Shown here: in pieces, positions 1 to 64,000 of the stretch | Position numbering within the stretch: position 1 is the stretch's first letter | Layout of the letters: each line of letters starts with the position of its first letter | Source of the DNA: Terriglobia bacterium | Lineage (GTDB): Bacteria; Acidobacteriota; Terriglobia; Versatilivoradales; Versatilivoraceae | DNA length: 64,000 bases | NCBI GenBank assembly: GCA_963665655.1 | Contig: OY762429.1 | Location: forward strand, 248,161-312,160 | Direction: 5' to 3' | Program-made: the position numbers and the translations under genes | The notes under the pieces: model-generated | The model's input: only the letters and a program-made list of their open reading frames with translations | Told to the model about the DNA's origin: nothing | Databases searched by the model: none

Positions 1-2421
1 AAGGGCCGGGAGTTCGCCATCACGGAAAGGGACCGGCAATACTGGGCCTTCCGGCCCGTTCGACGCCCTGCCCTGCCGGCCCTCCAGGATGCGAGTTGGC
101 CCCGAACGGCCATTGATCGCTTCATCCTGGCCCGCCTCGAAAACGCGGGCCTCAAACCATCCCCGCAGGCCGGCCGTCGAGAGCTGATCCGGCGGTTGAG
201 CTACAACCTCACCGGTTTGCCTCCCACCCCGGCCGAGGTGGAAGCCTTCGTGCAGGACCGGTCTCCGCAGGCCTGGTCCAGGCTGGTGGATCGCTTGCTG
301 GAGTCTCCCCACTACGGGGAACGATGGGGGCGCTACTGGCTGGACGTGGCCCGCTATGCCGAGGATGACTTGTACGGCCCCGCGGGAAACTCCCAATATT
401 CCAACGCCTGGCGCTACCGTGACTGGGTGATCCAGGCCTTCAACCGGGACATGCCCTACGACCTGTTCGTCAAGGCGCAAATCGCCGGAGACCTGCTTCA
501 GCGGGATGACCGGGAGGAACTGCTGGCCGGCACCGGATTCCTCAGCCTGGGAGTCTGGTATTACGGCGCCGTGCAGGCTCCCCAGGCCCGGGCCGACGAA
601 CGCTTCGACCGCATCGACGCACTGACACGCGGATTCCTGGGTCTGACGGTCGGGTGCGCCCGCTGCCACGACCACAAGTACGACCCCATCGCCTTCAACG
701 ACTACTGGGCTCTGGACGGAATCATGGCCAGCACGGTCTACCGGGAATACCCGCTGGCGCCCGAGGAAACCGTCAAGACTTACAAAGAGCACAGCCGGAA
801 GGTGAAGGCCCTGGAGGACTCCATCAAGGAGTTTCTCGACAAGCAGTCGGTTCAACTCAGCGAAATGCTGGCCTGGAAGACCTCGAGATACCTGCTGGCG
901 ACCTGGAAGTCGCTGCAGGATCCAAACCTCTCCCGCGCCCAACTGGCTAGAGCCGAGGGAATCGACCCCGAGTTGCTGGAGGCATGGTTCACTTACCTGA
1001 CCGCAGAGGAGAAGCCGCACCCCTACCTGCAGGGATGGGACGACCTGCGGGCCCGGGGTGGAACCCTGGCGGAAGCCACAAGAATCGCCGAGGAGTTTCA
1101 GGCGCTGGCGCTCGAGATCTTCGCCGAGAAGAAGGCGGCCGACGAGAAGAACCACATCATCCTGGAGTCCAACAAGCCGAAAGTGGACCCCGAGACGGCC
1201 GTCTACCTGCCCAACGGGTTTCTCGTCGAAGATATCTGCCACATCTGCGAGCTGACGCTCGAACCCATCCCCCGGGAAAAGTACATTCTCTGGTTGGATT
1301 TGTTCGGGGCTACCGATCTGACCAACAGCTTCATGAAAGAGGACTACGGGCTGTTCCGACTGCGGGACGAAAAACTGGAAAGCACCCTCCAGGGCGAATG
1401 GAAGATCTATCTGACGACGTTGCGCTCCAGGCTGGAGAGGTTGAAGAAGAGCAGCCCGCCCGCCTACGCCTTTTTCCACGGGATGGCCGACTCTCCCCGT
1501 CCCGGCGACTCCCGCATCCACCTCCGGGGCAATCCCTACGACCTGGGCGACACCACCCCGCGCCGATTCCTGACGGTGCTGAACGACGGCCGGCCCCAGC
1601 CGCTCAACCAGGGAAGCGGGCGCCTGCAACTCGCCGAGGCCATAGCCGGCCATCCCCTGTCGGCTCGGGTCATGGTCAACCGCATCTGGCAGCACCATTT
1701 CGGTCAGGGCATCGTCCGAACCCCCGGCAACTTCGGCCGGCTGGGCTCTCCACCCACCCACCCGGAACTGCTGGAATACCTGGCCCACCGCTTCATCCAA
1801 AGCAACTACTCGGGCAAGGCCCTGCATCGGGAGATTCTGCTGTCGGCCACCTACCGGCAGAGCAGCCGCCACCGGGAGGCAGCGGCTGCCAAGGATCCCG
1901 AGAACCGGCTGCTGTGGCGGGCCAACCGGCGGCGGCTGGACGCCGAGGCCTTGCGGGATTCCATGCTGGCCATCGCGGGAACACTGAGTCCCAACGTCGG
2001 TGGGGCTTCGGTGGATCTGTCCAAGGATGCCCGCCGCCGGAGCGTCTACGGGCAAGTGAATCGTTCCAGGCTGGACGGCATGCTGGCCCTTTTCGACTTT
2101 CCCGACCCCAGCTTGAGCAGCCAGCAACGGGCTGTCACCAACGTGCCCTCGCAGAAACTCTTCTTTCTCAACAGCAAGCTGGTCTGGGACCAGGCCGGAG
2201 TTCTGGCGGATCGAGTCCAGGGGAAAGGAAACCGGTTGGACGGCCGCACGGTCGACCGGGTCTACCAACTGATCTTCGGCCGCCAGGCCACCCGGGAGGA
2301 ACGCCAACTGGCTCTGAACTTCATGGAAACGGCGCAAGAAGAGAACAATCAGCCTGCCGATCGGCTGAGGCAGTACCTTCAGACCCTGCTGAGCTCCAAC
2401 GAGTTTCTGTTCGTCGACTGA
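1..2421 (+). CDS. DUF1549/DUF1553 (PSCyt2/PSD1) planctomycete cytochrome c-type domain protein, 5'-truncated by window edge
   Basis: Frame 1 is open from base 1 (KGREFAITERDRQYWAFRPV...). Motifs SPHYGERWGRYWLDVARYA, heme-type CARCHDH, PLSARVMVNRIWQHHFGQG and RRLDAEALRDSML are characteristic of DUF1549/DUF1553 proteins. Confidence 0.92.
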   Translation, partial: KGREFAITERDRQYWAFRPVRRPALPALQDASWPRTAIDRFILARLENAGLKPSPQAGRRELIRRLSYNLTGLPPTPAEVEAFVQDRSPQAWSRLVDRLLESPHYGERWGRYWLDVARYAEDDLYGPAGNSQYSNAWRYRDWVIQAFNRDMPYDLFVKAQIAGDLLQRDDREELLAGTGFLSLGVWYYGAVQAPQARADERFDRIDALTRGFLGLTVGCARCHDHKYDPIAFNDYWALDGIMASTVYREYPLAPEETVKTYKEHSRKVKALEDSIKEFLDKQSVQLSEMLAWKTSRYLLATWKSLQDPNLSRAQLARAEGIDPELLEAWFTYLTAEEKPHPYLQGWDDLRARGGTLAEATRIAEEFQALALEIFAEKKAADEKNHIILESNKPKVDPETAVYLPNGFLVEDICHICELTLEPIPREKYILWLDLFGATDLTNSFMKEDYGLFRLRDEKLESTLQGEWKIYLTTLRSRLERLKKSSPPAYAFFHGMADSPRPGDSRIHLRGNPYDLGDTTPRRFLTVLNDGRPQPLNQGSGRLQLAEAIAGHPLSARVMVNRIWQHHFGQGIVRTPGNFGRLGSPPTHPELLEYLAHRFIQSNYSGKALHREILLSATYRQSSRHREAAAAKDPENRLLWRANRRRLDAEALRDSMLAIAGTLSPNVGGASVDLSKDARRRSVYGQVNRSRLDGMLALFDFPDPSLSSQQRAVTNVPSQKLFFLNSKLVWDQAGVLADRVQGKGNRLDGRTVDRVYQLIFGRQATREERQLALNFMETAQEENNQPADRLRQYLQTLLSSNEFLFVD

Positions 2422-2435
2422 ATGAGGGGAACTCC

Positions 2436-3869
2436 ATGTCCATCCCGATGTCCTCTGAATTGGCGGTGAGTCGGCGCGATCTGCTCCGAATGCTGGGCGG
2501 CGGCTTCGGACTCTACGGCTATGCCAGCCTGCTCGAGAACTCCCGGGTGCATGCCTCTGTGCCGACCGCATCGACCGATCCCCTGGCGGTCAAGGCTCCC
2601 CACTTCCCAGCCAGAGCCAAGCGGGTCATCTTTCTCTTCATGAATGGCGGACTCTCGCAGGTTGACACCTTCGACCCCAAGCCCCGGTTGACCAGACATG
2701 ACGGCCAGCCCATGCCGGGGGGATATGTCAAGACCGAACGCAAGACCGGCAATCTCATGCGGTCTCCCTTCCGGTTCAAGAGATACGGCCAGAGCGGGAT
2801 TGAAGTCAGCGAGCTCTTTTCCGAAACGGCCGCCCACATCGACGACATCTGCGTGATCCGCTCCATGCATACCGAGGTTCCCAACCATCCCCCGGGAATG
2901 TTCCTGATGAATTGCGGTCACCAGCAGCCGGGACGGCCCTCGCTGGGGTCCTGGCTCACCTATGGACTGGGCACCGAAAACCGCAATCTTCCGGGTTTCA
3001 TGGTGCTCTGCCCCTCCGGCGGTCCTCCCACCGGAGGCGTCCCCCTCTGGAACTCGGCCTTTCTGCCCGCGGTCTACCAGGGGACCCGCATCCCCAACGA
3101 TCAGACGACCCCGGAAAAGCTCATCCATGACATTCGCAACTCCCATCTGACCCGGCGGCAGCAGCGCCGCCAACTGGACCTGCTGGACCGGCTCAACCAT
3201 TTTCACCGGCGGCAGCGCCCCGCCGATCCCCAGTTGGAGGGAAGCATCCATTCCATGGAAATCGCCTACCGGATGCAGGTGGAGGCCCCGGAAGTCTTCG
3301 ACCTCTCCAAGGAGAATCCGGCCACGCTGGAGCGCTACGGCCAAAGCGATTTTGCCCGGGGCTGCCTCATGGCCCTGCGCCTGGTGGAGCGAGGAGTGCG
3401 GGTGGTCCAGGTCTATTTCGGCACCGGACAGCCCTGGGACAGCCACTACGACATCATGGCCCACCAACGGCTGGCCCGGGAGGCCGATCCGGCCATGGCG
3501 AACCTGCTGCAGGACCTGAAGGACCGGGGCCTGTTCGAAGACACGCTGGTGATCTGCGGCAGCGAGTTCGGCCGCACCCCGGTGGTGGAGACCAGCGGCG
3601 CCAGCGTGGTCCAGAACGGCCGCGACCACAACCATTGGGGCTTCTCTGTCTGGCTGGCCGGCGCGGGAGTCCGCGGCGGAACCACCTACGGGAGCACCGA
3701 CGACTTCGGTTTCAAAGCCGTGGAGAACAAGATCCACGTCCACGACCTGCACGCCACCGTCCTGCACCTGCTGGGCCTCGACCACGAAAAGCTGACCTAC
3801 CGCTACAGCGGCCGGGATTTCCGCCTGACCGACGTCCACGGCCGGGTCATCCGGGAAGCGCTGGCCTGA
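2436..3869 (+). CDS. DUF1501 domain-containing protein (sulfatase-like, Tat-type N-terminus)
   Basis: ATG 2436 follows GAGGGGA. SRRDLL twin-arginine-like motif, AKRVIFLFMNGGLSQVDTFDPKP, SEFGRTP, GRDHNHWGF and DFRLTDVHG. This is the usual partner of DUF1553 genes. The ORF-track start at 984 is an upstream shadow extension. Confidence 0.93.
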   Translation: MSIPMSSELAVSRRDLLRMLGGGFGLYGYASLLENSRVHASVPTASTDPLAVKAPHFPARAKRVIFLFMNGGLSQVDTFDPKPRLTRHDGQPMPGGYVKTERKTGNLMRSPFRFKRYGQSGIEVSELFSETAAHIDDICVIRSMHTEVPNHPPGMFLMNCGHQQPGRPSLGSWLTYGLGTENRNLPGFMVLCPSGGPPTGGVPLWNSAFLPAVYQGTRIPNDQTTPEKLIHDIRNSHLTRRQQRRQLDLLDRLNHFHRRQRPADPQLEGSIHSMEIAYRMQVEAPEVFDLSKENPATLERYGQSDFARGCLMALRLVERGVRVVQVYFGTGQPWDSHYDIMAHQRLAREADPAMANLLQDLKDRGLFEDTLVICGSEFGRTPVVETSGASVVQNGRDHNHWGFSVWLAGAGVRGGTTYGSTDDFGFKAVENKIHVHDLHATVLHLLGLDHEKLTYRYSGRDFRLTDVHGRVIREALA

Positions 3870-3889
3870 AGTGCCCGCGCCCTGCCGTT

Positions 3890-4435
3890 TCAGAAGGCAA
3901 ATCCCACAGACACCGTCGATCGCAGCAGTGGCACCAAGCCGATGCGGACTTCCGGGGCCAGGAACAGGCGCCTGGTCAGGAACAACCGGGCGCCCAGGCC
4001 GGCTGTATAGTGAATGCGGCCCTGCGTTTCCCAGCGGCGCTTGGGAAGCGAGGGATCGAAGTGAGCCCTGGGATCGGGTAGCCACGACCGATACTGGGTG
4101 TATCCGACGCCGATGACCATGAAGGGCTTGAAACGCGAATTCGACAGGAACTCGTACTCCGCCACGGGGTGAAAGAGTCTGGCGCGTTGCTTGTACGAGT
4201 CGTACTTGCCGAACAGATTGGCATGCAGAACCTCGAGGCCGAGCCGCAGCTTCGGACCAACAGCGGCGGTCACCGATCCCCCTCCGGTCCAGGCTTCCGG
4301 CGGCGTGTCGTCCAAGCCGTACAGGTAGCCCCAGTGCGCCCGCAGGTCCACTCGGGACGACTGTGCGGGCGCAGCCGGTGGAATCAGCAGGACGGCGGTC
4401 AACAGGCTGAGAAATACGAAGATCGGACGAAGCAT
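3890..4435 (-). CDS. putative outer-membrane beta-barrel protein (OmpA/OmpW-like), exported
   Basis: ATG 4435 with GGAGG RBS, hydrophobic signal peptide (MLRPIFVFLSLLTAVLLIPPAAPA), amphipathic beta-strands and C-terminal aromatic residue (VSVGFAF). Confidence 0.7.
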   Translation of the reverse strand: MLRPIFVFLSLLTAVLLIPPAAPAQSSRVDLRAHWGYLYGLDDTPPEAWTGGGSVTAAVGPKLRLGLEVLHANLFGKYDSYKQRARLFHPVAEYEFLSNSRFKPFMVIGVGYTQYRSWLPDPRAHFDPSLPKRRWETQGRIHYTAGLGARLFLTRRLFLAPEVRIGLVPLLRSTVSVGFAF

Positions 4436-4561
4436 GATTCCTCCCCGGAAACAGGACATGGGTACAGGCCGCGTGCTCGATGAACCGATGCCACCGGCGG
4501 GAGTGAGGCTGCGGGACTTCACTCCCGGGCCGGGGCATCACACGGAGCGGGCGTCGAGCTA

Positions 4562-5125
4562 TCATCTTCGGCTCTTGCGCTTGGCGCCGGCAGCCTCGTC
4601 CCGCCGTTCGCCGGGCACGAAATAGATGTCTCCCATCCTGGGCGCCGCCAGAAATGCGAAGGCCGTGGGCGCAGCGATAACCACGGCAGCCACAAGCAGC
4701 TTTCCCTTGGCATTGAAGTCGCCACCCATCATCATGGGTACTCCCACTGCAGTGCCGGCGCCGGCAGTGACCCATCCCTGGTAGCGCTTCTTGAAGGGCC
4801 GCCGGATCTTGACCTTGCGCACGTCCTGCTTCGGGAGAGTGCGCGTATGCCCTCCCGGCAGCAGCAGCGTCACCGAGTCGACCGTGGCCGAGTGGAAGCG
4901 GCCGCTGAACTTCCTTTTGCCCCGAGGCGCCCGGTCCTTGTAGAGCCGCACCGTGGTGCGGGTCCCGGGTGTGACGATCTGCACCCTGTTCCAGTCCCGC
5001 TTCACCCAGAATCCGGCAGCCGCTTCGGGGGCTCCTGCCGACAATGACAAAACCGTCACCAGGAGCAGCCCGCAGATTCTGGCCATCCTGGATTGCCTTC
5101 CATGGTTGAAATTGACATCGGTCAT
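4562..5125 (-). CDS. hypothetical exported/membrane protein
   Basis: ATG 5125 preceded by AAGGAGG. N-terminal hydrophobic signal, small beta-rich segment, then two Gly/Ala-rich hydrophobic segments near the C-terminus. Confidence 0.65.
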   Translation of the reverse strand: MTDVNFNHGRQSRMARICGLLLVTVLSLSAGAPEAAAGFWVKRDWNRVQIVTPGTRTTVRLYKDRAPRGKRKFSGRFHSATVDSVTLLLPGGHTRTLPKQDVRKVKIRRPFKKRYQGWVTAGAGTAVGVPMMMGGDFNAKGKLLVAAVVIAAPTAFAFLAAPRMGDIYFVPGERRDEAAGAKRKSRR

Positions 5126-5235
5126 GACATCCTCCTTCCCTTCTGGTGGTCGCGTGGCAGGTTTATGCCCCCGTGCCGACTGAATTGTCCGGAGCGTGCT
5201 ACATATCCCTGGAAAGCACGTGCCCTGCCAACTGG

Positions 5236-7224
5236 TCAGCGCCATTCCTCGGCGCGCTCGGAGAAGATCGTGCCCCCGCTTTCGAACCACTGCGAAAAAC
5301 CAATGGTCCCGTTCGCGGTCAGGCAAGTGATGGCTGCATTCATGGCCCTCCGCAGTGCTTTGCCGGCGGGCGTGTCGGGATAACTGAAGGCCCCCCATTC
5401 GTTGCCCTCCGTGTCGATGGCGGTCACGCGCAGGCCCGCTGTGTCGCGTGTCGTCACCCGGTTGCCCAGCTCCCCCCGTGCCACGGCATCCACGACACCC
5501 CCCAGCAGCGCGCTGATCTGTTCGCTGTCGTTGTTGAAATAGTGCACTTCGGGGCGGCCATCTCCGGCCGGCGCCAGGCGGACACGAGTGGCGATGGCGG
5601 CAGACCCCGTGCCCGCGGCAATGCGCAGAGCCGCCCCGCTGTCCGGCTCTCCGGCGATCAAGACATCGCCGCCGACCAGTTGCACTTGCGTCCCGCTGCG
5701 GAGGAAGCCCTCGGCATCGATGATGCCGGTCAGCTCCAACAGCCGCTTCTCGCCGGTGGTGCCCCGCAGAACGCCCACGCGGTGGTCTGACGTCAGATCG
5801 GCGTGCCGATTGATGACACTCTCCGAGCGCACCAGCAGCGATTGGCGAAAGCTGACATGGGCCAGGCCGAAGCGGATCACTTGCCGCCCGTTTGCATCCC
5901 GGGAGCGTTCAGGCAAAGCGGTGATCCCACCGCCCACCAGGTCGTAACGTTCTTGCGCCGCTTTGAGCCAGATCCCGGAGAAGGGATTGCCGATCCCCAG
6001 CGTGTTGAAGCTCAGCGTTCCCTTTGAAAAGGTCTCGACGGCAGCGACCAGGTCCGGCTCGTAGCCCATCGGTTGATGGCCCGCCGAGGTGATTGAATAA
6101 CTCATCGGATTGAAATCGGTATAGAAACCGTAATTGACGCGCATGTCCGGCAATTCAGCCAGCATTTCCCGGGCCGCCTGGCAGGCGGCCGCGGTCGCGC
6201 CCTTTGGGTCCCCTGAGTCAGTGCCGCACCCGGCAGGCGGGCAATCCAGGTAGATTCCGGCGCCGACCAGCACCGGCAGACTGTGGATCACGACCCGTTT
6301 GACGAAAGCCCTCTTGCGCTGCAGCAATCCGGTGGCCGGATTGTGCGCCCAGTAGTAGAGTGAGCTTTCCCCAAACCTGTCCGCAAGGCCGACCAGGTTT
6401 CGGCCTTTAAGGGCTGCGCTGAAATCGGCATCCAACTCGGATTCGCCGAGGCCGTTCCCCTGGTTGTAGGGGTCGCCGGTGAACAACGTGTTGCCATAGG
6501 TGTCCAAGCCGAACAGGTAAATCGAGTTGGTCCTCCAGCGAGGATCGGTCGACAGAGCGACAGTGCCGAAATACCCCTGCGACTCCAGCTCTAGAGCCGC
6601 ACAACGAACAAACTCCTGCAGTTTTTCAGGGGAAGGATCGGCCTCAAGGCCCCTGGCGTTGACTTCTTCCCTCCGGCAGGCGGCCGGGATGTCGCGGGGG
6701 TAGACCCCCGCACCGATCGCAGCCGGCGTCCCCTCCCAGATGAGGCTCTTGAGATAGGCAAACTTCGGTTCATCCCGGCCCGTCTCCGGGTTGGTGAAGG
6801 AGTAATACATCCAGCCCTCGCCGAAGTTGCTCACGATACGGTGCTGTTCCTTGAACCAGTCATTGCCGAAGCCGTCGATCAGGAGCCCCCAGGGAGCCCC
6901 TTCCCTCGATGGATCAGGGGGATAGACGAACGTCGTCGCCTGATGGCTTATGGGGGTCACTTCGTCGACAACGACATAGATCGGGCCGCTTCTCCAGCGC
7001 TCGTCCTCATGAAAGGCCCTGCGGGCTTCCTCGAACCCCACTTCCTGAACGAACTCGTAGGCGCATTGGACGAACCCCCGAACGTCCTCCGGCGTGCGCA
7101 CAGCGCTTGCGGAAACGGAGCGATCCGCACAAGACAACGGTTCAGCGCCCCCCCGGACAACAAAAGCCGTAGCCGCATGGAGCAAGACCAGGAAAATCAG
7201 AAACAGAGAGTTATTCCCTTTCAT
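5236..7224 (-). CDS. secreted tandem Cache-domain / family-3 substrate-binding-domain fusion protein
   Basis: ATG 7224 preceded by AGGAGGAAGG. Signal peptide, two Cache-like repeats (GWMYYSFTNPETGRDEPKFAYLK...IGAGVY; SLYYWAHNPATGLLQRKRAFVK...VGAGIY), then a PBP2/SBP_bac_3-like region (GFYTDFNPMSY...GYEPDLVAAV; HRVGVLRGTTGE). Confidence 0.8.
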   Translation of the reverse strand: MKGNNSLFLIFLVLLHAATAFVVRGGAEPLSCADRSVSASAVRTPEDVRGFVQCAYEFVQEVGFEEARRAFHEDERWRSGPIYVVVDEVTPISHQATTFVYPPDPSREGAPWGLLIDGFGNDWFKEQHRIVSNFGEGWMYYSFTNPETGRDEPKFAYLKSLIWEGTPAAIGAGVYPRDIPAACRREEVNARGLEADPSPEKLQEFVRCAALELESQGYFGTVALSTDPRWRTNSIYLFGLDTYGNTLFTGDPYNQGNGLGESELDADFSAALKGRNLVGLADRFGESSLYYWAHNPATGLLQRKRAFVKRVVIHSLPVLVGAGIYLDCPPAGCGTDSGDPKGATAAACQAAREMLAELPDMRVNYGFYTDFNPMSYSITSAGHQPMGYEPDLVAAVETFSKGTLSFNTLGIGNPFSGIWLKAAQERYDLVGGGITALPERSRDANGRQVIRFGLAHVSFRQSLLVRSESVINRHADLTSDHRVGVLRGTTGEKRLLELTGIIDAEGFLRSGTQVQLVGGDVLIAGEPDSGAALRIAAGTGSAAIATRVRLAPAGDGRPEVHYFNNDSEQISALLGGVVDAVARGELGNRVTTRDTAGLRVTAIDTEGNEWGAFSYPDTPAGKALRRAMNAAITCLTANGTIGFSQWFESGGTIFSERAEEWR

Positions 7225-7556
7225 GATCGTCCCTTCCTCCTGTACTTGAAACAACAGAAAAAAGAGTTATCCGAGAAGTCACGCGAAGAAAGACGGTGAG
7301 GGAACCGGAACCTGTCCCCGCCCTCGACAGGCCATCAACGTCCCCGGTTTCACCCTCGAATGATCCGCCTCGTCGTGGGAGCGGGGGTGCCACTGGTCGG
7401 ACAGATCCACGGAATGTTGAGGCTGCACGGCGGGAGGGGGCAGTTCAAGGGGAGTAAGACACTCTTCTGTTTTCTTGTGCCTCGGAACTTGAGCTCCGCA
7501 TCGACCTGCCTGAGATCCCGGAGAAACTTCATTTGGCAGGCCATGGGCGGAAAGCC

Positions 7557-7645
7557 TGGTGCCGGAGGGGGGACTTGAACCCCCACGTGGGGTAACCCAC
7601 GCTAGATTTTGAGTCTAGTGCGTCTGCCAATTCCGCCACTCCGGC
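7557..7645 (-). tRNA. tRNA-Leu(CAA)
   Basis: Reverse complement GCCGGAGTGGCGGAATTGGCAGACGCACTAGACTCAAAATCTAGCG...GGTTCAAGTCCCCCCTCCGGCACCA. Anticodon stem CTAGA/TCTAG with CAA, long variable arm, encoded CCA. Confidence 0.97.
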
Positions 7646-7733
7646 CGAGTGGGGTGAGGATGGACGTAACACGGACAGCGCTACCGTACCATAGCGGATC
7701 GGTCCTGGGAATCCATATCTCGAGACGGCGTGG

Positions 7734-7762
7734 AGATTAGCATGCCGCCACCGATTTGTAAA
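7734..7762 (-). promoter_or_regulatory. putative sigma70 promoter for tRNA-Leu
   Basis: TTTACA-N17-TAATCT with TG at the extended -10 position, about 90 nt upstream of the tRNA. Confidence 0.55.
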
Positions 7763-7802
7763 CGCGGTCCCGACACGATTGAAAAGAGGAATAGGGCAGC
7801 CG

Positions 7803-8801
7803 TTACCGCCCGTCAGGGCCGGTGGGAGCACTTGCGGCTCTCAGAACGGACCGAATGCCTTCAGCCACCTCGGGCGACGGGAACTCGGTCTCGCCCGTCA
7901 CGATCAGGGCAAAGTTGACCGCCAGGATTTCTTCAGGGTGAATGATATAGGAGCTGTTCCTGCCAATCTGCTCGAAGAACCCCGACACCTCCTTGACCTC
8001 GACCAGCCTGGGAGCTGAATCGGCCGGCGGCGCCGGAACGTCGCGGCCGGCTTCCACGTCTTCCAGCAACAGACGAAACTGCAGATACTTGAAGAAACTG
8101 CCTCCCTGCAAGGGGTCGTAGCGATCGCTCTTGGAGTAAAGGACCGGGACCGCCCAGAACCGCCGCCCCTCCTTTTGCACGCGAATCCGGTGGGCGTTGA
8201 CGGGCGCGTCCGGATTGGTGATCCTGCGCCGGGCCAAGGGATCCGGCAACTCGACCTCATCGCAAGGCTCGAATCCGATCACCCGGTACAGTCGATCCCG
8301 CAGCTCCCGGTCGTGACGGGACAGGAGGTGAAACAGCTCATGGGCGACCAGTTGGGCGAGCTCTTCCGGGGATTGGCCGAGTCTGGTCCGGGGCAGAATG
8401 ACGGCCTTCCCCCGGGTGTAGGCCGCCCCTCCCTCCTCCTCTCCGGTCGTATGAACGAAAAGGATCCTCTCGGGCCAATTCAAGGGAAACTGGCCCAGTG
8501 AGGACCGGACCCTCTCGAAGGCCTGTTCCACCTTTTCTCTGTCGCCGCCGCTCCAGGCGATGACCTCGCCGGAGACGAAATCCAGAAATTCCGGCTCGGA
8601 CACTTCCCGGTCCGTCTTCAGGCGAGCGGCCCGGTCGAAGGGACTCAAGCGCCGGATGAACCCATCCCGGGTCCGGAGAATCTCCTGTCCTTCTTGCACT
8701 GAGGCAAAACGGATCCCCGGGGTCGGCGCCGGACCGGACAGCGCCAAGGCGACGGTTGCCCCCAGGCAGGCCAGACCGGCGTTGAAGCAGCCATGGATCA
8801 T
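7803..8801 (-). CDS. exported hypothetical protein, putative zinc metallopeptidase (HEXXH)
   Basis: Hydrophobic N-terminus and GGAAYTRG...LVAHELFHLLSR zincin-type motif. Lies 21 nt downstream of fabH. Confidence 0.7.
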   Translation of the reverse strand: MIHGCFNAGLACLGATVALALSGPAPTPGIRFASVQEGQEILRTRDGFIRRLSPFDRAARLKTDREVSEPEFLDFVSGEVIAWSGGDREKVEQAFERVRSSLGQFPLNWPERILFVHTTGEEEGGAAYTRGKAVILPRTRLGQSPEELAQLVAHELFHLLSRHDRELRDRLYRVIGFEPCDEVELPDPLARRRITNPDAPVNAHRIRVQKEGRRFWAVPVLYSKSDRYDPLQGGSFFKYLQFRLLLEDVEAGRDVPAPPADSAPRLVEVKEVSGFFEQIGRNSSYIIHPEEILAVNFALIVTGETEFPSPEVAEGIRSVLRAASAPTGPDGR

Positions 8802-8822
8802 ATCGTCCCCGGCTTCCTGTCA

Positions 8823-9818
8823 CTACCAGCGAAGGATGGTGGCGCCCCAGGTAAAGCCGGAACCGAACGCGGCCAGAACCACCAGGTCTCCCGGCTGGAC
8901 CCGTCCTGCTCGCACAGCTTCGTCCAACGCGATAGGAATGGATGCCGCCGTGGTGTTGCCGTACCGTTGAATATTGCTGAAAACCCGTTCCGGCGGTATT
9001 TTCAAGGAACGAACCACCGCTTCGGATATCCGCAAATTGGCCTGATGCAGGATCAGAAGCGCCACATCCGCTATATTGAGATGGTTGTCGGCCAAGGCTT
9101 CCAGCACGCTTTCCTGCAGGCGCTCCACCGCATGTTTGAAGACGTAGCGGCCGTCCATGTGCGGATAGTGCCGTCCCTCTCTCAGCATTTCCTCCGTCAA
9201 TCGGGGGTGGCTCAGCGAGGTCGGCGCTTCCAGCCACAGTTTCCGCGCATATTTCCCCTGGGCATGCAAGGGGCTGGAGAGAATTCTCCGGCTTCCGTTC
9301 TCCGAACGGCCTACGATAACAGCCCCGGCCCCGTCACCGAAGATGACGGCCACGTCGCGCCCGTGGGTATTCATCTCAAGCCCGGAAGAATGAACCTCGG
9401 CGCCGACCACCAGGATGTGGTGGTAGGTGCCGGTCCGGACGAACTGATCGGCGATGGACAGACCGTAGACGAAACCCGTGCACTGATTGCGGACATCCAG
9501 GGCCCCCACCGTGCCAACGCCGAGCTTTTCCTGCAGCAGGCAGCCGCAACCCGGAAAATTGTACTCGGGACTCAAGGTAGCAAAGATGATGAAGTCGATC
9601 CGGTCAGGCTCCAGCCCGGCAGACTGCAGGGCGCGGTGGGCCGCCTGCAGACCCAGGTCGGTGGGACCGACCCCCGGCTCCACGAAACGCCGCTCGCGGA
9701 CTCCCGTCCTCTGCTGGATCCACTCGTCAGAGGTATCCATCACCTTTTCCAGATCGGCGTTGGTGACGATCTTTTCGGGCAGGTAGCTTCCGGTACCCAG
9801 GATTCTGGCGTTGAACAT
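8823..9818 (-). CDS. fabH: 3-oxoacyl-[ACP] synthase III
   Basis: ARILGTGSYLPEKIVTN, DTSDEWIQQRTG, catalytic NQCTGF, FGDGAGA, HQANLRI, YGNTTAASIP and AFGSGFTWG. Confidence 0.93.
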   Translation of the reverse strand: MFNARILGTGSYLPEKIVTNADLEKVMDTSDEWIQQRTGVRERRFVEPGVGPTDLGLQAAHRALQSAGLEPDRIDFIIFATLSPEYNFPGCGCLLQEKLGVGTVGALDVRNQCTGFVYGLSIADQFVRTGTYHHILVVGAEVHSSGLEMNTHGRDVAVIFGDGAGAVIVGRSENGSRRILSSPLHAQGKYARKLWLEAPTSLSHPRLTEEMLREGRHYPHMDGRYVFKHAVERLQESVLEALADNHLNIADVALLILHQANLRISEAVVRSLKIPPERVFSNIQRYGNTTAASIPIALDEAVRAGRVQPGDLVVLAAFGSGFTWGATILRW

Positions 9819-9840
9819 GGCTATCGAGGGCTTGGCGGAA

Positions 9841-10338
9841 TCAACTCGACTGCTCTCGGTAATAGAGCATCAGGTCCGTCCCCTGCGGGGTGGCGCCGAC
9901 CTGCCGCAGCATGGCGGCAATCTGTCCGCGGTGGTAGCTGGAGTGGTTGACGACGTGCAGCATCGCCCGCCAGAGCCGACTCGAGTCCCTGCTCCCCTGC
10001 GCGGTGGTCAAGGCGATGGATTGCTGCAGACTGGCGGCGTCCAGTCCATCGACGAAGCCGGCAAGGGCCCGATCGACTTCTACCCAGCGCCGGTTGGCCT
10101 CTTCGGGACTCGCAAAGGCTTCGGAGGGCAGGGGCCGGCTGGCCGACGGGCCTTGCCAACGTCTCAACCAGTTCCACTGGGCTGACACCAGATGCGCCAC
10201 CGTCCCCTGCAGTGAACCGAAACTGGCGCCCAGATTGCGCTTGAAGACTTCGGAATCCAAGTCCCGAATGGAATTCCTGACCCGCTCATTGGCCCACCCA
10301 TTGTAGGCATACAACTCCGTCAGATCCTCTATTCCCAT
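9841..10338 (-). CDS. DinB/YfiT family protein
   Basis: YNGWAN, SFGSLQGTVAHLV and HVVNHSSYHRGQIAAMLRQ are the His motifs of the DinB four-helix family. GGAGG RBS upstream. Confidence 0.9.
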   Translation of the reverse strand: MGIEDLTELYAYNGWANERVRNSIRDLDSEVFKRNLGASFGSLQGTVAHLVSAQWNWLRRWQGPSASRPLPSEAFASPEEANRRWVEVDRALAGFVDGLDAASLQQSIALTTAQGSRDSSRLWRAMLHVVNHSSYHRGQIAAMLRQVGATPQGTDLMLYYREQSS

Positions 10339-11263
10339 GCTCGCGGCCTCCCTTCAGGATCCCGTCACGCTCCCGCTTCCCGCCACGTTCGCTTCCTCAT
10401 TTAATGACGTTTTGCCGGTGTTGTAAACCCAAAGCGGCATGGCGGGACACCGGTCGGTCACACCGCTTCCTCGCCGTGCAGGTCATTCCAGAGTGAAATC
10501 GGTTGGTTTCCAACAAGTCCGGCCCCCGCCCCGGCGTGCGGATTATCCGAGAGTGAATCAATGAATCTTCATGGCCTAATTTTTGAACATGGATGCACAG
10601 GATAATCAGGACGGGATGGTGCTGCCGCCATGGCGTTCAAGGGTCTCCCAATCGGTTTCAGCGATAGCCTAGCGAAGACCGCCGCTTCTGGCGTGGCCTG
10701 TTCCCGAATCTCGGGTTGTCCAGGCCGGAAGCAAGCACTCGGTGCGGTCGAGATGTGGCTTTGTCCCACATCGACGACGATCCGTTCGACGCTCTCATGC
10801 ACTCGGGCGCCTCCGGTTTTCGGTCGATGAGCCACACAGTCTGAGCATGCCGCCACTTTGTCAGGTCTTCCCGGAGGGGCGCACTCCTGTATCGTTTCCT
10901 TGTGCGGAAACAACACGGAAGCATGACCTACAATGGCGGTTTCGTGGAAATTTGACTCATAAATTTGCTTCTGCCTGGATAGTTTTCGGGGGGAGGTGGG
11001 GGCTCCCGAGCATCCGCACACCGGTGCCGGTGTGAGATTAGGGGCACCATGGCGGGCTTTGCGGGTGTCCTACTCCTTTCTGGCCTCTGGCGATGTTGGT
11101 GGGAGAGAGCCCTTCCTGGTTCTGTTTCGGCGGTTCGGGTGTCAGTGGTGACTCGGCCTGAGTGCGGACGGACTCCCGGTGGTCCAGAATGTTGGGAGTA
11201 ATGATATACACTTTGCCAGCCAGAAAGGCGATGTGAGATCCACCCGAAAGAAAAGGAGAAGCC

Positions 11264-11725
11264 ATGAACAGAGTTGCAACCGCAATGGTCGCCGGGCTGG
11301 TCTGGATCCTGCCGGCGGCCGCAGACTCGAAGAAGGAGCCGGTTGTCGAATCCCTACAGATCAAGGTTGAGACGGACTCGAAGATGAGCCCACATTCGAC
11401 CGTCTTCAAGATGAAACTGAAACTGAGGAACCCAACCGACCAGAACCGGGTTTACCAAGCCAATATGGTCTTCAAGGATTCAGAGGGGTTCTTCGTCTTT
11501 GAGAATGGATTCCTGCCGAATAAACACAGCCGAGGCAATCCGTGTTTCACGGTTTCACACGGATTTTCAAACGTGGAATGCAACATGGCGGTGAAGGCAG
11601 GCCAAACCCGGGAATTCCTCTCCAATATGGAGTTGCCCCGGTTTGCAGCGGACAAGGTGGATCTGGACAAGTCAAAACTGGAATTCCGATCGACGGTGGC
11701 AAAGGACCAGCAACATGGAGAATGA
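11264..11725 (+). CDS. hypothetical secreted protein
   Basis: AAGGAGA RBS, signal peptide ending PAAA, beta-rich mature region with one Cys pair. No family recognised. Confidence 0.65.
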   Translation: MNRVATAMVAGLVWILPAAADSKKEPVVESLQIKVETDSKMSPHSTVFKMKLKLRNPTDQNRVYQANMVFKDSEGFFVFENGFLPNKHSRGNPCFTVSHGFSNVECNMAVKAGQTREFLSNMELPRFAADKVDLDKSKLEFRSTVAKDQQHGE

Positions 11726-12124
11726 TGTTGCTTTTGCTACTCTCGAGATCGTTTCCAACTTCTTCATGGGGATGCTCCCCCTCGCATTGCCGATTGCCCA
11801 CATTTTGTAACCGTTCGGTCAAGCCGTGGAGTCCATCCGCCGTCCGGGAGTCCGGGGCCGTCGATTAGATCCTGAGCCGGTCAAACATCTGGGTGATTTT
11901 GCGGTTGGTGCGGCCGGCCAAGTCTGGCACGTGTTAGGAGAAGTTGACGTGAAGGGTCATTCTTATCGGAAGCGGTAAGGGGCTGTGAGGTGATTGCCTT
12001 CACTGCGCATGCTGACACTAAATCGGAAATCTGGCGACCTTTCCATCACCGAGAATGAATAGGTGAGTATCCGAGACACCGATGCGCGTGGGAAGCATTT
12101 GCCCACCCGGCAAGTGCTCGGTTT

Positions 12125-12418
12125 TTAATTCTTCAGGGGACCATAAGCCTCCCACTGCGCTAGAGAATTGTGGTTCGTTGACAACTCCTTGATGGTTGCT
12201 GTAGTAGGCCGAAACAACATCGTTCCGGCGATGTAAAAGATCTTGCCATTGTTGAGGCAGAAAGACTCGGCAGTCTCAAAACCAATGACTTTCAGCAATT
12301 CCCCCTGTGGACTAAAGACAGTGCAGACCGGTACCCTGCCGATGCACGGGAAGCTGACTCCGGCGATGATCGCGGGCGGATTTGCAGATGTCCAGGACGA
12401 CAATCCAGCCGACTCCAA
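12125..12418 (-). pseudogene. possible C-terminal remnant of a beta-propeller-like protein
   Basis: AT-richer ORF with a propeller-blade-like segment (VCTVFSPQGELLKVIG...NNGKIFYIAG). Its 5' end abuts a repeat at 12424 and it has no convincing start or RBS. Confidence 0.3.
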
Positions 12419-12423
12419 AAAAA

Positions 12424-12790
12424 ATCCTGTGCATCCTGTGCATCCACGTCAATAAACCATCTACCCACGCGTGACTTGGAACCGGTTTCCTGCCACCAGG
12501 CGCAGGCGTTTGTTTCAAGGCCAGAAAGCAGAGCACGCCGGTCAGATTCTTAAGAGGACAGCCGGACAAGGAGAGCTGGGGCGCCGTTTTCGGTCGATCC
12601 GGGCTGGGGAGTGGGGCCGGGCTGCGGCCGGACTGGGGCGGGCGGGACGCCCGCGCTCCCGGGAGGTCCTCCTCCCATCACTCTTGCCCCTCAAGCCAAC
12701 GCGCCAACTTGCCGGGACTCAGCCCGTGTCGATGCAGCAAAGCCGTCCCGCTTGGTGTCCCTTCGTCATCCTTCGTGGCCCTTCGTGGAT
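12424..12790. repeat. composite intergenic repeat: 9-mer tandem, REP-like palindrome and 10-mer tandem
   Basis: ATCCTGTGC x2 (12424-12441), palindrome GCGGGCG-GGA-CGCCCGC (12638-12654) followed by GCTCCC, and CTTCGTnnnn x3 (12761-12790). Confidence 0.6.
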
Positions 12791-12838
12791 ATCTTTATTT
12801 TAGCCACTCGTGACGTTCGTGGACCTCTTCCGGCGAAA

Positions 12839-12867
12839 TTGACAGCGCTGGAGGACACTGCTAGCAT
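12839..12867 (+). promoter_or_regulatory. putative sigma70 promoter for the TPR protein-dgt operon
   Basis: TTGACA-N17-TAGCAT with extended TG, 78 nt upstream of the TTG start at 12946. Confidence 0.65.
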
Positions 12868-12945
12868 GGGTTCGTTCCAGTAGTTCTCCGCACCGCGGGC
12901 GACTATTCCGCCGACAGTTGAATTCGACAACCCCGGGAGAATCTC

Positions 12946-13662
12946 TTGGCCCGACTTACCCGACATGAAATTCTGAAGGAAGACCGCTTCATGATGTTGG
13001 TGGATGAGACCCGCCACTTCTTCATCAACAATCGTTCCGAAATCCTGCGTGGCCTGGCGGCCGTCGGAGTCGTAGCCGCTCTGGTGGCGGGCTACTACTA
13101 CTACTCGGCCAAACAGGAGGAGCATTCCAAAGACGAGTTGGCCCGAGCCCTGGCGACCTACCACGCAATGGTCGGCAAGACCGAGTCGTCCGGATTGAAG
13201 GCTCCGGTTTTCTTCGAGACGCCCACTCAGAAATATGAACAGGCCCTGTCGGAGCTCCAGGAGGTCATTTCCCGGCACAACTCCAGGGCCGCCGGCAAGA
13301 TTGCCACCTATTACTCGGGGCTTTGTCTCCACCGGCTCGACAGGAGCTCGGAGGCCGTGTCGCTGCTTGAACCTCTCAGTCGGGAGCAGTCGGACTTCGG
13401 CGCACTGGCGCTGGCAGCCCTGGCAAGGATTTACGAGGACACCGCAGACCTGGCCAAGGCGACCGAGGTCTATCAGCAGTTGGTTGAGCTCAATGCCTTG
13501 ACAACGCCCGGAGAAACCCTGGCAATGCAGGCGGCCCTCCTTTACGAGCAGCAGAACCGGAAGGAGCAGGCCGCCGAGATGTACCAAAGGGTCATCGACG
13601 AATTCCCCACTTCACCTGCCTCTACCGAAGCCGAGCAGCGGTTAAGGAAAATTGATCCCTGA
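12946..13662 (+). CDS. YfgM-like single-pass membrane tetratricopeptide repeat protein
   Basis: MARLTRHEILKEDRF N-terminus, one TM helix, TPR helices (ATYYSGLCL, EMYQRVIDEFPTS). TTG start after GGAGA. Confidence 0.85.
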   Translation: MARLTRHEILKEDRFMMLVDETRHFFINNRSEILRGLAAVGVVAALVAGYYYYSAKQEEHSKDELARALATYHAMVGKTESSGLKAPVFFETPTQKYEQALSELQEVISRHNSRAAGKIATYYSGLCLHRLDRSSEAVSLLEPLSREQSDFGALALAALARIYEDTADLAKATEVYQQLVELNALTTPGETLAMQAALLYEQQNRKEQAAEMYQRVIDEFPTSPASTEAEQRLRKIDP

Positions 13663-14711
13663 TGGTTGAGACCCTTCGTCAACGGGCGGAGGAGCACGAG
13701 GCCCAAACCCTGGCCCCTCAAGCAACCCTCAGCATGCGGACTCGAGGCCGCCGGAAGGACGAGTCTGCCTGTGCCGTCCGAACCGCCTTTCAGCGCGACC
13801 GCGACCGCATCCTTCATTCCAAGGCATTTCGGCGCTTGAAGCACAAGACCCAGGTGTTCCTTTCACCAGAGGGTGACCACTACAGGACCCGCCTGACCCA
13901 TACCCTGGAAGTTACCCAAATCGCCAGAACCGTCAGCCGGGCACTGCGACTGAACGAGGACCTCACCGAGGCCATAGCGCTGGGGCATGACCTGGGACAC
14001 ACCCCCTTTGGGCATGCCGGTGAAGCCATATTGGATGAGCTTGCGCCCGGCGGTTTTCGCCACTACCGCCAGAGCCTGAGGGTTGTGGACACGTTGGAGC
14101 AGGAGGGACGGGGGTTGAACCTGTGCTGGGAAGTGAGGGACGGAATCCTCAAGCACTCCAAGGGCGCGGGCGCGGTGTTCACCAGCCGGGACAAGGGAGG
14201 CCCTTCAACCCTGGAAGGTCAGGTGGTCCGAGTTTCCGACGTGATCGCCTACGTGAACCACGACCTGGACGATGCCCTGCGGTCGGGGCTGATTCGGGAG
14301 TCCGACATCCCGGAGGAGTTGACGACGGCCTTGGGTAAAAGCCACTCGCTACGAGTCGACACCCTGGTCCGTGACGCGATTCGCTCCAGCCTGGAAACCA
14401 ATCTTCAGATCATTTCCATGAGCCCCCCGACCCTGCAGGCGATGATGGAAATGAGGCGCTTTCTCTATCGGACAGTCTACGCGCGCAGCATTCCCAAGGA
14501 AGAACTGCTCAAGGCCAAGAAGCTCTTGAGCGATATCTACCACCATCTGTTGGCCCATCCCGATTGCATTCCGGAGGGTTTTCGGCGGCCTGAAGTCGGC
14601 GCCGAGCGCGCCACCGTCGATTTTGTCGCAGGGATGACCGATCGCTTTGCCCTGAAACTTTACGACAGCCTGTTCCTGCCGAGAGGTTGGAGCACTCGAA
14701 CGACCCATTGA
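13662..14711 (+). CDS. dgt: deoxyguanosinetriphosphate triphosphohydrolase-like HD protein
   Basis: RTAFQRDRDRILHSKAFRRLKHKTQVF, RTRLTHTLEV, LGHDLGHTPFGHAGE and DFVAGMTDRFA. Start overlaps the upstream stop (TGATG). Confidence 0.93.
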   Translation: MVETLRQRAEEHEAQTLAPQATLSMRTRGRRKDESACAVRTAFQRDRDRILHSKAFRRLKHKTQVFLSPEGDHYRTRLTHTLEVTQIARTVSRALRLNEDLTEAIALGHDLGHTPFGHAGEAILDELAPGGFRHYRQSLRVVDTLEQEGRGLNLCWEVRDGILKHSKGAGAVFTSRDKGGPSTLEGQVVRVSDVIAYVNHDLDDALRSGLIRESDIPEELTTALGKSHSLRVDTLVRDAIRSSLETNLQIISMSPPTLQAMMEMRRFLYRTVYARSIPKEELLKAKKLLSDIYHHLLAHPDCIPEGFRRPEVGAERATVDFVAGMTDRFALKLYDSLFLPRGWSTRTTH

Positions 14712-14814
14712 CCGGAAAGCGGCGGGCGGCGGGCGCAGGAGTGGGTTCGCCCTGGCGGGGGAAATGCCCCTCGAGGATCTCCGGTGGGATTTGTTCAGGG
14801 GACCGATGCGGCCA

Positions 14815-15462
14815 TCAGGCCCCATAGCGGACAAAGACCTTGCCCGGCACCAACTCGATGCTCCGTATATTGAAGGGGAGATCAAAATCGGTGTTGGGCC
14901 CCGCTCCGGGATACTTGGGAAGCACGTATTGATTCAGCAGCAAATCGATCAAAACCCTGGGGATCTCCTGGTCGTCGATCCGGATCCCCAGGATATCGTA
15001 GCGCCCCAGCCCGTTCTCGCCTGTCAGTTTGCCGGACACCTCCACCCAGTGTTCCCCCTGCAGCAGCGCCCACACCAGGGACCTGCGGGCAGCGGCGGAA
15101 TCGGCCTGCATTTCATCGAAGTCTACCAGCGCCCGGGCGGAAAGCCGGTCCCGCTGAAAGCGGAAACGGATCTGTCTCACTCCCTGGGGGTAGTGCTGTG
15201 AAATCTCCTGTTGAAGGAAGGCATCGATCTCGGCTTCGGTGAACTCGGCCTGCCCTCCGGCGGAACCTGCCGGCGGCAGGGCAATGGCCGCCAGCTTTTT
15301 GGCAAACGCCCGGGCCTCGGTCCGATTCCCCGCCGAGGCGGGTCCGGATGCTTCCGAGGGAGCGCGAAGAAACCGCCAGGCGCCCGCCCCCAGCAGAAGC
15401 AGACCCAACAAAGAAAGAGCCGTTCGTCTCCCCATCTGGTGCCTGCTGCTCCCCGTTTTCAT
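14815..15462 (-). CDS. hypothetical membrane-anchored protein
   Basis: ATGA overlap with the lepB stop, N-terminal TM helix, beta-rich C-terminal domain. Confidence 0.7.
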   Translation of the reverse strand: MKTGSSRHQMGRRTALSLLGLLLLGAGAWRFLRAPSEASGPASAGNRTEARAFAKKLAAIALPPAGSAGGQAEFTEAEIDAFLQQEISQHYPQGVRQIRFRFQRDRLSARALVDFDEMQADSAAARRSLVWALLQGEHWVEVSGKLTGENGLGRYDILGIRIDDQEIPRVLIDLLLNQYVLPKYPGAGPNTDFDLPFNIRSIELVPGKVFVRYGA

Positions 15463-16256
15463 CCCACCAGCTTGAAAGTCCGATTCCAACGGGTCTTGCG
15501 AAAAAAGTTCAACAGGACATCCGCGAACCGACCGGTTCGGTCTGAAAGCGAATCGTGCAGGTGTTGCCTGGGCCCCGTCTCGAACGACCAATAGATGATG
15601 AATGCTCTGCCCACGATGTTTTTCCGAGGCACGAATCCCCAATATCGACTGTCGGCGCTATTGTCCCGGTTGTCGCCCATGGCGAAGTATCGGCCGGGAG
15701 GGACCACGACGACCCGGCCATCGGTAAATTCCTTGAAATACCGGTAGGCCAGGTGAATATCACGGGCTTGATTGTAGTTGGCGAAGCGATTGATCTGGTC
15801 CTCGCTAAGCGGAAAGGTGTCTCTGATTTCCACATCGCTGCGTCCGGGACGCTTATGGAACACATAGGGCTCGGCCACGTGGCTGCCGTTTCGGTACAAC
15901 CGCTGGTTTTCCATGCGGATGCGATCTCCCGGCAGCCCGATGGCCCGCTTGACGTAGTGCTTGGAGGGATCTTCCGGATAGCGGAATACAATGACGTCGC
16001 CGTGCTTCACCTGCTGGAACGGAAGCAGCGGCTTCAGCCATCCCCCCGGGTGGCCATAGACGAACTTGTTGACCAGAAGGTGGTCTCCAACCAGTAGATT
16101 GTCCTCCATGGAGGGCGTAGGAATCTTGAATGCCTGGACCACGAAGGTCGTTCCGAAAAGCGCCAGAACGATGGTCACCACGAAACTTTCGAAATATTCA
16201 CGCAGGGTCGATTGCCTGGGTGGGTGATCGGCGTTATTGGAATTCACGGTTTCCAC
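15459..16256 (-). CDS. lepB: signal peptidase I
   Basis: VQAFKIPTPSMEDNLLVGDHLLVNK, YVKRAIGLPGD, YFAMGDNRDNSADSRYWGFVP. Confidence 0.96.
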   Translation of the reverse strand: METVNSNNADHPPRQSTLREYFESFVVTIVLALFGTTFVVQAFKIPTPSMEDNLLVGDHLLVNKFVYGHPGGWLKPLLPFQQVKHGDVIVFRYPEDPSKHYVKRAIGLPGDRIRMENQRLYRNGSHVAEPYVFHKRPGRSDVEIRDTFPLSEDQINRFANYNQARDIHLAYRYFKEFTDGRVVVVPPGRYFAMGDNRDNSADSRYWGFVPRKNIVGRAFIIYWSFETGPRQHLHDSLSDRTGRFADVLLNFFRKTRWNRTFKLVG

Positions 16257-16274
16257 GATAAAGGAATTCTCCCG

Positions 16275-17051
16275 CTAGCCTTTTGCAAAATCCGTCGTGC
16301 AGCGCCGGTATTCACGTCCCCTGCCTGCGGAATGTTTCAAAAGGCTCCCGCGGCTGGTCCGTCGCTCTACTTTTTTCAGGGCCTGGCGGGCCGCGTCCTG
16401 CTCGGCGCTCTTCTTGGTCTCACCCCGACCTTGAGCCGTCGGCTCGCCCCCGATGGTCAATCGCACGCAAAATTTTCGTTGATGATCGGGCCCGGACTCG
16501 TCGATGACGGAGTATACAGGCGGCTGTTCCCGGAGGGATTGCAATTTCTCCTGCAGCCTGGACTTGTAATTGCTGGAGACGAAGCGCCCCGACCGGATGT
16601 CCCCCAACTCATCCTCCAACTGCCTCACCACCAACCTGCGGGCTGCTTCCATCCCTCCATCCAGATACACTGCCGCCACCAAGGCCTCGGTCGCATCCAC
16701 CAGCACAGCCTGTTTCTTGCGGCCGCCGCTGTTCTCTTCGCCTTTTCCCAATCTGAGGAATCGGCCCAGTTGGAGGGCGTAGGCCGAGCGAAACAAACTG
16801 CTGGAACTGACCAACTGGGCTCTGAGCTTGGAAAGTCGGCCCTCGGAGAAATCGGGGTGATTCACCAGCAGATATTCGCTAACCACGAAGCCAATGATGG
16901 TATCTCCCAGGAACTCCAACTGCTCGTTGTCTCCCTGCTCGAGCCGGCATTCATTGGCAAAGGAGCTGTGGGTCAGGGCTCTGACCAGCAGGGACCGATC
17001 CTTGAATGCGTACTCGATTCGCTCCTCCAGGTTCTCGAGCGGGTGTTCCAT
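16275..17051 (-). CDS. rnc: ribonuclease III
   Basis: ALTHSS, NEQLEFLGD signature, DATEALVAAVYLDGG, C-terminal dsRBD (NYKSRLQE...GPDH...KKSAEQDAA). Confidence 0.96.
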   Translation of the reverse strand: MEHPLENLEERIEYAFKDRSLLVRALTHSSFANECRLEQGDNEQLEFLGDTIIGFVVSEYLLVNHPDFSEGRLSKLRAQLVSSSSLFRSAYALQLGRFLRLGKGEENSGGRKKQAVLVDATEALVAAVYLDGGMEAARRLVVRQLEDELGDIRSGRFVSSNYKSRLQEKLQSLREQPPVYSVIDESGPDHQRKFCVRLTIGGEPTAQGRGETKKSAEQDAARQALKKVERRTSRGSLLKHSAGRGREYRRCTTDFAKG

Positions 17052-17069
17052 GGCCGGAATTACTCGACT

Positions 17070-18587
17070 TCACTTGGGTTGGAAGGGTTCCAGCAATCCG
17101 CTCCGGGCAACGGCCTGGGCACCCCGTGTATCGTCGCCCAGGGCAACGGCAGCCCGGTACTGCAGAATGGCCTCCTCCCTGTCGTCGTCCAGATCAAAAA
17201 GTCTTCCCAGATAGATGTAAGCCCATACCTTGACCGAGTCCGGACAGGAATCCGAGGCCACCGTTCTACCGAAATAATCCCTGGCCGCATTCTTGTCACC
17301 GCGGCTGACGGCCACGATGCCCAATCCGTACAAGGCCTGGCCATTACGAGAGTCGTGCCGATCCAACACCAGATTGAACAGCTCGGCGGCCCGCTCCAAC
17401 TCGTCGCTTCCCAGGCTGGACCTGGCCTGGCGAATCAGGCGCTCCACTTCCGTCAGCCGATTCGCCGGGGCCGTCTCCCCGGGCGTTGAACTGCCAGCCG
17501 CCTGCCGGGCTGTCCGAACCGCGGCAATGTCCATCCCCGAGAGCAGCGTTCGATAATACAGTTGAAATCCTTCGAATTCCTTCTCAAACCGTTGCAGGGC
17601 GGAAAAAAAATGGGGGCACAACAGGGCTCCCGAGCGAACAGCCTCATTCAAGGAGGCCTCGGCCTGCTCTTGCGGCAAGCGATCGAGCCTCATCTCCACT
17701 GCCTTGATGAGGCTTTCGGTAACCATCTCCTGCACCCCTTGCCCGGCGCTCTCCGGATGCTCGTTCCCAGCCAGCATGATCTCGTTCAGAGCCTTTCTCT
17801 GTTCAACCGGCAGCGGATATCTGGCGGCAAAGGGATCGAGCAGGAAGTGCAGAAACTGATGGCGAATTCCCGAAATACCGGAAGACTTGGATGGACTGAA
17901 GAGAAAGTAGTAGCTGCTCTGGTAGGTTCGTGCATGGAACGTATTGGGGGGAACCAGGTAATCCGGCACCAGGACCAATTGCCGCCCTCGGTAGACTCCG
18001 GACCGCATCCTGAGATATCCCTCCGTGGTCATGATCATCCGATTGATCAATGGGCGGTATTCCAGGACGGCCCGATCATGAAGGTACTTGTACCGGCTCC
18101 AGACCGATTCAACTCTTGCCTTGGCGTAGAACTCCCCCAGCAGACTCGTCAGTTCGGCTACCGAACTGGCGTCGGGAGGCATCTGACCCGGCGCCAGAAG
18201 CGGCTTGAACTCGGGAGGGCCATCGATGACGAACGCCAGCGAAATATATTTGGTCAGTTCCTTTCGTGGATCTTCTCCTCTGCGACGGGACTCGTAAAAA
18301 TTCTTCAAGCGTGCTTTCAGGCCGGCGGGCAGATTACGAAATTCCCGGGCGATCGGGAGCCCGGCCGGATGAAGCAAGAGCGAGCCCTCATCGAATCCGG
18401 CGGCCCGCAGTGCCCCCAGAACGGTAAACACCCGAATATCGGGCTGAATCAGAATCGAAGGTATTTGGGCCTGGCCCGTGCCAGTTGATGCCAGCAACAG
18501 GATCAGCATTCCGAAGATGCGAACCCCATCCCACAACATTGGCGACAAAAGACTTGTGGACCGGATTGAAAATAAATGGCCGTTCAT
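17070..18587 (-). CDS. exported protein with C-terminal TPR repeats (start uncertain)
   Basis: Signal-like LILLLASTGTGQA, C-terminal TPR motifs (ALYGLGIVA, WAYIYLGRLFDL). Upstream of and co-oriented with rnc. Confidence 0.75.
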   Translation of the reverse strand: MNGHLFSIRSTSLLSPMLWDGVRIFGMLILLLASTGTGQAQIPSILIQPDIRVFTVLGALRAAGFDEGSLLLHPAGLPIAREFRNLPAGLKARLKNFYESRRRGEDPRKELTKYISLAFVIDGPPEFKPLLAPGQMPPDASSVAELTSLLGEFYAKARVESVWSRYKYLHDRAVLEYRPLINRMIMTTEGYLRMRSGVYRGRQLVLVPDYLVPPNTFHARTYQSSYYFLFSPSKSSGISGIRHQFLHFLLDPFAARYPLPVEQRKALNEIMLAGNEHPESAGQGVQEMVTESLIKAVEMRLDRLPQEQAEASLNEAVRSGALLCPHFFSALQRFEKEFEGFQLYYRTLLSGMDIAAVRTARQAAGSSTPGETAPANRLTEVERLIRQARSSLGSDELERAAELFNLVLDRHDSRNGQALYGLGIVAVSRGDKNAARDYFGRTVASDSCPDSVKVWAYIYLGRLFDLDDDREEAILQYRAAVALGDDTRGAQAVARSGLLEPFQPK

Positions 18588-18626
18588 TCTGAATCCAGCG
18601 CCCTGGTGAGAAACGCGGGTTTGAAC

Positions 18627-19637
18627 CTACAGTCGAAAATGGTCGAATCCGCCGGGCGAAAGAGGTTTCAGGCTTCCCCCTTCCCGAAGCCAACAGGTCC
18701 CGGGCTCATCGGTAATGCGCCCGATTTCGTGAATCCCCAAGCCGTCCAACCGGGCGGGAACCTGGTGCCGTCTCCCGCGAGGCACGGTGAACAGGAGCTC
18801 GTAGTCCTCACCACCGTTCAACCCATAGTCTAGCAGGGGCCGTTCCACCCAGGAACCGACTTTTGGGCTGATTCCGGGCAAGGGTATGCAGTCCGCTTCA
18901 ATCACGGCGCCCACCCGACTCGCTCGGCAAAGGTGGTGAAGGTCGGTAGAGAGCCCATCGCTCAAGTCGATAAGAGCGGAAGCACAACCCTTGGCGGCCA
19001 GCCAGCAACCCATGCGATTTCTGGGTATCGGCCGCAAATGTCTTCCCGCCAGGTGCGGATAGTAACGGGCCCGCCTGGGAACTCGCCGAAGCAACTCCAG
19101 TCCTATGGCCGAGGCCCCGAGCTTCCCGGTGACAAAAAGGCTGTCTCCGGGACGAGCATTGTCTCGAGTGCGTACCTGCTCCGATTTCACTTCTCCCAAC
19201 ATGGTCACGTCCAGGAACAAGGTTCCCGGAGACGCGCACAGGTCTCCTCCCAGAAGAACGGCCCCGCTGAGTTCAGCCAGCTTCAACATGCCTCGATAGA
19301 CCCGGGACACGAAGCCTGGCGGCGTTTCTTTCGGAAACGCCAACGAAGTGGTGAATCCCAAGGGCCTGCCTCCCATGGCGGCGATGTCGCTGAGATTAAC
19401 GGCCAGCGCCTTCCAACCCAGGTCCTCCGCTCGAAAGTAGTCCAGATCGAAATGGATTCCCTCTACCAGGGCATCGGTCGAAATCAGCAGCATGTGCCCC
19501 GGGGAGGGGACCAGGGCGGCGGCATCGTCGCCGAACGAGATGGAAACGTTTTCGGATGGTGAGAGAACTTGGCGGGCGAGGCGGTGAATGCGTTCGATCA
19601 GCCTGGTTTCACTCTGAGCGGAGGACCGGACCGCCAT
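18627..19637 (-). CDS. thiL: thiamine-monophosphate kinase
   Basis: SETRLIE, FGDDAA, STDALVEGIHF, GWKALAVNLSDIAAMGG, GGD, IDLSDGL and GGEDYELLFT. ATG at 19637. Confidence 0.95.
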   Translation of the reverse strand: MAVRSSAQSETRLIERIHRLARQVLSPSENVSISFGDDAAALVPSPGHMLLISTDALVEGIHFDLDYFRAEDLGWKALAVNLSDIAAMGGRPLGFTTSLAFPKETPPGFVSRVYRGMLKLAELSGAVLLGGDLCASPGTLFLDVTMLGEVKSEQVRTRDNARPGDSLFVTGKLGASAIGLELLRRVPRRARYYPHLAGRHLRPIPRNRMGCWLAAKGCASALIDLSDGLSTDLHHLCRASRVGAVIEADCIPLPGISPKVGSWVERPLLDYGLNGGEDYELLFTVPRGRRHQVPARLDGLGIHEIGRITDEPGTCWLREGGSLKPLSPGGFDHFRL

Positions 19638-19659
19638 GATCCTTACGTCCTCTGGAACT

Positions 19660-19718
19660 GCCGGCGCTCCCCGGAGTTCCATGGCATGGGGGAACTCCTG
19701 ATGCCGGCGTCCCGCGGG
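19660..19718. repeat. REP-like hairpin between nrdR and thiL
   Basis: GGAGTTCC (19673-80) / GGAACTCC (19691-98) stem flanked by GCCGGC copies. Confidence 0.45.
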
Positions 19719-19801
19719 AGTATTCGGGCATTGCGAAACGCGGTGGCCATGGTGGAGGGATCCATTGCCTCGAGTGCGGGCACGCCGCCGCACCGGGTCA
19801 G

Positions 19802-20266
19802 TCAGTCTGTTCTCTCAACTCTGAGCAGTTCCCGAAGCTCTGCCATAAACTCCTTGATGTCCTTGAAATCCAGGTACACCGAGGCATATCGCACATAGGC
19901 CACCTTGTCGAGCTGACGCAATCGCTCCATCAACATTTCCCCGATCTGAGCGGTTTGTCTCTCGCGGTCGCCGGATTCGTGAACAAAGGACTCGACTTCA
20001 TTCACGATGGATTCCAGTTGGTTCATGCTCACCGGACGCTTCTCACAGGCCTTCAACAGGCCCGCCATCAGCTTTTGCGGATCAAACCTCTCCCGAGAAC
20101 CATCCTTCTTGACTACCAGATAGGGAATCTCGTCGATCCTTTCGTAGCTGGTGAACCTGCGCCCGCAAAGCGCGCACTGGCGGCGGCGGCGGATAGCTTC
20201 CCCTTCCCTGCTCTCTCGGGAATCGACGACCTTGTCTTCAAGGTGACCACAATAGGGACACTTCAT
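19802..20266 (-). CDS. nrdR: transcriptional regulator NrdR
   Basis: MKCPYC Zn ribbon, DSRE, IRRRRQCALCGRRFTSYE, ATP-cone VVKKDGSRERFD, DKVAYVRYASVY. Confidence 0.97.
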   Translation of the reverse strand: MKCPYCGHLEDKVVDSRESREGEAIRRRRQCALCGRRFTSYERIDEIPYLVVKKDGSRERFDPQKLMAGLLKACEKRPVSMNQLESIVNEVESFVHESGDRERQTAQIGEMLMERLRQLDKVAYVRYASVYLDFKDIKEFMAELRELLRVERTD

Positions 20267-20711
20267 ATCGTTGGGTCGGGAGACTGGAGCCAATCCAAGT
20301 CAACAAGGGAGCCGCCACCCCAGGCTCCGGGAAAAGCCGCGACTAACCCTACACAGAAAGCCCTCCCCAGTCAAGGACGTGAACGGCTTAACCGTTGATG
20401 TGTCGAAGGTTAACCGATCCCGCTTCTTGCAAGCGGCTATTGGCTGCACCGCCGATGCCGCTCTGGACACAGGACGCGGACTCGACCGCCCTGAACCAAC
20501 GTTCAGGACCTGCTTCCGCAGGGAGACAAGCTCCTATCAGAGGTTGACACCTTCCCAACCATCCGCTATTTTCGACCCTCAGACGGACAGTATTGACCTT
20601 TGCGGACGTGATAAGTCATTTGCAGATAACAACTTTTGGGATCAGTCCGGTTGGCTGCCCGGACCTGTTCGCCAACGGCGCGGCTACCCCTGCGCTCGCG
20701 GGTTCCTACAG

Positions 20712-21296
20712 ATGACCGAAGCTCAAGCCATCGCTGGATGCGTCGCCGGCAACCCGCAGGCGTTCGAGGTGCTGTACAACATGCACAAGCGCCGGGTCTA
20801 CTCGCTCTGCTTGAGGATGGTACGCGATCCGGCCGAGGCGGAGGATCTGAGCCAGGAAGCCTTCATGCAACTCTTCAGGAAGATCGGCACCTTCCGGGGA
20901 GACTCGGCGTTTTCGACCTGGATGCATCGCCTGACCGTCAATATCATCCTGATGCGCATCAGAAAGAAGGGGCTGGACCAGGTCTCGCTGGACCAGGACC
21001 GCGACGACGGGCAGGATCTTCCCCCCAAGGAATATGGATCCGAGGATATCGACCTGCTGGGACTGGTGGACCGGATTACCCTGGAGAAGGCGATAGCGGC
21101 TCTGCCCCAAGGCTACCGCACCGTGTTTGTCCTGCACGACGTTGAAGGCTATGAACACAACGAGATTGCCCGGATTTTGGGTTGTTCGGTCGGAAACTCC
21201 AAGTCGCAGCTCTTCAAGGCACGGCTCAAACTCAGGTCCCTTTTGCTGGACAAGAAGCCAAAATTGGAAAAAAAACAACTCAAGGCATCACGATAG
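20712..21296 (+). CDS. ECF RNA polymerase sigma factor
   Basis: AFEVLYNMHKRRVYSLC, AEDLSQEAF, FSTWMHRLTVN, YRTVFVLHDVEGYEHNEIA and SKSQLFKAR (sigma70 regions 2 and 4). Confidence 0.93.
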   Translation: MTEAQAIAGCVAGNPQAFEVLYNMHKRRVYSLCLRMVRDPAEAEDLSQEAFMQLFRKIGTFRGDSAFSTWMHRLTVNIILMRIRKKGLDQVSLDQDRDDGQDLPPKEYGSEDIDLLGLVDRITLEKAIAALPQGYRTVFVLHDVEGYEHNEIARILGCSVGNSKSQLFKARLKLRSLLLDKKPKLEKKQLKASR

Positions 21297-21369
21297 CGGT
21301 TTTTTGTATCTAACTTAACGGTGGTTAGCCACTTTTCAGGTTCCACTCGGGTTGGTCGAGGAAAACCCA

Positions 21370-22059
21370 ATGATCAATTGTCCTGATTTGCAAGAAGATG
21401 TCTCGTTGTGGGTGGATGGCGAACTGGATCTCACGCGGGCCGAGACGGTTAAGCGACATCTCGAGTGCTGCCCCGAGTGCGCCGCTTTCCATCGGGATAT
21501 GAATGCCATCCGACAAGGTGTGGAAAGACTGGAGCCCATCGAGCCGCCCGATCGCCTGTGGAAGAGCATCCGATTCCAGCTCGAAGCCGAAGGGCTCATT
21601 CGTTCCGAGCCCAAGGAGTCCTTCTGGGCCGCGATTCTACCCAAGCGCCTGCCTGGCTTGAAACCTGCCTGGAGCGGTGCTATATTGGCCTTGTTTCTCG
21701 GGATCGGGTCGCTGCTGGTCTACGATTTGTCGACCCGCTCGCCGGTGGTTCCGATTCCCGTGGCTTCGACCTCCCACCAGGAGGCCGTTCTCGAGGAGCT
21801 CCGAAGGGCGGAGGCCAACTACCGGGCCGCCATCGAGGCGCTCAGCGCAAGCTCCCGAAAGAAGCTCGAGAGCCTGGATCCAGTGCTGGCGCAGGTGTTT
21901 CACGACAACCTGGCGACCATGGATTACTACCTGAACGAGTGCAAGCGGGCGGTGGAGAACAGCCCGCAAAATCCGCTGGCCCAGCGGTACCTCTTGGCCG
22001 CCTATCAAAAGAAAGTCGAGTTGATGCAGACCATTGTGACCTCGGATTCATTGTTATAA
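21370..22059 (+). CDS. zf-HC2 anti-sigma factor (membrane-anchored)
   Basis: C...VSLWVDGEL...HLECCPECA zinc motif, central TM helix, C-terminal helical domain. Directly downstream of the ECF sigma. Confidence 0.88.
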   Translation: MINCPDLQEDVSLWVDGELDLTRAETVKRHLECCPECAAFHRDMNAIRQGVERLEPIEPPDRLWKSIRFQLEAEGLIRSEPKESFWAAILPKRLPGLKPAWSGAILALFLGIGSLLVYDLSTRSPVVPIPVASTSHQEAVLEELRRAEANYRAAIEALSASSRKKLESLDPVLAQVFHDNLATMDYYLNECKRAVENSPQNPLAQRYLLAAYQKKVELMQTIVTSDSLL

Positions 22060-22068
22060 CTCCTGAAC

Positions 22069-22962
22069 ATGAGAGGTTTTGCAACCGCGATCATGACCCA
22101 CCGCCAAACTCTCCTGACCGTGTCAGCGGCTCTGATGCTGGCGCTTCCCGCGACCGCAGCCCCGCACGACCATCGCGAGGAAAAGATCTTCAACGTCGGC
22201 GATTCGCCCACCATCATCCTTGTGAACTATTCCGGCAGGATCTCCGTCGAGGGCGGCAAGAACAAGGTGGTGACGGTGATTGGGATGAGGCGTTCGGAGA
22301 ATGTCGAAATCGATACCGAAGTCGGACCCAACCGGGTGCGGATCACCAGCCACGTGCTGGACGAGCTGGCCACCGCCGAAAATACGGTGGTGGACTATGA
22401 GCTCTACGTTCCGGAACAATCGAACCTGGAGATTCGATCCAACATGGGCGTCGTTACGGTACACAACATTCGAGGTCAGGTCAGCGTGGACGTGGTTGAG
22501 GCAGAGGTCAAGGTGGCCGGGGTCGAGGGTTACGTCAATGCCTCCTCGATCGGGCGGAAGGCCGTCGAGGTCACCCAGTCCAAGGGAACCATTCACGCCA
22601 CCACGGTGACTGGAGACATTGTGCTGGACCAGTTGGAAAGCGACAATGTCAAGGCCAACTCGACTCTCGGCAACATCACCTATAAAGGGGATTTCATGGG
22701 GGGAGGCTCATACAATCTTTCCAGCACCGACGGTCAGATTTCGGTCATCTGCGACGAGGAAGCCTCGGTGGAGTGGGAAGCCCGGACGGTCAAGGGAAGC
22801 ATCAAGACCAACCTTCCCATCAAGTCGAAGCAGCACCGGCCGCTGTGGCGTGACCGCCATTCGCTATTGGGCACCCTGAACGAAGGTGCGGCAACCGTGC
22901 AGCTCTCCACCTTCAGTGGCCCGATCCAGATCAAACGCCAGTCTTCAGAGGAAGAGTTCTAG
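22069..22962 (+). CDS. DUF4097 family beta-strand repeat protein
   Basis: Signal peptide and repeated S/T-x-x-G-x-I strands (NYSGRI, SNMGVV, TVTGDI, STLGNI, STDGQI, TFSGPI). Confidence 0.85.
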   Translation: MRGFATAIMTHRQTLLTVSAALMLALPATAAPHDHREEKIFNVGDSPTIILVNYSGRISVEGGKNKVVTVIGMRRSENVEIDTEVGPNRVRITSHVLDELATAENTVVDYELYVPEQSNLEIRSNMGVVTVHNIRGQVSVDVVEAEVKVAGVEGYVNASSIGRKAVEVTQSKGTIHATTVTGDIVLDQLESDNVKANSTLGNITYKGDFMGGGSYNLSSTDGQISVICDEEASVEWEARTVKGSIKTNLPIKSKQHRPLWRDRHSLLGTLNEGAATVQLSTFSGPIQIKRQSSEEEF

Positions 22963-23001
22963 CCCCTATTTCTCCAACCCCGCTGAGCTTCACTGAAGGC
23001 A

Positions 23002-23030
23002 AGCCCAAGCCCTCTTGGGCTATTTTTTTT
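23002..23030 (+). terminator. rho-independent terminator
   Basis: AGCCCAAG-CCCT-CTTGGGCT stem-loop followed by A and a T8 tract, downstream of the DUF4097 gene. Confidence 0.8.
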
Positions 23031-23034
23031 GCAA

Positions 23035-23577
23035 ATGGAAAGAGACCGTGTCTTTCTGGTCGGCTTCATGGGCTCAGGGAAGTCCACCGTGGGACCGTTG
23101 CTGGCCAAGCGCCTCGATTGGCCTTTCCTGGACCTGGACTCCATGATCGAGGCCTCCTTCGGTGGTCCCATCCACCGAATTTTTGCACACCACGGCGAAC
23201 CCGTCTTCCGTCAGATGGAACGCGATGCGTTGAGGAATCTGGGGCAGTGGAAGAACTGCGTCGCAGCACTGGGGGGTGGTGCATTTGCGGACCCGGGGAA
23301 CCGTCTCCAAGTCAGTAAACTGGGACTATCGGTATTTCTCGACCTGTCCCTGGAGAGTGTGCTGGAGCGATGCCCCCCGGACGGCACCCGACCGCTCCTG
23401 AAGGATCCGGCTTCAGTACGGGAGCTCTACGCCTCCCGTTTGCCCCTGTACCGTCTGAGTGATTTTGAGGTCGACGCCTCCTTGCCCCCTGATACAATAG
23501 TGAGCGCCATCCTGGAAGAGACCCGTTTGCAGCCCTCACCGAGACACCCTGCTATCCCTCCCGACCATGGGCGGTAG
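23035..23577 (+). CDS. aroK: shikimate kinase
   Basis: FLVGFMGSGKSTVG P-loop, DLD, GEPVFRQME, ALGGGAF, TRPLL and RLPLY. Confidence 0.94.
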   Translation: MERDRVFLVGFMGSGKSTVGPLLAKRLDWPFLDLDSMIEASFGGPIHRIFAHHGEPVFRQMERDALRNLGQWKNCVAALGGGAFADPGNRLQVSKLGLSVFLDLSLESVLERCPPDGTRPLLKDPASVRELYASRLPLYRLSDFEVDASLPPDTIVSAILEETRLQPSPRHPAIPPDHGR

Positions 23578-23820
23578 CCCGCATGTCTCACCAAGCCGAT
23601 GAGCCTATGATAGAGCAGCTTTCGTTTTTGACATCTTGCAGCGCTTCGATTGGAGTCTTCAGCGTACGACTGTGCTGGGCGTGCCCTGGCTGGTTCTTTT
23701 CCCCTCAGCGCGCACATGCTCCCTCGACCGTAGAAACCGCTACGCTCTTCGGTCGCGAGCACCCGCTGAAGGGAAAATTCCAGCGCCATCATCACGCCCC
23801 CTGGTGAGACATGCGGGCTA
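23575..23820. mobile_element. MITE: 242 bp plus TA target duplication, perfect 17-bp TIRs (19 bp with TA)
   Basis: TAGCCCGCATGTCTCACCA (23575-23593) and TGGTGAGACATGCGGGCTA (23802-23820) are exact reverse complements. Removing the element and one TA restores an in-frame ATG GGC GGT AGG CCA start for the downstream gene. Confidence 0.85.
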
Positions 23821-24650
23821 GGCCAACCATCCTGCTTACGCTGCTGCTGTTTCTGCATCCATACGGCCTGCTGGCGGAAGGCCCCACGCACCTGCTCCAA
23901 CAGGGGGAGTGCGAGGAGTTGGAGGAGGACCAGGAGCCTCCGCCGATCACATACTCCGGACCCGAACTCGGCCGTTTCCGGGTTTTTTTCGCAGGAAAGG
24001 AAATCGGCCACGAAGACTTCGAGATTTCGGGAAGCGCCAATCGAATCGAAGCCAGCAGCCTCACCCAGCTCACCATCACCCGGGAAGACCCCGTGGAGCC
24101 CCCGGAATATCTGGACGAGGAAGATTACGAGGAATCCCCTCCCCCGGACCGTCCGCCCGCTGAACCGGTGACCTTCCGAATCCAATCCACCCTGCGCTTC
24201 AATGACCTGTTTGAACCGCAGGATTACGAAGTCGTGCAGGATGCGGGCCCCAATCGCATGAGGGCCAAGGTCCAGTTTCTTCCGGATCGAAGTCGTGTTT
24301 CCTATGTTTCGGATGAAGGTGTCGACCGGAAGAGAATCGAATTGAGAAGGGATGTGACCGTCCTGGACGACAACGTCTTTCACCACTATCTGATTCTCTC
24401 CAAACGGTACGATCTCTGCCGGGGCGGCATTCAGGAGTTCTCCGCCTTCGTTCCGCAGCAGTTCCTGGCTGGAGGAGTCAGTGTGTCCGAAATCGGTAAA
24501 GAAGAAGTCGAAATCGAGGATCAATCCCATTGGCTGCGGCGCTTCCTGGTCGACACAGGGGAACTTAAAGTCAATTTCTGGCTGGACAGTAACCTGAAGC
24601 TCAAGAAACTCGCCATTCCGGATTCCGAGGTCGAGGTCGTCCGGGAATAG
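23811..24650 (+). CDS. exported hypothetical protein (beta-rich, DUF6134/DUF3108-like)
   Basis: Signal peptide, acidic Pro-rich insertion, GRFRVFFAGKEIGHEDF...LDDNVFHHY...NFWLDSNLKLKKLAIP. The current ATG lies inside the MITE TIR. Confidence 0.75.
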   Translation: MRARPTILLTLLLFLHPYGLLAEGPTHLLQQGECEELEEDQEPPPITYSGPELGRFRVFFAGKEIGHEDFEISGSANRIEASSLTQLTITREDPVEPPEYLDEEDYEESPPPDRPPAEPVTFRIQSTLRFNDLFEPQDYEVVQDAGPNRMRAKVQFLPDRSRVSYVSDEGVDRKRIELRRDVTVLDDNVFHHYLILSKRYDLCRGGIQEFSAFVPQQFLAGGVSVSEIGKEEVEIEDQSHWLRRFLVDTGELKVNFWLDSNLKLKKLAIPDSEVEVVRE

Positions 24651-24664
24651 ACCGCCTGCTCTCC

Positions 24665-25636
24665 ATGACCCACCGTCGCCCATGCCTAGGTGTTGCCGCA
24701 GGCCTCACCGGTTTGCTCCTTTTCGGAGTCTTCGCCGTCCATCATTCGGGGCAAAGTCTCCGCTTGAGCGGCGATCGGGCATTCTCCCATGTGGAACGCC
24801 TGGTTGCCTTCGGACCCCGACCGCCGGCGTCGCCCGGCATAAGGAAGGCCCAGGAGTACATCACGGACGTTTTGCGTCGACTCCCCCTCGAGGTCGAACA
24901 TCAGAACCTGCTGGCTTCGACCCCCAATGGCAACATCCCCATGAAGAACATCATTGGACGCTCGCGGGGGGACAGGAGCCGGGTGGTGATTCTGGCCAGC
25001 CACTACGATACCCACTTGATGCCGGGCGGGGTCTTTGTGGGAGCCAACGACGGAGGGTCCAGCGTGGGGTTGTTGCTGGAACTGGCAAGGGTGCTGTCCC
25101 TCCGGAAACTGAACTTTTCCTTGTGGTTCGTCTTTTTTGACGGAGAAGAAGCCCAGAAGGCCTGGTCGCGCACCGACAGCCTTTACGGGAGCCGATACTT
25201 TGTGCAACGTCTCAGAGCCAGTGGTCAAACCGGTAGAATCAAGGCCATGATCCTGATGGACATGGTGGGAGACAAGGACCTCGTGCTGGAGCACGACCTG
25301 AACTCGACCCCCTGGCTGATGGGCCTGGTGCAAGAATCCGCCACCGAGTTGGGCTTTGGACAACACCTTTCCGGTAATCCGATGGCCGTGCTGGACGACC
25401 ACATCCCATTTACCGAGGTGGGTATCCCGGCGGTGGATCTGATCGATTTCAAATTCGGACCGAACAACCGCTACTGGCACACACCGCAGGACACGCTGGA
25501 CAAGATCAGCCCCCAAAGCATGGAGCGGGTGGGACAGATCGTACTGAGGACTCTCGAAAAGCTTTCAGCCCGGGGAGTGGAGAGTGAAGAGTGGAGAGTG
25601 GAGAGTGAAGAGTGGAGAGTGGAGAGTGGAGAGTGA
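24665..25636 (+). CDS. M28 family peptidase / glutaminyl cyclase-like protein
   Basis: FGPRPPAS, ILASHYDT, GANDGGSS, FFDGEE, LMDMVGD, DDHIPF and WHTPQDT. The C-terminus runs into a heptamer tandem repeat. Confidence 0.92.
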   Translation: MTHRRPCLGVAAGLTGLLLFGVFAVHHSGQSLRLSGDRAFSHVERLVAFGPRPPASPGIRKAQEYITDVLRRLPLEVEHQNLLASTPNGNIPMKNIIGRSRGDRSRVVILASHYDTHLMPGGVFVGANDGGSSVGLLLELARVLSLRKLNFSLWFVFFDGEEAQKAWSRTDSLYGSRYFVQRLRASGQTGRIKAMILMDMVGDKDLVLEHDLNSTPWLMGLVQESATELGFGQHLSGNPMAVLDDHIPFTEVGIPAVDLIDFKFGPNNRYWHTPQDTLDKISPQSMERVGQIVLRTLEKLSARGVESEEWRVESEEWRVESGE

Positions 25637-25726
25637 AGAGTGAAGAGTGGAGAGTGGAGAGTGGAGAGTGAAGAGTGGAGAGTGAAGAGTGGAGAGTGAA
25701 GAGTGAAGAGTGGAGAGTGGAGAGTG
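25573..25726. repeat. heptamer tandem repeat (RAGAGTG)n
   Basis: 21 consecutive GAGAGTG/AAGAGTG units at 25580-25726, plus a degenerate unit before them. Confidence 0.97.
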
Positions 25727-25864
25727 GAGAACGGTTAGCCGAGGGTTTCGGGAACAGGCGAGCACCTGATGACCTGACTGCGCCTGCTTGATGCAACCCC
25801 GTTTCGCGCTGCACGCGACGGGGTACAAAGAGGCGAAACCGGGGTGTTCCAGGCAGGGGAAGAA

Positions 25865-26443
25865 CTACTTGATGAACTCCAGAAACTCGCTGCGGGTCTT
25901 GCTGTCGCTCTTGAAGCGGCCGAGCATACAACTGGTGACGGTCTGACTGTTCTGTTTCTGCACCCCGCGCATCATCATGCAGAAATGATAGGCTTCAATG
26001 ACCACGCCCACACCCTTCGGCTCCAGGTACTTCTTGACCGTGGATGCGATTTCCGTAGTGAGGCGTTCCTGAATTTGCAACCGCCGGCTAAAGACATCCA
26101 CGATTCGAGCCATCTTGCTTAGTCCGATGACCCTGCGATCCGGGAGGTAAGCCAGGTGGCACTTGCCATAAAAGGGCAGAAGGTGGTGCTCGCAAAGGCT
26201 GTAGACCTCAATGTCCTTGACGATCACCATTTCGTCGTATTCGGCTTCAAACAGCGCCCCATTGATCACCGAATCCACGTCGCGCTGGTAGCCCTGAGTC
26301 AGGAACTGGAGACTGGCCGCCACCCGCTCGGGAGTGCGCTCCAACCCGGAACGCTGTGCATCTTCGCCCAAGTGGCCAAGCATTTGGCGCACCAGCCCGG
26401 TTAGTGCCGCGGCGTGATCCTCCGGTTGAGACTTCATCAGCAT
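25865..26443 (-). CDS. folE: GTP cyclohydrolase I
   Basis: [51 protein letters not shown]. Confidence 0.97.
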
Positions 26444-26487
26444 GAATCACACCTCCAGTGAGCCTCCGGCCGGAACCGAAAAACCGG

Positions 26488-27723
26488 CTAGAAGATCTTG
26501 TCGCTCCAACCCTCCAGCCTGGCCTTGAGGCCGGAAAGGAACCGGTCCGCCACGGCCCCGTCAATTAGCCGGTGATCGAAGGTTAGCGATAGATACGCCA
26601 TTGAGCGGATGCCAATGGCATCGTTGATCACAACCGCCCGCTTGGTGACGGCGCCGACACATAGAATTGCGACCTGGGGCTGATTGATGATGGGCGTTCC
26701 GATCAAGCTGCCAAACACCCCGGGATTGGTGAGGGTGAAGGTCCCACCCTGCACTTCGTCCGGACTGAGCTGCTTCCGGCGGGCCCGATGGGACAAGTCG
26801 GCTAGCTCCCTGGCCAATCCCACCAGAGTCTTCTGCTGAGCCTGCCGGATGACGGGTACGATCAACCCCCAGTCCAACGCCACGGCAACACCCAGGTTGA
26901 TGTCCTTCTTGTAAACGATGTCGTTGCCCGCCATCGAGGCATTCAGTATGGGAAAGTCCTTCAGGCTGTCGGCAACTCCCTTGACAAAGAAGGGCGTCAA
27001 GGACAGCTTGAAACCTTCCCGGCGGGCAAACTCATCACCCTTCGCCTCCTTGAGTCTCAAGACGGCAGTCATGTCCACTTCGAAAATGGACGTGACATGA
27101 GCCGAAGTGCGACGGCTGCTGATCATGTGTTCAGCAATGCTCCTGCGCATGGCTGTCATCGGAACGACTTCGTCCTGATCGGTGGGAGCCGGCCCCAGCC
27201 CCTCCTGAGCCTGCTGAACCAGCGGTCGAGTGACCTCGGCGATCCGCTCCCGCTCTGACAGATAGTTCAGGATGTCCCGCTTGGTGATCCGTCCTCCCAG
27301 ACCGGTCCCCTCAATTTCCCTCAGGTCGATTCCCTCTTCCTGAGCCAGGCGCCGCACCAGCGGGGAGGCTCGTATTCCACGTCGCGGGCCAGCAGCTTCA
27401 GGTTTTAGATTCCGCCCGGGAGTCTGCTCGGACTCTTGGGGGAGAACCGTATTTCCGGCCCCCGCGGCATCCTGCACTGCGCCTCCTTCGTCATCGATAA
27501 CGGCGACTACGGTGTTGATCTCGACGGTCTCTCCTTCCTGGAACAGGATCTCTCTGAGGATACCCGAGGCAGACGCCGGTATCTCGGAATCCACCTTGTC
27601 GGTGGAAATTTCAAAGAGAGGCTCATCTCGTTCCACCCGGTCACCCACATTCTTGAGCCACCTGGTGATCGTGCCTTCGAAGATGCTTTCCCCCATCTGG
27701 GGCATGATGACGTTGGACGGCAT
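26488..27723 (-). CDS. 2-oxoacid dehydrogenase E2 (dihydrolipoamide acyltransferase)
   Basis: Lipoyl domain MPQMGESIFEG...EISTDKVDSEI, E3-binding ASPLVRRLA...GTGLGGRITKRD, catalytic TPIINQPQVAIL and DHRLIDG. Confidence 0.95.
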   Translation of the reverse strand: MPSNVIMPQMGESIFEGTITRWLKNVGDRVERDEPLFEISTDKVDSEIPASASGILREILFQEGETVEINTVVAVIDDEGGAVQDAAGAGNTVLPQESEQTPGRNLKPEAAGPRRGIRASPLVRRLAQEEGIDLREIEGTGLGGRITKRDILNYLSERERIAEVTRPLVQQAQEGLGPAPTDQDEVVPMTAMRRSIAEHMISSRRTSAHVTSIFEVDMTAVLRLKEAKGDEFARREGFKLSLTPFFVKGVADSLKDFPILNASMAGNDIVYKKDINLGVAVALDWGLIVPVIRQAQQKTLVGLARELADLSHRARRKQLSPDEVQGGTFTLTNPGVFGSLIGTPIINQPQVAILCVGAVTKRAVVINDAIGIRSMAYLSLTFDHRLIDGAVADRFLSGLKARLEGWSDKIF

Positions 27724-27749
27724 GGACTTCTCCGACTTGGACGACGGAA

Positions 27750-28724
27750 TCAGTAGGCTGCCAGATGCCTGGCCACGCGGATGACATCCGAGGTCTTGGG
27801 GAGAAAAAACTCTTCCAGCGGCGGGCTGTAGGGGATGGGAGTGTCGGGGGCCGTAATGCGCATGACGGGCCCGTCGAGGTACTCAAAGACCTCTTCCGCA
27901 ATGACCGCGGCCAGTTCTCCCGCGAAGCCGCCGGTCCGAGTGTCTTCGTGCAACAGAATCACTTTTCCGGTCTTTTTGACCGACTCGAGAACCGTTGCCT
28001 TGTCCAGAGGCACCAAGGTGCGCAGATCCACTACTTCCAACTCGACGCCATCTCCGGCCAGGACTCCGGCGGCTTCCAAGGCATTGTGAACCATGGCGCC
28101 GTAGGTGATCACTGAAATATCCCCGCCCGTCCGCTTGATATCGGCCCTGCCAATGGGGACCAGGAACTCTTCGCTCGGAAGCTCCTCCTTGACGCGTCGA
28201 TAGAGGTACTTGTGTTCGAAAAAGAGAACGGGATCTTCATCGCGAACGGCCGACTTGATCAATCCCTTGGCGTCATAGGCGGTAGACGGAGCCACCACCT
28301 TCAATCCCGGCGTATGCACGAAATACATCTCCGGATTCTGAGAGTGGAAGGGACCCCCGTGAATGCCACCCCCTGACGGACCCCGGATCACCAAAGGGAC
28401 TCCGGCTCCCCACCGGTAGCGGCACTTGGCGGCGAAGTTGGTGATCTGGTCAAAAGCACAGGAGATGAAGTCGGCGAACTGCATTTCAGCCACCGGTCGC
28501 ATCCCCATCAGCGCGGCGCCAATGGCTGCCCCTACGATGGCCGATTCACAGAGAGGCGTGTCCATCACACGCTCTTCCCCAAATTGATCCAGAAAGCCGG
28601 CCGTCACCTTGAAGGCTCCGCCATAGACGCCGACATCCTCGCCCAGCACGAAGACGTCTTGGTCTCGAGTCATTTCCTCCCAAAGCCCCTGCCGAATGGC
28701 TTCGACGTAGGATGTGGTCGCCAC
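27750..28724 (-). CDS. 2-oxoacid dehydrogenase E1 beta subunit
   Basis: LGEDVGVYGGAFKVT, DTPLCESAIVG, EMQFADF, GGPFHSQ and VVDLRTLVPLD. Confidence 0.95.
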   Translation of the reverse strand: MATTSYVEAIRQGLWEEMTRDQDVFVLGEDVGVYGGAFKVTAGFLDQFGEERVMDTPLCESAIVGAAIGAALMGMRPVAEMQFADFISCAFDQITNFAAKCRYRWGAGVPLVIRGPSGGGIHGGPFHSQNPEMYFVHTPGLKVVAPSTAYDAKGLIKSAVRDEDPVLFFEHKYLYRRVKEELPSEEFLVPIGRADIKRTGGDISVITYGAMVHNALEAAGVLAGDGVELEVVDLRTLVPLDKATVLESVKKTGKVILLHEDTRTGGFAGELAAVIAEEVFEYLDGPVMRITAPDTPIPYSPPLEEFFLPKTSDVIRVARHLAAY

Positions 28725-28727
28725 GGA

Positions 28728-29753
28728 TTACCTCCAGCGATCGGGAGAAAAAAACGAAGCCGCGAAAGCCAGTGGAGCCTCGACCGACTGGTCAGCATAC
28801 ACTCCCTCCAAAGTCTCCTCGGGGGCCGGGAGCGGATCGCTCTCAGCCAGGCTCACGGCCTGGTCCACTTCCTGGGTGATTCGAGTGGCCATTCCCCTCA
28901 CCTCGCCTTCGCTCATCACCCTGTCCCGAATCAGGCGGGTCTCCCACCGCAGAATGGGGTCCTTCTTGCTCCACTCTTCGAATAGCTCCTTGGGCACGTA
29001 CCTGGCGTCATCGTGGGCGGAGTGACCCGTCATGCGGAAGGTCTTGCATTCGATCAGGCTGGGGCCGCCACCGTTGCGGGCCAACTCCACGGCCTCCCGG
29101 GTCGCCTCATGGACGGCCAGCACATCGTTCCCATCCACCGTGACGCCCGGCATGGCGTAGCCTTGGGCTCGAAGAGAGATATCCCGTACGGGCATTTGCT
29201 TTTCCAGGGGCGTGGAGTAGGCGTACTGGTTGTTGTTGCAAAGGAAGACGACCGGCACCCTCTGCACCGCCGCCAGATTCAGTCCCTCGTGCCAGTCCCC
29301 CCGGCTGGTGGCTCCGTCCCCGAAATAGCAGAGCACCACATTCCGCTGCCGCCGCATCTTGTACGCCAGGGCAATGCCGGCGGCGACCGGAACGGTATCG
29401 GCCAACATACTGACGAAGGCCACGATCTTGTGACGCATGTCGCCCATGTGCATGTTGGCTTCCTTGCCCCGGGTCACCCCCGTCTTTTTCCCCATGTACT
29501 GGGCCAGCACCTCGCGTGCGGACAGGCCACGAATCAGAAAAGCCCCCATGTCCCGGTGGGACGGACAGATGCAATCGTCCTGCTCCAACTGGATGGAGGA
29601 GCCTACGGAAATCGCTTCCTGGCCCCGTCCCACGTAGACGCCTCCCACAATCTTGCCTTGACGGTAAAGCTTTCGTTCTATCCTGGATTCGATCTCACGG
29701 GACAGTTTCATGTAGTAGAGCATGTCCCGGCACACCTTCTTGTCAGGCAGCAT
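28728..29753 (-). CDS. 2-oxoacid dehydrogenase E1 alpha subunit
   Basis: GRGQEA, SHRD, TPP-binding GDGATSRGDWHEGLN...NNQYAYST, RMTGHSAHDD. Confidence 0.95.
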   Translation of the reverse strand: MLPDKKVCRDMLYYMKLSREIESRIERKLYRQGKIVGGVYVGRGQEAISVGSSIQLEQDDCICPSHRDMGAFLIRGLSAREVLAQYMGKKTGVTRGKEANMHMGDMRHKIVAFVSMLADTVPVAAGIALAYKMRRQRNVVLCYFGDGATSRGDWHEGLNLAAVQRVPVVFLCNNNQYAYSTPLEKQMPVRDISLRAQGYAMPGVTVDGNDVLAVHEATREAVELARNGGGPSLIECKTFRMTGHSAHDDARYVPKELFEEWSKKDPILRWETRLIRDRVMSEGEVRGMATRITQEVDQAVSLAESDPLPAPEETLEGVYADQSVEAPLAFAASFFSPDRWR

Positions 29754-29802
29754 AGATCTTGCTCTCCCAGTTCAACCTCTCAACCTGCACCGCTGGGCGG
29801 CT

Positions 29803-30630
29803 TCACTGTCGGTTCGGGCAGTCCGACTCGTTCGGCCGGGTTTCAATCAAGGTCTCCTCCCCGTCGGCAACCCGAAAGGACCGTCCGAACGCCCGTGTGA
29901 AATGGCGAATGAAGCGGGAGCGCACTTCCGACAGCTCCAGCGGCCGGCCCAGTTGAGCCGCCATGGAGGTGACGCCGCGGCCAATCAGGCCGCACGGGAC
30001 TATCAAATCGAAATACCGCAGGTCGGTGTTCACATTCAAGGCCAACCCGTGGGAGGTAACCCAACTGCTGGTTCGGACCCCGATCGCCCCTATCTTGCGA
30101 CCCTCAACCCAAACACCGGTAGCGCCGGGCAGAGTCTCGGAAAGAATCCCGAAGTCCAACAGCATTTTCACCAGGCAGTGCTCCAGCGTGCGCAGGTATC
30201 GGTGAATGTCCCTGTGCCACGCTTTCAAATCCAATACAGGGTAGACCACCAGTTGTCCGGGACCGTGGTAGGTGATGTCTCCGCCGCGACCGGCAGGGTA
30301 AACTCGCACGCCCCGCTTGCGAAGTTCCTTCGGGCCGGCCAGCAGATGCGCTCTCTTCCCTCCCCTTCCCAGAGTGATGATCGGGGGATAGTCGACAAAC
30401 AGCAGACAGTCAGGAAGGAATCCGCACTTTCGCCGCGCAACAATCCGGTCCTGGATCCTCAGGCTCTCTTCATAGTCGCGGAACCCCAGATCGAGCCCCA
30501 GACAGACAGGTTCAGTGTCCCTTGGCGCCCCCTCCAGGCGCGACCCCTGAAGGGCCGCCGGTGGAACTGACACCGCCATACCGGCACTGAATTCCGGAGA
30601 GGGAGCCGCACTTTCGCCGGCCGATTCCAT
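29803..30630 (-). CDS. lipB: lipoyl(octanoyl) transferase
   Basis: ITLGR, GRGGDITYHGPGQLVVYP, RKIGAIGV, TSHGLALNV, IVPCG. Confidence 0.95.
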   Translation of the reverse strand: MESAGESAAPSPEFSAGMAVSVPPAALQGSRLEGAPRDTEPVCLGLDLGFRDYEESLRIQDRIVARRKCGFLPDCLLFVDYPPIITLGRGGKRAHLLAGPKELRKRGVRVYPAGRGGDITYHGPGQLVVYPVLDLKAWHRDIHRYLRTLEHCLVKMLLDFGILSETLPGATGVWVEGRKIGAIGVRTSSWVTSHGLALNVNTDLRYFDLIVPCGLIGRGVTSMAAQLGRPLELSEVRSRFIRHFTRAFGRSFRVADGEETLIETRPNESDCPNRQ

Positions 30631-30836
30631 TCTGATCCCGTCAGATAGAGTTCAAATGAGAGTTGCCGAACTCCCTTCCCAGGCCCGATTGCGACCGGAG
30701 GATCCGGTCGAATCAGACCGAGACGCAGCCACACGGCAGGCAGAACCTGCCAACGCGGATCTAGTACTATATAACAATTGAATTCACTAGACCAGACCGC
30801 AGCCGGCAGGGTGATCCCACGCTACCCCCTCCCACT

Positions 30837-30953
30837 GTAGGGGCAACCCTTGTGGTTGCCCGTCGTTCGCATTCGCCCGGTTATCCCCGGTTTGGGTACC
30901 CACAAGGGAGGCCCGTACGGTAGGGTTTGGGCAACCACAAGGGTTGCCCCTAC
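30837..30953. repeat. GTAG-type REP cluster (BIME-like)
   Basis: GTAGGGGCAACCCTTGTGGTTGCCC (30837-30861) and its perfect reverse complement (30929-30953), with a degenerate third copy at 30894-30918. Confidence 0.85.
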
Positions 30954-31059
30954 GGTCCCAATCGGAATCCGGGCGGGATTCGGGACCCTTGACCCCCATG
31001 TCCCCTGAATCTGGTAGCGTGGGATCACCCTGCCGCAGCCGGGGCACACGAAAGGGACA

Positions 31060-32016
31060 CTACAGCGGCAGCTCCCTCCCCAGGCCCCGCTTCCTGGCTT
31101 CCCGGTATACAATGATCGCCGTAGCCATGTCATCCAGGGCAATTCCCAGGTTGATGCAGAACGTTCGCTCGTCCTCCCTTTGCCGACCGGGTTTCCCGCC
31201 GGCCAGAATCTCTCCCAGGTCGGCATAGGCTTGGGGTGTCTGACTGAAATACCCCTGTCCGCGGTAATACTCCAATTGTTGGGTGTCGTCGGTCGCCAGT
31301 TTGTCGGCCTCAGCCAAGGCGCCGCCTTGCCAATAGGAATCGAAGTCGACAGCACTTGCAAAGGAGCCCGGGCGCAACCACCCCGGTTCAATCACGGGAT
31401 TGGGATTCCTGAGTATGGGACCACTGGTCACCACCAGATCGGCCCCCACGCATTCCCTGGGCGTGCGGACGGCTTCGATGTCCAACCGCAACCGCCGTCC
31501 CATCTCCGCGGCGAAGCGCTGAGCAATCTCAGGATGGATATCGTAGGCCCTGACCCGACGCAGATCGAATACTGCCGCCAGCGCTTCCAGATTGCTGCGT
31601 CCCTGCACGCCACAGGCGATGATTCCCGCGGTGACGCTATCGGGTCTGGCCAACTGCTTGGCGGCAACCGCAGTTGCGGCGCCCGTTCTCTGGGCGGTAA
31701 TCCAAGTGGCATCCATCAGTGAAATGGGAATTCCCGTATCGGGGTCATTGAGAATCAGGAGTCCGGAAATGTATGGCAGGCCCTTGGCCTGATTGTCGGG
31801 ATAACCCGAAATCCACTTGATTCCGGCTGCCGACAGGCTGGGAATGTAGGCGGGCATGGCGTGAATGAATGCATCCCTTCGGGGATGAATACCCGGCTTG
31901 GGAGGCATTTCGACTTTCCCCTGTCCTTTCTCGATAAACATGGCTTCCAATGCAGCGATGATATCGGACATGGGCAGGTCGACAGCTTCGACATCGGCAC
32001 GGGAAAGATAGAGCAT
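31060..32016 (-). CDS. ornithine cyclodeaminase / mu-crystallin family protein
   Basis: EMPPK, HAMPAY, GIKWISGYPDN, ITAQRTGAATAVAA, IIACGVQG Rossmann motif, GLALDD-like GIALDD. ATG 32016 after GAGGA. Confidence 0.92.
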   Translation of the reverse strand: MLYLSRADVEAVDLPMSDIIAALEAMFIEKGQGKVEMPPKPGIHPRRDAFIHAMPAYIPSLSAAGIKWISGYPDNQAKGLPYISGLLILNDPDTGIPISLMDATWITAQRTGAATAVAAKQLARPDSVTAGIIACGVQGRSNLEALAAVFDLRRVRAYDIHPEIAQRFAAEMGRRLRLDIEAVRTPRECVGADLVVTSGPILRNPNPVIEPGWLRPGSFASAVDFDSYWQGGALAEADKLATDDTQQLEYYRGQGYFSQTPQAYADLGEILAGGKPGRQREDERTFCINLGIALDDMATAIIVYREARKRGLGRELPL

Positions 32017-32144
32017 GGCCAATTCCTCGGGATTTGGAGGGCTGGTGTCGCGCTTCGGATCGGCTTGAAGCCTCAACGGGCGGATAGGTAAACTACCATG
32101 GCAGCCTGCGAGGCGTCTAATGCCACCTCCAGCCCCCCGATTGC

Positions 32145-33083
32145 ATGCTGACTGAACCGATCCGCGACGACCGAGCCTGGACCCGCCAAACCGTTGGAGA
32201 AGAACCATCCTGGACGGCACAGCTTCCAGCGAGCTGGCTGGACTCCGCCGGCGACCTGCTTGCCGGTTACGAGAAAGATCCCGGCCGGACGGTCACTGCC
32301 CTGCCGGTCCCGCCCGGGGGCGGGAGCGGCGACTGGCAATCCCTGCAAGCCACCCTTGACCGGGGTCGAGGTTTCGTGGTGCTGGATGGCATTCCCGTGG
32401 ATCGCTGGTCTCCGAGCCGGGCCCGGGCGCTGTTCTGGCTGCTGGGCCTCAGGTTCGGTCGCCCGGTGACCCAGGATGTTGCGGGAACACTTCTTTTCGA
32501 TGTCAAGGACAAGGGATACGACGTAACCCAGGGCGCTCGCTTCTCCGGAACCACCGTTGAGAGCAGTTTCCATACTGACAACGCCTTCGGTGAGACGGTT
32601 CCGAACCTGGTGGGCCTACTCTGTCTGCGCCCCGCCCTCGAGGGGGGCCAATCCCAATTGATAAGCGCCCTCACCCTGCACAATCGCCTGCTCGACCGGC
32701 ACGCCGACCTGCTGACCTGCCTCTACCAGCCCTTTTGCTTCGATCGCAGGGGGGAATTCCTCCAGGGCGAATCGCCGGTATCCCGGCACCCCGTATTCTC
32801 CTGGGCATCCGGCGAGCTCACCATGCGCTACCTGCATTACTATATTGAAGTCGGCCACCGGAAGGCCGGCCACCCCCTCAGCCAGCGCCAATTCCGGGCC
32901 CTGGAGGTCCTGAAAGAGCTGTTGAGGCTCCCCGAGCTTCGAGTCGAGTTCCGGCTGCGATCCGGACAGGTTCTGCTGACAAACAACCACTGGATCCTCC
33001 ATAACCGCACCGGGTTCGAGGATTCGCCCCGGCCGCAGGAACGCAGGCACTTTGTCCGACTGTGGCTCTCAAGAAGAAGATAG
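32145..33083 (+). CDS. TauD/TfdA family Fe(II)/2-oxoglutarate dioxygenase
   Basis: GRGFVVLDG, FHTD (HxD), GLLCLRPALEGGQS, NNHWILHNRTGF and RHFVRLWL. Confidence 0.9.
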   Translation: MLTEPIRDDRAWTRQTVGEEPSWTAQLPASWLDSAGDLLAGYEKDPGRTVTALPVPPGGGSGDWQSLQATLDRGRGFVVLDGIPVDRWSPSRARALFWLLGLRFGRPVTQDVAGTLLFDVKDKGYDVTQGARFSGTTVESSFHTDNAFGETVPNLVGLLCLRPALEGGQSQLISALTLHNRLLDRHADLLTCLYQPFCFDRRGEFLQGESPVSRHPVFSWASGELTMRYLHYYIEVGHRKAGHPLSQRQFRALEVLKELLRLPELRVEFRLRSGQVLLTNNHWILHNRTGFEDSPRPQERRHFVRLWLSRRR

Positions 33084-33150
33084 CCTGACCCGGCCTGTCA
33101 GATTCCTTGAGGGAAACCACAACGACAAATGGAACAAGCACCGTGAAAAC

Positions 33151-33237
33151 TGGATTTTGGATTGTTGATTTCTGATTTGATTGGCGGGCAATGACCACTG
33201 GTATAACCGCAGATCAAGAGTCGAAAATCCCAAGTCA
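33151..33237. repeat. degenerate heptamer repeats in loose inverted arrangement
   Basis: TGGATTT TGGATTG TTGATTT CTGATTT (33151-78) and a partly complementary AAAATCC CAAGTCA (33224-37). Confidence 0.45.
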
Positions 33238-33463
33238 GCACTGTCCCGTTCAAAGTACGAGTTAGTGGTGTAAATATCTGTGAGACATGAAGTTATAGTT
33301 GTTTGCGATCGTTTTCGATTTGGATGTAACGCCGCTCAATCAACAATTCATTCGTTATCACTCTGGCACACAGCCTCGCTGGAAATTCGACCCGCCAGGG
33401 TTCCTGAACAACGTTTTGCCGTGAATTGACATCGAAGCTGGTAAACCACACGCGGAGACTGGT

Positions 33464-34960
33464 TTGTCTATCCGAAAATCGGGTATGCTGGCTTCCATGG
33501 GCGAAAATCCTTGTTGCTCAGGTCTAGCTCGAATAGCCAAGGTGCTTCTGCTGGTCTTTCTTGCCACCTGCTGGCTGGTTCCGACCGTTTGGACCCATCA
33601 GGCCGACCAGCCCCTCTCCTGGAACGAACTCAAGCACCTGATTCAGCAATTCCAGCAAAGACAGGTCTCCGAGGATCGGATCCTCTATCTCATCGGGGAG
33701 CGCAGGGTCGGTTTCCGCGTCGACAAGTCGGTCAGAAAGGCCCTGAAACGACTGGGGGCCACCCGCCTGATTGTGAAGGCCGTAGCCCGCCACGCACAGG
33801 TTTCCCTGCAAGACCGCAAGGCCGGCGCCGATGAAAGTCCACCCAGGCAAGCTCCCGTTAAACCGAAGCAGGGCCAAGAGGCGGCAAGCGGGGCCGATGA
33901 TCTCTACACGCTCTCGGTGGACGTGGACTTGGTCAATGTCAACGTGGTGGTGACCGACGCCAACGGACGATACCTGACCTACCTGACCAAGGAAAACTTC
34001 CGGATCTACGAGGACCGGGTCGAGCAGCAAATCACTCACTTCTCCCCGGTGGACACCCCCTTCGCCGTGGGACTGCTCCTGGACACCAGCAACAGCACCA
34101 TTAACCGGTTGGAACAAATCCAGGACGAAGCCATTCGCTTCATCGATCAGATTCATGACGACGACGACGTGCTGGTCATCTCCTTCGACGATGACGTGCA
34201 CCTGGATAGTGACTTTACCCGCAGCAAGCGAGCCACCGAACGCGCCATCAAAGGAACTCGTACGGGGGGATCCACCCAGCTCTATGAAGCCGTCTACCTC
34301 GCCCTGCAGCAGAAGCTCCGTCCCCGGCGGGAGCGCAAGGCCATGGTGCTCTTCACCGATGGCGTCGACACCGCAAGCCCCACTTCTACGCAGGGTGAAA
34401 CCATCGAGCTGGCCAAAGAGGCGGATACTCTCATCTACCCGATCTTTTTCGACACCCGCTACGACAGGGGTCGCATGTCCCGCAACCCGAGACCGCCCTC
34501 CAGGAGGGGAGGCGGCACCATAGGTATTCCGACCGGCGGGGGTCAGGTCGGGTTGCCGACCGGTGGGGGTACTGTCGGGCTGCCGACCGGTCGGGGAAGG
34601 GTCGGATTGCCTGTGCCTTCTCGCCGCCCAACTTCTCGCCGCCTGCCTCCACCAACCCGCGCACCCCGATTCCCCACCGGCGTCGGCCTCGGCCGCAGTG
34701 ACGCGGAATTTGACCAGGGCCGCGAGTATCTGCAACAGTTGGCAGAGGTCACTGGGGGCACCCTTTACGTCTCCGAGGGCCTCCGCAACCTGGGCGATGC
34801 TTTCCAAGAAATTGCCGCCGAGCTGAGCAGCCAATACAGCCTGGCCTACAGTCCCACCAACAAGACAAGAGACGGCACGTTTCGCCGGATCAAGATCGAG
34901 ACCGACATCCCCAATGTCATCGTCAGAGCCAAGCGCGGCTACTACAGCCGACCCCGCTAG
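33464..34960 (+). CDS. Acidobacterial-type VWA domain protein with extra N-terminal helical domain (start uncertain)
   Basis: TLSVDVDLVNVNVVVTD, FRIYEDRVEQQITHF, MIDAS LLDTSNST, TQLYEAV, LFTDGVD, LSSQYSLAY and DGTFRRI...RAKRGYY. Confidence 0.92.
   Translation: MSIRKSGMLASMGENPCCSGLARIAKVLLLVFLATCWLVPTVWTHQADQPLSWNELKHLIQQFQQRQVSEDRILYLIGERRVGFRVDKSVRKALKRLGATRLIVKAVARHAQVSLQDRKAGADESPPRQAPVKPKQGQEAASGADDLYTLSVDVDLVNVNVVVTDANGRYLTYLTKENFRIYEDRVEQQITHFSPVDTPFAVGLLLDTSNSTINRLEQIQDEAIRFIDQIHDDDDVLVISFDDDVHLDSDFTRSKRATERAIKGTRTGGSTQLYEAVYLALQQKLRPRRERKAMVLFTDGVDTASPTSTQGETIELAKEADTLIYPIFFDTRYDRGRMSRNPRPPSRRGGGTIGIPTGGGQVGLPTGGGTVGLPTGRGRVGLPVPSRRPTSRRLPPPTRAPRFPTGVGLGRSDAEFDQGREYLQQLAEVTGGTLYVSEGLRNLGDAFQEIAAELSSQYSLAYSPTNKTRDGTFRRIKIETDIPNVIVRAKRGYYSRPR
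34529..34609 (+). repeat. 27-bp coding tandem repeat (PTGGGxVGL) x3
   Basis: CCGACCGGCGGGGGTCAGGTCGGGTTG, CCGACCGGTGGGGGTACTGTCGGGCTG and CCGACCGGTCGGGGAAGGGTCGGATTG. Confidence 0.8.
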
Positions 34961-35124
34961 CATAAAATCCCCTTTTTGACCCTCCGTGGTTCTTCAAGGA
35001 TCCCCTTGGGGAAAGAAGTGCGCCGTTCTCCACACCGCCGGAATGGATAGCCGGCCGGGTCGGGTGGACGCCTCCATTGACCTTATACAGCCTGTCAATC
35101 CACAATGGCGGCAAAGGATTTCTC

Positions 35125-37635
35125 ATGACAAGGCTGAAACGGGTCACCATGGGATGCTTGGAGTTGCGACTGGCGACAGGTGTCGGAGCCGTGCTCCTCT
35201 GCCTTGTGGAACCGGTGATGGCGCAGGTGGTCGTGAGCGGGACCGTCACCGATCAAGGCTTGAACCCCATCCAGGAGGTCAGTCTCCTCATCGAGAACAG
35301 CGGCGGTCCGGGTGCAGAGGCAACCACCCGTTCCAATGAACAGGGGACCTTCAGCTTCAACCTGGTTCGAGCCGGGAGGTATCTCCTCCAGGCGAACCAT
35401 GGCGACTACTACCCGATCGAGGACAAACCCCTGGATTTGATCACCGGGGTGAATCTCGTCAACATCGAGCTCATCTCCCTGGAGGAGTCTCGAATCACGG
35501 TCAATGTCTACCCGGAAGACCATCTGTCGGTGGAGCAGGTCGCCATGTCGCAGGCCCTGGAGGAACGGGAAATCGACTCCATCCCCGTAACCCGCTCAAC
35601 CAAGCTTCGAATTCAAGGCGCAGCCGCGGTCTTGCCGGGCGTTTTGAGGGATCCGAAGGGGGACTTGCACTTTCATGGAAGCTCGGTGCAAGAGATGAAC
35701 TGGTCCTTGGATGGATTCAACCTGTCCGATCCTGCCTCGGGAAAGCTGGAGATGGGGCTGGGTGCGGAATCGGTCAAATCCCTGGATCTGTTTTCCGGGC
35801 GCTATTCGGCCGAGTTCGGCAAGGGGACGGGCGGTACCATGGTCCTCAATTCCCGAATGGGAAACGACCAGTTCAGCCAGCGGTTCACCAACTTCGTTCC
35901 CGGGATCGAATTTACCCGGGGACTCCGATTCCGCGACTGGAGACCCCGCCACAATTTCTCCGGCCCCATCCTCAAGAATCGCGCCTGGTTCTTCAACAGC
36001 CTGGATCTCCTCTATGAGGAAAACATCATCCCCGAACTGCCGGTCGGCCGGGACCGTCACGTATCCTGGGCCGTCAACAACAGCTTGCGAGTTCAAGCCA
36101 AGCTCACGCCCCGACACACGTTGAGCTCAGGGTTCGTAGTGGACTATCTCAACGCGCCCAAATCGGGTCTTTCTCCCCTGAACCCGCTGGAGACCACCCT
36201 GGACAGGCGAGCCCGCAGGTATTTCTTCAATCTCAAGGATCAGTGGGTACTATCCCCTGAAAGTATCCTGGAATTCGGTTATGCGGCCTACCGCTCGATC
36301 AACCGGCAGGTCCCTCAGGGAAGCCAGACCTACCGGATCACCTCCTTTGAGAGAGGCGGTAACTTCCCCATCGACACCTTGCATATCAGCAGCCGCGACC
36401 AGTGGCGAGCCGATCTGTTCAGTCCCCGTTGGGACTGGCTCGGACAACACCGGACCAAGGTAGGAGCCAATCTCGACTATTCACGATATTTCCAGGACAT
36501 CCGGCGGTCCGCCATCGAATATTTTCGCCTGGACGGAACCCGGTCAAGCAGGCTGTCCTTCGGCGGCAGCGGCGAATTCAGTGAATGGAACCTGGAAACT
36601 GCCGCCTACCTGCAGGACCGGTGGGCCATCCAACCGCGCCTGGTGGCGGAGTTGGGACTGCGCTGGGATTGGGACCGCGTTGTTTCCCGCGGCGTGGTTA
36701 CCCCCAGATTCAGCCTGGCTTTTATGCCTGTCGGACTTGACAGCACCAAGTTCTCGGCCGGCTTTGGCTGGATTCCGGCCACCACCTACTTCCGGGTCTT
36801 CACTCGCCATAGAGATCAATATTCCATCTTTACCGACTTCGCTTCGGACGGCATCACTCCGCTACGACCTCTCAACGTCAGATTCTTCACACTGGACCGA
36901 TCCCTGCTCACCATCCCCCGGACACAGAATCTGAGCGCCGGCTGGCAACAGAAGCTGCCGTACGACACCGATCTCAACCTCAATTACTTGCGCAAGAAGA
37001 TGCGGAACGGATATGCACAGGTCCCCGTCTCAGTCCGAATGATCCAGGACGATCGCCTCCCTCCCGAGAGTCGGACCATCCACTATCAACTGCAGAACTT
37101 CAGGGAGAACACCTATGACTCGGTAGAGATCTCTCTGAGCAGACTGTTCCGGGCGCACCACCGCTGGTTCCTGAGCTACACCTATTCGCGAGCCCGCTCC
37201 AATGCCGCTCTGGACCTGGATACTGACGACCCCGTCCTGTTTTCCGACATCTCGGGCCGACCGTCCTGGGATGTACCCCACCGACTGGTGTCCTGGGCAT
37301 CCTTCCCTATCGGGGAAAAGACTTCGGTGGCCCTCTTTGCCGAATGGCGTGACGGATTTCCCTTCAGCATCCATGACGATAACGGCAAACAGGTGGGCCG
37401 AATCAACAGCTGGAGACTTCCCCGGCATTTCAACCTGAACATCCACGTCCAGAGAACATTGACCTTCCTGGGACATCAGTGGTCGCTGCGCCCCGGGGTG
37501 GATAACGTGAACAATCGACCCAACTACAACCTGGTCAACAACAACATCGATTCTCCCCAATTCCACAATCTCTTCGGGCGATCCCCCAGAAAGCTGGTCG
37601 TTCGACTACGCTGGCTGGGCAAGGCAGAGAACTGA
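35125..37635 (+). CDS. TonB-dependent receptor-like outer membrane protein with carboxypeptidase-regulatory-like N-domain
   Basis: ATG after AAGGA. VSGTVTDQ N-domain, LPGV...WSLDGFNLSDP, GRYSAEFGKGTGG plug-like motif, YLQDRW, LGLRWD, C-terminal PRKLVVRLRW. Confidence 0.88.
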   Translation: MTRLKRVTMGCLELRLATGVGAVLLCLVEPVMAQVVVSGTVTDQGLNPIQEVSLLIENSGGPGAEATTRSNEQGTFSFNLVRAGRYLLQANHGDYYPIEDKPLDLITGVNLVNIELISLEESRITVNVYPEDHLSVEQVAMSQALEEREIDSIPVTRSTKLRIQGAAAVLPGVLRDPKGDLHFHGSSVQEMNWSLDGFNLSDPASGKLEMGLGAESVKSLDLFSGRYSAEFGKGTGGTMVLNSRMGNDQFSQRFTNFVPGIEFTRGLRFRDWRPRHNFSGPILKNRAWFFNSLDLLYEENIIPELPVGRDRHVSWAVNNSLRVQAKLTPRHTLSSGFVVDYLNAPKSGLSPLNPLETTLDRRARRYFFNLKDQWVLSPESILEFGYAAYRSINRQVPQGSQTYRITSFERGGNFPIDTLHISSRDQWRADLFSPRWDWLGQHRTKVGANLDYSRYFQDIRRSAIEYFRLDGTRSSRLSFGGSGEFSEWNLETAAYLQDRWAIQPRLVAELGLRWDWDRVVSRGVVTPRFSLAFMPVGLDSTKFSAGFGWIPATTYFRVFTRHRDQYSIFTDFASDGITPLRPLNVRFFTLDRSLLTIPRTQNLSAGWQQKLPYDTDLNLNYLRKKMRNGYAQVPVSVRMIQDDRLPPESRTIHYQLQNFRENTYDSVEISLSRLFRAHHRWFLSYTYSRARSNAALDLDTDDPVLFSDISGRPSWDVPHRLVSWASFPIGEKTSVALFAEWRDGFPFSIHDDNGKQVGRINSWRLPRHFNLNIHVQRTLTFLGHQWSLRPGVDNVNNRPNYNLVNNNIDSPQFHNLFGRSPRKLVVRLRWLGKAEN

Positions 37636-37800
37636 GCCGAGCCGCGGGCACACGCTATCGGACGGCAGCACCCTTGAGGACAGGTGTTCCCCCCAAGCAT
37701 GAATCGGTCCTGTCGGCGAAGCCACGCCAGAGTTTCTGCTTGTAATCTTCCTGCCAATCGTCCACACTCAACCCATCTTGAGGATAGATCGAGGCATGCC

Positions 37801-38640
37801 ATGAGTTCGAGAACACTCTGCGCCATGACCTTGCTCATCTCCCTGGGCCTGTCCTTCCCCGCCCCCTTCCAGGCGCAATCCTCAGTCGCCAACGAAGCTT
37901 ACGACCAAGGCCAGTACGGCACGGCCTATCAGCTTGCCCGTTCACTGGCTGAAGAGGGGGACGTCGAAGCTCAAGTCCTGTTGGGCAGGATGTTTGCATG
38001 GGGTCGCGGGGTTCCTCGAGACCAGGCTGAGGCCGTGAAGTGGTTTCGGAAAGCGGCCGAGCAGGGACACGGCTCGGCCCAATCCATTCTGGGCCTGCGG
38101 TACGCTTATGGCCGCGGCGTTCCTCAGGATGATACCCGGGCCATCCAGTGGTTTCGCCGAGGGACCAAGCGAGGCAACGCCGTCGCTCAGCACAACCTGG
38201 GAGTCATGTACGAAAACGGAAAGGGGATCGGGAAAGACGACCAACAGGCAGCTTACTGGTATCGGCTGGCCGCCGAGCAGGGTGTCCCTCATGCACAATC
38301 CAACCTGGGCAGGATGTACAGTGAAGGCCGAGGAGTCGCACAGGACAAACTGGAGGCCGTAAAATGGTTCCAGAAAGCCGCCGAGCGGGGACTACCCCAG
38401 GCCATGCACAACCTGGGCGTGGCCTACCTCAAAGGGGAAGGTCTCTCTCAAGACGACCTGAAGGCCTATGCCTGGGTCCATTTGGCAGCCGAGTTCAGCA
38501 GCCGGGGCTGGCGCACGCGTGAAGTCCACCAGCAGTCAACGGAACTGAAAGGCAGATTGGGGCAGCGGATGACTGCTGAGGAAATCAAGAAGGCCGAGCG
38601 TCTTTCACGAAAGTGGCGGAAGAAAATGTCCCGTAGGTAA
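37801..38640 (+). CDS. Sel1-like repeat protein, exported
   Basis: Signal peptide and about 5 SLR repeats (AQVLLGRMFAWGRGVPRDQAEAVKWFRKAAEQG etc.). Confidence 0.93.
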   Translation: MSSRTLCAMTLLISLGLSFPAPFQAQSSVANEAYDQGQYGTAYQLARSLAEEGDVEAQVLLGRMFAWGRGVPRDQAEAVKWFRKAAEQGHGSAQSILGLRYAYGRGVPQDDTRAIQWFRRGTKRGNAVAQHNLGVMYENGKGIGKDDQQAAYWYRLAAEQGVPHAQSNLGRMYSEGRGVAQDKLEAVKWFQKAAERGLPQAMHNLGVAYLKGEGLSQDDLKAYAWVHLAAEFSSRGWRTREVHQQSTELKGRLGQRMTAEEIKKAERLSRKWRKKMSRR

Positions 38641-38700
38641 GCCGGGGTGAGGCTTCCCCTTTCGCCGCCCCTACGCGACCGGCCCCCGCCGGCCAACTCC

Positions 38701-39324
38701 CTAACGAAGTTTCCCTACCTCAGTGCTGTCGACGATTCCAACACCGGCCCCTCTCATTTCATCCACTGCGCGTTTCACATCCCCCGGATTCAAATCGACG
38801 CCCCGGCAACAATCCCGGACCACAAGGGTCGCAAACCCCAAGGCCCGCGCATCCAGCGCGGTGAACTTGACACAGTAGTCGGTGGCCAGTCCCGCCACGA
38901 ATACCGTGCTCACACCCTTGTGTTTGAGGTAGTCCCCGAGGCCGGTCGCCATGCGATGGCCGTTATCGTAAAACCCGCTGTAGCTGTCAATTTCGGCATC
39001 GGTGCCTTTAACCACGACCTTGGCCCAGCGATCGGCGTTCAGACCCGGTGCAAAGTCAGCCCCCGGCGTATTCTGCACACAATGGACCGGCCACAGCGTC
39101 TGCTTGAGCCCCCCCAACTCAATGGCGTCTCCTACACGCCTTCCGGGATGGTTGGCAGCAAAGCTCCCGTGATCGGGAGGGTGCCAGTCCCGGGTTGCGA
39201 CGATCAACTCGAATCTTGTCTGCAACCGGTTCACCAGAGGTATCACTTCATCTCCGCAGGGAACCGCCAGCGCTCCCCCGGGAATGAAATCATTTTGAAC
39301 GTCCACCACTATCAGGGCTTCCAT
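38701..39324 (-). CDS. pncA: nicotinamidase/pyrazinamidase
   Basis: ALIVVDVQNDFIPGGAL, DWHPPDHGSF, WPVHCVQ, KG...SYSGF, GLATDYCV. Confidence 0.96.
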   Translation of the reverse strand: MEALIVVDVQNDFIPGGALAVPCGDEVIPLVNRLQTRFELIVATRDWHPPDHGSFAANHPGRRVGDAIELGGLKQTLWPVHCVQNTPGADFAPGLNADRWAKVVVKGTDAEIDSYSGFYDNGHRMATGLGDYLKHKGVSTVFVAGLATDYCVKFTALDARALGFATLVVRDCCRGVDLNPGDVKRAVDEMRGAGVGIVDSTEVGKLR

Positions 39325-40792
39325 GCCGATTGCTCTCCAGGATCATCTTTTCTCTCAGATGGTGAAGCCTGGACTCGAGACCCACCGCATACTGTCTGGG
39401 TCGGGTCAAGCGTTTCAGGGCAGGGTCCAACCGGACCAATTGCTCTCGAGCCCGTCGGCGACAGCAATCCACCGACTCCCGCTGACCGACCTGCTTTCCG
39501 TTTCGCCAGACCGGAATCAGCAGATCCTCACCGGTTTCCCATGCAGGAGACCGCCCTTCCCGGCCCGCCCTGCTGGAATCAAGCAACACCTGCCTCCCGC
39601 CTGGTCCGATTCGCACGTCATAAATGACATCTCCCACCAACCTCCCGGCCCGTTGGAACCGGCGGACTTGAAGGATGCCCGGGATCGACATCTTGAACGC
39701 CTGCTCAGACAGCTTCAGCTTGTAATCCCAGTCTCCCGAGGAACCGCGAACGGCCGCCAGCTTGTAGACTCCGCCCATGGCCGGCTGTCCGTCAGCCGTC
39801 ACCATCCTGGTTCCGACACCCCAGACTCCAACGGTTGCCCCCCGTTTCTTGAGAGAGGCGATGAGGTGTTCGTCGAGATCATTGCTGGCAATAACGACCG
39901 TTTCGGGAAATCCCGCCTCGTCCAGGATATTGCGGGCATCCCGGCTGAGCCGATCCAGGTTTCCCGAATCGAGGCGAATTCCCACCATCTCATGGCCCAA
40001 TCGTCTGAGCTGTTTCCCCACCCGGACAGCGTTGCGGACCCCCTCCAGAGTGTCATAGGTATCCACCAGGAAGACGCAATTGTTGGGGAGCGCCCTGGCG
40101 TACGCTTCGAAAGACTCAAGCTCGTTACCGAAGGCCATGACCCAACTGTGCGCATGAGTTCCCCGGACTGGAATTCCAAAGCGCTTCCCGGCCAGAAGGT
40201 TGGATGTGCCGGCGCAGCCACCGATGTAGGCGGCCCGGCTTGCAGTGAGGCCGCCATCGCTTCCCTGCGCCCTGCGCAGACCAAATTCCAGCACGGGGTC
40301 TCCGGCGGCCGCCAGACACACCCGGGCCGCCTTGGTGGCAATCAGCGATTGAAAGTTGAGGATATTCAGCAGGGTCGTTTCCAGGAGCTGGCATTGAATG
40401 ATCGGCCCGCGTACACGCAGCACGGGCTCGTGAGGGAAGACCAACGCCCCTTCGGGGAAACCGTCAACCTCGCAGGTCAGCTTCAGCCTTCCCAGATATC
40501 TCAAGAAGTCGGATTGAAATATCGGCCGGCCATCGTTGCCGGTCAACGTCGCCAGATAGTCGATTTCCTCGGCGCTGAAAGCGTATCGGTCCAGGGTTTC
40601 AATGACGCTGGCCAGCCCGCAGGCAATGGAAAAACCACCCCCAAAGGGATTGCTTCGGAAGGTAAGGTTGAAGACGGCTTCCTTGTCCTCCCAACCTGTC
40701 TTCCAATAGCCATAGGCCATGGTCAATTGATAGAGGTCGGTCAAGAGGGCGTACTGACCGCGACCATGCGCCTGATCGGAACCCAAGATCAC
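39290..40792 (-). CDS. pncB: nicotinate phosphoribosyltransferase
   Basis: LLTDLYQLTM, ETTLLN, EFGLRRAQG, GTSN, GTHAHSW, LVDTYD, IRLDSG, GVGT and GVYKL. Confidence 0.96.
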   Translation of the reverse strand: MILGSDQAHGRGQYALLTDLYQLTMAYGYWKTGWEDKEAVFNLTFRSNPFGGGFSIACGLASVIETLDRYAFSAEEIDYLATLTGNDGRPIFQSDFLRYLGRLKLTCEVDGFPEGALVFPHEPVLRVRGPIIQCQLLETTLLNILNFQSLIATKAARVCLAAAGDPVLEFGLRRAQGSDGGLTASRAAYIGGCAGTSNLLAGKRFGIPVRGTHAHSWVMAFGNELESFEAYARALPNNCVFLVDTYDTLEGVRNAVRVGKQLRRLGHEMVGIRLDSGNLDRLSRDARNILDEAGFPETVVIASNDLDEHLIASLKKRGATVGVWGVGTRMVTADGQPAMGGVYKLAAVRGSSGDWDYKLKLSEQAFKMSIPGILQVRRFQRAGRLVGDVIYDVRIGPGGRQVLLDSSRAGREGRSPAWETGEDLLIPVWRNGKQVGQRESVDCCRRRAREQLVRLDPALKRLTRPRQYAVGLESRLHHLREKMILESNRHGSPDSGGRSK

Positions 40793-40802
40793 TCATCTCC
40801 TG

Positions 40803-42302
40803 TCAGGGAAGGCGTGCGAAGCAATAGAGCGTCCGGCGGGTGCGAACGTAGAGTCGACTGTCAGCAATCGCCGGCGTGGCGTAACACTCTTCTGCAAGGT
40901 CGTTGAGAGCCAGTACCTCCCATTGACCTCCCGCCTTCAAGACCGGGGCCTTCCCGTTTTGGCTGATCAGGTAGACCTTGTCGTCTCCGGCGACGGGAGA
41001 AGAATAGTAGCGGTCGGTGGCCCCGTTCAAGCGGGCCTGCTTGAGTACTTTCCCACTTTCCGGATCCAGAGTGGTGACGATTCCACCGTCCTTGACCAGG
41101 TAGAGAACGGACTGGTACAAGAGCGGTGAAGAGACGTTCGGCAGGGATTTTCGATATCGCCAGAGAATATTGCTGCCGGTCAGGTCTCCGCGCCCTCCAT
41201 GCCGGATGGCCATCATGTTGTTCTGAGCCTCCAGGCGGGCTCGATAGAATTCCCAATCCAGTCGGCTCAGGAATCGATCCTTGTCCAGATCCACATTGCG
41301 CCAGGTCCTGGACGGCTTGAATCCTTCGATCTCCTCCAAGGACAACCGTCCGTCCCCGTCCGTGTCCCGTTCCGCCAAGACCTGGCCATGGGAGGGAAGG
41401 TCGACGCGAACGGGGCTATTTCCTCCGGATTCCCAGGCATTGAGGTAGATCCTGTCGCCGTCGATCAGCGGCACCGACTTGAGCTGCCAGGCCATGCCCC
41501 GCAGCCACCAGAGTTTCTCTCCTCGATCCAGCGAGTAGGCGATCAACTGGTAGGATCCCGGCACGATCAGCTCCGCGGGCTCGCCCCTGCGCCGAAATAC
41601 CGCCGGGGTCGAATAGCCTCGGGTGACCTCAGGCCTTTCCGTTTTCCAGAGCACCCGCCCGCTGTCCTTGTCCACCGCAATCATGTAGGAGCCGCTGTCC
41701 TGGTCACAGACCATGACGACCTTGCCGTCTGCCAGGATCGGAGACGCGCCGTGCCCATTGACGTTATTCAACGGTCCGACCGGCAATCGCCATCGTTCAC
41801 GACCGTCCAACTCATAGGCAACCAGGCCGAAATCCCCCAAGAATACGACCACGACGTCTCCATCGGTAACGGGCGTCGGAGAAGCGGCCGAGTTGATCTT
41901 GTGGTACCTCTGATCCCTTTTCCTTGCCAGGGAACGCTGCCAGAGGATCCGGCCTGTATCCCGGTCGAGGCCATAGGTGACCAGCCCATCCTCCGAGGCC
42001 CCGGTCAGGAACAAACGATCGCCGGCAATCACCGGAGAAGACTCTCCCGGCAGCAGACCAGTCTTCCAGACGACGTTCTCTTCCGGCCCAAAGCGGAGCG
42101 GGAGGTTTCGATCGTCGGAGACACCCATACCGCCAGGGCCCCGGAATCTCGGCCACACCGGGGCCTCGGCCGCTTCCCCGGCTCCCATCCTCGCGGGAAG
42201 CAAACCGGCGGCCAGTCCGGCTACCAGGACCGCCAGGACACAAACCTCAATCACACGGGTCACGGCATCGGGAAAGAGTTGGCGAACTCGTTTTCTTGGC
42301 AT
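40803..42302 (-). CDS. PQQ-like/BamB-like beta-propeller protein with EF-hand-like insertion (start uncertain)
   Basis: WPRFRGPGG, VVWKT, SSPVI, ASPTP, repeated Trp-docking motifs. DTDGDGRLSLEE and DLDKDRFLSRLD are EF-hand-like loops. Confidence 0.88.
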   Translation of the reverse strand: MPRKRVRQLFPDAVTRVIEVCVLAVLVAGLAAGLLPARMGAGEAAEAPVWPRFRGPGGMGVSDDRNLPLRFGPEENVVWKTGLLPGESSPVIAGDRLFLTGASEDGLVTYGLDRDTGRILWQRSLARKRDQRYHKINSAASPTPVTDGDVVVVFLGDFGLVAYELDGRERWRLPVGPLNNVNGHGASPILADGKVVMVCDQDSGSYMIAVDKDSGRVLWKTERPEVTRGYSTPAVFRRRGEPAELIVPGSYQLIAYSLDRGEKLWWLRGMAWQLKSVPLIDGDRIYLNAWESGGNSPVRVDLPSHGQVLAERDTDGDGRLSLEEIEGFKPSRTWRNVDLDKDRFLSRLDWEFYRARLEAQNNMMAIRHGGRGDLTGSNILWRYRKSLPNVSSPLLYQSVLYLVKDGGIVTTLDPESGKVLKQARLNGATDRYYSSPVAGDDKVYLISQNGKAPVLKAGGQWEVLALNDLAEECYATPAIADSRLYVRTRRTLYCFARLP

Positions 42303-42391
42303 GGAATCGGGGTCTCCTCGAAAAATCGCAAAAGGGTTCACTTCAAGGAACTCTACTGGCGTCTCCGGCTTCTCTCGCGGGATTGAAGTCG

Positions 42392-42937
42392 TCAGGGCGC
42401 CCGGTTTTTGGGATTGGCCAAAAGAAAGTGAAGGCCGATGAGCGTCTTGGCGTCGACGATCTTGCCCAGACGGATCAGTTTCTCCAGTTGCGTGGGGGAA
42501 TAGCGATGGACAGAGAGTTCCTCATCCTCATCTCCAGCCCTTCGCCCGGGCTCCAAGTCTCTAGCCAGAAACAGGTGGAGAAGCTCGTTGCAGAATCCCG
42601 GCGTCGTATAGAATGCCGCCAGCTTCTCCAACCTCCCCGCTCTGAAGCCCACTTCCTCCTCCAGCTCTCTGGCGGCTGTCTCCTCGGGCGACTCTCCAGG
42701 GTCGATCTTGCCCGCCGGCAGTTCCAGCAGAGACCGCCGCATCGGATAGCGGAACTGTTCCACCAGCAGGACATCCCCGTTTGAAAACACCGGCACCACC
42801 GCCGCGCCTCCGGGGTGCGCAACCACTTCTCGCACCGCCTGCGTTCCGGAGGCCATGGTGATGCGGTCGACCGTGAGATCGATCACCCGTCCCCGAAATA
42901 CGGTCCGGCTGTGGTCAAGCCGATAATGTTCGCTCAA
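42392..42937 (-). CDS. Nudix hydrolase, ADP-ribose pyrophosphatase-like
   Basis: REVVAHPG, VEQFRYP, Nudix box ELPAGKIDPGESPEETAARELEEEVG, TPGF, DEDE and DAKT. Confidence 0.92.
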   Translation of the reverse strand: MSEHYRLDHSRTVFRGRVIDLTVDRITMASGTQAVREVVAHPGGAAVVPVFSNGDVLLVEQFRYPMRRSLLELPAGKIDPGESPEETAARELEEEVGFRAGRLEKLAAFYTTPGFCNELLHLFLARDLEPGRRAGDEDEELSVHRYSPTQLEKLIRLGKIVDAKTLIGLHFLLANPKNRAP

Positions 42938-43304
42938 CGCTGCCTCCTGTTGACGGGGCCGGGACTCTCCCTACTGGGTCCTCAAATCTCACCGGGCCAC
43001 TGTTCAGACTATGATAAATAGTTCATTTCCAGAATCTTACAAAAATTATTGTGATGCCTTGCATGAACAGACGCCATTGGCTCCACTCTGGCTTGTCCAG
43101 GGCAAATGCCCGCGCCATCCTTCGATTCCCGGTGAGAAACAGGGACCGGCCGGAAATCAAAATACCACGGATCCGGAATCTTTTCAGTACTTCTACCGGG
43201 TAGCCCAGGGAAGGGTTGTTCTCTTGGTTGTGGACGGGGATTGCAGTCTTGCGGCGGGGACAAAAACGGTACTTCCAAGGATGCTGGTCGACTAGAGGAG
43301 TTCC

Positions 43305-43410
43305 AGCCCGCATTTCTCACCAGGCCGCTGAGCATACGGAAGAGCCGTGTTCGTCTTTAACATCTTGCAGTGCCTTGTTTGGAATCTTCAGCGTACAGAC
43401 TGTGCTGGGC
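43305..43410. mobile_element. truncated diverged copy of the 23.6-kb MITE
   Basis: Manual alignment to 23576-23680 gives 17 mismatches and 1 gap over 106 nt (about 83% identity), including the left TIR AGCCCGCATTTCTCACCA. Confidence 0.8.
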
Positions 43411-43426
43411 TCACGCCGGGCTGCAG

Positions 43427-43864
43427 CTACTTGCCCTCGGCTTCGGGTTGCTTCTCCCCGCTCTTGTCCTGGCTTTTGGCGCCGGCGGATTTGGATTTCT
43501 TCTCCGACTCTTCCGAAACCAGCTCGATGATGGCCAACTCGGCTCCATCTCCGGCGCGCGGTCCCAGCTTCAGGATGCGTGTGTACCCGCCGGGACGATC
43601 GGCATAGCGGGCAGCAATGCTATCGAAGAGCTTCTGGACGACAGCGGCCTTCAAAAGGAATCGGGCAGCCTGGCGCCTGGCATGCAGCGTCTCCTTCTTG
43701 CCAAGAGTGATCATCTTCTCAGCCAGCGGCCTGACCTCTTTGGCCTTTTGAACCGTCGTAGTAATGCGTTCGTACTCCAACAGCGACGTGCATAGATTCC
43801 TGAGCAGCGCTCGGCGGTGGGGAGGCGTTCGCCCCAGTTTTCGTCCGTGTACACGATGTCTCAT
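43427..43864 (-). CDS. rplQ: 50S ribosomal protein L17
   Basis: [24 protein letters not shown]...[12 protein letters not shown]. Confidence 0.97.
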
Positions 43865-43911
43865 CCAAACCCCCCCGAACGGCAAGTCCTGCCGGGAACC
43901 ACGGCCGGTCT

Positions 43912-44910
43912 TTACTGTTCTTCGCTCACCGGAGCTTCTACCGGCTGCCCTCGTTCGTCGAGCTCCATACCGAGACCCAGGCCCATGTTGCCCAAAATAT
44001 CCTTGATCTCATTCAACGACTTGCGGCCGAAATTCTTGGTCTTGAGCATTTCCGACTCGGTTTTCTGAACCAGCTCCCCAATCGTCTTGATACTGGCGTT
44101 CTTCAAACAGTTGTAGGAGCGAACCGAGAGTTCCAGTTCGTCAACCGATTTGGCCAGATTTTCGTTGACCACTTCCACGACCTGATTGGCAGGCTCCTCC
44201 TCATCTTCGGCCTGTTCCTCGAAGTTGATGAAGATGGACATATGGTCCCTGATCAACTTGGCCGCCAGACCTACGGCGTCCTGGGGCGTGAGGCATCCAT
44301 TGGTCCAGACGTCCAGAGACAACTTGTCGTAGTCGGTCATCTGACCCAACCTGGAGGGTTCAACCGTGTAGTTGACCTTTCGGACCGGGGAGTGAACGGA
44401 GTCGATGGGGATATAGCCAATCGAAAGATCGTCATCGAAATTCCGATCGGCGGAAACGTATCCTCGGCCGTGCTTCAGCCGCATTTCCATCTGCAAGCGC
44501 CCTCCTTCGCTTACAGTCGCCAGGTAGACGCTCTTGTCCAGGATTTCAACATCGCCATCGGTCTGAATATCGGCAGAGGTGACCACCCCCGGAGATTCCG
44601 ATTCCAGATGCAACGTCTTGGGCCCCTCCCCACTGAGCCTGAACGACACCTGCTTCAGATTGAGGATGATATCGGTTGCATCCTCCACGACTCCCGGGAT
44701 GGGAGAAAACTCGTGCAGGATGCCTTCGATCCTGACCGCCGTGACGGCGGCGCCTTCGATCGAGGACAACAACACCCGACGCAATGCATGCCCGATCGTA
44801 GTCCCAAAGCCCCGCTCGAAAGGCTGTGCCGTGAACTGTCCGTAGTGTTGCCCCTGATCCTCGCTGCTGATAGAGAGCCGTTTGGGCTTCTGAAATCCTT
44901 TCCACAACAT
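43912..44910 (-). CDS. rpoA: RNA polymerase alpha subunit
   Basis: [34 protein letters not shown], alpha-[15 protein letters not shown] and [10 protein letters not shown]. Confidence 0.98.
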
Positions 44911-45066
44911 AGGTGATAGACCCTCCCAGGGTTGGAGCCTGCCGGCCAATAGCCTGATTAAGGTCCGAAAGATGTTTCGAAGAAAACTTTCGGACGATCA
45001 ACGACTTGAACCCTTTGCAAAATTCCGCAGGTAGTTGAAGCCGCACGACGAATCTTGCAAAAGGCT

Positions 45067-45696
45067 CTACTTGGAATAAAGTTCTACGATCAAATGTTCC
45101 TGCACGGGCAGATTGACATCGTCTCGGGTAGGATGGGTCAGCACTCTCCCTGACAGGTTGGAACTATCCAACTCCAGCCAGGTGGGGACCCCACGACTTC
45201 CGACCATCTCCACTGAAGTCACGATGCTCGGCACCTTGCGGCTCTTTTCGCGAACCGAAACCGAGTCACCCGGCTTCAGTTGGAAGGAGGGGATGTTGAC
45301 CTTGCGATCATTGACACGAATATGGCCATGCCCCACCAACTGCCGGCCCTGCGCCCTGGAGGATGCAAATCCCAGGCGGTAGACCGTATTGTCGAGACGC
45401 CTCTCCAACATCCCGAGGAGGTTTTCTCCGGTAACCCCTTTTTGCCGGGATGCCTTTTCGAAATAATTCCGAAACTGACGTTCCATCAATCCGTAGATGC
45501 GCTTGACCTTCTGCTTCTCGCGCAATTGGAGACCGTACCCGATTATCTTGGATCGACGGCTCCTGCCATGCTGCCCGGGAACGAAATTCCTCTTTTCGAT
45601 GGCGCAGGAGTCCTTGAAGCAGCGGTCCCCCTTGAGGTACAGCTTGATTCCCTCCCGACGACAGAGACGACATACAGAACCGCGATAGGTGGCCAA
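45067..45696 (-). CDS. rpsD: 30S ribosomal protein S4
   Basis: [29 protein letters not shown]. Confidence 0.98.
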
Positions 45697-45743
45697 CTTC
45701 CTTCTCCTTGCTATGCTATGCAGATTTCAATCCGAATCTCAGG

Positions 45744-46157
45744 TCAAACCCGTCTCTTCTTGGGCGGACGGCAACCGTTGTGAGGAATGGGAGTGACATC
45801 TCGAATCGACTTGACTTCCAGCCCCACTGTCTGCAGCGCTCGAATAGCGGACTCGCGCCCCGACCCGGGGCCTTTCACCCGTACGTCCACCGTCTTCATT
45901 CCGTGCTCACGAGCGATGTTGCCGGCAGTGATCGAGGCTTGCTGCGCCGCAAAGGGGGTGCCCTTCCGTGATCCCCTGAATCCCAGGGATCCCGCGCTGG
46001 ACCAGCAGACCAGGTTGCCACGCGTGTCGGTAATGCTGACGATCGTGTTGTTGAAGGTCGCCTGGACGAAAACAATGCCGCTCAGGACAACCTTCTTTTC
46101 CTTTCTCCGAAAGACCTTCTTGCGTCCCTTCTTGGACTTGGTCTGAGCCTTGGCCAT
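45744..46157 (-). CDS. rpsK: 30S ribosomal protein S11
   Basis: [42 protein letters not shown]. Confidence 0.98.
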
Positions 46158-46191
46158 CACATCCACCCCAATGGAATCACGATTCCCGTTC

Positions 46192-46578
46192 TCAAGTCTT
46201 GGCCGTCGATTTCTTCCTGCCCGCCACGGCTCCTCTGCGAGGACCCTTGCGGGTACGACCGTTGGTGTGCGTCCGTTGCCCCCTGACCGGAAGCGACCGC
46301 CGATGCCTCAATCCCCGGTAAGAGCTGATCTCCATGAGCCGCTTGATGTTCATGGCAACTTCCTTGCGCAAGTCACCCTCAACGCCGCTCTGTTCCTCGA
46401 TGATCTGTCGGATGCGGGTAACCTCTTCCTCGGAAAGATCCCGCACCTTGGTGTCCAGACTGATTCCCGCCAGGTCAAGGATCCTGCGGGATCTTGGCCT
46501 GCCAATGCCGTGGATGTAGGTCAGACCGACTTCCACCCGTTTGTCGTTCGGCAAATCAATGCCAATGATCCGAGCCAC
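46192..46578 (-). CDS. rpsM: 30S ribosomal protein S13
   Basis: [10 protein letters not shown] (GTG start), [20 protein letters not shown]. Confidence 0.98.
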
Positions 46579-46623
46579 GTCCAATCCTTTCCAGGGAGGA
46601 GAACCGGAGACCGGCCGGTCCGG

Positions 46624-46737
46624 CTATCCCTGACGCTGCTTGCACTTGGGGTTTACGCAAATCACCCTGACCACCCCGTGCCGTCGGATGATTTTGCATT
46701 TCGGACAAATTTTCTTGACCGATGCCCTGACTTTCAT
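46624..46737 (-). CDS. rpmJ: 50S ribosomal protein L36 (not in the ORF track)
   Basis: Hand translation gives [37 protein letters not shown], 37 aa, between infA and rpsM. Confidence 0.97.
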
Positions 46738-46744
46738 GGCTGAC

Positions 46745-46963
46745 CTACTTGTAGCGATAGACGATCCGGCCCCGGCTCAAGTCGTAGGGTGACAACTCCA
46801 CCGCGACCTTGTCTCCCGACAGAATCCGAATGAAGTTCTTGCGCATTTTCCCGGAAATGTGAGCCAAAACCACATGCTTGTTCTCCAACTGCACCTTGAA
46901 CATGGCATTGGGCAAGGGCTCCAGGACAACGGCCATCACTTCAATGGCATCTTCCTTCGACAT
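46745..46963 (-). CDS. infA: translation initiation factor IF-1
   Basis: [40 protein letters not shown]. Confidence 0.98.
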
Positions 46964-47077
46964 TCAGGACCACATCCCTATAGCAGAGTTAAACCCGAAC
47001 TTCCAAGGATACAACAGGTTACCTACAATTCCAACACTTGACCCGGGCCGAAGCCAAACTTGCCGGATACTCCTGGC

Positions 47078-48466
47078 TCACGCCCGGCGCCCGCGAATCC
47101 GACGCCCCCGCGGCCCCAGGAATCCATCGTAGTGGCGCATCACCAATTGGGCCTCGATCTGCTGAACGGTGTCCATGGCCACCCCCACCACAATCAACAG
47201 AGAGGTCCCCCCGAAATAAAATTGCACCCCCATGCCGTTCAAGATCCAGTTCGGCAACGTTTCGAAATAGCCGCCCACCCACGGCAGATGATGAATATGG
47301 AAACCGGTAATCATGAACTCCGGAATAACTGCAATCATGGCCAGATAGAGAGCTCCTGCAAAGGTGATGCGAGTCAGGATGGTCTCGATATATTCGGCGG
47401 TAGCCCGTCCGGGACGGATCCCCGGAATGAATCCTCCGTACTTCCTCATATTGCCGGCGACTTCCGTGGGGTTGAAGACGATGGAGGTGTAAAAGTAGCA
47501 AAAGAAGATAATGAAGGTGACATAGAGGAGGTTGTAAAGAGGCTCGCCAAATCCCAGGGCCTCGGTGAGACCCGTGAAGAAACGACTGTCCTCGAACAAC
47601 AGACCGAAGGTTTGCGGAAAGGTGAGTATGGAAGACGCAAAGATTACGGGGATCACTCCCCCGACATTCACTTTCAGCGGAAGGTGGGTCGACTGCCCCC
47701 CCATGACCCTGCGTCCCACCACGCGCTTGGCGTACTGTACCGGAATACGCCTCTGAGCCCTCTCCACCAATACGATGAATCCGACCACCACCACCATGAT
47801 GGACAGTAGCACCATGACGAACAGCGGAGACCATTGCTGCTGCACCAGCCGGGTAAAGATCTCATGGCCGGCGCTAGGCAGGCCGCTGACAATTCCGGCA
47901 AAGATGATCAGGGACATTCCGTTTCCGATGCCCCGCTCGGTGATCCTTTCTCCCAGCCACATGATAAAGGCAGTTCCCGTAGTCTGGGTCAGCATGGTCA
48001 TGAACACGAATCCAAAACCAGGGTTCAGAACCACTTGGCTTCCGCCCTCGGCAGGCATCCCCTGCAAAAAGGACGCAATGCCGAACGACTGCACCAGGCT
48101 GAGGATAACCGTCAGATATCGGGTGTACTGGGTGATCTTCTTGCGCCCGAGTTCTCCTTCCTTGGACAGTCTCTCCAGATAGGGCCAAACGACGGTCATC
48201 AACTGCAGGATGATCGAGGCCGTAATGTAGGGGGTAATGCCTAAGGCGAAAATGGTGAAGTTGCCGAAATTGCCGCCGGAGAATAGATCCAGAAAACCCA
48301 GAACCGTCCCCCGGCTGCGGTCGAAAATCTCACGCAGGGCCTCGGTGTTGATCCCGGGGGTGGGGATGAAAGCCCCGATCCTGTACACGGCCAGAATACC
48401 CAAGGTAAAGAGAATCCTCTTCCTCAGGTCATTCATATTCCAGATGTTGCGCAGGCTTTCGATCAC
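47078..48466 (-). CDS. secY: preprotein translocase subunit SecY
   Basis: [48 protein letters not shown]. Confidence 0.98.
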
Positions 48467-48909
48467 TTGATTTCTTCGACGGCCCCCCCGGCCCGGCTGA
48501 TCTTGTCCCGTGCGCTTTGACTGAAGAAGTGTGCCGACACTTTCAGCGCTTTCGACACCTCGCCTCGACCCAGAATCTTCACTCCATCCTTGACTTTCTT
48601 GATGATTCCCCGTTCGACCAGGACGTCCGGGGACACCGAGGACCCGGCCCTGAACACCTGGAGCTGACTCACATTCACCACCACGATCTGTTTCCTGAAG
48701 ATGTTGGTGAAACCGCGCTTCGGCAAGCGGCGGTGCAGCGGCATCTGCCCGCCCTCGAATCCGCGCTTGGCCCTTGCGCCGGAACGAGATTTCTGTCCCT
48801 TGCTTCCCCGGCCCGCGGTCTTTCCCAGCCCGGATCCGGGCCCGATTCCCCTGCGCCTGCGGTTTCGGGTCGACCCCGGTGAAGGCTTCAGTTCGTGGAG
48901 TTCAATCAT
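48463..48909 (-). CDS. rplO: 50S ribosomal protein L15
   Basis: [35 protein letters not shown]. Confidence 0.98.
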
Positions 48910-48928
48910 GGAGCAGCAGACCTCAAAT

Positions 48929-49068
48929 CAGTGGCTAGAATAGTGGTTAGTGAATAGTTTCGATTTGATCGACACGTTAAGCACCTTGCAAATCACGGAT
49001 CATCCCTTCACTCCCCACGCTTCAAACTTCACCCTTCACACTTCAAACTTCACCCTTCACTCTTCACC
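48929..49068. repeat. heptamer-repeat element between rpmD and rplO
   Basis: CTTCA(A/C)N x7 at 49020-49068 and an opposite-polarity arm CAGTGGCTAGAATAGTGGTTAGTGAATAGT at 48929-48958. Confidence 0.75.
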
Positions 49069-49265
49069 TCCAAGAGATGGCGTATCTTGAAGATCATGCC
49101 TCGAATTTCAGGAGTATCGGGCCGGGCAACCGTCTGGTTCAGCCGTCTGAATCCCAAACCCCGAATCACCTGCTTTTGCCGGGATGAGCATCCAATGCCG
49201 CTCTTGACCAGCTTAATCTTCAGAGGCATCTTCTGCGTTTTCTTGGGGTTGTCCTGTCTCATCAT
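49050..49265 (-). CDS. rpmD: 50S ribosomal protein L30 (start may be 49229)
   Basis: [10 protein letters not shown]...[10 protein letters not shown]...DTPEIRGMI...HLL. The last codons come from the heptamer repeat. Confidence 0.93.
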
Positions 49266-49785
49266 GCCCTTGCGGCTCCGGCGCCTGCAATATTTCCTCA
49301 GGCGACTTCCCTCTCAAACGAGCAACATCTCTAACGTCCCTGAGCTGCTGGAGGCCCTCAATGGTAGCCTTCACCACGTTGTGAGGGTTGGCGCTCCCCA
49401 GCGACTTGGTCAGTACATTCTGTATTCCTGCCGATTGAATCACGGCCCGCACCGGCCCACCGGCAATCACGCCGGTTCCATCGGGAGCCGGTTTCAGCAA
49501 CACGCGGCCCGCACCGAATCGACCGACTACCAGGTGAGGAATGGTGGTGCCCTTCATCGGGACACGGATCAGGTTCTTCTTGGCCGCTTCGGTCGCCTTG
49601 CGAATGGCAGAGGGAACTTCCTTGGCTTTTCCGTTACCGTAGCCCACTCTGCCGTTCTCGTCTCCGACAACCACCAGGGCACTGAAACTCAGGTTCTTGC
49701 CGCCCTTGACCACCTTGGTGACGCGATTGATCGAAACCACCTGGTCCTTGAACTGGGACTCACTCGAATCGATGTTGGATTCCAA
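49213..49785 (-). CDS. rpsE: 30S ribosomal protein S5
   Basis: TTG start after [46 protein letters not shown], acidic C-terminal tail. Confidence 0.97.
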
Positions 49786-49857
49786 ATGTCCTCCTTGAGA
49801 CACCCTGCAGCAACCGACGGAAGAATGGAACGCGCCCAGTCGGGCGCAACGCTTTTG

Positions 49858-50226
49858 TCAGAACTCCAGGCCGCCCTCTCGAGCCGCATCCGCCAATGCC
49901 TTGACCCGGCCGTGAAACAGATAGCCCCCCCGGTCGTAGACCACTCGCTTGATCCCCAGCCGGGAGGCTCGTTCAGCGATCCGGCTGCCCACGACCTTGG
50001 CCGCAGCCAAGTTGCCGCCATTCCGGTTTTGCTCGCGGATCTCCTTGTCGACGGTTGAGGCGGAGGCCAGGGTGCGGCCCTGGTCGTCATCGATGACCTG
50101 GGCGTAAATGTGACTGGCCGAGCGGAATACGGCGAGCCGAGGCCGTTCGCCCGAGCCTCGGATCTTCTTGCGCACCCGCGCGTGGATGCGTTTGCGAATG
50201 TGACCTCTGGAAATCCGTTTAGCCAT
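49858..50226 (-). CDS. rplR: 50S ribosomal protein L18
   Basis: [39 protein letters not shown]. Confidence 0.98.
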
Positions 50227-50265
50227 CTATCTCTTCTTGGGCGGCCTCGACCGGCGGCTCCGCCG

Positions 50266-50805
50266 CTACTTGGCCCCCGTCTTGCCGACTTTCTTCTTGA
50301 GCTTCTCTCCCGTATAACGAATTCCCTTGTTCTTGTAGGGATCGGGCTTGCGCAAGGACCGGATGTCGGCGGCGGTCTGACCGACTTTCTGCTTGTCCAC
50401 TCCCGAGACGATCAGGTGTGTCTGTCGTTCCACCTCAACCTTGATCCCCTCGGGGATCGGAAAGTCGACGGGGTGGGAATACCCCAGACTGAAGACGACC
50501 GACTTCCCCTTGTGCTCAGCCCTGTAGCCGATGCCCACGATGTCGAGTTCCTTCCTGAATCCCCGGCTCACCCCGGCAACGGCGTTGGCCAACAAACTCC
50601 GGGCCAATCCGTGGAGCGCTCTCTGCTGCTTGGAATCCGAGGATCGGGTGGCGACCACCCCTCTCTCGGTCCGTTCAAAGCGAATTCCCTCCGGCACCAC
50701 GCTCGTCATTTGACCCTTGGGCCCCTGAATGCGGACCTGGTCGTCCCCGATGCTCACCTCGGTGCCCTCCGGAATTGAAATGATCTGTCTTCCGACTCGT
50801 GACAT
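50266..50805 (-). CDS. rplF: 50S ribosomal protein L6
   Basis: MSRVG, GPKG, GIGYRA, LGYSHP, PDPYKNKGIRY. Confidence 0.98.
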   Translation of the reverse strand: MSRVGRQIISIPEGTEVSIGDDQVRIQGPKGQMTSVVPEGIRFERTERGVVATRSSDSKQQRALHGLARSLLANAVAGVSRGFRKELDIVGIGYRAEHKGKSVVFSLGYSHPVDFPIPEGIKVEVERQTHLIVSGVDKQKVGQTAADIRSLRKPDPYKNKGIRYTGEKLKKKVGKTGAK

Positions 50806-50838
50806 GGCTGAACGTCCGCTTCAGGTTCCGAAAAGCAC

Positions 50839-51237
50839 CTACCAGATATAGCAGAGCACCTCTCCGCCAACCCCTTCCCGGCGGGCCCGGCTCCCGGTGA
50901 TCACTCCCTTGGGGGTCGTGAGGATGCTGATCCCCAGATTCCCAAGCACCGAGGGAATCCTGCGCTTGGAAGCGTAAACCCGGCAACCCGGCCTGGATAC
51001 CCGCTGCAATCCCGAAATCACCCGCTCGCCTCTGGGACCGTAACGGAGATAGATTCGCAAGAACCGCTTACTGCCCTCGTCAATGGTCTTGAAGCTGGCG
51101 ATATACCCTTCCTCCTTCAGAATCCGGGTCATTTCCGTCAGCAGGCGGGAGCAGGGAATGTCGACCTTCTGGTGCTTGGCCTGCAAGGCGTTGCGAATGA
51201 GGGTGAGGTAATTGGCGACAGGGTCAGTTAAGCTCAT
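50839..51237 (-). CDS. rpsH: 30S ribosomal protein S8
   Basis: DPVANYLTLIRN, LKEEGYI, SRPGCRVY, GGEVLCYIW. Confidence 0.98.
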   Translation of the reverse strand: MSLTDPVANYLTLIRNALQAKHQKVDIPCSRLLTEMTRILKEEGYIASFKTIDEGSKRFLRIYLRYGPRGERVISGLQRVSRPGCRVYASKRRIPSVLGNLGISILTTPKGVITGSRARREGVGGEVLCYIW

Positions 51238-51298
51238 TCTTCATCAGGCTCCAAAAAAGCGGCCCGGTTGGCCCACCGGATCGCGGACAGTATCGGGT

Positions 51299-51484
51299 TC
51301 ACCAGCTCGACTTGATGACTCCCGGAAGTTCCCCTCTCAAGGCCAACTGACGAAAGCAGAGGCGACACAACTGGAACTTGCGCAAATAACCGCGTGATCG
51401 ACCACAGAGTCTGCAGCGGTTGTATCGCCGGACCTTGAACTTGGGCTTTTTTTTGGCCTTGGCTATCAGAGCGACTCTGGCCAT
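51299..51484 (-). CDS. rpsZ: 30S ribosomal protein S14, type Z (zinc-binding)
   Basis: 61 aa with RCRLCGR...LCRLCFR and [11 protein letters not shown]. Confidence 0.96.
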
Positions 51485-51494
51485 GGATTCAACC

Positions 51495-52034
51495 TCATCG
51501 TCGAAATGGGAGCCCCAAGAGACCCAACAGGCTTCTGGCTTCATCGTCGGTCTTGGCGCTGGTTACCATGCACACGTTCATTCCCTTGATTTTGCCGACC
51601 TTGGAGTAGTCAATCTCCGGAAACACCAACTGATCCCGCAATCCCAGCGTATAGTTCCCGCGCCCGTCGAAAGACCTGGTGGAGAGCCCTCGGAAGTCTC
51701 GGACCCTGGGAAGTGCGATGTTGATCAGACGATCGAAAAACTCGTACATGCGGCCGGACCGAAGCGTGACCGAACACGCGATCGCCATACCCTGCCGAAG
51801 CTTGAATGAAGCGATCGACTTTCGGGCCCGGTTGATGACGGGCCTCTGTCCGGTGATCGCTCCCAGTTCGTCCATGGCCGAATCCAGCAGCTTGGGGTTC
51901 TGGATCGCTTCTCCCAGGCCGATGTTGACCACGATCTTTTCCAGCTTGGGCACCGCCATCACATTGGTGTAGCCAAACTCCTTCTGCAGAGCCGTCATGA
52001 TTTCCTTCCGATAGCGGTCCTTGAGTCGGCTCAT
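51495..52034 (-). CDS. rplE: 50S ribosomal protein L5
   Basis: [37 protein letters not shown]. Confidence 0.98.
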
Positions 52035-52069
52035 GAATTCTTCCTCTCCAGCAGGCCCACCCTCGGGAG

Positions 52070-52405
52070 TCAGCGGTCCAGCGAGGCCTCGCACTTGCGA
52101 CAAGTCCGAATCTTCTTTCCATCGGCCAGAACCTGGTGGCCGATTCGGGTCGGCTGCCCGCAGGCTCCGCAAACGATCATTACGTTGGAGACGTGTATGG
52201 GGCCTTCCCGTTCCACAATACCGCCCTTCAGATTCCGGCTGGGGTTGGGACGGGTGTGGCGCTTGACCATATTGACTCCTTCCACAACCACCCGCTGCTG
52301 GCTGCGGATCACGCGCAACACGCGACCGACTTCCTTGACGTTCTTTCCCGCAATGACCCTGACCTGGTCGTTTCTCCGGATATCGATTCGATGGGGACGC
52401 CCCAT
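52070..52405 (-). CDS. rplX: 50S ribosomal protein L24
   Basis: [35 protein letters not shown]. Confidence 0.97.
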
Positions 52406-52406
52406 T

Positions 52407-52775
52407 TCAGATCACCTCCGGCGCCAGGGACACGATTTTCAGGAATCGCCTGTCACGCAGCTCCCGGGCAACCGGCCCGAACACGCGGGTTCCCACCGGC
52501 TCGCCCTGGTCGTTGATCACCACCGCTGCGTTCTGATCGAAGCGAATGTAGGAACCGTCCCGTCGGCGGGTCTCCTTGCGCGCCCTCACAATCACCGCCC
52601 TGACTACCCTCCCCTTCTTGACATTGCCATCGGGGGTCACGTCCTTGACGGCCGCCGTCACCACGTCTCCCAAGGCGGCCTTGGCCCCCGTGGAGCCTCC
52701 CAGCGGCAATATGCAGGCGAGCCTGCGAGCGCCCGAATTGTCGGCGACTTCCAGGATGGTTCCCATTTGAATCAC
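52407..52775 (-). CDS. rplN: 50S ribosomal protein L14
   Basis: GTG start. [36 protein letters not shown]; 122 aa. Confidence 0.98.
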
Positions 52776-52821
52776 GGTGCAATCTCTCCGTTGACCGGCT
52801 CGGGCGCCGCACTGCCAGCGC

Positions 52822-53088
52822 TCAACCGGCCTTGGTGATGATGCGGGACACGCGCCACCGCTTGCGTTTGCTGGTAGGGCGGGTCTCCACGATGGCGACC
52901 CGATCACCGACACCGCAGGCGTTCTGCTCGTCATGAGCCAGAAAGCTGGAAGTCCTGGTGACAATGCGCCGGTAAAGAGGATGGGGCACCCGGCGTTCCA
53001 CCGAAACCACGACAGTCTTGTCCATCCCGTCGCTCTTGACGATCCCTACCTTGGCGTTCCTTCGACCTGTTTTCTCTCCGCTGCCCAT
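52822..53088 (-). CDS. rpsQ: 30S ribosomal protein S17
   Basis: [33 protein letters not shown]. Confidence 0.97.
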
Positions 53089-53131
53089 GGCCTTGCGCTC
53101 CTGATCCTGGATGGAAAGGACTCCGGTCCCT

Positions 53132-53341
53132 CTATCCCGCATCTTTGTGCTGCTGCAGTAGGCGCTCCCGTCGTATCGTCTTGATCCGGGCCACGTCCTT
53201 CTTCAACTGCTGCAGCTTGTGCGTCCCCTCCGCCTGGCCCATTGCCAGTTGTAATCGCAGTCTAAAGATCTGCTCGGCCATGTCATTTTCCTGGCTGACC
53301 AGTTCCTCGTCCGTGAATTCCCTGATCTGCTCGGGCGTCAT
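53132..53341 (-). CDS. rpmC: 50S ribosomal protein L29
   Basis: IRE...EEL...FRLRLQ...[12 protein letters not shown] overlaps the rplP stop. Confidence 0.95.
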
Positions 53342-53763
53342 GCCTCGCCCCCCGCATTGGGCCGGTAGACGAACTTGGTCTTGGCCGGCAATTTGTTGGA
53401 GGCCAAACGCATGGCTTCCCGCGCCACGTCCCGGTCCACGCCTTCCATCTCGAAGATGACCTTCCCCGGGCGGACCACGGCTACCCAATACTCGGGAGAT
53501 CCCTTGCCCTTTCCCATGCGAGTTTCTGCCGGCTTCTTGGTCACTGGCTTGTCCGGGAACAGGCGAATCCAGATCTTTCCGCCGCGCCTGACGGCGCGGG
53601 TCATGGCGATACGGGCCGCTTCGATCTGCCGATCGGTAATCCAGGCAGGTTCCAGCACCTTCAGGCCATAGTCTCCGAAGGCGATTTCCGAGCCGCGCCA
53701 GGCCTTGCCGCAGTTGCGCCCACGCTGCTGCTTGCGAAATTTGACCTTTTTGGGCATTAACAT
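53338..53763 (-). CDS. rplP: 50S ribosomal protein L16
   Basis: [28 protein letters not shown]. Confidence 0.98.
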
Positions 53764-53784
53764 TTCAGATCCCCGCCGGGTTGA

Positions 53785-54447
53785 TCAGAGTTTGACGCCG
53801 ATCTCCGAAGCCTTTTTTGTCACCGGAAAGAGGTCTCCCTTGTAAATCCAGACCTTGACGCCAATCAATCCGTAAGTGGTAAAGGATTCGGCGAAACCAT
53901 AGTCGATGTCGGCCCGCAGCGTATGGAGCGGAAGCCTACCCTGGAGGTACCACTCGGTTCGCGCGATTTCAGCTCCGTTCAGACGTCCCGCACAACAGAC
54001 CCTGATGCCCTTGGCATTGACTTTGAGGGCGGAGTCCACGGCCTTCCTCATCGCCCGACGAAACGCGATCCGCTTTTGCAACTGAAGCGCGATGGATTCG
54101 GCTACCAGTTGAGCCTCGAGTTCCGGGCGATGAATCTCATTGATGTTTATGAAAACTTCCCGATTGGTCCTCTGCTGCAAATCCACCTTGAGTTTGTCGA
54201 TCTCGGAACCCTTGCGGCCGATGATGATTCCGGGCCGGGAGGTGAAGATGGTGATTCGAATCTTGTTGCCGGGCCGCTCGATCTCGATGTTGGAGACCCC
54301 GGCGTGCCCCAACTGCTTCTTGAGTTCCTTCTTGAGGCGCAGGTCTTCGTGCAACAACCTTCCATAGTCCTTCTTGGCGTACCAGCGGGAACGCCAGGTT
54401 TTGTTGTATCCCAAGCGAAGACCAAAGGGATGTACTTTCTGTCCCAC
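53785..54447 (-). CDS. rpsC: 30S ribosomal protein S3
   Basis: [43 protein letters not shown]. Confidence 0.98.
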
Positions 54448-54464
54448 GCGCCCCTCCTCCCTAT

Positions 54465-54800
54465 CTATTCGTCCGACACATGAATCGAGATGTGGCTCAT
54501 CCGCCGCTGATAACGCAACGCCCGCCCCATGGGAGCCGGACGCATCCGCTTCATCCGCGGTCCCTCGTTGACGTAAGCCTTGCTCACCGACAACCGGTCC
54601 ACATCGGTGGCCTCGTCCTTCTGTTCCGCGTTGGCAATGGCCGACTTCAGGACCTTGGTAACCTGCGTGGCTGCCCTCTTCTTGGTAAAGCGCAGAATGT
54701 CCAGCGCTTCCGAAACGTTTCGCCCCCGGATCAGGTCGACAACCAACCGGACCTTTTGCGGCGAGCTACGGATGAATTTTGCGGTAGCACGAGCTTCCAT
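54465..54800 (-). CDS. rplV: 50S ribosomal protein L22
   Basis: [27 protein letters not shown]. Confidence 0.98.
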
Positions 54801-54832
54801 CAGATTTGAGCTCCAGGCGAACCTCTCAGGCC

Positions 54833-55120
54833 TCAGGACCGCGATGCCGTTTTCTCGCTGGACTTGGAACTGTGCCCCCTGAAAAGACGGCTGGGGGAGA
54901 ATTCTCCCAACTTGTGTCCCACCATATTTTCAGTCACAAAGACCGGAATAAATTTCTTGCCGTTGTGCACCGCAAAGGTGTGGCCGACCATGTCGGGAAT
55001 GATGGTGGACCTCCGCGACCAGGTCTTGATCACCCTCTTCTCGAACCGCTTGTTCATGCCGTCCACCAACCTGGCCAGGCTGCGGTCCACAAAAGGTCCC
55101 TTTTTTACGGATCGGCCCAT
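54833..55120 (-). CDS. rpsS: 30S ribosomal protein S19
   Basis: [35 protein letters not shown]. Confidence 0.98.
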
Positions 55121-55143
55121 CTCCCCACCTCCCGGAGGTCCCG

Positions 55144-55968
55144 CTACTTGCCCCTTCGCTTCACGACAAACGAATCGGTTCTCTTGTTGTTTCGGGTCCT
55201 GAATCCCCTGGTTGGCTGTCCCCAGGGCGTCACAGGATGGCGCCCTCCGGAGGTCCTTCCCTCGCCGCCTCCGTGGGGATGGTCCACCGGGTTCATGGCC
55301 ACGCCCCGCACGGTCGGTCGACGTCCCAGCCACCGATGTTTTCCGGCCTTGCCCAGGCTGACGTTGCTGTGGTCGGTATTGCCCACCTGCCCGACCGTCG
55401 CCAGACAGTCGAGGTGGATCCTCCTGACCTCGCTGGACGGCATCTTCACCTGGGCGTAGGCGCCCTCTTTGGCAACCAGTTGAGCCGCACTCCCGGCCGA
55501 ACGGGCCATTTGGGCTCCCCCACCCTTCCGCAACTCGATGTTGTGGATGGTGGTTCCCAGCGGGATATTCTTCAGAGGAAGCGCATTGCCGACCAGAATG
55601 TCGGCTTCCGGGCCGGAAACGACCGTAGCTCCGACCTCGAGCCCCACCGGATGAATGATGTAACGCTTTTCCCCGTCCCTGTAGTGAAGCAACGCGATTC
55701 GGGCCGATCGGTTGGGATCGTATTCCACCGCGGCCACCTTGGCCGGCACCCCGAATTTGTCGCGCTTGAAATCGATGCGGCGATAGAGCCTCTTGTGCCC
55801 TCCCCCTCGATGGCGCACGGTCATGCGACCCAGATTGTTACGGCCCCCGGTCCTGGACTTGCCTGTGGTCAGGCTCTTCTTCGGACGCTTTCTGCTGAGT
55901 CCCTCGGAAGTCGTCACCGAGGTAAACCGCAGCGAGGGCGTAAAGGGTCTGAAGGTTTTAAGGCCCAT
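55144..55968 (-). CDS. rplB: 50S ribosomal protein L2
   Basis: [41 protein letters not shown]. Confidence 0.99.
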
Positions 55969-55982
55969 GGCTAAGTAGTGGA

Positions 55983-56088
55983 TAGTGAAGAGTGAAGAGT
56001 GGTTAGTTGTGGGAACAAGACCGCACCGTATGCCATCGTTAAGCTCGTATCAAGAATGGTTGCTTTCTCCACTCTTCACTCTTCACTA
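55983..56088. repeat. perfect 20-bp heptamer-based inverted repeat (hairpin element) between rplW and rplB
   Basis: TAGTGAAGAGTGAAGAGTGG (55983-56002) / CCACTCTTCACTCTTCACTA (56069-56088) with a 66-nt spacer. Confidence 0.92.
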
Positions 56089-56376
56089 AGTAATGTCCGC
56101 GTATTCAATCATTTTCTCGCCCGGCTTCAACTTGACGAAGGCCTTCTTCCAATCGGGCCGCCGCCCGACATAGCGTCCCTGACGCCGCATTTTCCCCTTG
56201 AAGCCGGCCGTATTGACCGAAGCCACCTTGACGTTGAAGAGCTTCTCTACAGCCTGCTTGACCTGATGCTTATTGGCCCGTGCGGAGACTTCAAAGCATA
56301 GATATCTGTGGTCTTCCTTAAGACCCAAGGCTTTCTCGGTGATGATCGGGCGCTTCACGATCGAGGCCGGGTTCAC
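56086..56376 (-). CDS. rplW: 50S ribosomal protein L23
   Basis: PIITEKA, FEV...ANKHQVKQAVEKLFNVKV, WKKAFVKL. Confidence 0.98.
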   Translation of the reverse strand: MNPASIVKRPIITEKALGLKEDHRYLCFEVSARANKHQVKQAVEKLFNVKVASVNTAGFKGKMRRQGRYVGRRPDWKKAFVKLKPGEKMIEYADIT

Positions 56377-56999
56377 GCTTGCAGTCCCTCCTGAAGTTTC
56401 TCAATGGCCTTCCTGGAGAAAAGAACGCTCCTGGAATTCAGCAAATCGTAAACGGTAACCCCACGGCTGGATACGACTTTCACTTCCGGCAAATTGCCGG
56501 AGGCCCGTGCCAGGTTTTCGTTGTCCCCATTGTCCACGATGAGAAGCTTTCTTCGCGTCTCCAGCTTCCGCAGCACCTGGTCCAACTCCCTGGTCTTGTG
56601 ATTGGGCAAGGAAAAGTCGACGACCACCCTGATGCAGTTCGAGGCAAACCGGTCGCTCAGGGCCGAACGCATCGCACCCTGCAACATTTTCCTGGGAAGG
56701 CGAAAGGCGTAGGACCTGGGCTTCGGCCCATGGGCCACCCCACCCTTTCTCCAGAGTGGATTTCGGGAACTTCCAACCCGGGCTCTTCCGGTACCCTTCT
56801 GCCGCCAGGGTTTTCTACCCCCGCCACGCACCTGAGCGCGGGTCTTGGTGGCGTGCGTTCCCTGTCTGAGGCTGTCACGGTAGTGTTTCACCGCCAGATA
56901 GAGCAGGCTCTTGTTGACTTTGGCCGAAAAAACCGACTCGTGGAGATCGAGTTGACCAACCACCTCATTATCCAGATTCAACACATCAAGCGTCGCCAC
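56373..56999 (-). CDS. rplD: 50S ribosomal protein L4
   Basis: GTG start after GGAG. RQGTHATKTRAQVRGGGRKPWRQKGTGRAR and GPKPR. Confidence 0.97.
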   Translation of the reverse strand: MATLDVLNLDNEVVGQLDLHESVFSAKVNKSLLYLAVKHYRDSLRQGTHATKTRAQVRGGGRKPWRQKGTGRARVGSSRNPLWRKGGVAHGPKPRSYAFRLPRKMLQGAMRSALSDRFASNCIRVVVDFSLPNHKTRELDQVLRKLETRRKLLIVDNGDNENLARASGNLPEVKVVSSRGVTVYDLLNSRSVLFSRKAIEKLQEGLQA

Positions 57000-57040
57000 G
57001 ACCCGCTCCATTGGCCGACCGCCAAGCCGGTCCACCAGCT

Positions 57041-57673
57041 CTATGGCCGGTTCCTGCGAACAATCAAATAGTCCCCGTTGGCGCCGGGAACGGCTCCCTT
57101 GACGATCAGAAGATTCTTTTCCGCGTCCACGCGCACAACTTTCAAGCCTCTTACCGTTACTTGGCGCCGCCCCATGTGACCGGCGCCCTTCATGCCCTTG
57201 AGGACACGCGAGGGGGATGCCGACGCGCCTATCGATCCCGGAGCACGATGAAACATGGATCCATGGCTGGCCACGCCCCCCCGGAAATTGTGCCGCTTCA
57301 TCACCCCGGCGAACCCCTTGCCCTTGCTTACGCCGGTCACGTCCACTTCGTCGCTGTCGCTAAACTGGTCCACCAGCACTTTGGATCCTACCGCCGTATC
57401 TTCGACGCCATCGGACAGACGCAATTCCCTCAGGAACCGAACCGGAGCCACCTTGGCCCTCTTGAAATGGCCCCGCATGGGTTGACCGACCCGCCTGGGC
57501 GAAGTGAACTCGACCAATCCCAGTTGCACGGCGTCATAGCCTTCCCGATCGGCCGTCTTTTTCTGCACGACCACGCAAGGACCCGCCTGGATCACGGTTG
57601 CCGGAACCACACGCCCCCCGTCTTCAAACAACTGGGTCATCCCGATCTTGACACCCAGAATGCCATTCACCAT
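57041..57673 (-). CDS. rplC: 50S ribosomal protein L3
   Basis: [42 protein letters not shown]. Confidence 0.98.
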
Positions 57674-57754
57674 GGGTCTAGCTCCCGGTCAGCGGCTGTA
57701 GGGGCCGGATCTTGTGCCGGACTGGCCGGTACGGGCGGACACAATCCTCCGCTC

Positions 57755-58081
57755 TCACTTGTGCTCCTTGCCGTATGCCTTGATCTCCACGTCAACCCCT
57801 GCCGGCAGATCGAGCTTCATCAAGGCATCGATGGTTTGCGGGGTGGGCTCCAGAATGTCCAGAAGCCGCTTGTGGGTCCGAATCTCGAATTGTTCACGCG
57901 ACTTCTTGTCCACGTGAGGGGACCGAAGGACGCAGTATTTGTTCTTGGCCGTGGGAAGCGGGATCGGCCCGGCGATTCGAGCCCCGGTTCGCCGGGCCGT
58001 ATCCACGATCTCTCCGGCGGATTGATCCAGAATCCGGTAGTCAAAGGCTTTCAATCGGATGCGTATCTTTTCGTTCAGCAT
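57755..58081 (-). CDS. rpsJ: 30S ribosomal protein S10
   Basis: [31 protein letters not shown]. Confidence 0.98.
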
Positions 58082-58130
58082 CAATGGCTCTCGTTCGTGG
58101 AGGCAACCGGCTCAAGGGGGTTGGGCGCTT

Positions 58131-59318
<1,188 letters not shown>

Positions 59319-59354
59319 CGCCTTTCTATCCTTTCTCCTGATCTCCCGAGGCCT

Positions 59355-61460
59355 TCATCGCCCCGCGGTGTCCCAACTCCGGCCCTGGACCCTGGCAACG
59401 ATCTGCTCGGTCACCGACTTGGGCGCCTGGGCGTATTGGTGAAAATGCATGGAATAGGTCGCTCGTCCCTGAGTCATGGACCGCAAATCGGTGGCATACC
59501 CGAACATCTCCGAGAGCGGAACCAGGGCAGTGACCACCTGCGAGCCGGCACGGGACTCAATGGTCTCGATGCGCCCCCGACGAGCGTTGAGATTACCCCC
59601 TATCGCCCCGATAAACTCCCGGGGAACGACGACTTCCACCCGCATGATGGGCTCGAGCAGCGCCGGAGCGGCTCGCGAAACCGCATCCTTCAAGGCCATG
59701 GAACCGGCAATCTTGAAGGCGATTTCGCTGGAATCCACCTCGTGGAAGGACCCGTCATACAGGGTCACTTCAATATCCTGCACCTCGTAGCCGGCCAAGG
59801 GGCCGGCCTCGGTGGCCTCGCGAATGCCCTTCTCCACGGCCGGAATGAACTCCCGGGGAACGGCGCCCCCCACGATGGCATTGATGAATTCGAACCCTCG
59901 CTCCGTGTCGGCCCTGGGTTCCACGCGAATCTTGACGTGGCCGTATTGACCGCGGCCGCCGGTCTGACGAACGAATCGCCCTTCCGCCTCGGCGCCCTGA
60001 CAGATGGTTTCCCTATAGGACACCTGGGGCTTCCCCACGTTTGCGGCCACCCCGAACTCTCGAGACATTCGGTCTACCAGGATCTCCAGATGCAATTCTC
60101 CCATCCCCGAGATAATGGTCTGTCCCGTATCCTGATCGGTGGACACCTTGAAGGTGGGATCCTCCTGCGCCAGTTTCCCCAGCGCCAGCCCCAGCTTCTC
60201 CTGGTCATTCTTGGTCTTGGGCTCAATGGCGACGGCCATGACGGGAACCGGGAATTCCATGGACTCCAGAATCACCGGCGCCTCTTGCGCGCAGATGGTA
60301 TCGCCGGTGGCTACCTCCCTCAAACCCACGCCCGCCGCGATGTCGCCGGCATAGACCTGCTGGATCTCCTCACGCTTGTCGGCATGCATCTTCAGCAGTC
60401 GGCCCACACGTTCCCTTCTGTCCTTGGTCGAATTGTAAACGTAGGAGCCTGTCTTGAGGACACCGGAATAGACCCGGAAAAAGGCCAGCTGTCCCACGTA
60501 GGTATCGGTCATGATCTTGAAGACCAGGGCTGAAAAGGGTTCCTGATCCCGGGACTCTCGGACGATCTCCCCCCGGCCTTCCCGGTCCGCGCCCACCACC
60601 GGAGGCAGGTCGGCAGGTGAGGGCAGATAGTCCACCACGCCGTCCAGCAGGGGCTGCACTCCCTTGTTCTTGAAGGCTGCGCCGCAAAGCACCGGAACCA
60701 GCGCCAGACTCAATGTGCCCCGGCGCAGGGCTGCCTTGAGGTCACCCTCACAGATCGACTCTCCGGAAAGGTATTTTTCCATCAGCGGGTCATCGGTCTC
60801 ACAGACGCTCTCGATCATCCGTTCCCGGCACTCCTGTGCCTGCGCAACCATCTCCGGAGGAATCTCCGCCGTCTCGTGGTCGGCCCCCAGGGTCTCGTCT
60901 CGGTAGATGATGGCCTTCATGCTGATCAGATCGATAACGCCGACGAAGTTCTCCTCCTTGCCCAGGGGGATCTGAACCGCCACCGGCTTTGCCAGCAATC
61001 GATCCTTGACCATCCGGATGCAGCCGAAAAAGTCGGCGCCGACCCGGTCCATCTTGTTGACGAAGACGATTCTCGGAACTTCGTATTTGTCGCCTTGCCG
61101 CCACACCGTTTCGGTCTGAGGCTCCACCCCTTCCACGGCGCCAAGCAGGCAGATGGCTCCATCCAGGACGCGAAGGCTGCGCTCCACCTCTGCGGTGAAG
61201 TCCACGTGACCGGGAGTGTCGATGATATTGATGCGAACGTCCTTCCAGAAACAGGTGGTCGCCGCCGAGGTGATGGTGATTCCCCGCTCCTGCTCCTGCT
61301 CCATCCAGTCCATGATGGCGGTACCATCATGGACCTCGCCCATCTTGTGGGTGATGCCCGTATAGTAAAGAATCCGCTCGGTGGCCGTGGTCTTGCCGGC
61401 ATCGATATGGGCCATGATTCCGATGTTTCGAATTTTCTGGAGTGGTATCTGACGGGACAT
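59355..61460 (-). CDS. fusA: elongation factor G
   Basis: [51 protein letters not shown] 61460, 701 aa. Confidence 0.99.
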
Positions 61461-61558
61461 GAGCAGCCAGGCAGCCACGGGTAAGACGGGAAGCGGGCGG
61501 CCTCCAGCGGCTTTGGCCTCGGGCGCCCGACCCATCCTGCCAGTGAACGAATTTTCAT

Positions 61559-62029
61559 TTACCACCGATAGTGGGCAAAGGCCTTGTTGGCCTCTGCCAT
61601 GCGATGCACGTCTTCGCGCCTCTTGATGGCCGCGCCGCGATTGCTGGCGGCATCCATGAATTCGGCAGCCAGTCTCTCCTGCATCGACTTCTCTTTGCGC
61701 ATGCGGGTGTAGGTAATCAACCAGCGAATACTCAAAGAAACCCTGCGGTACTGGTTGACCTCGATGGGAACCTGATAATTGGCGCCACCGACCCTCCTGG
61801 ACTTCACTTCCAGAACAGGCTTGACGTTGTCCAGGGCCTTCTTGAAGACCTTGAGGGGGTCTTCTCCGGTCTTTTCCTTGATGATGTCCAGGGCGCCGTA
61901 AAACACCTGTTCAGCCGTGCTCTTCTTCCCCTTCCACATGATGCAATTGATGAACTTGGAGACAAGGGGGCTGTTGTAAACGGGGTCGGGTATGACCTGG
62001 CGCTTCGGCACATGTCCTTTGCGTGGCAT
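61559..62029 (-). CDS. rpsG: 30S ribosomal protein S7
   Basis: [37 protein letters not shown]. Confidence 0.99.
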
Positions 62030-62102
62030 GACTGCTGCTCCTGAGACGGGCATTGCGAACAACGCCGCAGGTTAAGCCGTTGGATTCGAGACCGGGGGTG
62101 AT

Positions 62103-62474
62103 TTACTTGGGCCGCTTGGCCCCGTACTTCGACCGGCTTTGCTTGCGATTCTCAACACCAGTCGAGTCCAGGGTCCCGCGCACGACATGGTAACGTACTC
62201 CAGGCAGGTCCTTCACACGGCCTCCGCGAATCAGCACAATCGAATGCTCCTGGAGGTTGTGGCCAATGCCAGGAATATAGGTCGTGACCTCGATGCCGTT
62301 GGTCAACCGCACTCGAGCCACCTTGCGCAAGGCCGAGTTCGGCTTCTTCGGAGTCGAGGTATAGACCCGCACGCAGACACCCCGTTTTTGGGGACAGCCC
62401 TGGAGTGCTGGACTGCTGGTCTTGTCTCTGGCCCTGGTTCGACCCAACCTCACCAGCTGATTAAACGTCGGCAA
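62103..62474 (-). CDS. rpsL: 30S ribosomal protein S12
   Basis: TTG start after [36 protein letters not shown]. Confidence 0.99.
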
Positions 62475-62548
62475 CTCCTAATCTCCCAGAATTCACGCAT
62501 TATCAATATGATAGCCCGGCGACACAGCCCCGGAAGCAAAACCACAAG

Positions 62549-62577
62549 ACTATAGCAAGGCAATCTCCTGCTGTCAA
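62549..62577 (-). promoter_or_regulatory. sigma70 promoter of the rpsL/str-S10-spc-alpha cluster
   Basis: TTGACA-N17-TATAGT with extended TG, 75 nt upstream of rpsL. Confidence 0.8.
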
Positions 62578-62746
62578 TCAAAATGCTGGATCAATACGCT
62601 AAGCAAGTTGTTGATCCCGGCTGAGTTGATCGAACGGCGCAACCAACTCGAAAGGCGCTTTCCCGGTCCCAATACTCTTCACTTGTCTGAAACCTCCCCG
62701 GTTTCATCCTGTATGATCCGCCCCGTCTTGTGGGGCGGCGGCTGGG

Positions 62747-62777
62747 CTGACCACTGACCACCGATCACTGACCACTA
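62747..62777. repeat. short heptamer tandem (CTGACCA) at the frr stop
   Basis: CTGACCA CTGACCA CCGATCA CTGACCA CTA. The final CTA is the frr TAG stop. Confidence 0.75.
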
Positions 62778-63332
62778 AATCGTAAGGATCTCCTCCTCTT
62801 TTCTCTTGGCCAGTTCCTCCAGACGCGCCACGTAGCGGTCGGTCAGTTTCTGAATCTCCTCCAAACCCCTGCGTTCGTCGTCTTCCGACAGCTCCTTGTC
62901 CTTCAACATCTTCTTCAGGACATCGTTCTCGTCCCGCCGGATTTGGCGCAGGGCTGTTCGATGCTCCTCCAGCACCTTGCCGACATGCCGGGCCAACTGC
63001 CTGCGGCGCTCTTCGTTCAGCGGGGGAATGGGAATACGGATGATCTTGCCGTCGTTGGCCGGGTTCAATCCCAGGTCGGAGGCCAGGATGGCTCTCTCAA
63101 TGGCCGGCAGAAGAGAGATATCCCAGGGCTGCACGGTGAGCAGTGTCGGATCAGGAGCAGCCAGGGTTCCCACCTGGCTGACGGGAGTCGCCGTCCCGTA
63201 GTAGTCCACGCTGATCGGATCCAGCAGCGAGACCGAGGCGCGCCCGGTGCGCACCGTGGCCAGATAGCGGCGGAGATCCTCAACCACCTTCTCCATGCGG
63301 ATTCCCGTGTTCTTGATCACATCCTTGATCAT
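62775..63332 (-). CDS. frr: ribosome recycling factor
   Basis: VRTGRAS, YYG, DLGLNPANDG, IPPLNEERR, IRQ/IRRD; 185 aa from ATG 63332. Confidence 0.98.
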   Translation of the reverse strand: MIKDVIKNTGIRMEKVVEDLRRYLATVRTGRASVSLLDPISVDYYGTATPVSQVGTLAAPDPTLLTVQPWDISLLPAIERAILASDLGLNPANDGKIIRIPIPPLNEERRRQLARHVGKVLEEHRTALRQIRRDENDVLKKMLKDKELSEDDERRGLEEIQKLTDRYVARLEELAKRKEEEILTI

Positions 63333-63336
63333 GGGC

Positions 63337-64000
63337 TTACACCTTGACGGCGGTTCCAATCTTTTCCCCGAGAACGGCCCGCTCGATGTTGCCGCTGTTT
63401 CCCAGGTTGAAAACAACGATCGGCATGTGGTTTTCCATGCACAAGGAAATCGCGGTGGCGTCCATGACCTTCAAGCCCTTGCCGATCACATCGATATAGC
63501 TGATTTGGTCGAACATCCTGGCATCTTTCACCTTCATCGGGTCGGCATCGAAAATCCCGTCGACCTTGGTGGCTTTCAGAATCACCTCGGCTTTGACCTC
63601 CATGGCCCTCAGCGCCGCCGTCGTGTCGGTCGAGAAATAGGGGTTGCCGATGCCCGCCGCAAAGATGACCACCCGACGTTTTTCCAGATGCCGAATGGCG
63701 CGCCGGCGGATATAGGGCTCGGCCACTTCGCGCATCTCGATGGCCGACAGCACCCGCGTGAACACACCCACCTTTTCCAGGGCGTCCTGCAGAGCGATGG
63801 CGTTTATCACGGTGGCCAGCATCCCCATGAGGTCGCCCGATACGCGCTCCATCCCCTGCGCGGTCGCCGACAGCCCCCGAAATATGTTGCCGCCCCCGAT
63901 AACGATGGCGATTTCCACCCCCAGGCGGTGCACCTCACGCACTTCCCGAGCGATGGTTCCGGCAACCTGGGGGTCCACTCCAAACGCCTGTTTCCCCATC
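63337..64000 (-). CDS. pyrH: UMP kinase, 5'-truncated by window edge
   Basis: [53 protein letters not shown]. Confidence 0.98.

Follow-up and report, generated by a model that had tools for sequence, protein, structure and literature searches.

How can a gene remain intact when a small transposable element has landed in its third codon? The question arises at one junction of a 64,000-nucleotide stretch of a Terriglobia bacterium genome (contig OY762429.1; hereafter the window), where a MITE lies between the shikimate kinase gene aroK and nearly all of the gene that follows it. We examined the element, its family and its counterparts in related genomes, whose loci carry L numbers below.

The MITE at the aroK junction

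The element proper has the ends CCCGC...GCGGG and perfect terminal inverted repeats, and it sits on the aroK TAG stop and in codons 3-4 of the downstream, secreted-protein gene (Table 1). Flanks included, the inverted arms TAGCCCGCATGTCTCACCA (23575-23593) and TGGTGAGACATGCGGGCTA (23802-23820) span 19 nt, are 100% complementary and stand 208 nt apart, so that the perfect repeats claimed by the first-pass annotation held on re-reading. A 17-nt arm matched four places in the window at three mismatches or fewer, whereas 0.27 would be expected and four matches never arose in 100 shuffles. Inverted repeats, a target duplication with both empty and filled sites, and a small size without a transposase gene all mark it as a MITE. 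Indeed, tblastn returned no IS1380 transposase within the window. An Rfam scan of the window matched only a tRNA elsewhere, placing the MITE in no known RNA family, and no promoter-like site directed toward the downstream gene was found on the plus strand inside the element.

The aroK stop (23575-23577) is part of the left GTAG of the target duplication, and aroK is called at 180 aa in relatives too. As initially annotated, the former start of the downstream gene now opens only an 11-codon peptide, its reading frame crossing the left inverted repeat. The new first codons have a mixed origin: the element contributes ATG, CGG and the G that opens codon 3, and the right CTAG copy the remaining CT of that codon and the AG in codon 4. 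The encoded protein is identical to database protein P0114 and, like P0104, its closest empty-site relative, counts 279 aa, which bears out the claim that the N-terminus kept its length. No further ATG occurs in it until about residue 150.

The window holds one full copy of the element, one half copy and two remnants. The half copy lies just downstream of rplQ (minus strand) and lacks a YTAR flank. The stretch at the stop of the DUF4097 gene is probably a relic of an old insertion, and L126 reads CTAGCCCGCATTTCTC at this place. L124 carries a complete 242-bp MITE at the CTAG of the DUF4097 gene stop.

Table 1. Features of the window discussed in the text
Feature	Position	Strand	Description
Related-copy remnant	18565..18619	+	repeat with 3 mismatches and ~35 nt like the non-B module of the L004 element
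CTAG + CCCCTATTTCTCCAACC	22959..22979	+	CTAG holds the DUF4097 gene stop; 10/12 first repeat positions match
aroK (shikimate kinase)	23035..23577	+	180 aa from ATG 23035; Pfam SKI, E 6.8e-38
Former start of downstream gene	ATG 23567-23569; ORF 23567..23602	+	now 11 codons, MGGSPHVSPSR then TGA
Left target-duplication copy	23574..23577	.	GTAG; ancestral target TTAG; contains the aroK TAG
MITE	23578..23817	+	without transposase; module A ~23594-23680, module B ~23668-23801
Left terminal inverted repeat	23578..23593	+	CCCGCATGTCTCACCA
74-codon ORF over the MITE	23583..23807	+	runs from an ATG in the left repeat to a TGA ending 3 nt short of the new ATG; may act as a translational relay
Right terminal inverted repeat	23802..23817	+	TGGTGAGACATGCGGG; holds GGTGA 23803-23807 and the new ATG 23811-23813
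Downstream gene	23811..24650	+	279 aa, predicted secreted protein of unknown function, begins MRARPTILL
Right target-duplication copy	23818..23821	.	CTAG
Half MITE copy	43305..43410	+	repeat with module A; matches element positions 2-106 at 83% identity

Targets and family of the element

Members of the MITE family occur at more than 119 loci in other genomes, across several bacterial phyla. Over 103 ends the flanks read CTAG (59), TTAG (26), TTAA (11) or CTAA (7), a YTAR consensus. A preference beyond YTAR, for sites such as ATGGGCGTTAG that resemble the repeat tip ATGCGGGCTAG, was considered and discarded, the same 103-end profile revealing no more than a slight G/C bias at positions −5 to −7. 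The duplicated TAR is the stop codon of an abutting ORF of at least 150 codons in 25 of the 95 YTAR-flanked ends, compared with 12 and 5 in the other frames. In the window, YTAR occurs 85 times against about 650 expected, with just one more occurrence in the two genes, a scarcity that explains repeated insertion at one site. The association with stop codons likewise arises because YTAR is targeted in GC-rich DNA, where it is depleted 7.5-fold and persists chiefly in stop codons. What emerges is a widespread MITE family with IS1380-type ends, sitting preferentially on TAG and TAA stops.

The first-pass annotation had gone further, proposing that an outward-reading ATG and a TA-containing tip able to complete a TAG stop may let the family insert at gene boundaries without killing genes. 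The counts above uphold the targeting of stop codons. Moreover, the repeat ATG opens the reading frame of six genes confirmed by Pfam, and in five of these the first 26-40 codons offer no other canonical start; at L019, the left TAG is the stop of paaB and the repeat ATG the only canonical start of paaC. The same ATG stands in both repeats, and either orientation therefore rescues, as in the window and L004. Nonetheless, ORFs running in frame from the repeat ATG were not in excess over the neighbouring frame (18 versus 29 for those of at least 100 aa, 13 versus 15 for those of at least 200 aa). Nor is the ATG specially conserved: across 71 partner ends on which the search pattern imposed no match, its positions (79%, 75% and 69%) were among the least conserved of the 16 in the repeat (72-93% for the others), and several full-length elements carry CCCGGAT, devoid of ATG, at one end. 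The stop association, for its part, follows from the choice of YTAR in GC-rich DNA. Lacking both special conservation of the ATG and an in-frame excess, the pattern looks like survivorship rather than adaptation, and an evolved family feature is unlikely. The repeat does not complete the aroK stop either, because the target already contained the TAG, which the duplication merely copied.

Full-length elements with the same ends, about 1.7 kb long, were found at L036, L041, L005, L056 and L068. The two that were translated, L036 and L041, encode proteins of 455-458 aa that match Pfam DDE_Tnp_1_4 (PF13701, E 1e-155) and the NCBIfam IS1380 equivalog NF033539 (397 and 414 bits; cut-off 180). The search for a transposase with matching ends that had been suggested for this locus thereby led to an IS1380-type enzyme, the assignment being based on these two ORFs and the remaining three elements matched by ends and size. 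ISfinder describes IS1380-family elements with ends that begin in CC and with direct repeats of 4-5 bp; here we found CCCGC ends and 4-bp duplications. IS1247 is listed with a 5-bp direct repeat (PMC3281130). Judged by its ends and by the transposases found between them, the family is IS1380, and not IS630/Tc1-mariner or IS5 as first supposed. The window MITE shares with the full-length elements the 16-21-bp ends, the CC tips and, most likely, the 4-bp duplication; only these ends match, its interior having no similarity to the sampled full-length elements, and no transposase is present in the window.

Perfect non-palindromic 4-bp duplications flank seven element pairs (TTAG/TTAG in five, CTAA/CTAA in two, including the full-length L068), and many further pairs read CTAG/CTAG. 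The duplication is most likely 4-bp YTAR rather than TA. Accordingly, the earlier description of a 242-bp element with a TA duplication was right that an element and a target duplication are present, but the most likely extent of the element is 240 bp, with an imperfect GTAG/CTAG duplication; the left flank is still TTAG in L126, and L004 has CTAG/CTAG. Because of this imperfection with respect to the ancestral TTAG, the 4-bp model needs two substitutions at the window locus and a 2-bp TA model one. An IS630/Tc1-mariner or IS5-group element, with a TA duplication and a repeat counted from the G (GCCCGC...GCGGGC), would profit from this economy, the flanks at the locus reading GCG[T/G/C]-TA on the left and always C-TA on the right; TTAG/CTAG in five pairs also fits TA plus a G...C repeat tip, and both IS5 and IS630 are classically associated with YTAR and CTAG targets. 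We nevertheless hold this reading to be improbable. Relaxed pairing of the ends yielded the seven perfect 4-bp duplications, which TA does not predict, and mismatches between duplication copies that spread across all four positions, as 4-bp decay expects. Furthermore, all full-length elements between these repeats are IS1380-sized, and both scanned ones are IS1380. A TA duplication together with a DDE_3-type transposase, the mark of IS630/Tc1-mariner, was not found; IS5 is alike in target, but Pfam DDE_Tnp_1 is only a secondary match (E 3e-16 versus 1e-155).

IS1380-family insertion sequences are prokaryotic relatives of piggyBac, whose TTAA target and CCC ends resemble the YTAR/TTAA-like target and CCC...GGG tips of the MITE family. 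IS1380 transposases form the outgroup for piggyBac (PMC10813416), and the TTAA specificity of the latter has been described (PMC7351741). A limited literature search on IS1380 and MITEs found no description of an IS1380-derived MITE, which is not proof of absence.

Alleles of the junction in related genomes

Relatives display an allelic series at the junction: empty sites, sites filled in either orientation and with differing internal modules, filled sites in which the old ATG has become CTG, and MITE-free sites that keep the ATGCGGGCTAG start. Empty sites read GACCATGGGCGTTAGGCCAACC in L001, L130, L131 and L132, where the gene starts with MGVRPT; L133 has a synonymous version, ATGGGTGTTAGG, with the same start. 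The empty-site sequence GCGTTAGGCC recurs in L001, L130 and L132, with the synonymous GGTGTTAGGCC in L133. The first-pass annotation had predicted an empty site ATGGGCGGTAGGCCAACC and an ancestral start MGGRPT. An empty site does exist and the old ATG does start the gene there, but the sequence of close relatives, ATGGGCGTTAGGCCAACC, is one base off the prediction and the protein reads MGVRPT.

At the same position, L127, L128 and L126 are filled in the orientation of the window, and L004 in the reversed one with a different second module. A single ancient insertion behind all filled alleles was rejected in view of L004, and is also contradicted by L130, which is the window's nearest backbone relative and is empty. 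Seamless piggyBac-like excision is not favoured as the origin of the L130 allele; rather, a 45-nt L001-like patch right of the junction points to recombination. In both L127 and L128 the old ATG has mutated to CTG and the 279-aa ORF is still intact, which evidences decay of the old start in one lineage. The repeats of the L126 copy have decayed, so this insertion is old.

For the downstream gene of the window, dN/dS is 0.17-0.24 in comparisons with other alleles where dS exceeds 0.2, and 0.28-0.35 with its two nearest alleles, L130 and L127. Among themselves, filled alleles gave 0.17-0.20 at dS 0.34-0.56, with ORFs of 278-279 aa and neither frameshift nor stop. These ratios of about 0.2 indicate that the gene is intact and under purifying selection in all filled alleles. 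The signal-peptide region is quick to evolve (dN 0.1-0.3 over codons 1-45).

L125 has no MITE and reads GACCATGCGGGCTAGG, keeping the element-derived ATGCGGGCTAG as its start. This is exactly what remains when a window-like allele is deleted from one CATG to the other, and the L124 start, ATGCCGGCTAGG, is one base from the L125 scar. One could read the MITE-free MRAR, MPAR and MSAR alleles as independent point mutants of the ancestral start instead of scars, as the fast evolution of the signal-peptide region would allow; L129 (ATGAGCGCTAGG), two substitutions from the ancestral form or from the scar, is ambiguous. Against this, L125 differs from its closest empty relative, L133, at +3, +5 and +7 (three of five adjacent bases) and at nothing else over 60 nt downstream, with an overall divergence of 5.3%. 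Its sequence is letter-for-letter the repeat-derived ATGCGGGCTAGG, and close relatives have filled alleles in which the CATG of the repeat provides microhomology for exactly this 244-bp deletion. Point mutation is therefore a poor candidate, and the comparison evidences that an element-derived start persisted after loss of the element. Collectively, related genomes hold every intermediate of a clean natural example in which a small transposon entered a coding start, the gene stayed alive and its N-terminus was lastingly changed.

Probable translation from the repeat-borne start

In the proposed mechanism, an IS1380-derived MITE integrated at TTAG or CTAG, where the aroK stop coincides with codons 3-4 of the overlapping gene (ancestral ATGGGCGTTAGG). 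Insertion duplicated these four bases, and for this reason aroK kept its TAG. Read outward, the right repeat supplies GGTGAGAcATGCGGG followed by CTAG, with an ATG as far from the target as the old one, so that MRAR... would replace MGVR... at the same length and with the signal peptide intact. We consider it highly likely that insertion at TTAG/CTAG swapped the start in this manner and that the downstream gene is now translated from the repeat ATG. Purifying selection on an intact gene in all filled alleles makes the element ATG very probably its working start; relatives, selection and scar alleles agree in this with the central claim of the first-pass annotation, namely that a MITE interrupts codon 3 and provides, in its inverted repeat, a replacement in-frame ATG. 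That the insertion silenced the gene, the ATG being in frame by coincidence (a 1 in 3 chance) and the ORF intact because the event is recent, would suit the still perfect repeats of the window and a hairpin masking the new start, but is very improbable given the constraint and intact ORFs of filled alleles at the above dS, the age of the L126 copy, the ORF kept in L127 despite loss of the old ATG, and the use of the element-derived start without the element in L125 and L124.

Ribosomes would reach the start at 23811 by one of two routes. The first is direct initiation on the GGTGA motif, which we take to be a Shine-Dalgarno-like ribosome-binding site from general knowledge of the 16S rRNA 3' end; in the right repeat it is followed by 3 nt and the ATG, in frame with the 279-aa ORF. 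In a read-through transcript, the two repeats are predicted to pair in a perfect stem of at least 19 bp (MFE −118 kcal/mol, z −5.4) that buries both GGTGA and the new ATG, and direct initiation would therefore be hindered. The second route is a relay, in which ribosomes would translate a MITE-spanning ORF and terminate at the new ATG or 3 nt before it, additionally opening the hairpin. The 74-codon ORF is also kept in L127, and L126 and L004 have instead 84-codon ORFs from the old ATG to a stop in the right duplication. Weighing against the idea, it draws on four alleles, counting the window, with a background of ~13% for any given frame to be open. If true, it would offer a testable case of translational coupling kept across an inserted element. 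Tentatively, these elements combine into a 'hit and run', which we regard as conceivable, though somewhat short of probable: the MITE would take the junction, its ATG would replace the start, the old ATG would decay, and a later microhomology deletion would leave the last 11 nt of the MITE as the start of the gene, a permanent change, with the spanning ORFs, as long as the MITE is present, relaying ribosomes so that coupling is kept across 244 bp.

Among known systems, Neisseria REP2 and Borrelia inverted-repeat elements are close counterparts, as repeats that supply a translation start. REP2, however, has no terminal inverted repeats and brings a promoter, whereas the window MITE bears the start inside its terminal repeat, with no promoter detected; also unlike for REP2, empty, filled and scar alleles document the replacement of an existing start. 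MIRUs are small repeats within operons with ORFs of their own that overlap neighbouring gene ends (PMC3184786). In this they resemble the 74- and 84-codon ORFs, whose ends lie at or next to the new ATG and from which we infer a relay here. MIRUs, however, measure 40-100 bp, their repeats are weak and no parent insertion sequence is known for them. Pneumococcal BOX, RUP and SPRITE, Bordetella BRE and Rickettsia palindromic elements form in-frame fusions with host genes, as 5' or 3' extensions or internally (PMC3184786). These add or interrupt sequence, whereas at the aroK junction the MITE swaps three codons one for one, the duplication keeps the upstream stop and the element-derived start survives loss of the element.

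Gene callers were inconsistent on the start of the downstream gene in relatives, with 253-aa calls at empty sites. Such calls were considered as further insertions and dismissed, L132 being an ordinary empty site whose start was called late. Annotation of such loci is affected in two ways: start calls are inconsistent, and short element-derived scars could pass for ordinary divergence.

An IS1380-derived element at the aroK junction

Re-reading of the aroK stop, both repeat arms and both ATGs bore out the first-pass annotation's description of the junction sequence. The two 19-nt arms of the 240-bp non-autonomous element (MITE) are perfectly complementary with a spacing of 208 nt, and a search allowing up to 3 mismatches finds four instances of the 17-nt arm in the window, where 0.27 would be expected. 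ATG 23811, inside the right arm, opens the 279-aa ORF of the downstream gene, whereas the old start, ATG 23567, now opens only 11 codons. Rfam gave no match at the MITE junction.

Species-representative genomes were scanned with CCCGCATNTCTCACCA, which uncovered >119 loci among the matches listed, in Acidobacteriota, Gammaproteobacteria, Planctomycetota and other phyla; the family census comprises ~150 ends among these matches and uses ORF length, not gene models. Full-length elements were marked by end pairs ~1.7 kb apart (L036, L041, L005, L056 and L068). Two of them, L036 and L041, were translated and scanned: the proteins of 455-458 aa between their ends score 397-414 bits against the NCBIfam IS1380 equivalog (cut-off 180) and E 1e-155 against Pfam DDE_Tnp_1_4. 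Since these transposases lie between matching ends, the MITE belongs to the IS1380 family, although it has only the 16-21-bp ends in common with the full-length elements. The same evidence argues against the IS630/Tc1-mariner or IS5 origin originally proposed.

IS1380 elements are expected to have ends starting with CC and a duplication of the 4-bp type. Flanks among the matches listed read CTAG (59), TTAG (26), TTAA (11) and CTAA (7). Perfect non-palindromic 4-bp duplications border seven element pairs, and in pairs with imperfect copies each of the four positions is affected; the most likely duplication is therefore the 4-bp YTAR target, next to ends starting CC. The TA duplication of the first reading, a minor rival, is one substitution cheaper at this locus only. 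YTAR and the CC-starting ends resemble the TTAA target and CCC tips of piggyBac, for which IS1380 serves as outgroup (PMC10813416). A limited literature search found no published description of an IS1380-derived MITE; subject to that search, the family itself is new.

Empty, filled and scar alleles of a reused site

The downstream protein has ~100 relatives, the close ones beginning MGVRPT. The predicted empty site is indeed present in relatives, with one base differing from the prediction: it reads GACCATGGGCGTTAGGCCAACC in L001, L130, L131, L132 and L133, where codons 3-4 of the downstream gene share bases with the aroK TAG.

Junction features and related copies in the window, and alleles of the junction in other genomes
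Feature or allele	Window position	Description
aroK stop	23575-23577	TAG; gene identity by Pfam SKI
Left arm	23575-23593	TAGCCCGCATGTCTCACCA; 19 nt
Right arm	23802-23820	TGGTGAGACATGCGGGCTA; 19 nt
Half MITE copy	43305-43410	repeat + module A, 83% identical; ends at module A/B junction, GACTGTGCTGGGC
Degenerate repeat	18565-18619	3 mismatches; with ~35 nt like the L004 element's non-B module
L127, L128		same MITE, orientation as in window; old ATG changed to CTG
L126		older MITE copy, 89% identical, repeats decayed; TTAG still on left flank
L004		240-bp element at the same tetranucleotide, reversed; only module B in common; perfect CTAG/CTAG duplication
L125		MITE absent; GACCATGCGGGCTAGG
L124		MITE absent at this junction; GACCATGCCGGCTAGG

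The L125 sequence is the exact product expected if a window-like allele lost the stretch between its two CATG, one at the old start and one at the repeat start; it differs from L133, its nearest empty relative, at +3, +5 and +7 and is otherwise identical for 60 nt downstream. We infer that L125 and L124 carry scars left by a lost MITE, while L129 (ATGAGCGCTAGG) is ambiguous as a scar.

Flanks are nearly identical among the window allele, L127 and L130 (left side 1% apart), yet L130 lacks the MITE and has, directly right of the junction, a 45-nt patch resembling L001, which argues that alleles have been exchanged by homologous recombination. Across this patch of ~45 nt (window 23822-23870, L130 1512-1560) the two sequences are ~20% diverged, mostly by synonymous changes, and elsewhere 98-99% identical; it indicates a putative short recombination tract bearing either the filled or the empty allele. 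The window and L126 MITEs (89% identical, as compared with 81% to a copy at another locus) probably descended from a single insertion, whereas reversed orientation and a different module mark L004 as a separate one. The minimum history would be two insertions, at least one deletion, and recombination. To our reading, the complete series of empty, filled, old-ATG-lost and scar alleles is new.

The 64-kb window has 85 YTAR against ~650 expected from base composition (59.6% GC), a ~7.5-fold depletion, and only 23 CTAG. With the junction excluded, aroK and the downstream gene contain one YTAR, so the junction is nearly the sole target within 1.6 kb; insertions elsewhere in either gene would be lethal to them. 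The 103 flanks examined showed no target preference other than YTAR itself. The neighbouring junction is alike: a repeat-like remnant, CCCCTATTTCTCCAACC, comes after the CTAG stop of the DUF4097 gene (window 22959-22979), the same stop in L126 (~649-668) reads CTAGCCCGCATTTCTC, and L124 carries a complete 242-bp MITE at that CTAG (1576-1817). This stop, one gene upstream, appears to be another site that insertions have reused. Elsewhere, family elements lie back to back with CTAG in common in L005 (~119-2079), three tandem units are spaced by 2267 bp in L057 (2679, 4946, 7213), and L116 (around 6607) is listed with them, consistent with reuse of an earlier copy's duplication as target.

Start supply and translation of the downstream gene

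ORFs of the filled alleles are all intact (278-279 aa; dN/dS 0.17-0.20 at dS 0.34-0.56), the old ATG has decayed in L127, the scar alleles have the element-derived ATG as sole start, and the next ATG of the window protein does not come before ~residue 150. These comparative data are consistent with the repeat's ATG being the working start. MRA replaces MGV residue for residue, the window protein and that of the closest empty-site relative (P0104) both having 279 aa.

The old start lacked a Shine-Dalgarno-like motif and overlapped the aroK stop, and so probably relied on coupling. The right repeat provides GGTGA and, after a 3-nt spacer, ATG; in a read-through RNA the two repeats are predicted to pair in a perfect stem burying both (-118 kcal/mol, z -5.4). 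No inward-to-outward promoter was detected within the MITE. Every filled allele has an ORF crossing the MITE and ending at the new start: 74 codons in the window and L127, beginning at a left-repeat ATG and closed by a TGA that lies 3 nt ahead of ATG 23811, and 84 codons in L126 and L004, from the old ATG to a stop in the right duplication, which recreates the ATGNNNNNTAG overlap (in L126 through two compensating 1-nt indels). With an insert of 244 nt (1 modulo 3), the old-ATG frame necessarily meets the right-hand stop; among other ~240-bp copies, only ~13% leave a given frame open. This arrangement is suggestive of a translational relay, in which ribosomes would translate the MITE-spanning ORF and pass to the new ATG, melting the hairpin on the way.

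Gene ends across the family and side observations

Among the matches listed, the duplicated TAR is the stop of an ORF of at least 150 codons at 25 of 95 YTAR-flanked ends, versus 12 and 5 in the other two frames. Six Pfam-confirmed genes among these matches run in frame from the repeat's ATG, in five as the sole canonical start within the first 26-40 codons. The clearest case is L019, where the left TAG is the paaB stop and paaC lacks any other start, its product exceeding homologues by 8 residues. The stop association is thus real and start supply recurs, but nothing points to an adaptation of the repeats to gene ends: in-frame excess is absent (among the matches listed, the repeat's ATG opens 18 ORFs of 100 aa or more, vs 29 in the next frame), conservation within the repeat is lowest at the ATG bases, as measured in unforced partner ends, and some full-length ends read CCCGGAT, without ATG. 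We conclude that stop-codon placement results from YTAR targeting, and that the repeat's ATG is a fortunate by-product deciding which gene-start insertions survive.

Repeat elements fused to host ORFs have been reviewed: pneumococcal repeats and Bordetella BRE form 5' extensions, Neisseria REP2 brings a ribosome-binding site and ATG, and MIRUs have own ORFs overlapping neighbouring genes (PMC3184786). The principle is thus already known; the stop-codon habit of this MITE family is new.

The half copy in the window lies just downstream of rplQ (minus strand) and lacks a YTAR flank (TTCCA/GCCCGC). The MITEs are mosaic, built from three or more interchangeable modules (A, B, C). Module B of gammaproteobacterial L039, L081, L093 and L119 is 73-76% identical to window 23668-23801 and acidobacterial copies, at the same 240-bp element length, an unusually wide conservation for a MITE interior.

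Extra DNA separates the downstream gene from the M28 peptidase gene in L132 (1700-2390), L124 (3262-3542) and L133 (2337-2447), with no matching repeats found; in L132 it contains Ns and long homopolymers of G/C and may be an assembly artefact. Window 25575-25730, spanning the 3' end of the M28 peptidase gene, consists of 22 tandem copies of GAGTGGA (91% matches) encoding ESEEWRV repeats. The peptidase has 323 aa in the window vs 303-309 aa in relatives, and the alignment breaks down at the array.
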